From Cystobasidiomycetes sp. EMM_F5 (lineage: Eukaryota), in contig JBPGPT010000011.1 of NCBI GenBank assembly GCA_051047955.1, forward strand, positions 496,001-547,349: a stretch of DNA of 51,349 nucleotides. The letters run 5' to 3'. The notes under the pieces are model-generated. The model saw nothing but the letters and a program-made list of their open reading frames with translations. It was not told where the DNA came from and did no database searches. The first letter of the stretch is position 1. The number at the start of each line of letters is the position of its first letter. Positions 1 to 51,349 of this stretch are shown one piece after another. Made by a program: the position numbers and the translations under genes.

Positions 1-2073
1 GTCTCCCAACCCCGTCGAGCTATTGTCCATGGGCATTGACCGTCTACCGTGACTGTTAGATTCTCTGCCTAACGGTGTCAACATCTGCGTCCCGGCTACA
101 AGGTCTTGATCTTACTCACCCAGATGCCCCACAAGAGCTGACATTGGATAGAAGGAGCGCTTTTAGCAAGACAATGTACAACCAGCTACTGTCAGAGTCT
201 GATGATGCCGGATTGATGCGTAAACCTTCCATACGAAGCATGCAAGCGCTTCGGATCATGTGCACCATCGCGTCAGGTGAGTCAGATTGCCGGGAAATTT
301 TCATGATCCGTACCTCTGTTTACCCTCTGGTTATAATCAGGCGAGTCGGCACGCGAAGGCAGGCGGTCGAGCAATTACAAGAATTTCTTCACTTCATACG
401 CGCAACACATGCGCGACCTGTACGACTCGGGCGAGCTCGAGGAACCATACACATCCATTCACTTCTGGTCGAGCGTTATTTCCGACTCGCTTGGAGCCGC
501 ATCGTCTGGCAATCAGCCGGCATTCACGGCGGATGACTTTGCCAACTATGCGTCGTGGATGACATCGGACACTCAGGGAATGATCGACATGATTCGAGCG
601 TTGACGTGAGTGACTCGACACTCAACGGCTGTAGAGACAGTAGACTGAACTTGTGCGGTTACCTGTGTCGATCGTATAGTATCGACAACGGTCCGGACGT
701 TGGGTGGGGCCTGATCTTCGGCAATACGTGCATGCTGGCGCGCCAATACTGCTCGAAGGTCTCTTCGACTAAAGCCCGCAAGAGGCCGTTTCTTGATATC
801 GAGTTTATGCTGGAAATACCTAACGAGAACGAACGCTTACACAATATACTGCTGGTATACGAAGATAAGCTCAACCACTTATTCGGCGAGGATGGTTGGC
901 CAGAGCACTTTCGAGCTTGGTCAAAGACAGCTCGTTTCCTGTGTGAGCTTATTGTCGATTTCGTACTTTTCTAGGCTGACGAAAGCGATGCTGTAGTCAA
1001 CTACATGGACACGCTTTGCTTAGATGAGCTCGACAGCGAATTGTCACGGGAGCTATCCAAGCCACAGCCTTCCATGCAACGTTTATGGAATATACAAAAC
1101 GCCTTCCAGATCTTTCAAAATCGATTCATCAAAGATGTGAACATCGTGCGTCAGGAGACTGTTCAGCGGCCTATACCTCGCAGCGTTGGTTTCTCGGACG
1201 CTTTCATGAGCTACACTGTCGTCACTAAGCTCAGACGGATACTCAAGACGCCCAGCCTGGAAGAAGGTGGCGGCATACTAGATTGGCCAATGTCCGCAAA
1301 GCTTGATGCCGCTCAAGGTGCGTACGCTTATCACCTCTGTCCTGACATTTGACCGACGTTCGATTTATCACAGGCACGTTGCGAATCGCGACTGCCTTTG
1401 GATATGCAGTGTGAGGCAATTTGTCAAAAGTATTTCTCGTCGTTATCCTGATTTGTGGCGATGGATGCCTTACAGTGAACATATAGCAGAGGATCTCCCT
1501 GCCCTTTCCTCTGCTGTCTCAGATCTAGTGGCTGATGCGAGAAAGCGGAACTTGGCAGTGGATGACAGGAATCCGCAGGTCACATCAGCCGTTGCCCCAT
1601 CCAAAGCAATGACATCGCTTTCAAATGGATCACCGTCACGCTATGGCCTGTACGTTCAACCTCAGGCGCATGTCGAGCCTTCCTCGAATGTTCCACCCTC
1701 CTTCACGGACGTGTGGCAGGCACTTCATCCAACGCGTTTTGAGGACGTAACGGAACATGTCCCGGTGCAGTTGCTGCAGCAGCAGCCGACCGCAACCATG
1801 GGCAACTTCCCTCAACCCGCAAGCCTCGGCACGTCACCTGGCAGCTCCGCACATTTGAGCCCAGCAGTATTAGACAGCTTGTCGTCTTCAACTGCATCTG
1901 CATCTGCGTCAACTGCGTCATCAAGCGGCTATACTACCCTGTTGGAAGAGGCGCAACAAATCCTGCCTCACATATTTCCGGGACAACCTTTGGCTACCCC
2001 GGATCTGGGCACTTTTGCGGAATATCTGAATTGGGATCCTGCTGACAATCCGTCATTCCATGATTCCCTGTGA
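1..2073 (+). CDS. 3' part of a multi-exon hypothetical protein, possibly a fungal transcription factor (5' end outside the window)
   Basis: ORFs 75-536, 409-609, 555-974, 1005-1352 and 1303-2073 join in frame through about five GT-AG introns (e.g. GCGTCAG|gtgagt...aatcag|GCGAG). Helical middle region, then an S/P/Q-rich tail ending in acidic-aromatic DLGTFAEYLNWD, typical of activation domains. No DNA-binding domain is visible in the window. Confidence 0.5.
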
Positions 2074-2372
2074 AGTAATTGGTACGGTGTCAGTGTCGCA
2101 GTGACTGGAGTATACTTCACGCTTGTTGTGGTGCCATGCATACGGATCAATCGTTCAGCTAACCAAGCAGGCAAAACGACGCCCGTCAGAGCCTGTCAGT
2201 GAAGTGCTGCGGTTGACAGCTGAGCCCAAACCACAGAAGCCACACCTTGACGGAGTATCCTTGCTTTCAGTGCGGCTACGATTCACGGAAATGACCCGTC
2301 CTAATCATTGCGCTAAACCGTAACAGAGATACAACACGAATGTCTGGTTGATGCGAAAGCAGTAGAACACCA

Positions 2373-4771
2373 CTAAAGCATCCCTTGCAGCCGGCCTGCG
2401 GCTCGAAATATGGGCAGAACCTGTGATTGACCGCTGCCTACACCGAAATTCGGCGGATTTCGCGAGGAGTTAGGGACAGCAGAAGGGACTGGGTTCGCCT
2501 GCGTAAATTGTGCCGGTCGGCCAGTCGAAGGGCGAGACGCAGGTTGCTGAACGAAGTCGACCCTAGCGGGCGGAGTACTAGCAGGCTTATCGGCGTGTGA
2601 TTGGAATTGAAGGGGTGGAGAACTTGCTCGACTGGTATTAGGGCTGACTATGATAAAAGCTGGCGCCTGCCCAGCAGGACGGGTAATACTGGTACTGATA
2701 GCAGAAAGTCTGGACAATGCGGCTTGGTCCTGCAAACTTGGAGCAGTTGTCGAGACGGACGGTCGTTGCTGAAAGCCTACAGGCGCATTTTGGCTGCGCG
2801 AGGCTGGAGACGGCGATGATGAGGACTGCGCTTGATCGCCAGATCCTCCTGCAGCAAAGGCTGGCGCTTGCGGGAGTGGGAGCCCACTAGTTCGACCATT
2901 GGGCTGTTGGTCACGAGCGAGACTTTGGCGGAGATAGATGCCGAGCTGAATGTTGAGCTTACCGCCGGAGATGAGGATGCCGCCAGGGGAGCGTAAGGCG
3001 TCTGAAGAACATCCGCGCTGACTTCTTCATTCTGTTCAACGCCAACGAGACTGCACAGGGTCAAGTCGTTCAGCCGGACGAAGGTGTACGTTCTAGACAC
3101 GAGTAGACTCACGTTGACCAAGAAGCAAGTTTGCGTTCCTGGTATCCTGAACAAGTAGGCTTCGGACCACTAGTCCAGGGGAGATTACACCCCGGCAATG
3201 CGTCGAGCGGTGCTTCCCATCCAACCTGAACATCGATGAGTGTATGTTATTCAACACACCGCAATCGACTTACCTGCTCGGCTGGAATATTTACACCAGC
3301 ATCGGAATGACAGCTAGCAGCAGCAGCTTCATTCCAGGAGGCAGCAAGAGGCGGGCAAGCTTGTCCAGCCGACAAATCAAAGTCGGTCTGCGTGCATTCC
3401 TTTACTACTCGCGCAAGAACGTCGCTGTCCCATCTGCCATAGGATGTCAGCATGTATGTACTTTACATGTTCAGTGCGCACGGACCCATTGGCGAAATCG
3501 GCACTGTCCAAGGGAATCAGTGCGATGTTAAAGTAATAAATTTGTGAGCTTACTGTAGACCGTAGCCAGTTGTATCGCCGTTTGCAAGAATGTACGTTGG
3601 TGCGGCATCGCCATTCGAGCCCCACTTGCCAGCGGGACCATCGGCGAAGTCGCCCGCTCCGATGTGGAACGTTTCGATCAGAATAATGGGAATGCGGTGT
3701 TCGTATCCTTTAGGACATGTGGGACCCTGCAGACCACCACCAATATCGGGATACTTGACGTAGTCCGAGGTGTATCTAGAGTCGAATCCGGTTTGTCCGT
3801 TCCAGCACGATGGGACTGCGCGTGTGCTCTGTCAGATACTTGACCGTGCTGATTGGCTTTGAGGACTTACACCAAACTTTGCTCATCAAGACGGAGCAGC
3901 CTTCTTTAGGTAATGAGTAGGACGAGTAGCCGGTTGTCGTACCGTCGGCTGGTTCAAAGGTGATCTGTCAAAAGATTCCAGAGGGTGATGCGATCTTGGA
4001 ACAACTTACCCTTTTTCTGCTCGCAGTAGTAGAACACTGATAAATCTTCTTGACTGTAACCGCCGCCTGTCTTTTTGGCTGGATTACCTGCGATCATCTG
4101 TTTGGTTGGGAGGTATTGTCTTTAGCGATTGGATGGCGTGATGAAGCATGCACCCACCTGGAAATTGTCAGGGAAGGGCTCCACGTAAGTGCCAGGGCCG
4201 GAGCCACTGTTGAGTTGCGGGCTATCAAAGTTGATGCATGCGTCAGGTAGGTGTAAACCGCGGATTCATGCGACCTACAAATTATAGTAGACGCGGGTCT
4301 GCGCCCACATAGGCGAGTAGGTCTGCTTCTTTGTGTTGCTATCGTAATTTACCTTGTAAACGGAAGGATGCCAGTAATTTCCCTTTTCCTGGATGTCAGC
4401 CCAGCGGAGTGCTGAAGCATCAGCAAGCGCACCTTGTCCGCTTGAGCTGGGACAGTCGAGCAGTTGGCCTTGCGGTACGCGACCGGATCGTAGTTGGGAT
4501 TGAAAGCGCTTCCGCCGACGACGCGATGGACGTGCTGGGAGATTGCGCCGGGATTAACGTTTGGATCCAGTCTCGCAGTGAGCAGAGGGCGATTGATTTG
4601 AAAGACGAAGCGGTCTATGGAAATCGCTCGTCAGCTTACTTCGTTGCTCGCGCGCCGATAGCCTCTGAACGTACTGCCCATGTTGACTGCCGAGACATCC
4701 GGCGAAGCTCCCAGGACTGCCAGCAGCAATGGGAGGACTTGAGATAGCTTGAGATTTGAGTATGAAGTCAT
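2373..4771 (-). CDS. Secreted DUF1996-domain protein, paralog B (about 11 introns, Ser/Pro/Gln-rich C-terminal tail)
   Basis: Spliced translation gives signal peptide MTSYSNLKLSQVLPLLLAVLGASPDVSA, then LTARLDPNVNPGAISQHVHRVVGGSAF, NYWHPSVY, FPSCWNG, GDTTGYGLHADFANGW and LDALPGCN, which are DUF1996 hallmarks. A final intron (gtaagc...caacag) joins to the 2373-2735 frame. Confidence 0.85.
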
Positions 4772-5183
4772 TGTGGGTGTTAGCGAATGTGGGTACGGGC
4801 AGGCAGGAAGTCAGTGAGAATGTGGCCAGAGTCAAAAGGTCAGAGAAGGGTAATGTGGTCAAGTGGGCAGCAGTTCACGGTCGTCAAGTCCAGTAATGGC
4901 TTTTGTGAATTTGACACGCTTGGCTGCTTTTCATGCCTTTGCATACTGGCATTCCGCGTTTAAACGAGGTTGGCATGCAAGAGGTGAACGCGACACGGGT
5001 GGCGATAAAGCCGCAGATATCAGGACATGGCAGTCATCTGCAGAGAATGGGTGCACATCACACGCTCACGTGCGCAAAATGGCTTGCTGATGCTACAACA
5101 ACATTGGCCTCTGGAACTGCCGAACATGCCAGCGATGTGACCGGACCCGCTTACCACAACTTGGGTGTGCACAACCCGCTCTG

Positions 5184-7916
5184 TCATAACAGGTCATCAA
5201 CAAGAAGAGAGTCTCGTCGTAATCCGAGAGCTGGTGAAGTCGTTTCTGCGCGTGCCATCAATGGAGTAAACCGGATTGGAGTGAATTGTATATTGTCCCC
5301 AACCCGGGTTATGAGCGTAGAGGTCTGGGCTGCAGCGGAAGTCGACGTCGTCGATGCGACGGACGTTGTTTTCGACGTCGCAACAACCTTTGGTGTGAAG
5401 ACCCCCCTCGCTGTACTCGTTGATTTCGGGGCGCTCAAAGACTCGGAAGATAAGGATACTGCAGGGATTGAAGAGGAAGACTGCACCGGATTACTTGAAG
5501 GCACAAAGTCGCTCGAGGACGTGCTCGCATCGCTGCTCGACAAAGAAGATGGAGAGATTGAGGGTGTCGCCGAAGACGACGCTGCTGCCGAGGGAACGAA
5601 TAGGCCGCCTTTTGACGATGACGAAGAAGTGCTTTGAGAAAGAACCGAAGAAGAAGTGATTGCTGCCGAGGTCGATGTTACAGGCAAAGATGTTGGCGGT
5701 GCAGAGGAAGAAGAGGGAACCACAGCATCTGACGTAGTCGCAAGGGACAGGCTTGTGGTGGACACGACCGCCAAGCTGGTGGTCGTCTTCGATGAGGTAA
5801 CGGGGTTGGGGTTGGGCGAGAAGACCGGTACGAAGCCTCGGAATGAAGAGCTTGAACTGATCTTGGACGACGTCGTGCTAGAAGAGGTCGAAGTAACCTG
5901 CATGCTCGTCGTGCTAGTTGAAGTGCTGGTACTGCTCGAGGAACTACTACTGCTACTGCTGCTACTGCTGCTACTGCTGCTGCTACTGGATGACGATGAC
6001 GAGGTCGACGAGGTGCTCGTTGTTGAGAATAACGTGGAGGATGAAACGGAGCTCGAAGACGCTGCAGACTGGGAATTGACATACGCGGCAATGTCTTGCA
6101 AGCTTGGCGATGGATCTTGTTCTTTGCCCGTATAGCTAAAGTAACAGTCAGCAGCGTAAATCTGACCGAATTAGTGCAATCTTACCGAGAGTAAGTGACA
6201 AGTGGCGGATCCCGGAACCCAGGGCACGTAGGTTTCGCACCGCTAGCCCACGGCAGGTTGCATCCAGGTAGGGCATCCAAATAGCCATCCCATCCGACCT
6301 GCAGTACTCGATTAGCCTTCGGGGATAATGGTGCTTTGACATATATTCCATAAGATACGTACGGCCTCTGCAGGTATTTGAGATGTCGATTGCAAGTAGC
6401 AGGCATTGCCAATGTCGTAGCTCCATGACGGTGTTAGCGGTGCGCACGATTGTCCTGCATTCAGGTTAAAGTCTAGTTCCAGACATTGCGTAACAACTTG
6501 TGATAAGACAGTCTGGTTCCACCTGCGATAGTCCCACATTAGTATCTGTATTCAGAACCCATCGAGGCGCAATAGCTGACCCGTTGGCGAAATCGGCACT
6601 GTACATACATCATTTAGCAGCTGTTGTGCATTCCAACATAAGGGAACTACTTACTGCATTCCGTATCCGGTCGTGTCACCATTAGCTAGGATGTATGTGG
6701 GTACATTGTTGCCGTTTCCTCCCCAAGGGCCTGCTAGACCCTGTCCGAATTCTAATGCGCCTTGTGTAAGACGGAAGACGGATGTACCCGTATCTGACAA
6801 AGCGACGTACCCGCTGTTCCAAAATGAAAAGTCTCGACGAGAATGCCGGGAATGCGGTGTGGATAGCCAGGGGGGCAGTTCGGTCCCAGTAGACCGGCTC
6901 CTAAGTTGGGATACGCAACGTGTGCCTTTGGATTTGCGGGATCGTAGGCATTGCCATTCCAGCAAGATGGGACTACAGAAAGCTCGTGTGAACCACAGCA
7001 GGGTTTCTGACAGAACAAATTCTGCTTACACCACACTTTCGAGACCAAGAAAGTACATCCAACCGTCGGCATGGAATATGACTCAAAGCTATATATGGTG
7101 CCGTTGGCTGACATGCGCGATGGACATCAGATGGACTTGTCAATCACCGTTGCCTTTGGTTGCTCACCGTAGTCCTGCTCGCAGTAATCTTCACATCACA
7201 TCACTTCTCGTCAGCGAGGGAAATACATCAGCCAAAGCCCATCACTCACAGAAAACGCTCAAATCCTCCTGACTATACCCTCCTCCTGTCTTCTTTGCTG
7301 CACTTCCAGCAACCATCTGTGTTAACGTCAGTCAAAAAGCCCTAGGTGAGAATGATTCCGACTTACTTGGAAGCTATATGGGAAAGGCTCGACATACGTT
7401 CCAGGTCCGGTTCCCGGCAAGACTTGCGGACTGGTGATGGTTTTTCTTAATCAGCGAGCCTTCTGACAGGCAATTTGCGCCGACTTGCAAATTATAATAA
7501 ATTCTTGTCTGGCCCCAGAGCGGAGCATACTGCCATTTCCCTGTGGTGGGATTAGCTACTACTTTATACACAGAAGGCGCCCAGTAATTTGATAGATCTG
7601 CTTGCGGTGCCATATTGGAGCATGTGGCTTTACGCTGAAGATCCGGATCGTAAATCTTGCTGAAACTGCTCGCACCGACTACACGATGGACATGTTGCGA
7701 GACTGCTCCAGGTTGCACCACGGGATCCAAGCGAGCCGTCAATATTGGTCGGAAAGCATCAAAGACAATTCGTCCTGTTGGCGCAGTAGGATATCAGCTT
7801 GTTTGCTTTCTGTAGCACATGCTTGAGCGGTCTTGCGCACTTTCGATATCGGCGTTGACACTTGAAATGGCCAGTATAGTCCATATTGCTATTCCGTACG
7901 CCAAAATTATCCTCAT
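5184..7916 (-). CDS. Secreted DUF1996-domain protein, paralog A, with long Ser/Thr-rich tail
   Basis: Signal peptide MRIILAYGIAIWTILAISSVNA; TARLDPVVQPGAVSQHVHRVVGAS, DLSNYWAP, FPSCWNG, GDTTGYGMHADFANGW, LDALPGCN. The last exon contains ORF 5184-6101 (about 300 aa, Ser/Thr-rich). Confidence 0.87.
5944..5988. repeat. (CTA/CTG)n imperfect trinucleotide repeat encoding poly-Ser on the minus strand
   Basis: ctactactgctactgctgctactgctgctactgctgctgctactg, inside the tail of DUF1996 paralog A. Confidence 0.9.
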
Positions 7917-8760
7917 CTTGGCCGCGTTACGGGTGTCTCTGAGAGCCCGCCACCTCCTGCAATGTCACTCGCGCTTTACAGATGACTGGCGAAAGTATCG
8001 GGGTAAGCAGAGTTCAGATGTACGAGTTGCTCTTGTCAGGTTTGAAGCAGTATGTATCGCAGATTTCGTTGGATAAGCTTGTCACCTTGAAGTTGACGAC
8101 CAAGATTCAAGACACACATTCCAGAATATAGACCCGGCACCGACATTCGGCCCAAGATCATTGATTTCAACATCGATTTGCTCCGAATCCCTTTTCAGCG
8201 CTCTTCCGATTTGACGTCTCGCTCCTTTTCACTTGTGCTGCCATCCGACGTCAACTTCTATATACCGATCATCGACGAGGAATGCTGAGGGCCAGTCGCC
8301 GAGTCTTAATTTGCACAGCGAGAACATCCTTGCCTTGCTCCTGCTGTTCTCTCTCTCTTCGCCTGTCTTTGATTCGGTTGTGTGGGCCATGTCCATGTCA
8401 CGGTCCACTGGAGGCGAATCTCGTATGCACAGTAGGGTGGGCTCTCGACCAGAGGGCGTTTATAGCATGTCCGCGTTGCAAAGAGCGGATGAGTTACAGA
8501 AGACGCACAGAGATTGTCGGAGAGGGGAAATGAGCATCCGTCTCGACCGTTCAAATCAGCTCTGGAGAGATCATCAGCGTGATTGGCACGGTTTAGTGAG
8601 TATTCAGCGGATCCATTGAGCGCATTAGAGTCAGTTCTATCAATTCGTTGGTTTGTTTTGTCGGTCCTTGTTAATGTCCGTTTTAATAATATTGAGGACA
8701 ATATTAGAGCCCATCCTTGACGACTGTCCAATTCTGCCCTCCGACCAACACCCACTCAGG

Positions 8761-10124
8761 ATGGCTGCCACTGCGTCCACGTCTCGGCTACAGGCATCGG
8801 ATCTCTACGACCCAGCGGGTGCTCCCAGTCTGAGCGATGGCTACCCTGGTCAGAGCCGGTCAGGACGGCAGCACGACGAGCGCAGAGAGCGGAGGCCATC
8901 GCCCAGCTACGATGGGCGCAACGGAGACGCTGGTGGAAACGAGAGAAACAACTGGCGACGACTGACGCCCGAGAGAGGCCTGGAGCCGCAGTCGCAGCAG
9001 CCAGACAGCAATGGCAGGGGATACAATGGAAATGCCGGATACAGACGAGGCGGATACAGTAACGGCGCCGGGAATGCCGACTTTTTTGCGCAGTAGGTGT
9101 CCTATCCCACAGAGCTTTTAAGGCGGGCATCGAGCTCATCTCCCGCTCCTTTAGACGCAGAAATCAACGAGATACAGCAGTCGTGTCGATATGGCCAACC
9201 TCGCCCAGAACGCCAGACAATAGTGACAGTGAGGACGACGACAAGCGAAGGAGGAAGAGAAAGAAGGAAAAGAAGGACCGGTCATCCAAACATTCGAAAT
9301 CCTCAAAACGACGACGGTATTCTTCAGCCTCTGAGGCCGAGTCAGACGACGATGAGAGACGCGATCGCTCACGTCGCAAGTCTGAGAGGGACAGTGAACG
9401 AGACAGAGATTCCAAGCGCAGCAGCCGCCGTCACCGAGGAGATGATTCGGCCAGTGATCACGACAAGAGCGCGAAGCGATCTAGACGAAGCGACTCTCCC
9501 CCGTCATCTGCCATGCATCGCGACAGGGTACACAATGAACAAGAAGACGAATGGACAGAGCGACCGTCCTCTTCAATGATCACGGCAGACAAGCATGCTC
9601 CCCCTGCCGGAGAAGGGAGGTTGGCAGTTGCAGCAGCGCCGGCAGACAGGGTCAAGACCTCTTCTACAGCTATGATAAAGTCATCAGAGAGGCCACAAGC
9701 AGATGATTCGGACGACGACGACGACGATGTCGGACCGAAACCTTTCAAGGAGACCGACGAACAACGAGATGCACGCGAGTACGGAGGTGCTCTACTTCGC
9801 GGAGAAGGAGAAGCCATGGCAGCGTACGTTACAGAAGGCAAGCGTATCCCACGTCGTGGTGAAATCGGTCTGGAATCTACGCAAATTGAAAAGTTTGAAA
9901 GTGCGGGGTACGTCATGTCGGGTTCGCGACATCGACGCATGAATGCAGTGCGTATCCGAAAGGAGAATCAAGTCATTTCGGCGGAAGAGAAGCGAGGCAT
10001 TCTCAAACTCCAGAAGGAAGAGAAGAACAAAAAGGAGGCAATGGTCGTCGGGTCTTTCAAGGAATTGTTTGAACATCGCCTGGAGAGCGAAAAACGTAAC
10101 GCAAAGTATCGAGAGACGGATTAG
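8761..10124 (+). CDS. NKAP: NKAP-family (NF-kB-activating protein / DUF926) splicing-associated protein
   Basis: C-terminal YGGALLRGEGEAMAAYVTEGKRIPRRGEIGL...YVMSGSRHRRMNAVRIRKENQVISAEEKR matches the NKAP C-terminal domain. RS/basic middle region; one intron at 9093-9154. Confidence 0.9.
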
Positions 10125-10374
10125 GTGCTGTCGTATCCTTGTAGCCTTTAATGCTGTACTCATCTCACACACTGAGGCAAAGAGATCAAGTTGCGCTTCA
10201 CCTGCGATTCTGTCAGTCGAGTTGTAATCTCGCGAGCAGGAAGCAGCAGCAGGAAAACAATGAATAACAGTATAGACGCAGTTATTGTTTGGAAGAACAC
10301 GGGTAATAGATTGCGAGGACAATATGCGAGTTAAACTAGGCTAACAGCATGGGTAAATAAAAAGCCACACTGGC

Positions 10375-11540
10375 TTAGACAAGAACAGCAAAGCCCATGG
10401 CAACAGCAGCCATGGAGAGACCGGCTACAGTCGTCTTGGAAGCGCTGTTTGGCTTGACTGCAGCGTCACCGACCGCACCAGATCCAGCAGCGGCGGATGA
10501 GCGACCAGTGGTGCCGTTGGAGAATTCCAAAACGAAAGGACCGCCGACGACGTTCGAATCATTGGTGAAACCTGGCGTGCGTGTAATGAGACCGTAAGCT
10601 GCACCTGTAGAGACGTTGGTTCGGGGAATGGTGCATGAACCATTGTTGAATGGAGCAACAGCTTGAGAGAGTCCGCTAAGGAAAGTGCAGTACAGCTGAC
10701 CAGTACCATTGGTCGCGCTAGCAGGGAGGCTAACAGTGATATTGCTACCAATATTGGCATTGGTGGAGGTCAAGTTGGCAGCGGGGTAAGGCTTGAAAGG
10801 AGGAGCTGAGCCATTAGGGCATGACGCGAAGAAGGGAGCTGCCAAGCTGGTCACTGCAACTGGGTTCAGAGGAGTGTCATACTCGACAAAGGGTGTGGCG
10901 CCGTTGATATAGCGAATGACGGAGGAGTGTCTGGCTTCGGCGGTGAGGATCGAGCCGGCAACAGTAAGGTACTGCTTGTTCTGAATGTACTGAGCGGCAC
11001 CAAGGTAGGCGCTGACTCCAACTCCTTCAAGGATCTGCGACACAGCTAAGAACGAGGCTGCATCCGTGCTGTGGCGACAAATTCCGATTAGTGCAGTCCA
11101 TGATGCCGAAACTTGATGTGGATACTCACTATGGGAAGGTGTAATTGCATGCCGATACTGGCGTGGCACCAGCAGCAGACAAAGCCCCAGTCAGCAGAGT
11201 GACGTGGGAAGCCTCATCGGCGGCGACGACCTGGAGCTGAGAGTAGGTCGTGTTGGGGAAGCCAGTGAATGCCGACGCCGAATTAAACTTGGAGAGGGCC
11301 TGAGAGTAGAATGTGGCTGGTAATTTCGAACGGGGGGTGTTGTGTCAGCCACCGTTGTAGAACAATTTTGAACGACCGTCAGTACTTACCTTCTAGGTGC
11401 TCGAGCACGAGCGCGAAATTAAGGATCGCAGAGTCAGGCAACCCAGTCTGGGTCGGTCCTACTTGACGTTTCTCGACCGCCACTGCAGAGACGCCCAGTG
11501 CGCCAAAGACTGCGCTGAGGAGGATGTCACGTCGAACCAT
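10375..11540 (-). CDS. Rds1-like ferritin-fold (Ferritin_2) secreted protein, probably GPI-anchored
   Basis: Signal peptide MVRRDILLSAVFGALGVSAVAVEKR; DSAILNFALVLEHLEATFY, DEASH, LEGVGVSAYLGAA, AGSILTAEARH; hydrophobic C-terminus (AGLSMAAVAMGFAVLV). Two introns. Confidence 0.85.
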
Positions 11541-12481
11541 TGTGGATGAGTGTGTTGAAGTGTAGGTATGCTACAGGTGACTGATGCAAGACACGACACT
11601 GAACGAGTGTGAGTAGTGAGGGGCTGGATGCGAAGTGGGAGATGCGGAATGGAAAGAAAAGGAAAGGACGAGACGAGACGAAACAAAGTCAGACGATTCT
11701 GCTGTAGGACGATGTTGAGTTGGATCAAGATCGACGGCAGAGGGGGCTGGAAGGAGCAGATAATTAGACTAGACTTTGAGTAGTGCACCTGACTTTTAGG
11801 CGAGGCCCCTCAGCATTCCCTCTGGCTCTGAAGCCGGTGCCCCCTTGAATATGCATTTCTCGTACGAGATCTGCATTGCGTTAGGGTGCAGATCAGCAAA
11901 CTGTGTCTGTCCCGAATTTGTTGATTCTTGTTGTTTTGCTGGAATGCAGCGTCATCATCCCGCCGCGCGTAGCCTGTACCGTAGAACATCGAACGAGGAC
12001 AGAAAGGTCAGTGCGTCTATGCTTGTGCATGGTGAGTACGTTAGTAAGCATGGTCGCTGTCTGAAGTGGTGTTGCAATCCCTTCAGTGCTGCCTTGTGCT
12101 TGCCGAGCTCGCTTCAAACTCGTTGCATGCTGCTGATGCGCACAGAACTCGAGAGACTGCTGAGCCCTATAACTTAGGCTTTCGTATCGATGCGAGTGAC
12201 CAGGTGTCGCAAGCAGCATAGCAAAGTAGTAAATGGTTCAAGGACATCGACCAAGATTTAAGCCCTGCAGATGAGACAAATGATCGATACTGACGGCAGT
12301 CTCCGCATCAGAAGCAGACCAACGTAGAGACTGTTCACACTGAGGGAGATGCATCCAGCACCACACGCAGCATCAGATTATTGCAGAGACCATCAACAGC
12401 GAGACTATGTTACAACCAACATTCAATTCTTCCATCCGAGACTTCACTACTAACAATCCTCGCAGTGCTCACTAAGACGGT

Positions 12482-13548
12482 CTACATAACCTTGCCCAAC
12501 TGAGCTGACTTCATGGCTGCGTGGATCTCGGCGTCGGCGCCTTTTTGTAGGGGTAGGAGGGTTCCACGGACGGTTGCGTGGTTGAGAACGCCTCGCGCAA
12601 CTAGCGCATGCTTCAAAGCGACAGTACCTTCCATGTGCGATCCACGGTGGTACACTGCGGCAGTTACTGGCAGGAGTCGGTCGTGCACCTCGCGCGCCTT
12701 TTTGTAGTCTTGCGCCTTGCCAGCGTTGAGCAACTCGTAGAGCGGCTCTGGAGCAATGCCACCGTAACCGACAAGGAAACCATCGACGTCGAACGAACTG
12801 TGGAGGAGGTACTCGTCGTGGCAGGACAGGCAGTAAATATCGGGTCTCTCGCGGCGGATGACTGGGATTTCTCTATCCCAGCGTCTCATGTTGCGGACAC
12901 CATTCTTCATCGCAAAGACACCTGGCTGAGCGAGGATATCAAGCTGAGTCTGCAGGTCGTAAGTTGCCTTGGTGTTGTCTGGGTATTGGAAGAGGATGAG
13001 AGGAAGTCCGGAAGCCTCGTAGATCTCCTTGTAGCGGACTTGGGGAGCGCCGGCCTGGTAGCCGAAACGGAGCCAGCCGTGAGATGGATACAGGAGACCA
13101 GCAGCAGCGCCGGCTTCCTTGGCTCTGCGAGCTTCAATTCCAGCGACGTAGTTACCCTCGCGAGTGATACCGGCAATGATTGGGATTTTGTTATCAACCG
13201 ATTTGACCCATGCTTTGATAGTTTCAACCTGGATAACACTGCTCAGCATGCAATTTTTTCCATATGTCCGTGTACTCTGCTCACCTGCTCGTCTTCAGTG
13301 AGGAAAGTGCCCTCTCCAGCGTGGCCGAGTACGACAAGGCCCTTCACGCCCTCGACAGTTGCCAACCAGGATCCAATGCGCTGGATAGCTTCATAGTCGA
13401 CGGAGCCGTCTTCATTGAAAGGAGTGACCGGAGCGGGAGTGATGCCCGACATGTCAAAGCCGACTCGGCCTCGAGGATTGTGGAAAGTTGTCAGTCCGTT
13501 GGAAGTCGAAGCAGCGCCGTTGCTGTGTCCGTTGGTGAGTCCGACCAT
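12482..13548 (-). CDS. DapA/N-acetylneuraminate-lyase superfamily (class I aldolase) enzyme, substrate unknown
   Basis: GITPAPVTPFNEDGSVD, VLGHAGEG, IPIIAG and Schiff-base Lys in FAMKNG. One intron (gtgagc...atccag) joins ORFs 13243-13548 and 12482-13249. Confidence 0.9.
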
Positions 13549-13727
13549 ATTGTCTGATTTGCGGAGAAGGTGAGTGGTGTGACTAAGTTATCTGGAAGGC
13601 TGCTTGCGCGAGTTGCAACAAGTGTAGGATGGAGATGTGAAGAGTGAAGCTGAGAGGACGTATGAGTGCTAGCTTCTTATAGCTTCAGCAAAGGCCGGCT
13701 ATCCAGGTTCAAGCGGGTGGCGTTGGA

Positions 13728-13878
13728 CGGATGCATGCTTCCGAGGTTGTCTGCAACCCGAGGTGCGTGCGACCATCCCTGGCGGACAATTCAGAACTCG
13801 GCTGCAGGCTTCCGAGCTGCATGTCGGAACCCTACTGACGTGTCTTGGCCCGCTTTGACAGACGGATGCATGCATCCG
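13728..13878. promoter_or_regulatory. Three CGG-N10-CCG inverted-repeat sites (putative Zn2Cys6 binding sites) in a bidirectional promoter
   Basis: 13728-13743 CGGatgcatgcttCCG; 13799-13814 CGGctgcaggcttCCG; 13863-13878 CGGatgcatgcatCCG (perfect palindrome). All are followed by AG and lie between the divergent aldolase and MFS starts. Confidence 0.75.
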
Positions 13879-14070
13879 AGGTCCCCCCCGCAGGAGTCTC
13901 CAAGAAATCTGTCTGTCTGATCCGCGTTGGGAGTTGACAGCTGCCTCCAACTTGCGGGCTTCACCTTCTCTTTCCTTGAGCTGTCACTATTTCAATCTCT
14001 CCTTTCTACGAGTGAAATACCACTTCCGCAAATTGAAACCCATTCTCTTACCTCCGGCGGGGACTCCACC

Positions 14071-15600
14071 ATGTCCGCACTGATGTCCAAGAATATCGAG
14101 CCAGCACCAGGCGGAGAAGTCGCTTCCTTCGCTGCAGAATCCAAGTCGGAGATACACACGCCAGAAGAGAAGTCCTACCATGAGCAATTTGAAGACGTCG
14201 AGCAGAATCGCCTTCAAGGCCAGCCAGCCGGTAAGACCGATCACTTCGGTACCTCCACGAGCCTGTCGCCAGAGGAGAGGAAGCTCGTCCGCAAGCTCGA
14301 TCTATACATCCTGCCGATGCTCTTCTGCATGTATTACATGAACAAGACCGACCAGAACGCCATCGCGAATGCCAGGCTCAATACCCTAGCCAAGGATCTA
14401 GGCTTGGTTGGCAACGACTTCAACGTCTGTGTTTCTATCCTATACGTCGGCTACACTCTCGTCCAGATTCCATCTAATCTTCTCATGTCGTCGGGCAAAG
14501 TACGTCCTTCCACTTGGATGGCCTGCTGGATGGGTGCGTGGGCCATTGTCTCTGGCGTCACTGCAGCTGTCCAGGATTACAAAGGTCTCTTTGCTGTTCG
14601 ATTCCTGCTTGGCTTTGCAGAAGCTCCATTCTATCCAGGCGCCATTTACCTGCTTTCGCTCTTCTACACTCGCCGAGAGATTGCGACTCGTGTCAGCATC
14701 CTCTACTCTGCCAACATCTTCGCAACAGCCTTTGCTGGTCTGATTTCGGCGGCGGTTTTTGGCACACTCGATAAGAAGTACGGTATTGCTGGATGGCGAT
14801 GGCTCTTCATCATTCTCGGCGTTGTCACATTCGTCCTGGCCGCCATCTCATTCTTCATTCTCCCCGACCACCCTGCTACGACTAGATGGCTTACACCAGA
14901 GGAGCGTAAGCTCGCCAAAGAGCGCATGGACCGCGACACCGTCGGCCTGCAACAGAGCATGGGAGCCATAGCTGGCTTCAAGCAGGCGATTGGCGACAAG
15001 CGATTGTACCTGTTTGTGCTCCTGCAGAATCTCCACCTGGCAGCTTGCGGGTTCAACAGCTTCTTCCCAACTGTCGTCCAGACACTCGGATACTCGACTA
15101 CCATTACCCTCGTTCTTACGTGCCCGCCGTACCTGGTTGCTGGTCTGTTTGCAGTCTTCCTTGGCTGGTCGTCTGGACGCCGCAACGAAAAGACATGGCA
15201 CATCACTTTTGGCATGATTGTCGCCGTCATTGGATTCGTCATGGCTGCCTCTTCCCTCCAGACGGGTGTACGCTTCGTGTCCCTCTTCTTCTTTGCGACA
15301 GGTGCCTACTCTGCCAACTCCATCATCATCGGATGGGTCTCTGCGACTTGCGGCCAGACACCAGAAAAGAAGGCAGCGTCTCTGTCCATCATGAACTGCA
15401 TTTCCATGGCGTCCTTCATATACACACCCTATCTCTACCCCGCAAGTGATGGTCCTCGATACCTGATGGCCATGTCTGCCAATGCAGCCTTCTCTTTGGG
15501 TGTCATTATCTGCGCGGTAGCCATGCGCTTCTGGCTGCAAGGCGTCAATCGCAAGATCCGTCAACAAAATCAAGACGTCCGTCTTCTGTACGCGTATTAG
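14071..15600 (+). CDS. MFS transporter, Dal5/Tna1 (allantoate/nicotinate, anion:cation symporter) family, intronless
   Basis: ERKLVRKLDLYILP, QIPSNLLM, RFLLGFAEAPFYPGAIYLLSLFYTRREIATR, GWRWLFII, LPDHPATTRWLT; about 12 hydrophobic segments. ATG at 14071 in a CCACCATG context. Confidence 0.93.
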   Translation: MSALMSKNIEPAPGGEVASFAAESKSEIHTPEEKSYHEQFEDVEQNRLQGQPAGKTDHFGTSTSLSPEERKLVRKLDLYILPMLFCMYYMNKTDQNAIANARLNTLAKDLGLVGNDFNVCVSILYVGYTLVQIPSNLLMSSGKVRPSTWMACWMGAWAIVSGVTAAVQDYKGLFAVRFLLGFAEAPFYPGAIYLLSLFYTRREIATRVSILYSANIFATAFAGLISAAVFGTLDKKYGIAGWRWLFIILGVVTFVLAAISFFILPDHPATTRWLTPEERKLAKERMDRDTVGLQQSMGAIAGFKQAIGDKRLYLFVLLQNLHLAACGFNSFFPTVVQTLGYSTTITLVLTCPPYLVAGLFAVFLGWSSGRRNEKTWHITFGMIVAVIGFVMAASSLQTGVRFVSLFFFATGAYSANSIIIGWVSATCGQTPEKKAASLSIMNCISMASFIYTPYLYPASDGPRYLMAMSANAAFSLGVIICAVAMRFWLQGVNRKIRQQNQDVRLLYAY

Positions 15601-15916
15601 TTGGGTGGTCGCAGTCAGCTGGTTGTCAAAAGTTTTCTGAGGTGGAATGACAATAGGGAAAGCGGCTGTAGTGCAGTAGTCAAATACTGTATCATTAGTC
15701 TCTTCGTGTAACTCTCCAAATCTTGCGCGTTTCGTGTACCAATCTCGCGAGATCTAGTCCAAAAGGCGACTACTATTGCTCCGCCGCGAACAAACTCTTT
15801 GCTCACCTAGGAGACTGCCTTTCTGCTCCGCTCCTTCTCCGGAACACAAAGCATGCTTCGCGCTTCTCTGCTTCACTCAATAAGCAGTATAGCTGTATTG
15901 AGCACATCTGCGCGAA

Positions 15917-18823
15917 ATGGCTTCTGGCTGGTCGGCCGACCTTCTTCTAAACCATAACCGGCAGATCTGTCAGTAGAGGGCGTAGCCAGAGCATCTGCCT
16001 TATGACTGGCATCGTGGTATCGACTAATGGGCTTTCCATTCAGTTCTTGGGCTTCCCGAAGTCGAATCGGAAGACAGCCAAGCTGGACCATCGGGTACAC
16101 CTGATGAGAATGGAGAGCGGGGAGCATTACCTTGTGAGTATTCGGTTCGCTCCCTTTTATTTGCACGGCTGAGCGAAAGAAACTCGCGCTGATTGGAAGT
16201 GTCCGCCCCCACTGCTTCCCCTCCTTGCTCTGTCGGCACATCGGCAGCCGGTATTGACAAGAAATTGAAACGCAGAGTACCAGACTCTGCGCGTCAGCGA
16301 GCTGCTGCTGCTTGTAACAGATGCAAGGCTCGCAAGGTGAGATGCATAAGAAATCTAGGATCCGTTGCTTCGGATCCGTGCGCCGCCTGCGCGCAACTCG
16401 GTGTATCATGCGAGGCATCCGTCAAGAAGCCAAAGCGGAACTATGCTGTTGGCGATCACTTGAGCGCCAGATACAGAGCTCTCGACGAGCTGATCAGAGG
16501 CCTCTGTCCAGGCGAGTCTGTCGATGATCTGTCTGATATTATCGCTCTCGCGTCAAGAAAGGGAATAGGCATTACCGTACAGGAAGAGAAATTTGACAAA
16601 GCCTTCGACCCCTTTCGCCCGCCTCACTCTTCCCAGCCAAACGTACTCACATTCCCATCAAATCACACCTCGCCGTCTGATCCGGCTTTTGCGCTCAAAG
16701 TCCCAGAAGGACGTCTGATCCCTGCAAGCACCGGGGGCTATCATTATGTCGGCCCATCCTCTTCATACATGTTTGCAAATACTATAAGATATCTCGTTGC
16801 CAAATCGCAGATCCATACACCTACCGATAGCTGGTCGGGATTGTGGAGGCAAATCAGGGCTGCAGAATTCACAAGCCCTAACCGAACGACAGCTCTTGAT
16901 GCTCGAATTCAAGGGCACCCTATGACTAAAGCTGCGGATGAAGACAATGCAGATACAAGTCCCGCTGCAATTGCCAGCCCGCAACATAGCGAGAGAAGCG
17001 GCGCCACGATCACAAATTTGCCGGTACCGCACAATCAGTCATGGACCGTCTTTTTGCCAAGCAGAGATGTCGCAGACCGGCTCGTTAAGGCGTTCTTTGC
17101 CCGTGTGCACCCCAACATGCCAATCTTTCATCGCGGAGCCTTCTTCACAAAATACGAGACTCTATGGTCGGCAGCAGCTCTGACTCCGCGCAGTCTAGAT
17201 AACGTTCCGATTCCAGACAGAGGTTGGCTCTGTAGCTTGTTCCTGTGCTTTGTCCACGGTGCACATTCGCTCGAGAGGGATGGCTTAGCCGATGCGTCTG
17301 GCATTCAAGAACGTTATCTCGCCATCATAGTTCGACACGGCCTGCAACGCATGATTATGACGCCGACACTTCAGAACGTACAGGCGCTCATGCTCCTCTC
17401 GCTATATCAGCATAACTCTGGCGAAAGAAATACCGCATGGATGGTATTGGGTCATGCAGCCCGAACGGCAATAGCTCTCGGTATACAACGCGACGGCGAG
17501 AATGGAAATTTTGATCCGGTAGAGCGGAATGTTCGTCGTATGGTGTGGTGGCACCTGCATCTTTTTGAGCAGAATCTTTGTTCAATTCTCGGCAGGCCAA
17601 CGGCCACCAATCTGTTGGAAGTCAGTGCTACGCTACCCGACGAAGAAGTTATCGATGGCAGCGATCTTCCACCGTCGTTTTTGACGTACGCTGTATCGCT
17701 CAGCTGTATAGCTGCGCGCATCAAGCGTTTTATCGGTGCGGTGTCAATCGATTTTGACAAGCCTACCGAGCTCGAGCATGCGTCCCGCTTAGCGCACCAG
17801 ATTGATCAGCAGCTACATCAGTGGCTGGAAGATCTGCCTCCACACCTACAAGTCGATCAATATTTTGCGGTGCCAAAACATCAGCGGGCAGTCCTGCTAC
17901 TTCACGTTCAACACAACTACCTACGGTCATGCCTGGGCAGACCTTATCTACTGTCGTACATCGACTGGCAGTTGAATCCGCAGACGGAGCCTATGCCACC
18001 CTCCATCGCCATGTTTGCCGAGACGTGTCTTACTGGATCCGAAATTGTCATAGAGTATCTCCTCGCGCTTGGCCGTGCCAATTTGCTCGAGGGTGAAGTT
18101 TGGTACGACTTCTTTTACGCTCAGCACGCCGCCTTGATATTGTCTTTGCCATTCCTGCCTCAAGCAGCCAATCCACGGGATGAAACTCCAGCTGCGTACA
18201 CAGAGTCTCCGCAAGAGAAGGCGCGAAAAGCTGCGGTATACAACATTCTCAGCCTTGCCCAATCTACCCGTCTAGCTCCTACATACCGTATTCTCGTTCA
18301 CGTCGCTATACAATTTGCAAGAATAGTCGGCACCTGGCCGGAAAGCGTCGGCGAAGCGGAAGATAATGTCTTTCCCCCGTACAGCTCGACTTCGCCGTTG
18401 TCTCAGACCTCTGCACCGACATTCGCCTTTCACGAGCCATCGACCAACGTGGGCGGTACTCAATCTGCGACCGTGCAGCTGGCAGATGCGACGGCTCAGC
18501 CTGAGAAATCTGCTCAACCGCTCTCCTTCTCAGACTTTACGGGTCCGGATCTCTGGTCTGGCCTTCCTTCTCTGACCTTTCCCAACGATCCTATACAATC
18601 TGATCACGATTTCACGTCCAATACAGCTGGGCAGTCGGCCTTCTCCTTTGACCAGTTCTTCAATTTCGGGACGCATACTGCCAGTTCAGGTATGCAAAGT
18701 CGTCGAGGATCGCTGTCGTTTCCGCTCGTCGGGCAGGGCGATGCATATCAGAATACAGACTTCAATACTGGCCAGTCGAATACCGATACACTCTTGTGGG
18801 ATCTGTTCAACCCGCGAGCGTAG
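15917..18823 (+). CDS. Zn2Cys6 (Gal4-type) transcription factor with fungal TF middle-homology domain
   Basis: CNRCKARKVRC-x11-CAACAQLGVSC binuclear cluster; LVKAFFARVHPNMPIFHRGAF; AWMVLGHAARTAIALGIQRDG...ERNVRRMVWW. The long ORF lacks an early ATG; two predicted 5' introns (gtcagt...cattcag and gtgagt...tggaag) link it in frame to ATG 15917, so the start is less certain. Confidence 0.9.
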
Positions 18824-19565
18824 ATTGCTCCAGTCTGCGCATATCTTTCGTCTGTAACAGTCAGCCAGTCAGTGCGGGATGTTGCTAGGACCCTGTGTTT
18901 GCGACGCAGTACAGTAACAATTGTGTGATGTGTTTCGGCCGTTTGATGGTGTAAATTTGTCGCGTGTCTCCGCATACAGTACGACCGAGTTTTCCCTCGT
19001 TCGGAACGTCTTGCCTTGAAGCGAACGAAAGCTCCAACAGAAAGTGCAAATGAATGGAAATGGCTCTATACCACTATGTTGACCGTTCTTTCATCACAAC
19101 AGAGCTCAAAGTCAACTTCACTCTCGACTTCTTCCGTCGGAAACTGAAGCTTCAAATTGCTTGCTGAAACGTCAAAGCTAAAGCAGCACAAACCGAAGCA
19201 ACGAGCAATGCGTTACTTCTTCTCACTCCTTCCATCAGTTCACTCGTATTTGGACAAGCTTCCATACCCGTTCACCGCAGGACAAGGTCCCAGCTGAAAG
19301 GCTCGGCAAAGCGGGCGAGGTTTCCACTTTTCTGAGGCTGACTTGCTTGGAACCACACCACCTCGACAGCATCGACGACGGGACTCTGCGTACTGGACGT
19401 GGACTCGCTACACTGACGACAGCATCTTTCGACAGCTCCTCACTGCACCGCAAGGTCCCCTTGAACGCCAAAGAGCCCCTTCTTGCACGGTCCCTTTTTG
19501 TCACGGATCTCAGATTCCAACACACTCGTTTTCAGCACACACACACACTCCTCAGACTGCAAACA

Positions 19566-20538
19566 ATGCTACTCAACCTCGTCGTCTCGACCTGCGTCGT
19601 CACTGCAGGTCTGGTGGCCGCACTGAATGGTAGCGAGGGTGGTGCCTTGCAGGGCCGGGGAGCCGTAGATATCCTATCAGAGCGCTCGACGGAGCACATC
19701 GTTGCTGCTCACGAGAAGCGTATGGCTCGTATGGGAGGCAGCCATCACGCACTCGCCAAGCGGGCAAAATGTCCAGCCAGAGGCGTCCAGAAACCAGCAA
19801 CCACTTCATCCTCGACTACTTCAACCAAGGTATTGACTGTCGGAAAGCCAGTCGCAGTCTCCACTTCATCCATCAAGACTACAACTACCACTCACACCAC
19901 AACTTCAAGCAAGCCTCCCCAAAACACGCCGGCGCCACCACAAAACAACAACGGTGGTTCCACACCAGCATCCGGAGGAGCGGCAGCCTTCAACGGCAAC
20001 AACAACAATGCCATCCTGTCCTGGTTCCGTACAAATGCAGGTAGTGATTCGACAAACGGCCGCTCGTGGTGCCAGACCCCGTACAGAGACGACTGGGTAT
20101 GCTTTGCCCCGTCCGTCGGCACAATGCTCAAGGCCTTCAACTGGAACTATGAAGCCGCTGCCAAACACTTCTGCGGTCGTGAAGCTATTGTTACGGACGT
20201 CAAGTAAGTCACTGTTTGTTCCGCACAGACCTGCCGCCACAAGGCTCACGCCCAATTCTTATTTGCGCAATAGGACTGGCAAGAGCATTACTGCATTCAT
20301 CTGTGACGGCTTCGATGACAGATGGCTAAGAACTCCTGCATCCCTCGACCTCACCATCTCAGCTGTAAGCTTCCTCTGCCTATTTTCCGGGTTGCCCCTG
20401 AATTTTGACTGAAATTCAAAAAAGTTCACGCAAATCAAGGGCTCCTTCGACTGGGACAAGAATCACGTCATTACTGGAGCTACATGGCACCTGACAGGAA
20501 ATATCGTCCATAAGGGTACTTTCAAGGCGACTTGGTAA
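19566..20538 (+). CDS. Secreted RlpA-like double-psi beta-barrel (expansin/loosenin-like) protein, paralog 1
   Basis: Signal peptide MLLNLVVSTCVVTAGLVAA, KR site, Thr-rich linker, then SWFRTNAGSDSTNGRSWC...FCGREAIVTD|TGKSITAFICDGFDDRWLRTPASLDLTISA|FTQI. Two introns. Confidence 0.75.
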
Positions 20539-20989
20539 ATGCGGGGAAACCTCAGAATCCGATAGTGAACGCCATACGGCAGAAGAACAGCATAGCCAGC
20601 TCGTGCAAATGGAGCGTATGGGGAGTAGGTTAGTTGTTAGTGATTGGGTTGGTAACCTCGATACCCCATCAGTGCAAGGTCCAAGTTTTTCTGCTCTTCG
20701 TCTGCAGCAATCGTTGTATACCTTCTGCGAGGGTCTTCGTCTGCACATTACATGGAATGAATATCCTCTTAGCGTTGCTGCTAGGGTCTGGAACAGGAAT
20801 AAAGCGGAGACGTCTTCAGCTTGAACCTCGGCTGCTTTATCTTCCCATCAGGCCCACCGCCTGCATGCTGTTTTTTGATGTCAATCGTCCTCGCTCGTCT
20901 TCTGATGAATCGTCTTAGTTCTCTACACTCTCGCATTTATGCTGTGCAAGTCTCCTCCTGAACGATTGTTCATCCTAAATCCAGTCAAC

Positions 20990-21735
20990 ATGGTTCGGAT
21001 ACAAGTTCAAGACCATACGGGCCGCCCTTTCATTCCTTTCACGTCTCAGTCTTCTTCATATCACCTTACCATGCTCTATCCCGAAGACGCGTCTGCTCTC
21101 GCCAGCCTGCTCTCAGATCCTCGCATATCCTCACATCTGTCTAGAGCTCCATCAAACTATACCATCAATGATGCTCACAAGTGGATCCTCATGAAGACGG
21201 AGGAATTCGCTCAGTTCCATGCGCTAGACTGGTCTGATTCGACAGCCGTCAATAAGGCCCTCCAGACCGCCATCCCATTCCATGTAATTCGCTATCAGAA
21301 TGGGGCAATCATCGGCGACGTGTCTATACGGCGCAATGACTTTGAGACGATGGTACTACATGATTCCGACGAGCGCGAAAAACTATTGTCAGCCAACAAT
21401 AGACGACCACCGGGAGACCCCGAGATCGACTACAGCTTGGGTAAAGCACAACACAGTTATCTGTCGCCATATAGCTTCATCAGCTTACTCGCTTTGCAGG
21501 CTACTACCTCAGTCCTGCAGCTCGGGGTCGGGGAATAATGGGAGCGGCGCTCAAGACAGTACTAGAGGCAGCAGTACAGTATTTGCACGCTAGTCACTTC
21601 GAGATTACCTGTCGTGAGGACAACATGTCAAGTCGTAAAGTGGCCGAAAGTAGTGGGTTTGCCCTGATGGAGCAGAGGGAGATGACCTGGAAAGACGGGA
21701 GTTTTACAATGATGAATGTATTGCGGAAGCAATAA
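20990..21735 (+). CDS. GNAT acetyltransferase, RimJ/RimL-like
   Basis: Spliced LGYYLSPAARGRGIMGAALK (acetyl-CoA motif A) and DNMSSRKVAESSGF. One intron, gtaaag...ttgcag. Confidence 0.85.
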
Positions 21736-21906
21736 GCGAAAACACGAGTCGCGCAGGAGGGATGCCGCGTCTACTCATCTCCTGGGATCAGGCGAGAGAG
21801 TTGCTTCCAATCGGACAATTAATCACACAACAGGCGACAGTATATGACAAGCACTGCACGGACTACCGGAATTCCAAGACGACGACATGATCACGCTGCA
21901 GACTTC

Positions 21907-24124
21907 TTATTTTTTCACCAACTGCTTCTTCTTCTCCCGTAACACCTCGCTCTCGTTTGACCGCCTATTTTCTCCAAACTTCATCTTGTTGTATAATTTG
22001 CGCTGCTTATTGCTGAGTAGGATGCTCGCTGGATTCGCTTCTTGCGTAGTCAGAGGTACAGTTTCAGTACGCTGTTTCTTCGGAAGTGTATTGGCCTTCT
22101 TCTGAACAGCAAGCTCTATTTGGAATTTGCCGGCAGGAATGCCCAAAGATTCTGCCTCGAGCTCTGCTGCGTGCATGAGACTTTCATCGTCGGGGTCTGC
22201 AGCCGCTGCGATAAGAGCTGGTCGAGAAGGTTGTTCGTGCTCCTCATCATCGACGGTGGCATCGCCGAATCCAGTAAACACCTCTTCCTCGCCCTCCTCA
22301 GCGGCTTCCCTGACGACATTGTCATCCGCTTCCATAGCGTCCGATTCATCATCGCTCGCTGCGCTAACTGCATCTCCACCTGCTTCAGTCGGGATATAGC
22401 CGCCCTGTTCGCGCACCGCGGAGTTGTCAACAAACGGACTCAGATGCGGCGGGAGTGTTGACCCTGGCGCATAAGGTCCGGTAGGGAGGATCTTGCGCAG
22501 ATTGATGCAGTCTACGACCCATTGAGGCTGGATGTACGCTCTTTTGCCTGGATACGTCGGTGTCTGTATAAGTGCAGTTGACGAACTTTGCACTGGCCGA
22601 TCAATGATATGGTGGGTAATCTTCGGATCGTCTATGGTGTATGGAGATCCAGCCCCGAGCACTGCATCCCAGCCGACTTGCCCACCGAATGAGCGAATCA
22701 CAAACTCTAGTGTCGGTCTGGTAACCTCGCGTGATAGGTAAAAGTAGTAATTTTGGAACTGGCCGGTCAGCTCCTCATCGGACTGCTGCTGTGCTGCTTC
22801 TGGTGCATCAGCGTCCAGCGATTGCGGGACATCAGGCCCGCTGACACTCGCAGATTCGGCTTGTACAAGCGCTGTCTCCGCGGCCTCCTCATCCATGTTG
22901 ACTTCTGCTGATATGGAACCGCTTGTGGACGCATTGTTGATCTGCCTGATCTGCTTCTTGATGTCCTTTGTAGTAATCTTCTTGCCATTCTGGACGACAC
23001 CCTTCTCCAACCCGGCTTCAGTGCCAGACTCGCCTTCGATTGTCAATGTCCGACTCGTCTCTTCCAACAACAAGGCACCGATACCAGCTGCTTCGTCATC
23101 TCTGGCCGCGTCCAGCTTGGGCGGATAGACCAGGTTTATATCGCTGTACAGCCTGTAAAAGACAAAGCCCAGCATGGTTTGGTATAGTTCGAGGAAGGTA
23201 AGCATGATGCGGAAGTCTACGTCGGACGGAATCTGCGGGGCGAGTCGTCAGGGATCGTCGGGTCGATGTGTAAACCAACCTTACATTTTGAGTGAACATG
23301 TAGGGAACCAGCCATGTGACAGTTTCTCCCTTGACGCTAGCCTGGAAATAGATGCCTTTGATTGACAGGAAGACTTTGCGCAATGAGCGTGTTCTCATCA
23401 CGTACAGCTGCCACTCGGCAGCAAGTTTTGTACAGTTGGCAACTACGGCTGCTGGGATTTTCTCGCTAGCTGGCAAGTGCGCAAAGAGGATAATGAGGGA
23501 TAGTGCGTCGTCCAGATCACGCAAAGCGTCAGGGAATGACGGGTATCTGTTCGTCATATCTGTCAGCTTAGTCTCGAACCCGAATTATAGATTGTTGCAA
23601 ACCTCTCTTTGATAATGTGGTCTAGCCTGTATTTGGGCTTGTTGTTCTCCTCTAAACTTTTTGCAGCTGACCACTCTCCTCTACCCACAGCTTTCGACAG
23701 CTTCTTTGCAAATGCCTTGTGCTCGCGGAGCTTGTGCAGGACGGGTTCGTGGAGGAGGTATTGGACGTCTTTCACATAGTAGAAGGAAGCGGGAGCAGTT
23801 GATCCCTTGTTGGCCTTCTTGTGGTTGCGCGGTTGTCGCGGGAATATGCCTGTTTATAAATGCATGTCGCATGTGGCGATATACCTTTAGCATGTCTAAT
23901 TCTTCGGTAATATCAGCAAACAATGCACCTTTTAGGATACACAGCCGCCGGAAATCAGAAATAGAGCACTGCAGCTTCTTGATAGCCTGGGTACGGGTCT
24001 TTAATGGCATAATCAGCCCCAGCTCCCATACTGCCGCACCAAATTCTGCACCGACAATGTAATTTTTCGCAGCGCCTGCCTCGCCCTTCTTCTTTTTCGC
24101 CTGTCCACCAGTATTGCGGGCCAT
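21907..24124 (-). CDS. NOP7: Pescadillo/Nop7 ribosome biogenesis protein (BRCT domain)
   Basis: [84 protein letters not shown]...LPPHLSPF. Four introns. Confidence 0.96.
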
Positions 24125-24367
24125 TGTTATTATTTGCAGACTTTGCCAAACTGTTGATATGCGTTGCCGTCGAAGCCAGCCAGGTCAGGAGCTACGGCTT
24201 CAAAGAGCCTGATCGATAATGAAATTTCTTTGAACAACACCAACATATGCCTGCGAGCGTATTGCTCATGTTATGATAATCTGAGCACTCTATGAACAGG
24301 AAGTCTTCTTCACAGATCCGCCGGAAGACATTTCGTAGTAAAGTTTTAACAAGACACTGCCCGAAAC

Positions 24368-25587
24368 ATGCGAGCCAAACGGTCAAAGGCCTACAAGCGG
24401 GCTATGGCTTTGTACACGTCTACGTACAAATTCCGCGAACCATTCCAAGTCGTCTGCGATGCCGAATTCCTGCAGAGCGCCGCTGCCCAGAAGCTAGATA
24501 TCACAGCCAGACTCGAAGCCATATTAGGCGGAAGCGTCAAGCCAAGTAGGCCACTATCGGAAATGTATAACGTAATCATCAGCTAACGTATTCCCTCAGT
24601 GATCACGCAGTGCTCCATCGCGCATCTGTACAAAGCTGGCGAGGCAGGCCAACCAGCTGTAAATCTCGCAAGGTCTTTTGAACGACGCAAATGCAACCAC
24701 TGGCAAACGAAAGAGACTGATGCAGAATGTATATCGGGAATTATGGGCACCGACGAGAACCGCTTTCGCTACTGCGTTGCTACCCAAAGTGCATCGCTGC
24801 GCTCGAAATTACGTAAAGTGCCTGGAGTTCCCTTGTTGTTTGAGAAGCGAGCCGTCATCCTCCTAGAACCGCCAAGCGATGCGAGTATCGGTCAAAAACG
24901 GAAGGTAGATTACGATAGATTGACGTAAATGTCCGCAGCTGTCTGATCATTTATGCAAATTTCCAGATTGAAGAGGGAAAACTACACGTTCCCAAAGAAG
25001 AGCTTAAACTTACCAAGCCCAAGAAGCGCAAGGCTGCAGAAGCTGTAGACTCGACCGTTGATGAGGTGCCAATCGACGAAGAACCCGTAGCATCAACATC
25101 TACTGTGCCCTCTGGCGCCGAGGCCAATACCGGTTTGCCAGCTGCAACCCGATCTCTAGTGGCGACAACGCCTATGACTGCCGAACAGCTGCTCGCGCGC
25201 AGAGATAGGTCATTAAAACGGAAGAGAGGGGGGCCTAAGGAGCCGAATCCGCTCAGTGTGAAGAGGAAGAAGTCCGCATCGAGTGACGCAAAGCGGAGTG
25301 ACGCAAAGCGAATGGTGCGGTTGGCTGGAGGCAGCAAAAGTGGAGGCAATGATGAGGACAAGCAAGGTGCAAAATTGGGTGCTCCTGATGCGCCAGTTAC
25401 GAAATCGGCAGAACAGCCCGAGTCTGAGACAAGGGTCATCGTGAGGGATCAATCGAAGGGAAAGACCAGACCGCAAGGCGACGGCACGAGCAAGAAAGCG
25501 TTGAAACGGAAAAAACTCAAGGCACAAAGGGATCACAATACGCAGGTTGCTGGTGGTGCTGACGTTGCACTGCTTGTCGAGGATTAG
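24368..25587 (+). CDS. UTP23: Utp23 (Fcf1-family PIN domain) SSU processome protein
   Basis: MRAKRSKAYKRAMALY...FREPFQVVCDAEF, KPMITQCSI, FERRKCNH, YCVATQ...LRKVPGVPL and C-terminal KRKRGGPKEPNPLSVKRKK. Two introns. Confidence 0.93.
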
Positions 25588-25646
25588 CCTTTTCGATTTG
25601 CGAAACGTACCCTCCTCTGCTTGCTTAGCTGCTACGCGGACTCGCT

Positions 25647-26012
25647 TTACAGTATCAGAGCCCTCGGCATACCGATTGACGACCCGCGATCCCAATATAC
25701 ATAGCGGAAAGGTCTCTTTATTGACGTTGAGGTCGTCTCGGTGGACGCATGGTCGGCTTCCGAGACTTTCTACCGCAAACGACACGGTTTCAACGATAAT
25801 CATCGATGGTGCAGAGTAAGGCGTACTGGATGTCTACGCCATGCCAATGCAAATGGTCTTAATGTGAGGCCGAGAGCGTAGTGCGGGGCCTGATTCCCAT
25901 TGCTGTCGTGTGTAGCAGGAATAGAGAAAGCAGTCATTATGACGGAAGCGTAAGTACTCGTTAATGATTCACGGTTAGTTGTGCCTTCTTCGTTGGTTAG
26001 ATTGGCAACCAT
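25647..26012 (-). CDS. Putative small spliced hypothetical protein (about 78-103 aa; ATG at 25937 or 26012)
   Basis: ORF 25800-26033 can be spliced through a 57-nt gtacgc...gcggtag intron (25770-25826) to give ...HYALGLTLRPFALAWRRHP|KVSEADHASTETTSTSIKRPFRYVYWDRGSSIGMPRALIL*. Confidence 0.45.
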
Positions 26013-26097
26013 CTCGCCTGGTTCTCTAGACACCGTCTAATGTCCAAAGCCGTGTTTCTAATGACCACCAAAATGCGACCGTATACTTGCCCATGAT

Positions 26098-29000
26098 ATG
26101 CATGCCATCACTGCTGCCGGTGAAGCAGCCAATGGATATGCGACCACTTCAGCTGGCACGTCGACCTGGCCAGATGTAGTCCAGGATGGTCACCATGAAT
26201 CGGTGAGTCGATGGAGTCAGCTCTTGCGCTCTGTACGGCCAGCCTGGCTGACTAGCTGCCCATCGTGTAGCTGAGACTGAGGCATCTGACGCGAATACTC
26301 ATCCGCAATCTCAGCATATTACCTCCAAAGCATCATCGGCTATCCAAGACTGCCGAATTCGTTGATGGTGCCCATGCAAGCGGAACGAGCAATGCTGCTG
26401 GCCCGAGTCGTGCGTCAGGCCGAATTGCTTTGGATGGCCGTCATCTCTTGCGGCAGCGTTTCAGTAGGGACGATAGCGAGGTGTCGTATCGATACAACGG
26501 AGAAGGCGATGAAGCCAGGTCTGGCGATATCCCCACCTTAACACGGCGGAGGAGTGTTCAAACGCATTCCTCACTTCGCCGTCCTCGAGTATCATCTCGG
26601 ACGGCAAGTAACGCGACGACCTTGCCTGATGGAGTATCCAGAGATTCAGTGACGTCGTCCAAAGGAGCACCCGGTGTAACACAGACTGAGTTGCGCAAAA
26701 CAAATGTCGACGAGAACGGCATATCGTCGGATCAAGCGGCTTTATCTAAAGGCCATTCGTACAATATGCAGCCTGACGACCCAGATCTCGTCTACGGATG
26801 GATGTCTGCTTCCCCACCAAGTCTTAATCGCAGCAAATCCGATAGATCAATACGAAGTGTCAGCAGTCAACGCTCATCGATGCAACGGCGCTTATTCGGA
26901 CGGAAATCGAACAAGGCTATGGCGAAATCGGTGCAGACTTCCGATGGGGAGGATGATGAGGATGGCTTCGACAACTCTGTAAAAGTTGCACATCTACAAG
27001 ATCCTCACAGTTCGTCCATTCCGCGCCATATATCCTTTCAGGCTGGCGAGCGACCGCTATTGCCTTTGGATTTGCACGAGCTCCAAAGCTCATATAATGC
27101 ATTCCCTGCCGGGCGAAACAGGTCTGCCTCGCGTGGATCGATTTTGTCGCTTGCGAGCGCTTCGTCAGGCTCGACAGTGCGTGCACTACCACTAGTTCAT
27201 ACCAAATTTTTGGCAGAACACGCCAAGCGGAGACTGCGCAAACATCAAGATCACACGCAGGATTGTAGCGTGTGCACTCGTATTAGCTTATCAATCCCTT
27301 GTCCTCACGAAGTAGGCTACCGCGATGCATTAAGCCGTGCGGCTTGTGCCTGTAAACGCTTCCCAGTCTACATTTCTGATCAGCATCCCAAAAGCTGCGA
27401 GCCCTGCTTTGACCTGGATGACGTGAATTACTGTGTTTCCGAGCAGCGTCAGACAGCTCTGTTGGCGCAAGATCACTTCGAACTCGATATCTGGATCGAT
27501 CAGTCAAATAACGGACCGTCCAGTGCAACCACGGCGAGATCACCTAAATGGCAACTCTTGATGCAGTGGAATATCCATCTAAATGGACTGAGTAACCTTG
27601 GTAGCGATGTCAGTGACAGAAAGTGCACAATATGCACAGCGTAATGTCGAGGTAGGCTGACATCATATGGACAGACTACACTATTTCCAGACCTGTTACC
27701 CCATAATTCCGTGATTTTACAGTTCACTACCTCAGATGACTATTACTTGGCTCGCCCATCGCAGGACTCTCAAGATAACCTACTGGATGAGGAGGAAGAA
27801 GAGTTACAAGAAGATGTGGAGATTGAGTTGCCTGATCACGCAGAAGAGACTGGCAATCTGTCAGACCCCGGGCCAGAAACATTCAGCAGACGAGTCCGCA
27901 GGAAGGCAACGAAAAGAACAGAGCTCAGTGACCGCGAGCGTAAACGTATGCTGGCTCGAGCTCGCATAATGCGGGATCGCAGCACTCGCGATGGCAAATC
28001 GGTCGCAGGTATCGATGATGACCAGCTGCGTCGTTTGGTGAAATCGGAGCGCCAATTGCGGGAGTCAGACCGCGCGGTCACCATATTGCGAGCTGAGCTG
28101 GACGGACTGATTGCAAATAGCCCGCTGTCTTCGCTGAGGCAGCGTGACGGCCAGTCCGCAAGCAAAGATCGACGATCTATTGACCTGTCGGCGATTCGCC
28201 GAAATCTAGGCGAGCAGCAGTCGCATCTTCAGACGCGGAGGATTGCTTATCGGACGCGTGTGAAGAGGCTCTCGGAAGCGCGGGCCGCCCTCAGCAGCAG
28301 CGAACGCAATCTAGCGAAGTCGGAGTCGGAGCACAAGCTGGACGTGTGAGCTTATGACCTTACATCATCTCACAGAGATCGCTGAATGTTAGCGTGCAGA
28401 AATGTCCTTACTTCTATACAGCTCACGTCTGCTCAACGGCGAGCAAGCCTCATCTCAGATCTGTCTGATATTTTTCCTATCGAGTCTCTGGATAACGCGA
28501 ATCTTCTCTTCACTGTTTGTGGAATAGCCTTACCTAGCGGCAACTACGAGATCAGCTCATCTGTCGCGCCTTCTAACTCAATTCCGATGGACGATGACAC
28601 TCTTTCTTCCGGCCTCGGCTACATTGCACAGGTCGTCAATCTGCTTGCAACGTACCTTGCTGTACCTCTGCACTACCCGCTGCATTGCGTTGGGTCGCGT
28701 AGTCTCATACAGGATCCTATCAGTCAGATCAAGGGCACGAAAGTTTTCCCATTATATTCGAAAGGCGTAGACCGCTTCCGCTTTGATTATGCCCTGTTCC
28801 TACTCAACAAAGATATAGAGCAGCTCATGCTGAGTCACGGCATGTTTGTGATGGATCTGGCTCAAACTCTGCCTAATCTAAAGCATCTCTACCTAACGCT
28901 CACGTCGGATGCGCCAAATCAGTGAGTTCGGCTTATTTTATTGGCTGTTATGTGACTGACAGCAGACATCAGACTCGTAGTCCCTTCGGGACCGGCAGCG

Positions 29001-29255
29001 ACGCAGGGGGAAATTATCGATACGAAAGATTCGTTTGGTGATGGAGATTCCCTGGCTTCCGCGTCTCCGTCACTGTCGTTCACAGCAAATCCCCTGCAGC
29101 CGCAGGTGAAAGCCCTTGGGCTGCAACAGACTGCCGGTAATCCTAAAGTCAAATTGTCGCAGAGTACGACTTCCGTCGCCCTGGAAAAATTACTCGAAGC
29201 ATCGCTCTTATTAGGATCACGCAAGGTCGTACGAAGTAATGGCGTTGGGCGGTAG
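26098..29255 (+). CDS. VPS38: Vps38/UVRAG (Atg14-superfamily) PI3-kinase complex subunit
   Basis: N-terminal LRLRHLTRILIRNLS, coiled-coil exon, then C-terminal LSDIFPIE, SGLGYIAQVVNLLATYLAVPLHYPL...FPLYSKGVDRFRFDYALFLLNKDIEQL...TLPNLKHL. Four introns; last exon boundary uncertain. Confidence 0.82.
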
Positions 29256-29307
29256 CGGAGGCATGTCGTAACATACATGACACTTTCGACACATTTGCAA
29301 TATTCTA

Positions 29308-31605
<2,298 letters not shown>

Positions 31606-31764
31606 CTATTCGAACTGAACCCATGCATTTGTCGACGTAAAGACCTATCCCCGTTACGGCTGCAGACCTGCTACATCCCACATAGCATACTGCTGACTAT
31701 GTCTCTCCAGCGACAAGCCTGCTTACGGTTCAGCTTGGCTTCTGTTACGCAGTCTCGCCCTAAC

Positions 31765-32269
31765 CTACTGGTTGATTGCAGCGGTGTCGCAAAACATGTC
31801 CACCTCACACAGGCGACCATGTCTTATCCTGCAAATCCACGCGGCTCTGTCATCGAGACTGAAACCAGACTTTGTTGTTCCCGTCGTCGACACTAACACT
31901 GTTGCATACTCGTCACCCGAAATGAGCACCTTGTGCAGCACGGTTCGCGCCGGTTCCTGTTCGAAGGGCGGTTCAGATATCGAGTATACACGAGATTGAT
32001 TGATGTCTCTTACACTCTCGCTAAAATATGGTGCTAGCTTAGCCAAGGTCATAGCAGCAGAGTGCAAGCCTTCTTGCCTGCCCGATATCAAGCAGGTCTT
32101 GGACGTTGGCGATGCAATGGTCCAGATGACGTTCTCGTCCACCTTGTGCCAACGTCAGCGGCGGCGAGGTAAGCGAATATCTACTCACGGAATGGTTAAA
32201 AAATCCAGCTATGTCTCCGGAGACGAGAGATGCGAAGAGGCTCTCCACGACAGACACTGTCAAACTCAT
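31765..32269 (-). CDS. SnoaL-like / NTF2-fold protein
   Basis: MSLTVSVVESLFASLVSGDIAGFFNHS|VDENVIWTI...VLISGDEYATVLV...AAWICRIRHGRLCEVDMFCDTAAI shows the ketosteroid-isomerase-like pattern. One intron. Confidence 0.7.
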
Positions 32270-32570
32270 TTCGAGGCAAGAAATTGATGATGGTATGATG
32301 ATAGCGAACGATGTATCTTTCTTTGCGAATGCTGAAATGCCTGTCAAAAAGTATCTCAACAATGCGCCATTATTGCATGCCGTGCTGTTTCTAACGGATA
32401 CAAGCACGGCGCACGCTTCGAGTTGTGCTCATGCATGAAGAATGAGACATGCATTCCGATACTGGTCTCAGAAGATCACCCTCCGGCGTATGAGATGCAG
32501 CTGTGCAGAACACCATTTTCGCATAACGCGCTGCTTCCACGAGTAGCGCTACTATAGACTGACAGCCCAA

Positions 32571-34110
32571 TCAACGAAAGATTTGTAGTGGAATCGCGCT
32601 TGTCGAGCTGAAGACACGCAGAATAAGGGCGGAACAGCAGGATTTGCCAGGCCCGAGCTTACCGTATACTAGCTTTAGGCTTCCTCACGAAGCTGACGTC
32701 TGAGAAATCTGAATCCCCAGGTCCGGCCCGATGCACATTCTCAACATCTGCGGCTACCTTGAGATCTAGAGCTAAGCGCAGTGAGAACAGGCCAGTTGGA
32801 ATGAGCGCTAGGACACCGAGGAAGCTCGCGTCGTCTGAACCTAACTTGCTTCCGTTCCAAATGCTGATCACGAATCAGTCAGCAAGGTGTCTTGCAACAA
32901 CACAAAAGTTCCTACATCTGCATTATGTTCTGCAGGCTCACGTTAGCGCGCATTGTCGCCGGCAGCCAATGGTTCATGGCTTACAAGGCTCGTAATAAAT
33001 GCATAGTACTGCAGCTGATGTGCTAGCATTACATCAACAACTGAGTTGACTCGCGTTGGCCCTGCTTCACTTTGCATATTCCCTCTATGCGTGTCAAGCG
33101 TCATGATCTTGTAGATCGTCAGGGATGTCGTGATGAGATCGGTCAGTAGCGCCAGTCCCTACAAAGAGGCCGTTTCAGTATGAGTTTTGAACTGTCTCCC
33201 AGCAGGCGAGCCTACGTAGTAAATAAGCGAAGACATATCGTCTGACGATGGTAGACAAGGTCCTTCTGAAAGGAGAAAAGGCACCACTTGGACCAGACTT
33301 TGTCAAGATTCCGCAGCACGTCAGGAGGGATTTTCCACTCACTGTGATCAGTGATCGTGGTTTGTAGCGTGACAGCCACTTCCGTACAGAGAAGCACCGC
33401 ACTCAGAACCAGAAACCATCTTGGAGAGCCCCACTGATGCGAGTGCGGGGTCAGCAAAGCGGCTGACCTGTCGGAAAATTCTACCCACTAGGGCATACGT
33501 TCTCAGCATCATTATAAGATGAGCCGGTGGAATCTACGAGATTGCTGTTAGTGGAGAAATATCGTTTCTCATACGAGACTAAACGGAGTCACCCAGAACG
33601 CCGGAAGAACGGAGAGAACCCAATATGCTTTTTGACACCGCTCGGGCGTCCAATTACCGTACCACAATGCCATCTGAAACGCCTTGTTATTCGATATTCT
33701 TCCGCAGCGGGATCCACTCACATAATATGATAACAAAGGGAAGCTGGCGTATCGCACCCATACATACAAGCCCTGAGGTTTAAGGTGAAGCAGGTCAATA
33801 CAGCGATGTCAAAGCCATTCAAACAAACACTCAGAACATACCTTCATCACGGACCACCTAGCCTGCCAGATATACCTTCTTTCACGTCCCAGAAGGGATA
33901 TCCAATCGTAGATTGTGAATGATCTGTGATACAGCGCATGTGTCAGGTTCACACGAACCATCTCGCCGCGTTGCATACTGACAGTGCGCAGGCTACCATC
34001 AATTGGTTCTTGGTGACCACAGCAAAGAACTGCGTAACAGGCTGCAGTACTGCCGTCTGTGCTGTGGGCGATAGCTGGCTAAATACTTCACGAGTCAGTA
34101 TATCCTCCAT
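32571..34110 (-). CDS. Multi-exon polytopic membrane protein, DUF6533-like
   Basis: Spliced segments ACALSFTIYDWISLLGRERRYIWQARWSVMK|GLYVWVRY, WTPERC, LIMMLRTYAL|WG and SLRLALDLK match the basidiomycete DUF6533 pattern. About eight introns; 3' end approximate. Confidence 0.7.
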
Positions 34111-34773
34111 TGTACGCTATCCTTGCGAAATATGAATTGGCAGCGGATGAAGGTAACAACAAGCCTCGAACGGGGGAGGGAGCCTACATCAGCGATGACG
34201 ACGAGGAAGGTCTCGGGTAGTAACCTCGAATGCATGTGCTGCTTACGAAACCCATATTCTATACGGTCTTCTTAGCTATAATATTTGTACCGAAAAGAGT
34301 CAGTGACAGCTGTTTCGAAGGAATCATTCTAGATCAAAAGTTATCTATCAGTCAGGATCACCGGCTGGTGTCTGAGAGACAGCAACTGATTAGCCATTAG
34401 TAATTGACGCCCCATCGCCACTTGGGCGGAATATCTACGGAGGCTATCCGAGAACATTCATTAGCAGATATTGTAATCAGCGAAGATTATCAAGAACGGT
34501 CCGCTTATATAGTGAGACCTTCACTGCGGATTACCAGTGAATCAAGGTAGTCATCAGGGCTGTCAGGTTTAGGATGGATAGATAATAGTCGAAAAATTGC
34601 GATGGCTTGAGTTGCATCATTACTCATGTTCCGAGCTCCCTGATATGCCATATGCCCGACGATAGAAATGCATATAAGCTACATTTATTTTTGTCGGGAC
34701 GCCCGCGTGACCGCCAGCGGTCATGGGGAAGGAAAGACACACAAACAGCCACAAGTCTGCTAGACTTGCGCAA

Positions 34774-35636
34774 CTACGATGCCTTGAATTTGCCTTTGGC
34801 AACGACGTTGCCAGTGAGCTTCCAGGTTGCTCCTTGAATGACGGTATTTTTGTTATTATCGAAAGATCCCTTAATTGCGGTGAAGGCAGCAACTGTGAGG
34901 TCGAGAGACGCAGGAGTCTTGACCCACTTGCTGTCAAAGCCGTCACAGATGAATGCAGTGATGCTCTTGCCCGTGCTGTTGCGTGTGCTGCATCAGTCTG
35001 GTCTATTTTTCCCGTATGTCAAGCTCACCTCGGATCAGTTACAATAGCCTCCCTGCCGCAAAACGCTGTAGCTGCTGCATTGTAATCGTTATTGTATTCT
35101 TTGAGCATTGTCGTGACATCGGGCGCGAAGCAGATCCAGTCATCTTGATACTTTGTCTGACACCACGATTGACCGTTGGTAGAGTCTGATCCAGAGTTTG
35201 TGCGGAACCACGACAAGATTGCGTTGGAGTTTGTACCAGAGAACGCGGTTACGCTGCCTGATGCAGACGATGTACTGCCGTTGGAGGTAGATGAAGAGGA
35301 TGACGAGGAAGTGGAAGTGGATGCTGCAGCGGCAGTAGTAGACGTAGATTTGGTGTTGCTACTGCCAGATGATGAACCGCCTGCATTGTATGCTACCTTG
35401 ACTTGGGTGTTTGAGTTCGTGTTGGCACTACAAGCTCGCCTGTTGTTCCTGGAACGCTTGGTGTGATGACGTCTGTGCTGACCAGCTTCGAAGGAGTCAA
35501 TCTCAGGATTGCGTGCGAGCATGTGCATTTGCGCTTCGATATCGAGATGAGGCCTTGCACCAGCCTGCTGGGCGACCATCAAACCGAAAGCGAAAACGAG
35601 GGATGTCCCGAGGACGGAGGGAACGGATGCCTTCAT
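34774..35636 (-). CDS. Secreted RlpA-like double-psi beta-barrel (expansin/loosenin-like) protein, paralog 2
   Basis: Signal peptide MKASVPSVLGTSLVFAFGLMVAQQAGA, Ser-rich linker, SWFRTNSGSDSTNGQSWC...FCGREAIVTD|TGKSITAFICDGFDSKWVKTPASLDLTVAAFTAI. One intron; clear paralog of 19566-20538. Confidence 0.75.
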
Positions 35637-36471
35637 GATGACGAACGGATGTATAGATGAATGAGTGTATGTACGGAGTCGTGGATGTCTATCGGGCCTG
35701 CCGATAGTTAGTTGAATGAGTTTGCGATGGTGGGTCAGAACAGACGATACGAAGGATTGTTAGCACTTCAGTATTCGCAGGAATGCGATTGAAATTAGCC
35801 GCAGCAAAGGCGCTCAGGCTTTCGTAATGCAAAAGCGCCCTCAACTATGAAAGTGCGGAATGTCACTTGAGCGCGCAGCATTTGCCACCATTCCAGACGC
35901 GGACCTCTCTCTCTCTCTTCAAGGGTCGTTGCCATTCGCCTCACCCGCTTTACCGTCAGCTCTACTGCCTCACTTCCTTATGTCGCACTCGTCACTCCTC
36001 TTTGACAGTCGCTTTCATTCCTGGTCGCTGCTCCGAGTTGGCCAAAGCAAACCGGCTGCCCGACGGCGTCCAATTGATCGAAAGCAATGCAGATGTGAGG
36101 GTAACCAGCAGTTGCGGCGCTTACAATTACAGGAGTAACAGGAAGGTAATAAAACAACAGCTAATATGAGCGGACGCGTTTTGAATGCCTATAGCGCTCT
36201 GACGAATAGCTATCATCTCTGCAGCCCATTACTGAGATCACAAAAGACAGCATAGCCCGAATCAGTGCGGACTGTGCTGTCCTGACTTGAGATGATCCCT
36301 CCATGAAATCCTATCGCTTTGCTGCTCCATACTACGTTACGCGCATGACGCGACGCGCGCACGGACCTCGGACGGATTTGCAAATACCGCTCACGTGCTG
36401 GAATGAGGTAACAGTGGACACGTCTGCGTTCGTTCTTGTCTGACGACGACGAAGTCATGCTACGACGCAGC

Positions 36472-37263
36472 TCACGCTATGGCCGGCGTCGATGATACGG
36501 CTGCCCGGATGCGAGACCACAGCTTGATGGTGGGTGGAAGAGGCTTGTCAATCCTGACGACCGTACAGTGGCAGACCTGTTTAGGCGGGGCATCTCCATA
36601 ATTCTTGGGCAGATACTGCTTGAAGGCTACATTCTCCAGAAACATCTCCTGAGTGATGCGTCTTTGAAGCAGCTCACTGCCCTCCCATCCTGCATAGTGC
36701 GCGTCGAGAAGTTCTGCGATGTTCCACTGTCCGACTTTGAGTAGCGGTAAGGACATGTACGGAGAGTCTGCTCGTGTCAGGTGTGGGCTTCTGATGACTT
36801 TGGCTGCTGATGACTGTGCGCTACGAGGGCTCGAGGCAGAAACGGTGTTGGAAGAGCGAGAGCTGATGCTCGATGACCTCGTAAGAGCGGTCGATATGGA
36901 TGATGCCCTCCTGTGGTGGTTCTTGTATGATGGAGATTTAGATGAAGCGGCTTGTGGTGCTATCCTGACCATCCACTCTCGTCTGCTGTTTCTGTAGAGT
37001 TGCACAATGGCAAATCTTCCTTCTGTGCGTGTGACTGAGCTTGGCAATGGACTGTTATCGCGTGACTGAGTATCGGATGAAGTGGTAGTGTCTGACGCTG
37101 CGGTAGAGTAGTCGAGGGAAGGAGTGTATGATGCGGATGACAGGACACTGCTTGTGGGCGAAAGCTCGCCAGCAGTCAACGAGGATGCTGGGGTGACGTT
37201 GACACGTTGGACATCCGCCGTGGTCGCGACTTTGTCGGAGGCTGTTTCGAGTGGAGACATCAT
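36472..37263 (-). CDS. Hypothetical Ser/Thr-rich protein, intronless
   Basis: 263-aa ATG ORF; low-complexity segments flank short ordered blocks (FAIVQLYRNSRREWMVRI; LPLLKVGQWNIAELLD). No family recognised. Confidence 0.6.
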   Translation of the reverse strand: MMSPLETASDKVATTADVQRVNVTPASSLTAGELSPTSSVLSSASYTPSLDYSTAASDTTTSSDTQSRDNSPLPSSVTRTEGRFAIVQLYRNSRREWMVRIAPQAASSKSPSYKNHHRRASSISTALTRSSSISSRSSNTVSASSPRSAQSSAAKVIRSPHLTRADSPYMSLPLLKVGQWNIAELLDAHYAGWEGSELLQRRITQEMFLENVAFKQYLPKNYGDAPPKQVCHCTVVRIDKPLPPTIKLWSRIRAAVSSTPAIA

Positions 37264-37891
37264 GACGGACAGGTGTGCAGTGAAGTAGGACGGTAGGAGG
37301 GTGGTGATTGTTGACTCCCTCTGATAAGCAACCCGCCTCGTCGGATGTTTGCAGACAATGTCAGTCGTCGCAGCGGTTGTCGTATATCGTTGTGCCGGCT
37401 GTCAACGGTGTGAAACGTTACGTTATCCAGACGTGATGCTTAGAAGGAAAAGGGTGAGCGGCTGAATTCAGCTTCAGCTTCAGCTTCTCCGCGACGAGGC
37501 TTGACGACATGGCTGGCATGTCCGAACAAGCCGCGTCAATTTTCAGCCTGGGGCTTGCCATTGTCAGCACAAATTGCTCAGCGAGGTCAGCCTTATTAGT
37601 AAGCGGAGAATATGGTGACGATGACCGAGGCTGGCCATGGGACACGTCGACAGCGTTGCAGGCAAAGTAAATACGAGCAACAGCCAGCCCTTGAAGCCTT
37701 TGGGTTATGGACTCGGTGTCGGATATTTTGAATCAATCGATGACGCCGGATCGCAGTATAGGGGCTTGGAAGTCTTGCTTTGCTGCTTCTACTTCACTAA
37801 GGCTCGCTGACTTGTGCACATTCTGGCTCATCTGCTGAGAATCCATCGCCTACTCCCACTGCTGCGCTCCTCGTCCATCTCCGCCAGAGCA

Positions 37892-39047
37892 ATGTCGGTC
37901 AAAGCTGCGACCGTCGATGTGTCCAAACAGCCGCCCTTCTTAAAGCATGACCCAGTGATGCAGCTCGGAGAGGGCGCTCTGTACCGTCCATCTGACAGTA
38001 CTCTGCACTGTGAGTGTGAAGACGGGCTACTTCAAGTGAAAAGCTAATGCCCAAGTATCATTCAGACCTCGACATTGAAGTCGGTCCTTCGAGCAAGCTA
38101 TTCATCGCACACATCAATTCCACAACAGATGAACTCGTCGGCAACGTTCGCGAAAAGGCCGTTCAAGGGTCTCGTTACGTTACAGCTTTGGCCTTTAGAA
38201 AAGATTATCCAGGAAGCTACCTCTGCACCACAAATACAGGTCTTGCGTATCTCTCTGAAGAGTCAGGGCAGCTCACGCATCTCCCCAACGGCCTTGGACA
38301 GATTATTGCCGAAGATGACAAGGACAAGATGAGGTTCAACGACGCCGCTACAGACAGTAAAGGCAGATTCTACTTTCACTCTATGTCGCGCGACGAGGGC
38401 AAGAAGGCGGGAAAGCTCTACATGTTTGAAAAGGGCATGAAAGGCGTAGAGGACCTCAAAGTGCTCGAGACCGGATTCGCGATAGGGAATGGGCCGGTCA
38501 TTGATGAAGAGAGGAAACGATTCTATTTCAACTTTACCGAGCAGGGGATTGGCTGTGAGTCAGACATCCAGTCCATTCTGTGTTTATCTCAATCTAACCC
38601 ACTATGTCTACTTCAGGGGTATACGACTACGATTCGGAAACCGGAGCAATCAGCAATCGAAGGGAAAACTTCAACAACAATACACGGCGGCCAGCGAGCA
38701 TTGCAGATCCTCTGACAACGATGCTGGGTCCAGGTCATCCAGACGGCTGTACGCTAGACAGTCGTGGCAATCTATATCAAGCAGTTTTTGCTCGCTCATG
38801 CATAGAGCGGTTCACTCCGTCAGGAGAACACGATTTAACAATCAATCTGCCAGCGAGGTGTCCGACATGTCCTGTGTTTGGAGGTAAGAACTTGGATAAG
38901 CTGTTTGTCATTACGGCCAGCGAGGCCCTACAGCCGGGAGAAGCGGAGTTATTGGGAGATCAGGGAGGGAATGTCTTATGCATAAGCCTAAAGGAGCATC
39001 TGCCTAGCGGGGCAAAAGGAATAGTAAAGCATGATTTTGTTGATTAG
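37892..39047 (+). CDS. SMP-30/gluconolactonase/regucalcin-family beta-propeller
   Basis: QLGEGALY, RFNDAATDSKGRFY, IGNGP, HPDGCTLDSRGNLY, RCPTCPVFGGKNLDKLFVITA. Two introns. Confidence 0.9.
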
Positions 39048-39267
39048 ACGTTTGTAAGCAGGACAGTCCGCATTTCCGGAAGCCCTCGATTCAGACTGAT
39101 CACACGTAGCAGGAATAAGGCGATGGAATGTAAATTGCAGCTGGAAGAAAAGACGCTCTCCGCCAATTTAGTGACGTACGTTTCGCCGGCGAGCTTCGAA
39201 ACTACGAGATTGATTTGCAGTAATTATAAATACTTGGTGAACTATTCCCTTCACGATTATGACTGGA

Positions 39268-40164
39268 CTACAACAATTTGCCTATCGCATTAATGAAATT
39301 GGTCGCCTGTGAATCGGTTACAACGTATGCATGTTGCGCTAGGTCCCAGTGAAATCTAGAGTTGTCACCTTGCAAGGCATGATTTAAGGTCTTTGACTGC
39401 AAATGTGTCTTTACAATGGTCTGTAATTGCGACTGGATATGCAACTTCTTCGCCTTGAGCTATTGATGCGTGTTCATTAGCCGCTCATCTGGCCACAGAA
39501 CTAAAGTGGATGCGTACAAGCTCACTCAGTACGCCATCTGGATCTGATGAGGACAGTGTATCGGCTGGCCAGTCTATTAGAGGAAATCTGACAAGACGCT
39601 GTGCTGCTTTTACGCGTAGACTGGATCTGTTGAATTTGACCGCTTTCGCGTAGACCGCAGAGCATGAAGAGAGAGACATGTTTGCGATGATGGCACTGTA
39701 GAAACAGACTATTCAACCGCATTGCGCGCGATGTCACGTGAAGGTCATGCTTACGCCAGACGCAACTCGATGATGTATTGCATACTTGGTATTTGGTATT
39801 TGACAGCCGCCTCCCAAAGTGAGATTATCATATCGTTGGACTTAGTCTGAAGATCAGGGAACAGATCAACGTCGGTAGATGTATAAAGTAGCATGGTCTC
39901 CAGGATGGTGGCCCCTTCCTCCAATCGGACCACGGGAGCGTTGCCAGCATCCTCTCCGCTTCGCTTATCGAACATGTCGAACATGTCCGAGAACGTTTCC
40001 GAGAACTTTGCTAGACGCCGTTTGCGTATATGGTAATCGGCTGGCGCCTCCGCAATGCCCGTTGGAGACGCATTCGCTGCGAGATCTGCGGATCGTAGAA
40101 TAATGTCGGCATCGGGATCGTTAAAGATAGCACTCGTTGCTGGGGATGCTTCAGCGGACTGCAT
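39268..40164 (-). CDS. BTB/POZ-domain protein (basidiomycete type)
   Basis: FNDPDADIILRSAD...YHIRKRRLAKFSETFSDMF...VVRLEEGATILETML...LWEAAVKYQI. Two predicted introns; 3' end approximate. Confidence 0.75.
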
Positions 40165-40530
40165 CGCACAAAAACTGCAGCTATGAAGGGATGGGAGGCA
40201 GTTAGGAGCAACTTTTTCCGTGCGATATTGTACCACGGTCAGTCAAGCACGACAAAAGACCATTCAGCTTTTGGACCTGTGATCGAAAGGAAAGCTCGCC
40301 CGAGAACCATCTTGTCAAACATGACGAATGCTTACAGCAGGTCCGTCACGAAAAGAGCCTACTCGAGGCCTTTTTGATTTCCGTTTTTGCGGAGGGCGTG
40401 CTATTGCGCTTAGTATGTAGGCATTAGTTGAGCGGTCCCTTGACATCGACGGGAGGCATGGCATCCTAGATCACACTTCCGGAATCTTGTTCTGAATTAC
40501 TGTCACAACAACCGCACTTCTCAGCCAGTC

Positions 40531-41104
40531 TTATTGTTGCACAACCGCCTTGATTTCTGCTGCTTCCGGCCCCTCTGCGCCTGGTATGAGCTGAAACGAC
40601 ATGGCATCAGTACGCGGTTGACTGCTCGTCATCATCAACGCACCATCGTGATGTTATTCCCGTTTAATAACGTCTGTCCAATCTTTGTCTTTTTTAACCC
40701 TTGTGCAGTATGTTCGCTTGAAGGCAGACGTTAGGCATTCGGTCTAATAGCAGCGTGATCTGCACACCGTACTATTCCGTTACGTCGTCCAATACCATGT
40801 CTGCATAGAACCATCAGCATCTCGAGCGCTGAATGATATACCGCATATTATACGTACTGACAAAGTCGTCAAATCCCAGCAATTTGCCAACGAATTCCCG
40901 TTCTGGAGGAGAAGTAACGATGCGACTTGAGTAATTGCAGCATTCGTTGTGAATGCTTTCCCTCTCACCCGTCTTCATGACGACCCATATTTGAGATCCT
41001 ATGCATTTGTCGAGCAACTCTGGCGAACAAAGCCAGTCAGACCTGTTATTCGACGCGCTTCCCGGTCACGGCAGCACACCCAGAGGCATAATAGACGACG
41101 CCAT
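40531..41104 (-). CDS. LSM5: U6 snRNA-associated Sm-like protein Lsm5
   Basis: Five short exons splice to [83 protein letters not shown]... Confidence 0.95.
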
Positions 41105-41221
41105 GGCTGCTCAGCGGTCAGAATGGCACGGCGTCAAAGAGCAATTGATCGATGCCATAGCAGGGTGCTTGTTGGCGAAGGAATCTTGTTGGCTTCTTTC
41201 CAACGCAAACATGCTTTCGAC

Positions 41222-41889
41222 ATGTCTGTACTGCCAACAACGCTGCACGCACTCCTAGGATGCACTCTTCAACATCCCTCGTTGCGAGACTTCACTCAGA
41301 ACAGCGAACCAGAATCCGTAAAGGCATACAGTGGTGCGCAGGCCAATGGCTCGGATCAAGCTCCAAAGGCTGAGGTCTTGGTACAGATGTTGTATACTAC
41401 AACTACCCTTCCATAGGCATTTCTTTGCAATTCACGCCTGCTGCTTCGTACAAAGTGCCGAAAAGTACTCCTGGTCTGACATCACAAAGATCCGACCTCG
41501 ATGAAAGCAAGCTCAGCTTGACTGTTATTGATATCTACGTAAAGTCCTACAGAGGGTTTCCCATCCTCTCATCGTACATTCCGCCGCCGGACGAGACCGA
41601 GTCCAGCAAGCAGGAACACAATGCGTCACACTCGACACTCGACATCAAGGCCAGCACAACCGGTTTCGACCTTGTGAAGAATCTCGGAGAACCAGACAGG
41701 AAAGGCGGAGGAGAGTCTCGCGCAGTCGGCGTATGGCTGGAATGGACAGATCTCGGCATCATGGCCGAATTTACTGGCATACATGGCACCGGCAAGTGGG
41801 ACAAGGAACACGGTGCAGGAGCTAGTAAAGTTGGCGTGTGGAGCATCTTCGAGCCTGGCAAGAAGGCCGGTACTTCGGAAGATGACTGA
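41222..41889 (+). CDS. Hypothetical protein, conserved-looking globular sequence
   Basis: MSVLPTTLHALLG...ESVKAYS|DVVYYNYPSIGISLQF...GFDLVKNLGEPDRKGGG...VWLEWTDLGIMAEF. One GT-AG intron joins the ATG exon to ORF 41425-41889. Confidence 0.7.
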
Positions 41890-42033
41890 AACAATGCCCT
41901 TCGGCAGCCGCAGAAGTCTCGTAATACGCGTAGACTTTATCATCGTTCGCGTTAGCAGCGCACAAGGCCTCGAACAACAACAATACTATGGCTACAGGGA
42001 AATATCGTACTTCGATTCTAATGAACTGCACAA

Positions 42034-45000
42034 CTAGTTATCTTCCTGTAACTCAAAATAGGATGAGAACATGGCTTCATGCGATAGTTTGGCTCGTACT
42101 ACGCCATGAACATGCATTAGAAGCTTGGGAAAGCGTCTTGTGAAATAAGACAAGAAGCCAGCCGGTGGCTCGCCCAGACTTTTGCGGACATTATCTGGTA
42201 GATCTTGATAGTGGTGCTTCTTGTTTCGCAAAACCCGCATGAGATCTCGGACGCTGCCTCCGTCGTACTTGCGGTATTTACCGAGATTGTCAACGAGAGC
42301 TCGATCGAGCCCGTTGCGAAGCCAATCTCGGCCAATAATATCCTCGGCGCCATCCTCGAGACAGTAGACAGTGTCGCCTTCCTTTCCTTCTTTGTCCATG
42401 ATCTCGAAACGATCGCTCGCGTCGCATAGAAAGTGAAGAGATTTGGCAGATTGCCAGAAAAAGGGATGTAGCAGAATATCTGCAGCGCAAGGTCTGTAAT
42501 CATGAACTTAGTTTGAAAGAAGTGTTCGGTTCAGTCAGTTGACGAGGTCTTACCTGCTCGACGGATCCGCATGACACATGTATTTGACCAATTCTTGTGC
42601 CTCAAACTTGTTCTCCGTCATGACTGACAGACCATCAAGCCCCATTCTGTCGTTTAGAATGTTGACTTCTCGCTCGTAGCGGGAACCAAAAGGATGTTCT
42701 CCCATTGTCAAAACGAAATAGAAGATGCAGCCAAGCGAGAAGATATCAATACTGCGTGTTAATTTGCGACTTCCAGCCGGAGTCGATAGAGCGATTGTAG
42801 TAGTACTACTAGAGTTTGCAGTCCCGCTGCTGGAATTGGAGACATCGATATGCTCGCGCCCAGGAGATTCGTTATTGACCAAGTCGTCTGCATCCACTTC
42901 GCCACGCAGAACTTCCGGAGCACGGTAGCCGAAACTGCCCGGTGCGGTATGGCCTCCGCCTCGGACAGATTGTAGAAAGCTACTTTCGTCGACGTCCAGT
43001 TTCTTACATAACCCGAAGTCTGAAATGACGACTCGTAAAGACGGCTGAACGCTCGGAGCAGTGGAAGATGAGGAGCGCGATGAAGCCGTAATGAGGATAT
43101 TTTGCGGCTTTAAATCACGGTGGATGATCTTGAGCTTGTGCAGATGCATCAAACCACGCGTGATCTGCTTCAGCGCTTTTACAGGATCAAACGCTACTGC
43201 GAGAGCGGGAAACGAGGCTGGAGAGTCGATGATCTCGTAAAGAGACGCCGAGCATAGCTCCAGCGCGATGTAGAGGAAATTGTCCCTTTGCTCCTGGCAA
43301 AAGTAGCGACTTTACAACCACCAAGGCGTCAGAGAAGGAGCAATGAAGCCAATGATCGATACCTACATGACATTGGAATGATCATCACTCTCTTGCAGCA
43401 ACTTCACCTCATGTGAAGCCACGGTAACGAAATCTTTGAGGAGACGCTTTACCGCCACAGCTCTGCCTTGAAAGGTCCCCTTGAGCACGACAGTTCCGTG
43501 TGATCCGTACCCTGTAAGTAGGAAAGGTGAGATGAGCTAGGGGACATGACCTGCTCTGCATTTGAAGCGCTTACCGATGATTTGCTCAGACACAATGAGG
43601 CTACCAATCCTGCCAGCAATCCCATCTCGCTCATCGACAACGGGCGGAGGAATGTCAACGACTGGAACAGGTGACAATTTCGGGATTATGGCGGCTGCAA
43701 TTGGTGCTGCTTGCCTAGCTTGTACACCATCGATAGCTTCGTTGCTGGCAACAGCATCTGTTGCCCGCTGACCTGGTCGTTTCCCGCGTTTCCGCCTTCG
43801 ACCCTTCTTCTTGTTGCCGGTCTTTACAACGTCGTCATCCTCTCCGTCACTGTCAAGATCGACAGCGCTGTCCACCATAGGGGGCGTAACGCTGAGAGCT
43901 TGGTTGTCTGTTTCATTGTTCTCGTTGATTTCCTCGAAAGGAGGTAGGGCGGGAAGGGCTTTGTCGATTGAAGGAGAGTAGACATGACGACTTGTGCCAT
44001 CGCTTGCGATCAGCGAAGAGGACGGTAAGTCCTTCACACTGATATGCATGGGGATACTTTCTGTACTTGCAGAGGAAGAACCCTCCGAAGGCGGAGGTTC
44101 GGCCTTTTCTACTTTTGACACAGATACAGATTCATACCGAATTCTAGGCTCGCGGGACAGGCGTTGTCGCTTGCGCAAGATGCGTCTGAAGTACAAGAAC
44201 ACGCATGCCATAGTGACAGCAAGGGTTGCTGTCTGCAACAGATACCGAAAGTCCAGACTCTTCCCAAGTCGCAACTGTTTCGAATCTTTCGTGCCATCTG
44301 GTAGCGCAGGGACCGCAGGCTTTGAATGTGTCTCGTCCGATGATGGTCGAGATGGACCAGCGTCAATACCCAGCGGTTCAGGTTTTGGATCGATTGTCCT
44401 TCCAGAGTCCAGAGGTTCTTCAATCTTGTGTACTCCTAGTATACCATGGACATGAGCGATTGCAGAGTCATCACTTTGGTCTACGCTGCCACTGCCGGGT
44501 ACAGCAGGGTTTGCGAAAGCGATGAGGGGGTAATGGTCGTTGCTCATAGCAAAGAACTGGTCTTCTCCTACTCTTGCGCTACTGTTAATGTTGTATGTGG
44601 GTATGCGACCCACGTAGGTTGTGGCAGGCACATGCCGCAGTGCACTGATGCTTGAATGTAGAATCTGAGTAGGGTGTACCACAACAACAGGTTGGCTTCG
44701 AGGGTGTGGCCTGTCCGAAGTTGACCTGGTGCGACCATCGTCCGTGAATGACGATGCGGGATTGCTTTGAGCCGCGGAAGCAGGATGTACAATGTCAAAC
44801 ACAGAAACAACGGGATGAGAAAAGTGATTTGACCACTGTAAGCCATCGCGATCACTTTCAAAGCAGACGAGCGATCCATCATGCATTGGCTGTATGTATC
44901 GGCCATCAAGAGATAGCGACGTGGGTGAATCAGAATAGGTGGAAGAGGAATGCGGCGCTGATGGATTTGCCAGGGTTGACGGGCCGTAGGCTGTATAAGA

Positions 45001-46026
45001 AAGAGTTTGAAGCAGACCATGCTTCTTGGAGTATATTGATAAGTGGTAGTCTGTCCTGCCGATGTATAGCAGATGCCACGGACGGTGCTCAATACCTTCG
45101 CCGTCGTCCGTATGGATGGTCGAAGAAGCTGCTGGAGACGTGGTACGCGTCTGAGGCCACTCGCACCATCCGGCTTCTGGACCGAATTCGCCGACCAATT
45201 TCCCGCTAGAAATGTCGACACCGACGAGCTTGGTCTCCTTGCGTCCCAAGAACAGTTTGCCATCTCCTGACGAGCCCGAGGTTGCGTTGGCCTCGGTGCT
45301 CGAGTGCACGTCGGTTGGAAAAGTAAATGGCGAAAGGTCGACTAGCTGCGTGACTGATAGAGGCAGTCGCTGCATTTGGCCTGTCGACTTGTGATACATG
45401 TAGATGTCACCGCCGGAATGAGGCTCGATGACATATACTTCGTCGTCGGTGTAGTGCTCGCTGCTGTCATCACCGGCGCCAGAGGTGCTGCTACTTCGGA
45501 CCAGAGGACTGCGTACGATATCGTCCGTCTGTGCAGACTCATTCTCGTCGTGCAGTGACCACACCCACAGACCAGTATCTCGTCGGATTGCATGAATTGC
45601 ACCGTCGACAGTCACGACGAGTGCAATCTCGGCGAGCTCGTCGTGGCTTTCGAGGTCGACTGAGACTATTCTGCCATTGTCGTGAATGTCATTGTCAGTA
45701 TTGCTGCCTACGCTTTTGACTGCCAAAGTGCTGCCGCTCCGTCGACTGATTGCCGGTCCAGCGTTGAAGCGATAACGGCGCAGAGCATCAGGCAGCCGCT
45801 CGATACTCTCACTGCGATGGTCATGCCTCGACTGCTGAGCTGGCTGGCTGCGAGCAATACCCGCTGATGCTGCGACTTCTGGCGGGGGTCCAATGTATCG
45901 CGGACTGGCTGCGACCAGCGTGATTATCGATATCACAGCCAGCAGCAGTGACAGCCTTCTGCTGCTGCTGCTGCTGCTATAGCCTGCCCGTCGTCGCGCA
46001 GCTTCAGCCTCGCTGCGACCATTCAT
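42034..46026 (-). CDS. IRE1: Ire1 ER-stress sensor kinase/endoribonuclease
   Basis: Signal peptide, luminal domain (VVTVDGAIHAIRRDTG, LYIGRTDY), TM segment, GYGSHGTVV...VAVKRLL, HRDLKPQNIL, ISDFGLCKKL, KEN domain SVRDLMRVLRNKKHHYQDL...YFTRRFPKLL. Three introns. Confidence 0.97.
45959..45978. repeat. (CTG)n microsatellite encoding poly-Ser ahead of the Ire1 signal peptide
   Basis: ctgctgctgctgctgctgct. Confidence 0.85.
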
Positions 46027-46419
46027 GGGGTTGCATTATTGTATGGTTTAAAGAATCAGAAACATCTGAAATATTCAGGCAGTCAATGAATTCTGAGGCC
46101 ATTCCATTGCTCAATGTTTAAGTTGTGCTCCACTTATTGCGATATCGATACATTCACTGCCCGCTTTCTCGACGCGTTTCGGGTTTGAAATGAAGCGTCT
46201 GAGCTGGGTGATCTGATTGGATGCTAGCTAGGCTGATGGGCTGCCTGAGCAGCAGTCTGACTATCGAGCATCATCTAATATGCTCGCATTCGTTGTTATC
46301 TCTCATCTCGTCAAGTCTTGTCGCGATTCCAACGTCGAAATGTCCTTTGATCCGCTCCAATCCAAACATACATACATATACAGCAACGCTCCTCTGACCC
46401 GACGACGACCACTGCAGCC

Positions 46420-47542
46420 ATGCCGTTCAGCTTTGGGAGCTTCGACTCCATCTGCGAGACGGCGGCACTCATTCCGTGCGCCATGCTCGGGACGAATGGC
46501 CTCTCCCCGACGTGCTACGCCCGCAACGTCGAAATCAACACGACCATCCTGTTCCAGCCAGCGACACTCATCGTCCACATCGCGGCACTCGTAATGACGG
46601 CAATCATGGTCCTCCACATCACGTCAAAGTATACCGCCGTCGGGAGAAAGGAAATGGTCTTCTTCTTTTATCTGTACGCCGTGCACGAGCTGCTCGGCAT
46701 ATTCCTCGATACTGCAATCATACCACTCAACAGCCAAGTGTACCCGTGGTTTGCGGCAGTCCATACCGGAGTAATGTGCGCACTTTGCTGGTCACTCATG
46801 CTCAACGGCTTTGTCGGGTTTCAGTTTGCAGAGGACGGTACTCCGCTCAGTCTATGGGTGAGTCGTGTCTTCTGTCATGTGTTTCGATCTCGCAAACTGA
46901 CTATTCCCTCAGACCCTCCGCCTCACTTCCCTCGTCGTTTTCCTGGTGACCGGCTTCATCGCGATCGGGACATTCAAAAACATTGCAGGCCTCTCGAGCA
47001 CAAAGCCAGTCGTGCTGTGGATTGCCTACTACATATTCAACGCCGCGTGCATCGTCCTATACATCATCTCTCAACTCGTCTTGGTCATTCGCACCCTCGA
47101 CGACCGGTGGCCAATTGGTGCCATCCTGTTTGGCGTTGGTTTCTTTGCTGCTGGTCAGGTACTCGTGTACGGGTTCAGCGTGCAGATATGCAATGCCATC
47201 AAGCACTACCTCGATGGCCTCTTCTTTGGCTCGCTATGTACCCTGCTGGCAGTCATGATGGTCTACAAGTATTACGACATGATTACAAAGGAGGACTTGG
47301 AGTTCTCGGTCGGGTCCAAGCAGGCCGTATGGGAAGTCAAGGAGCCATTACTAGGTAACGGAGCGCCCTCGGCTTTTGCTGGGTTCGACGACGTCAATAG
47401 TACATACTCGCACCCTTCGGCTGCTGGTCAGCCAGGTGCATACCATCACGCTCCTCCCATGCCAAGCTATTACAGCAATCATTCGGGCTACTCCAATTCA
47501 AACAGTGTTGGCGGACAAATGTATCCTCCGTCAAAGTATTGA
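46420..47542 (+). CDS. CHS7: Chs7 chitin synthase export chaperone
   Basis: [16 protein letters not shown]...[53 protein letters not shown]...[21 protein letters not shown]. One intron. Confidence 0.96.
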
Positions 47543-47775
47543 GCATGTATCTGTATCCTGTACATGTAGCGCGCCGTTCCTGGTCACATTTCCTGCCCAT
47601 ATTCTTTACGGACATTTACGCCTACTCATATGACGCTCATCCAGACTGAATGGCTAGTGAAGAAGTCCATGTTGTCAATTTTTGTTCGACCTTTTCCACC
47701 TGACGTTGTAAATCTACACGAAACATAGCATGACAGCACATTCAACGCAAAAGTCTATATCTCAAAGCAAAACCA

Positions 47776-48926
47776 TCACTGAACATCCTTGATTCGCTCG
47801 TCCAGCTCCGCGCATACACGTTCAAACATATCAGACATGTTTAGCTCTTTGGCTTCGAGTAGCAATAATCCAGCATCTGCGCGGTGGGCTCCGCTCTCAA
47901 TGTCACTGTTGACAAATAGTGGAGCATTCGCCTTGACATACGCCGGCCAGACAATGTTGTCAAATACGCCAGGAGGATCTTTCCAGAATGAATCGTCTGC
48001 TATCTGCAACCCATTTTAGTGTTAGTTGGCACCGGCATCCCCAAGTTTTCTAGTCGTACGCCTCACCCTCTCGTTTCGCTCGTTTCGCCTGTGCTTGAGG
48101 ATGTCTTTGTCCTCTCTGATGAATACGCGAACGTCGAACATGTCGCGCGTTATCCGGTCCCAATATAAGAGGAATCCGTCAACCAAAATGATTCGGGGCG
48201 GGTTTGAGAGTTGAAGCGCTGTGCGAAACCTGTCTCTCCACTTTTTCAAACTGCTCAACCTGTTTAGCATTGCTCAAGAGCATTTTCGTCGACGTGCCCT
48301 ACATGTCTTGAGCGATATCAACGGACGTGAGGAGGTTGAGGTGAATGTGTGATTTGTCGGAAGCTGGAATTTGCTTCCCAGACTTGAGGTCACTGATTGT
48401 ATTGCGGAACACGTCCCATTCTACACTGCCACCGCTTGCTATCGTCAGATTGCGGTTTGTTAGGTATGGGAGCGGACTTGCGCCGTCTCTGGGTCATCCC
48501 AGTCTTTCACGTTATGAATAGGATGAACGGGTATTTGTTCTTCAGGCTGAAGAGCGTCAGAGGGTTACATCAGTCTGTATGCGGAGATGCGACTTGTGCA
48601 AGATGACGCGCACCGGAGCAAAGTCATCCTGCGCATGTCGCAAACATCAGAAACAGTCAGTACGTAGCCGTCTGACACAACAAACGACGATACTCAACCT
48701 GATGGTACAAGCTCGCTTCGGGCAGGACATTCATGATATGTCTGGCCAAGGTTGTCTTGCCACTACATGATGGGCCTCTGTGGATGCGACAATGACCGAG
48801 TGCAGCGATATATGTGATGTTACGAAAGCCATTATGGACATCAGATAATGACTCAGCTCTGCCAATATTCACGCCTCGAACAAGTACCGCTCACCCGATG
48901 CCGACCAGGATCACTCTGCGGGCCAT
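47776..48926 (-). CDS. NRK1: Nicotinamide riboside kinase (P-loop, uridine-kinase-like)
   Basis: VILVGIGGPSCSGKTTLA, YHQDDFAP, DWDDP, IILVDGFLLYWD, WKDPPGVFDNIVWPAYV. About six introns, including a GC donor, and a 15-nt micro-exon. Confidence 0.85.
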
Positions 48927-48993
48927 GACACCAGAATGCAGCGTATGGGTATAGTTTGGTGATAGTCCGTTTCCAGTCCTTGCTGGTCACTGT

Positions 48994-49341
48994 TCATTCA
49001 TCGGCATGCAATTTGTACGGACCGCTGGCTTTCCTGTCAGTCTTCAAGCACGAATACTTGACCACCTGTACACACTGGATCCAGTCTCCACTTGACGCGA
49101 AATCAAGCTCAACAAAGTGAAACAATACCGCACTGCCTCGACTGCTTCGATGACTCTTGACAAACACTGACGCGGAATCTCCGTACTGACCGTCAAAGAA
49201 TGGAATAGCCACAGCCACGACTTGTCCATCACCTTTGAATACGCGGAGAACGTATGTCGGGTGGACAGACGTCAATTCTTTGCATGGACGAGCATCTCCG
49301 TTCTCGTTTTGATACTGATCACCCCCGAATGATTCGGTCAT
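48994..49341 (-). CDS. Hypothetical protein (orphan; may have upstream exons)
   Basis: 115-aa ATG ORF with a beta-strand-like pattern. No family recognised. Confidence 0.3.
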   Translation of the reverse strand: MTESFGGDQYQNENGDARPCKELTSVHPTYVLRVFKGDGQVVAVAIPFFDGQYGDSASVFVKSHRSSRGSAVLFHFVELDFASSGDWIQCVQVVKYSCLKTDRKASGPYKLHADE

Positions 49342-49783
49342 CAGTGAGATGGTAAGTAAGGACTACTCATGAAGGACCCGTACATGCACTGAGTAGTCCA
49401 TCGAACCCACTTGCTCAGGGTATTATCGCAGATGCCTCTGTCATCGTCTGGTTTCTTTCCTTCGCCATAATTGGCAACGCAATAGCGTGTCTGGTACTAT
49501 GCAATAATTTCATCGATGCCGCACTGGACAAGTCGCAAGATACCATTGGAACCACTCATATATTCTATTCAGGTGCGCTTACGTTTAACAACACGCAGTG
49601 CTCTTGCGTTATTGATGCCCTCGCTTTGGCAATCAGCGGTCTTCGAAAGGTGCGGCAGAGGGCTTTTAGCACACTTGTGCACCCGACTGACTACGCATTT
49701 CCCGACATAGGGGCTTAAGCGGTTTTACTATTCTATTTGCACTCAGTTACGCGCTGTGGACATTTGCAGACAGTAGAAGTCGA

Positions 49784-50906
49784 ATGAAGCGCAAGACGCA
49801 GAGAAAATTAGGTAACTTTTCCATCGCAAGAGTACAAGCAAACCGTCTCTTCTACCCCAATCAGACGTCGCCAGACGAAGTCGCTTCATGGCAACTGCCA
49901 AAGCAGGATGCATTGAAAAAGGCCTTCAAGAAAACTCAGCGCGGCAGACGAGCCTTTATCGTTTTGTGCTCCATCTTTCTCATCATGTGGGCAGTCCCTT
50001 CTGTAATGTGAAGAGCTGTTGGCACTACGGAGTCCTGCCACAACTCGTCCTAACTTCTTCCTCCAGATTCTTCGCCGAAGGCTGGCTTTACAAATTCCGC
50101 TTGGACCCTGCGGGCTCTAAGCTCTCAAAGCGACTTTCGGGAACGCCCTTAGACGTATGCCAAAATCACAACAGCAGTACAGGCTGTCAGCGCGTCTATG
50201 CCATGGGTGTGGCTTCGGTAGTGGAGTGCGCCTGGCTCATACTTTGCCTGCTAGCAACGGTGGTCTCCCTGTTCAGTCGCAGTAAGCCGAACCCGGGTCG
50301 GATTGCATCTCAAAGCTGATTGCACTGATATCAACGCTAGCACCGGAGACTCCTCAGCACTGGGATACAAGTGGAGAAGCTCCTGATTCGGACGCAGCTT
50401 CACGGGTCTGGATCCCGTCGCCGCATGGTAGCCAAGACGGTCATGATGAAAACGGTAGAGGCCCTCATATATCTCGCATTCCCCGCAGACAGGTCAATCC
50501 TCGCCAAGATGGTCGTGCGCCCGTTGGCGGGCAGCGGCGTCAGGACAGGTCCCGCAGCCCAGGTCCGCGGAATGCTCGCGCAGATGGCGGTCGTTCGCGC
50601 AGTCAAGGGCCGATGAACACTGGAGGCCGTGGTAACAGCGGAGGAGGGTTTGGTCCTAGGACGGGTCCCGGAAACGATGATATGCCTCCCCCGCGCAATG
50701 GACACGGTGAGGCACGCATACCTCCGCGAACTGGAATTCTACCACCTCTAAACGATCCACCGCTTCCACCACCACCGGGAGCTCCACCACCTCCGGGTGC
50801 TGCTGCAGGAGGTGGAGCCGGAGGAGGAGGAGGAGGAGGAGGAGGAGGAGGCGGAGGAGGAGGCGGCGGCGGTAGAGCAGGTTCTGGCCGAGCGGCCTCG
50901 GTCTAG
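49784..50906 (+). CDS. Hypothetical two-TM membrane protein with Arg/Pro/Gly-rich C-terminal tail (5' end uncertain)
   Basis: RRAFIVLCSIFLIMWAVPSVI|FFAEGW...C-x7-C...CAWLILCLLATVVSLFSR|TPETPQHW...PPLPPPPGAPPPPG-poly-Gly. Two GT-AG introns keep the frame to the stop at 50906. Confidence 0.55.
50820..50873. repeat. (GGA/GGC)n repeat encoding poly-Gly
   Basis: ggaggaggaggaggaggaggaggaggaggaggcggaggaggaggcggcggcggt. Confidence 0.9.
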
Positions 50907-51349
50907 TCTCCTCTATACGCAATCCGAGCAGCAGGATCTCGCCACAATACTTGCACAGCAAATCGGTCTCCCTGATTCCGAGTTAGTCACTGACAGTGAT
51001 GGATCCACCCCTCAGCTTAACCAATCTATTGTGATGAATGTCGTAACCAAGACTGTCCTGGCCGGTGATCATCGAACAATTTCCTGTTGTTCTCCACTGA
51101 CAAAGCCGACTGACTAACTGAAAACAGCACAGCCTGAACATGATGGACGTCGTATATCGTGTGAAGCTGTCACGAATTGATTGCGAAATTGTGTGGCATC
51201 ACAACAGCTTCCCAGATCGACGACATTGGCAAATGGTGCGAGGTGCAGGCAGAGTTTACCCATTGACATATTGACTATTTTCTTGCGTTTATTTAGGGCT
51301 TGATAGCAGATAGCTCCGTGGTCGTATGGTTTGCGTCATTCGCTATCTC

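Follow-up and report, generated by a model that had tools for sequence, protein, structure and literature searches.

A conserved three-gene locus of Cystobasidiomycetes sp. EMM_F5 predicted to encode an inducible catabolic module with an atypical DapA-fold enzyme

We analysed a window of 51,349 nucleotides from Cystobasidiomycetes sp. EMM_F5 (the whole stretch of contig JBPGPT010000011.1 under study), in which a first-pass annotation had described a self-contained module of an atypical DapA-family enzyme, an MFS importer and a Zn2Cys6 regulator. The features of the locus are as follows:

12482..13228, minus strand: exon 2 of the DapA-fold enzyme gene (F168 in place of the catalytic Tyr, the Schiff-base lysine K196, the SCHDE motif and the stop codon)
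13229..13284, minus strand: GT-AG intron in the enzyme gene, 56 bp (gene model; the same protein is on record as P0187)
13285..13548, minus strand: exon 1 of the DapA-fold enzyme gene (GHAGE motif, H76; gene model, Pfam)
13549..14070, unstranded: divergent promoter, 522 bp
13728..13743, unstranded: CGG-N10-CCG site 1
13799..13814, unstranded: CGG-N10-CCG site 2
13863..13878, unstranded: CGG-N10-CCG site 3, a perfect palindrome
14071..15600, plus strand: intronless ACS-type MFS transporter gene, 509 aa (Pfam, NCBIfam)
15917..18823, plus strand: Zn2Cys6 regulator gene, 5' exons modelled (sequence model, Pfam)

The aldolase-superfamily and MFS genes are head-to-head with an ATG-to-ATG gap of 522 bp, exactly as first annotated. 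The enzyme ORF runs from the ATG at 13548 to the stop at 12482 with a single intron (13284-13229), and its 336-aa product is identical to NCBI protein record P0187; the transporter ORF (ATG 14071, stop 15600, 509 aa) is intron-free. The regulator, previously placed about 320 bp past the transporter stop, has its modelled ATG at 15917, 316 bp after that stop. Its 5' end is predicted from sequence alone, and the model has two introns (15969-16043 and 16134-16199 or 16134-16247), giving a protein of 905 or 921 aa that ends at 18823.

The enzyme matches PF00701 on both exons (57.5 and 32.6 bits against a Pfam cut-off of 22.1). K196 aligns with the Schiff-base lysine of dihydrodipicolinate synthase (DHDPS), is invariant in all 43 aligned sequences, and occupies one of four invariant columns; this extends to sister subfamilies that share 27-38% identity. 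In DHDPS, the Thr/Ser residues of the GxxGE motif, the catalytic Tyr and an Arg have established roles, and the Thr-Thr motif binds the pyruvate carboxylate. In the present enzyme GHAGE (H76-A77) is found where DHDPS has GTTGE (family G(T/S)(T/S)GE), F168 replaces the catalytic Tyr, N173 replaces the Arg and SCHDE replaces SGDD, so that the description as atypical holds: the catalytic motif is altered while the lysine is kept. Three histidines (H76, H138, H225) and Cys/Asp/Glu residues are conserved near the predicted barrel mouth. The alignment-based fold is a predicted TIM barrel with a helical C-terminal part (pLDDT 93; a single-sequence fold reached only 35.5), and it matches NAL and DHDPS structures with a TM of about 0.8 and Z of 29-37 (top 36.8). 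The enzyme shares the TIM-barrel fold and Schiff-base lysine of the NAL/DHDPS/HOGA/KDG dehydratase superfamily but differs from it in its 17-29% identity and in the GHAGE, Phe, Asn and SCHDE replacements. We found no solved structure of its subfamily, and the ESM Atlas returned generic DHDPS clusters only. The top NCBIfam model, TIGR00674 (DHDPS), scored 130.7 bits against a cut-off of 206.15 on the 79%-identical Pantoea protein; the NAL, KDG dehydratase, HpaI and archaeal KDG aldolase models gave 37-80 bits against cut-offs of 278-397, and every cut-off tried lies above the enzyme's score. Judged by these features, the enzyme is not a DHDPS. Further PF00701 genes of this genome, on C112 and C232, may encode galacturonate-type aldolases.

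The transporter matches PF07690, and its best NCBIfam model is TIGR00893 (ACS, D-galactonate transporter; E 6e-52, 176.8 bits, below the cut-off of 395). Its relatives are named tartrate, vitamin H or pantothenate transporters, and we regard it as an ACS-type MFS protein, putatively of the Dal5/Tna1 type and predicted to act in import. The regulator has the expected Zn_clus and Fungal_trans domains, both over the Pfam cut-off (PF00172, 23.1 bits; PF04082, 69.8 bits). Its relatives carry the automatic label "proline utilization trans-activator", and no proline genes were present in the neighbourhoods scanned. Its single PDB match, to Ppr1, is weak (E 0.23). Fungal clusters for proline (prn/PUT), nicotinate (hxn) and galacturonate (gaa) likewise combine a pathway-specific zinc regulator, a linked permease and a divergent promoter, but the trio here differs in having one enzyme only.

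The triplicated zinc-cluster-type sites noted earlier in the shared promoter proved to be three CGG-N10-CCG sites; among spacings of 3 to 13, the promoter has CGG/CCG pairs at 10 alone. Three N10 sites arose in 0 of 5000 dinucleotide shuffles of the promoter, and three sites of any single spacing in 4 of 5000. Across the whole window CGG-N10-CCG was observed 7 times against 9.6 expected, and therefore only the clustering is unusual. Gal4 sites have a spacing of N11. The N10 spacing is that of Put3, CGG(N10)CCG (PMC5729217, in the part available), a likeness in site spacing. We propose that the three sites are predicted targets of the Zn2Cys6 protein. The same 16-bp site, with the core TGCATGC, is also found in the divergent promoter of metagenomic loci L084 (three copies) and L085/L086 (two copies). 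It is kept in two of the three distinct metagenomic trios; the promoter of the third (L087/L089) lacks it, and it is not evident in L092/L093 and L098. A pattern built from these sites matches just three further places in the 18.3-Mb genome: two fall within ORFs, and the third lies some 330 bp upstream of an ORF that resembles GAPDH. None of them marks a clear extra regulon member, and the regulator gene in the window has no site upstream of it.

Linkage of the trio in other genomes, named at the outset as a test, was found in metagenomic loci and in three further fungi, where the accession numbers run consecutively: Cryptococcus neoformans H99 (AFR97379/80/81), Meredithblackwellia (KAM0755785/86/87) and Kwoniella B9012 (V866_005722/23/24). 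The enzyme adjoins the transporter in Zopfia, Dendrothele, K. heveanensis and Stygiomarasmius. Among 21 metagenome loci found via the regulator, 8 contain the enzyme and 4 the enzyme plus an orthologous transporter; gene order is altered in the loci that hold the trio. The C. neoformans genes CNAG_04834, CNAG_04835 and CNAG_04836 (FZC10), tied to the AFR accessions by product name and length, are the same three genes (transporter 69% identical, AFR97381; enzyme 85%; regulator 47%, AFR97379), but by accession order the regulator lies on the enzyme side, and their annotation is generic only. According to the available parts of PMC11526942, deletion strains of all three genes show no mouse fitness defect (0.38, 0.42, 0.006), and the three are absent from the co-fitness clusters of its file 4. 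A row of its supplement lists the enzyme in 4/4 DMEM pellets versus 0/4 YNB pellets, a signal that is not enzyme-specific because a paralogue also falls in YNB. The same supplement gives four PF00701 genes for H99, and in the accessible portion of PMC3990503 all four belong to a cluster with higher expression on pigeon guano; since all four DapA-like genes share it, this signal is not specific either. We found no literature description of the trio or the enzyme, in line with the earlier failure to recognise a described pathway; the genes treated in PMC10960036, PMC4279801 and PMC9162365, as far as their available text goes, are others.

The neighbourhoods of bacterial homologs, a comparison also proposed initially, have the same regulator-enzyme-importer layout. 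Modules of Klebsiella, Pantoea, Acinetobacter, Burkholderia, Agrobacterium pAt and Arthrobacter carry an enzyme 58-79% identical to ours, but their regulators are LysR, LacI or IclR, not Zn2Cys6, and their carriers are unrelated to the fungal transporter (the best BLAST hit spans 41 aa at E 0.001). Genes linked in the best 80 of 370 bacterial loci were MFS (62), porins (25 and 16), LacI (19), FAH-family (15) and Dcu C4-dicarboxylate carriers (11); cluster c1 (72/80), in which LysR genes are mixed with antisense frames, was left out of the counts. Other linked carriers are TctC, TAXI-TRAP, Nramp-like, DcaP and an aromatic acid symporter. In ten annotated plasmid loci a LacI or LysR gene is adjacent throughout and a transporter lies directly downstream in nine (9/9 and 8/9, respectively, for the nine loci read); a Microvirga locus adds hydantoinase/oxoprolinase genes. 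The FAH (15/80) and Dcu (11/80) loci mostly belong to related enterobacteria, and a guess at the product from them therefore leans on one lineage. We scanned 113 proteins, made up of 109 of the 256 candidate neighbours and 4 cluster representatives; any other enzyme family turned up three times at most, and aspartate-pathway or biosynthetic genes were absent from the scanned bacterial neighbourhoods. With no constant second enzyme, one step probably leads into core metabolism, and on this basis the module is likely to be self-contained. The enzyme is 74-85% identical across yeasts, enterobacteria and Acinetobacter, and trees tentatively suggest that it moved from bacteria to fungi and later from fungus to fungus.

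The proposal of a sense-import-cleave regulon is supported by the conserved linkage and the bacterial layout, and by a promoter site that is conserved in part. That the trio is an inducible catabolic module is our firm expectation, while the chemistry assigned to it stands at about even chances; the combined reading, a one-enzyme module that imports a small organic acid and cleaves it via a Schiff base, is somewhat favoured. In the scheme that we infer for transport direction, regulator binding, chemistry and products, an environmental acid would enter via the ACS-type proton symporter, and the acid or its product would activate the Zn2Cys6 protein, which would bind the three sites and switch on both divergent genes. 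The substrate carbonyl would be held as a Schiff base on K196, with H76, H138 and H225 standing in for the usual Thr/Tyr relay, and one-step cleavage or hydrolysis would yield core metabolites, with pyruvate and/or oxaloacetate the most likely candidates. As substrate we expect a small carboxylic acid, probably keto or masked-keto and di- or tricarboxylic; a pyruvate-type substrate is less favoured because the Thr-Thr motif is lost.

Other readings were weighed against this one. A deaminase or imine hydrolase acting on a cyclic imine or amine-keto-acid adduct, which would serve nitrogen as much as carbon nutrition, is unlikely: the structural matches include a same-fold pyrroline-hydroxy-carboxylate deaminase (4mpq, Z 31.0), and the Microvirga genes, the proline label of the regulator relatives and the guano expression (PMC3990503, as above) fit it, but 4mpq matches no better than other family members, oxoprolinase occurs in only 1/9 annotated loci, and the linked carriers are organic-acid types (TctC, Dcu, DcaP, aromatic acid symporter). 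The lone enzyme, its patchy distribution and the DMEM pellets would also suit detoxification or metabolite repair, in which a reactive or inhibitory acid is removed with no growth gain. We consider this improbable, as bacterial loci add porins and binding-protein importers, i.e., the compound is brought in, and the supplement row of PMC11526942 shows the DMEM signal shared with the paralogue.

The barrel-mouth histidines with Cys/Asp/Glu, together with the missing Tyr and Thr motif, could instead indicate non-aldolase chemistry (a metal- or histidine-based hydrolase, isomerase or decarboxylase) with the lysine for binding only; the invariance of K196, extending to the sister subfamilies, makes this a rather poor prospect. 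A true DHDPS, or a compact biosynthetic cluster that includes an exporter, has the database names and the top rank of TIGR00674 in its favour and is very improbable in view of the Pantoea orthologue's score (130.7 bits against 206), the altered catalytic motif and neighbours without aspartate-pathway or biosynthetic genes. More speculatively, the catabolic module might represent a new DapA-fold reaction class, in which a histidine-based site hydrolyses a compound of the chelidonate type, a plant gamma-pyrone or 2,4-dioxo dicarboxylate, and releases pyruvate and oxaloacetate; fungi would have acquired the enzyme a single time from donors resembling enterobacteria, reassembled the regulon from native components and then spread the cassette among basidiomycete subphyla. 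This bold version is doubtful. It would account for FAH and Dcu genes as optional additions and for the carriers of aromatic-acid type; our literature search returned no description of microbial chelidonate catabolism, and chelidonate as a substrate is our conjecture.

The catabolic module points to a widespread unnamed nutrient on which plant-associated bacteria, moulds and yeasts draw, and suggests chemistry that is new to a classic enzyme fold. Many fungal "dihydrodipicolinate synthase" labels would be corrected, and the orphan regulator FZC10 would gain a candidate site and targets. The existing validated C. neoformans deletion strains CK5392, CK5393 and CK0048, which cover all three genes, make the function cheap to probe, and the 16-bp promoter site is a possible reporter for inducer discovery.

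The window is fungal and lies on contig C13 of an 18.3-Mb assembly. Gene models and Pfam domains agree with the trio of DapA-family enzyme, MFS transporter and Zn2Cys6 regulator proposed in the first-pass annotation:

13548 to 12482, minus strand: DapA-fold enzyme gene, 336 aa, one 56-bp intron (PF00701)
14071-15600, plus strand: transporter ORF, 509 aa, without intron (PF07690)
15917-18823, plus strand: regulator model, ATG at 15917, two introns, end at 18823, 5' exons predicted (PF00172 and PF04082)
9063-11190, 21907-23247, 38020-38715 and 42550-47542: flanks resembling ordinary host genes by domain matches

A database protein labelled Cystobasidiomycetes (P0187) is identical in sequence to the enzyme. 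The flanking genes contain NKAP C-terminal, ferritin-like and SMP-30 domains and presumably also resemble pescadillo, IRE1 and Chs7. Two related Ser/Thr-rich, secreted-looking ORFs (19182-20207, plus strand; 35025-35759, minus strand) have a C-terminal stretch WFRTN...WCQT...DDW in common, and the exons scanned gave no Pfam match.

The 522-bp gap between enzyme and transporter carries three CGG-N10-CCG sites, the spacing given for Put3 in PMC5729217. Three N10 sites were found in 0/5000 shuffles of this promoter and three sites of any single spacing (3 to 13) in 4/5000, and the triplicated Zn-cluster-type sites claimed earlier were upheld. Among the metagenome loci inspected, the site occurs in the divergent promoter of L084 (three copies) and of L085 and L086 (two copies) and, in L083, L100, L097 and L090, 5' of the regulator. 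L087/L089 lack it, and at L092/L093 and L098 none is evident. Twelve sites picked by hand were aligned (CGGATGCATGCTTCCG), and the resulting pattern matched six places in the genome, three in the trio promoter by construction and three elsewhere, compared with 2+2 matches for the reversed pattern. One copy precedes a GAPDH-like ORF by ~330 bp (contig C173 of the same genome G000, L198:2659-4051), possibly an extra target or a chance occurrence.

The complete trio, with consecutive accessions or locus tags, is also present in Cryptococcus neoformans H99, Meredithblackwellia eburnea and Kwoniella sp. B9012, and the enzyme-transporter pair in Zopfia (an ascomycete), Dendrothele, K. heveanensis and Stygiomarasmius. 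Identity to the H99 proteins is 85% for the enzyme, 69% for the transporter and 47% for the regulator. Twenty-one metagenome loci, many too short to judge neighbours, were retrieved by regulator alignment; eight contain the enzyme and four of these the orthologous transporter as well, which reduces to five distinct enzyme arrangements and three distinct trio arrangements when near-copies are merged. The linkage predicted for the trio is found in three named fungi and in metagenome loci. Stygiomarasmius has two nearly adjoining enzyme copies (P0006 and P0308; VKT23_006471 and 006473) with the transporter beside them. Regulator paralogues (34-39%) in L097, L103, L101 and L102 adjoin either an MFS gene together with an intradiol dioxygenase or else a dehydrogenase of the isocitrate/isopropylmalate type. 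Some of them have similar CGG-N10-CCG sites, and we read them as a candidate family of small-acid regulons. A long-branch fungal enzyme paralogue (63-65%; L093:10094-11074 and L098:10788-11888) also adjoins a regulator paralogue, and L098 holds in addition an NAD-epimerase-like gene and a different ACS carrier.

Enzyme phylogeny was examined in two trees, a quick one with 95 rows and a careful one with 40; the latter omits 11 named fungal, 3 metagenome, 6 outgroup and 35 bacterial rows; the root was placed on three proteobacteria, and the outgroup branches are very long. In both trees the fungi form a single clade (98/97), which joins the enterobacteria (99/96). Nested among the ascomycete rows are seven from basidiomycetes (100/98), Saitozyma pairs with Pyricularia (94/94), and the query enzyme clusters with Cryptococcus and Kwoniella B9012 (100/99), not with Meredithblackwellia, which we take to be the taxonomically closer kin. 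The branching suggests a single gain from bacteria followed by movement between fungi; paralogy with loss is a possible alternative explanation of the fungal distribution.

The bacterial homologues show a regulator-enzyme-importer layout built from different parts, as the neighbourhood comparison proposed earlier brought out. Among the 80 best of 370 genome loci, many from close relatives, genes linked to that of the enzyme encode an aromatic-acid-type MFS (62), porins (25 and 16), LacI (19), an FAH-family protein (15) and a Dcu carrier (11); TctC, TAXI-TRAP, Nramp-like and DcaP proteins are other neighbouring carriers. No further enzyme family occurred more than three times among 109 scanned of 256 other candidate neighbours. 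A second scan brought in Arthrobacter and Rhodoplanes; its 35 newly examined loci (of 80) have LacI in 19, Nramp-like in 13, MFS in 12 and IclR in 5. All nine annotated plasmid loci (of 56 matches, 18 from Agrobacterium) have LacI or LysR adjoining, and in 8/9 a transporter is directly downstream. The exception is Microvirga (L203:6989-14903), where hydantoinase/oxoprolinase A and B, FAH and TctC genes come after the enzyme and may supply the pathway from a cyclic precursor. The Agrobacterium fabrum C58 At plasmid reads LacI-enzyme-MFS (L199:7804-11507), and in Dickeya, Serratia and Symbiopectobacterium (L033, L031, L036, L040) a chemoreceptor gene lies inside the module. The fungal carrier is unrelated to the bacterial MFS. 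Mainly because one enzyme is surrounded, with the same logic, by four families of regulators and several of carriers, the substrate would be an imported carboxylate one step from core metabolism.

The subfamily of the enzyme is a tight one, with identities of 77-89% across the best 120 of 2602 matches, and the nearest other full-length subfamilies are at most 39% identical to it. Its alignment-based model (pLDDT 93) is about equally close to NAL, DHDPS, HOGA and related barrels at 17-29% identity. Compared with DHDPS structures, the Schiff-base lysine is kept (K196), whereas the GTTGE-type motif is GHAGE, the catalytic Tyr is F168, the Arg is N173 and SGDD is SCHDE. The Pantoea orthologue falls under the cut-off for all seven NCBIfam models touched. 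Because of the changed motifs and missed cut-offs we regard the enzyme, on sequence grounds, as a DapA scaffold that is not a DHDPS, in keeping with its earlier description as atypical; a true DHDPS is very improbable. A deaminase is unlikely, chemistry other than through a Schiff base slightly more so, and a role in detoxification is more doubtful still.

Published C. neoformans data were matched by product name and length, which assigns the H99 trio to CNAG_04834, CNAG_04835 and CNAG_04836 (FZC10). In PMC11526942, validated deletions of these genes have mean mouse fitness of 0.38, 0.42 and 0.006, the enzyme is detected in pellets from DMEM (4/4) and not YNB (0/4), and the co-fitness clusters contain none of the three. 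H99 has four PF00701 genes, and all four belong to a cluster higher on pigeon guano in PMC3990503, so the guano signal is unspecific for the enzyme. Whether the trio was an already characterised pathway was also checked: neither trio nor enzyme was described in the literature searched, mostly papers outside subscription. An architecture of this kind is known; as far as literature and database searches reach, neither the enzyme subfamily nor its substrate has been characterised.

We consider it rather probable that an imported small acid would be sensed by the regulator, which would induce importer and enzyme, and that the enzyme would cleave or hydrolyse the acid through the lysine Schiff base, giving pyruvate and/or oxaloacetate. 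Two classes of substrate lead: aldol-type adducts of pyruvate, oxaloacetate or glyoxylate, and dicarboxylates of the 2,4-dioxo or gamma-pyrone type. An acetopyruvate-DHDPS entry among the structural matches has a 2,4-dioxo acid bound in the DapA fold. The linked FAH has 2,4-diketo-acid hydrolases and decarboxylases among its relatives, none of them clearly the nearest. The ligand domain of the chemoreceptor in the Dickeya, Serratia and Symbiopectobacterium modules could point to the substrate.

Follow-up and report, generated by a model that had tools for sequence, protein, structure and literature searches.

Three conserved CGG-N10-CCG palindromes between divergent lyase and permease genes as probable sites of a linked Zn2Cys6 regulator in a cystobasidiomycete fungus

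The DNA analysed, hereafter the window, is a stretch of 51,349 nucleotides from Cystobasidiomycetes sp. EMM_F5. Within it, a lyase gene and a permease gene are transcribed divergently from a shared promoter of 522 bp (13549..14070), measured between the two start codons. The minus-strand gene (12482..13548) encodes a lyase of the DapA/DHDPS family and is a probable target gene of the sites described below. Pfam PF00701 was matched on both of its exons, exon 1 at 13548..13285 and exon 2 at 13228..12482; the intron between them (13284..13229, minus strand) is 56 nt long with GT..AG borders, the splice having been read from the sequence. The other probable target gene (14071..15600, plus strand) is a single ORF of 509 aa that matches Pfam MFS_1 and encodes a permease of the anion:cation symporter type. 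TIGR00893, the model of the anion:cation symporter subfamily, was the best NCBIfam match for this permease, with a score below the model cut-off. The ORF of a Zn2Cys6 regulator (16193..18823, plus strand) lies 3' of the permease gene and carries a Zn_clus domain, a Gal4-like linker and helix, a fungal_trans domain and a C-terminal W-DFF motif. The outer neighbours are of housekeeping types (NKAP, pescadillo, UTP23 and ATG14), and we therefore regard the unit as consisting of three genes. No further pathway gene beside the unit was common to the window and to L002 and L005, two of the other loci described below. The nearest protein relatives of the window come from basidiomycete yeasts, e.g., Kwoniella, Cryptococcus, Papiliotrema and Meredithblackwellia, and in Kwoniella sp. 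B9012 the trio occupies the consecutive locus tags V866_005722/23/24. Paired lyase and permease genes also occur in Cryptococcus and in ascomycetes.

Three CGG-N10-CCG palindromes occupy the middle of the promoter, between the lyase and the permease genes. Site 1 (CGGATGCATGCTTCCG, 13728-13743) lies approximately 180 bp ahead of the lyase start codon (13548, minus strand), site 2 (CGGCTGCAGGCTTCCG) at 13799-13814, and site 3 (CGGATGCATGCATCCG, 13863-13878) approximately 190 bp ahead of the permease start codon (14071). A sequence-only reading of this DNA had reported the pattern at 13728, 13799 and 13863, and both direct reading and a pattern search located it at exactly these positions. The 18-nt consensus proposed in that reading matched all three sites with 0 mismatches. 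Site 3 equals its own reverse complement and is thus a perfect 16-bp palindrome, as had been claimed. A repeat search independently recovered the sites as a 22-nt family at 13726-13747, 13797-13818 (77%) and 13861-13882 (95%, i.e., 21/22), which also bears out the claimed match of 21 of 22 nt between sites 1 and 3. When inverted CGG-Nx-CCG pairs were scanned for x from 0 to 20 in the 522-bp promoter, x = 10 was the only spacing found.

The promoter also holds two everted CCG-N10-CGG pairs, at 13812-13827 and 13850-13865. The former had been pointed out in the sequence-only reading and is indeed present. Since L002 and L004 lack such pairs altogether, the everted pair was rejected as a functional element. 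The CGG of the pair at 13850-13865 is also part of site 3.

We compared the frequency of these patterns with chance expectation. The plain CGG-N10-CCG pattern is not enriched: it occurs 7 times in the window where 9.61 would be expected, and 7 or more were also obtained in 88 of 100 shuffles. The clustering of three such patterns inside 151 bp was reproduced by only 2 of 500 dinucleotide shuffles. In addition, the consensus from the sequence-only reading, at up to 3 mismatches, gave 7 matches in the window against 0.39 expected, a number reached by none of 100 shuffles; four of the seven are the minus-strand readings of the three sites and one weak match at 8785. The unusual features are therefore the presence of three sites within 151 bp and the likeness of their spacers, not the frequency of CGG-N10-CCG.

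To obtain related loci, JGI metagenome contigs were searched with an alignment of 22 relatives of the regulator, which yielded 12 loci. In L002, the regulator is 46% identical to that of the window and the order is regulator, permease (minus strand), lyase (plus strand); the intergenic region between permease and lyase contains three sites, CGGATGCAAGCAGCCG, CGGATGCATGCTTCCG and CGGAACCATGCATCCG. In L003 and L004 (regulators 50% and 43% identical, respectively), the order is regulator, lyase (minus strand), permease (plus strand), and the intergenic region carries CGGAAGCATGCTGCCG, CGGAAGCATGCATCCG and the degenerate TGGAAGCATGCACCCG. The promoters of L003 and L004 are identical over the 606 bases printed, and the two were counted as one lineage. 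L001 is a contig of 4.7 kb on which the regulator (48% identical) alone was recognised; its single site, CGGAAGCAAGCATCCG, precedes the regulator start codon by 114 bp. The L001 site lies at 1375-1390 of the contig, which has no recognisable lyase or permease gene. The motif thus accompanies regulators of 43-50% identity in all four usable loci (L001, L002, L003 and L004, the last two being one lineage), and the footprint rests on three or four independent lineages. The sequence-only reading had named absence of the sites from relatives with the cluster as a refutation of its proposal. The proposal passed this test: the two independent relatives with the cluster (L002 and L003/L004) again hold three sites each, in the same intergenic region. 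The order of lyase (D), permease (M) and regulator (T) is D-M-T in the window, T-M-D in L002 and T-D-M in L003/L004. Despite this rearrangement, the divergent D/M pair is intact in each of them.

We next quantified this conservation with a symmetrised matrix built from the three window sites alone, on which sites 1, 2 and 3 score 24.3, 20.6 and 25.2 bits; site 2 is the furthest of the three from the consensus. The matrix was applied to 11 other loci, 112,665 bases in all, from which L004 was omitted because its promoter is identical to that of L003 over the 606 bases printed. At a threshold of at least 17 bits, 7 matches were obtained, whereas 100 shuffles gave 0.15 on average and never more than 2. 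L002 and L003 account for three matches each, all between the lyase and permease genes, and the remaining one precedes the regulator gene of L001. No other match of at least 17 bits was found anywhere in 164 kb, including L007, L009 and L010 (approximately 20 kb each; distant paralogous regulators). Lower-scoring matches at window positions 8785 (14.0 bits) and 41204 (12.4 bits), in L009 (14.2 bits) and in L005 (13.3 bits) were taken as chance. The matrix scan found no site upstream of the regulator gene of the window. Autoregulation, as suggested by L001, therefore does not hold generally and may operate in some lineages only.

A word test that presupposes no motif gave a consistent result. 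The promoters of the window, L002 and L004 have 22 8-mers in common, whereas 0.26 would be expected and none of 500 shuffles gave more than 6; 20 of the 22 tile the motif. Outside the motif, the promoters could not be aligned, except for a TATA-like word common to L002 and L004. The preservation of the palindromes in L002 and L003/L004, where the rest of the promoter is not shared, supports the earlier proposal that they are binding sites of the adjacent regulator and drive both divergent genes. The only non-motif 8-mer common to the three promoters is the weak word GGCTGCTT. In L002 it falls inside a site, and in the window, at 13594-13612, it lies within AGGCTGCTTGCGCGAG, which resembles a decayed site.

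The 10 sites of the four lineages provide 20 half-sites, in which the most frequent base occurs at the frequencies C19 G20 G20 A16 W20 G19 C20 A17, giving the half-site consensus CGGAWGCA. Positions 6 and 7 (GC; 19/20 and 20/20) are fixed as firmly as the CGG triplet, which starts 19 of the 20 half-sites. The spacer is therefore conserved as strongly as the CGG. The 'CCGAG' tail of the earlier consensus is specific to the window. The trailing 'AG' occurs in the window only, the flanks of the other lineages being CCGG, CCGC and CCGT; since the flanks in L001, L002 and L003 differ, the 'CCGAG' extension was rejected as a general consensus. A single spacer length was found, all matrix matches in L001, L002 and L003 being in the 16-bp frame, which is the only frame the matrix detects.

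The regulator was then examined as the candidate binding protein. Its six cysteines are spaced C-x2-C-x6-C-x11-C-x2-C-x6-C, with a Zn2Cys6 loop 2 residues longer than that of most relatives. The Pfam scores were 23.1 bits for Zn_clus (cut-off 21) and 69.8 bits for Fungal_trans; NCBIfam gave no match, and the full-length protein had 0 matches in a PDB sequence search. With the 110-aa DNA-binding region as the query, the PDB search returned Ppr1 (E 0.01), Gal4 (0.066 and 0.11) and Leu3 (0.12 and 0.46). The alignments to Gal4 and Ppr1 continue past the zinc cluster through the linker and the next helix, and the CGG-contacting Lys of Gal4 pairs with a Lys in the window regulator. The score of a predicted complex of two DNA-binding regions with zinc was not specific against one control. 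At the other end of the protein, the C-terminus (window 18700-18823) has the conserved W-DFF, in which, in the alignment of relatives, F870 is invariant and D868 nearly so. This motif fits an activator and is likely to be an activation tail.

The true start of the regulator is uncertain. No in-frame ATG lies ahead of the zinc cluster in window 16100-16210. A database copy of the protein (P0002) starts with MS- and enters the regulator frame near 16205, just after an AG at approximately 16201. A short upstream exon is therefore suggested, with the start codon either split by a short intron or lying 5' of it.

The DNA sequences recognised by proteins of this class have well-described features. 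Excerpts of PMC6265462 state that Zn2Cys6 proteins bind paired CGG triplets as coiled-coil homodimers, and that Put3 has His at the CGG-contacting position, where Ppr1, Hap1, Leu3 and AlcR have Lys. The spacing is strict, 11 bp for Gal4 and 6 bp for Ppr1, in the excerpts of PMC10250231, which also indicate that mere CGG density can suffice for the occupancy of a promoter by a zinc-cluster protein. For Put3, the site is CGG(N10)CCG and the protein contacts the spacer too (PMC5729217, in excerpt). The spacings cited in the sequence-only reading (Gal4 N11, Put3 N10 and Ppr1 N6) agree with these sources as far as the excerpts go (PMC10250231 for Gal4 and Ppr1, PMC5729217 for Put3). The following features of a Gal4-type site were observed at the locus: inverted CGG triplets (two in each of the 3 window sites), a fixed spacing, and a linked six-Cys protein with a linker and a helix.

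In spacing and the reading of the spacer, the closest analogue is Put3 of Saccharomyces cerevisiae. The proline-utilisation promoters bound by Put3 likewise carry inverted CGG triplets 10 bp apart, and the spacer contacts described for Put3 would fit the conserved spacer of the window sites (both from excerpts of PMC5729217). However, Put3 has His at the CGG contact (PMC6265462, excerpt) and the window regulator has Lys. Furthermore, Put3 controls proline-catabolic genes, whereas the sites here are flanked by a DHDPS-family lyase gene and an MFS permease gene in the window, L002 and L004. The PDB search with the DNA-binding region, carried out up to E = 10, returned Ppr1, Gal4 and Leu3 only and no Put3 chain. 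Entries for the Put3 DNA-binding domain exist in the PDB. Orthology between the regulator and Put3 is therefore not supported: in the PDB search the DNA-binding region does not resemble that of Put3, Lys takes the place of His at the contact, the flanking genes are not those of proline catabolism, and the N10 site alone fits. Among the matches listed, 9 of 51 relatives of the regulator bear the JGI name 'proline utilization trans-activator'; such labels are automatic names and do not support orthology to Put3.

In layout, the closest analogue is the GAL1-GAL10 promoter, where several inverted-CGG palindromes lie centrally between two divergent catabolic genes, as they do in the window. The alignment of the window protein to Gal4 spans the zinc cluster, the linker and the dimerisation helix, and the excerpts of PMC10250231 describe a strict spacing for Gal4. 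The two systems differ in that spacing, 11 bp for Gal4 and 10 bp here, and the window protein has a 3-residue gap before the helix in the alignment. They also differ in that the inner 10 bp are strongly conserved and the regulator gene is linked to its targets in the window.

Linkage of this kind is familiar from other fungal systems. The qa/qut, prn and alc clusters are catabolic gene clusters that encode pathway-specific Zn2Cys6 activators within the cluster. They likewise have a regulator gene beside permease and enzyme genes, with sites in a shared divergent promoter. To our knowledge, the known fungal cluster activators do not include this regulator family, nor is its 16-bp site or its substrate one of theirs. 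A literature search of article texts found nothing on the regulator family, the 16-bp site or the substrate, and the only paper in it containing 'CGG-N10-CCG' concerns AtrR, which is unrelated. A zinc-cluster dimer on inverted CGG triplets is an ordinary, textbook kind of regulation.

Considering these results together, we think it likely that a pathway-specific Zn2Cys6 regulator, most probably the product of the gene 2.3 kb away, uses the three palindromes as upstream activating sites. Linkage and co-occurrence point to the neighbouring regulator as the binder. Its binding is predicted because the linkage survives rearrangement, because the motif co-occurs with close relatives of the protein and is restricted to this promoter in 164 kb, and because published rules of spacing apply. 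We infer that the protein would act as a homodimer, by activation rather than repression, and in response to an inducer. In the proposed mechanism, one homodimer of the neighbouring regulator would bind each palindrome, and each zinc cluster would read one terminal CGG. The linker and the helix would set the 10-bp spacing and would probably read the conserved inner bases too. Dimers bound in the middle of the promoter would switch on both divergent genes, one for an atypical DapA-like lyase and the other for an organic-anion permease. An organic acid, sensed by the middle domain of the regulator, would presumably be the trigger.

Other explanations of the sites were weighed against this one. 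The palindromes could be real, conserved zinc-cluster sites and yet belong to another, unlinked Zn2Cys6 protein, in which case the neighbour would act elsewhere or through other sequences. Fungal genomes encode many Zn2Cys6 proteins that read CGG pairs (excerpts of PMC6265462 and PMC10250231), and L005 keeps a regulator beside a lyase gene without the motif. Moreover, the promoter contains 21 CGG/CCG triplets in 522 bp, and since CGG density can suffice for occupancy (PMC10250231, excerpt), other members of the family could therefore bind there. Against a separate binder, however, stand the company the motif keeps with regulators of 43-50% identity in each of the four usable loci (L003 and L004 as one lineage), the linkage of the three genes through rearrangements, and L001, where the motif is directly upstream of the regulator gene and neither target gene is on the contig. 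We consider an unlinked binder unlikely. It is also conceivable that a protein of another class reads the GCATGC core, with the flanking CGG/CCG being secondary. The invariance of GC at half-site positions 6 and 7 (19/20 and 20/20, like the CGG) would agree with this, and ATGCAT-type cores are bound by other classes of fungal factors. Nevertheless, a core-reading protein would leave the CGG of 19 of the 20 half-sites, always at a 10-bp spacing, to be explained, as well as the lack of any other inverted CGG spacing from 0 to 20 in the window promoter and the linked Zn2Cys6 gene in every lineage. Furthermore, a zinc-cluster dimer can read the spacer itself, as described for Put3 in the excerpts of PMC5729217. 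Reading of the core by another class of protein therefore appears very improbable.

A neutral origin, by local duplication of a 22-nt segment or as a chance palindrome with no regulatory role, is the least credible of the explanations, and we give it almost no weight. It draws on the match of 21/22 nt between sites 1 and 3, which extends into flanks that other lineages do not conserve and suggests a recent event of duplication or conversion in this promoter. Such an event, however, would not account for the recurrence of the 16-nt core in the promoters of L002 and L003/L004, in which nothing else aligns and from which the excess of shared 8-mers (22 against 0.26 expected) derives, or for the 7 matrix matches against 0.15 expected. 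A very close kinship of the metagenomic loci is argued against by the regulator identities of 46-50%.

The most distant locus, L005, is a negative case. Its regulator gene (37% identity to that of the window) immediately precedes a gene for a lyase orthologue of 66% identity, and a different MFS gene lies beyond. Neither the pattern search nor the matrix scan found an N10 site in the regulator-lyase intergenic region, and the sole matrix match in L005, the one of 13.3 bits, is inside the regulator ORF. The intergenic region (12265-12930) instead holds one palindrome with an N9 spacer, CTCGG-CATGGGAAT-CCGAG, at approximately 12574-12590. In the L005 regulator (region 9980-10420), the linker from the last Cys to the RY..LD helix is one residue shorter than that of the window protein. 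Linker length and site spacing may thus co-vary, a lead provided by this single locus.

The lyase, product of one of the two probable target genes, was compared more widely. Its orthologues are 77-89% identical across Dikarya, in basidiomycetes and ascomycetes. Exon 2 is 78% identical over 245 aa to the product of a gene in a rare enterobacterial island, which a DNA search found in 16 of 5426 E. coli genomes and also on plasmids, e.g., from Rahnella. The island contains genes for a LacI-type regulator, an MFS protein, a porin, an FAH-family enzyme and a C4-dicarboxylate-type (Dcu-type) transporter. It follows the same logic as the fungal unit, with one regulator, uptake genes and a DapA-like lyase. 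The regulator, however, is of the LacI type in the bacterial island and of the Zn2Cys6 class in the fungus, and the FAH-family gene of the island has no counterpart next to the fungal unit. The fungal permease had no match in the bacterial loci by tblastn at E<=1e-3.

We also asked what the lyase itself might be. Against TIGR00674, exon 2 scored 58.3 bits, the cut-off being 206. When the orthologue P0057 (85% identical) was aligned to DapA chains, GHAGE stood against GTsGE and LFQYP against LYNVP, and the Schiff-base Lys was kept. The window lyase has the same motifs as P0057, with GHAGEG where DapA has a GTTGES-type sequence. Identification of the lyase as DapA (4-hydroxy-tetrahydrodipicolinate synthase) is not supported, as the score is far below the cut-off and the catalytic Thr and Tyr are not kept in the one alignment made. 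A search of article texts for a function of the lyase found none; a single Trichoderma mention was a table row.

A broader reading of the locus, which we regard as possible but doubtful, is that the trio is a eukaryotic control shell around an orphan lyase that is hyperconserved across kingdoms (approximately 78% between the fungus and enterobacteria). A LacI-type repressor would have been replaced by a Zn2Cys6 activator that reads all 16 bp (CGGAWGCA twice), combining a Put3-like reading of the spacer with a Gal4-type Lys, and the spacing may track linker length, as L005 hints. If this is true, the regulator and its sites would be a direct genetic handle on the substrate of the lyase and a natural series for the evolution of spacing specificity.

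The lyase-permease-regulator unit is small and conserved across basidiomycete yeasts, and it offers a precise, testable code: a 16-bp palindrome in three copies and one candidate regulator. A reporter placed on the sites, or over-expression of the regulator, would provide a practical screen for the inducer and thereby a way to assign a function to the lyase. The main value of the finding would be this handle on an orphan, uncharacterised lyase whose conservation between bacteria and fungi is unusual.
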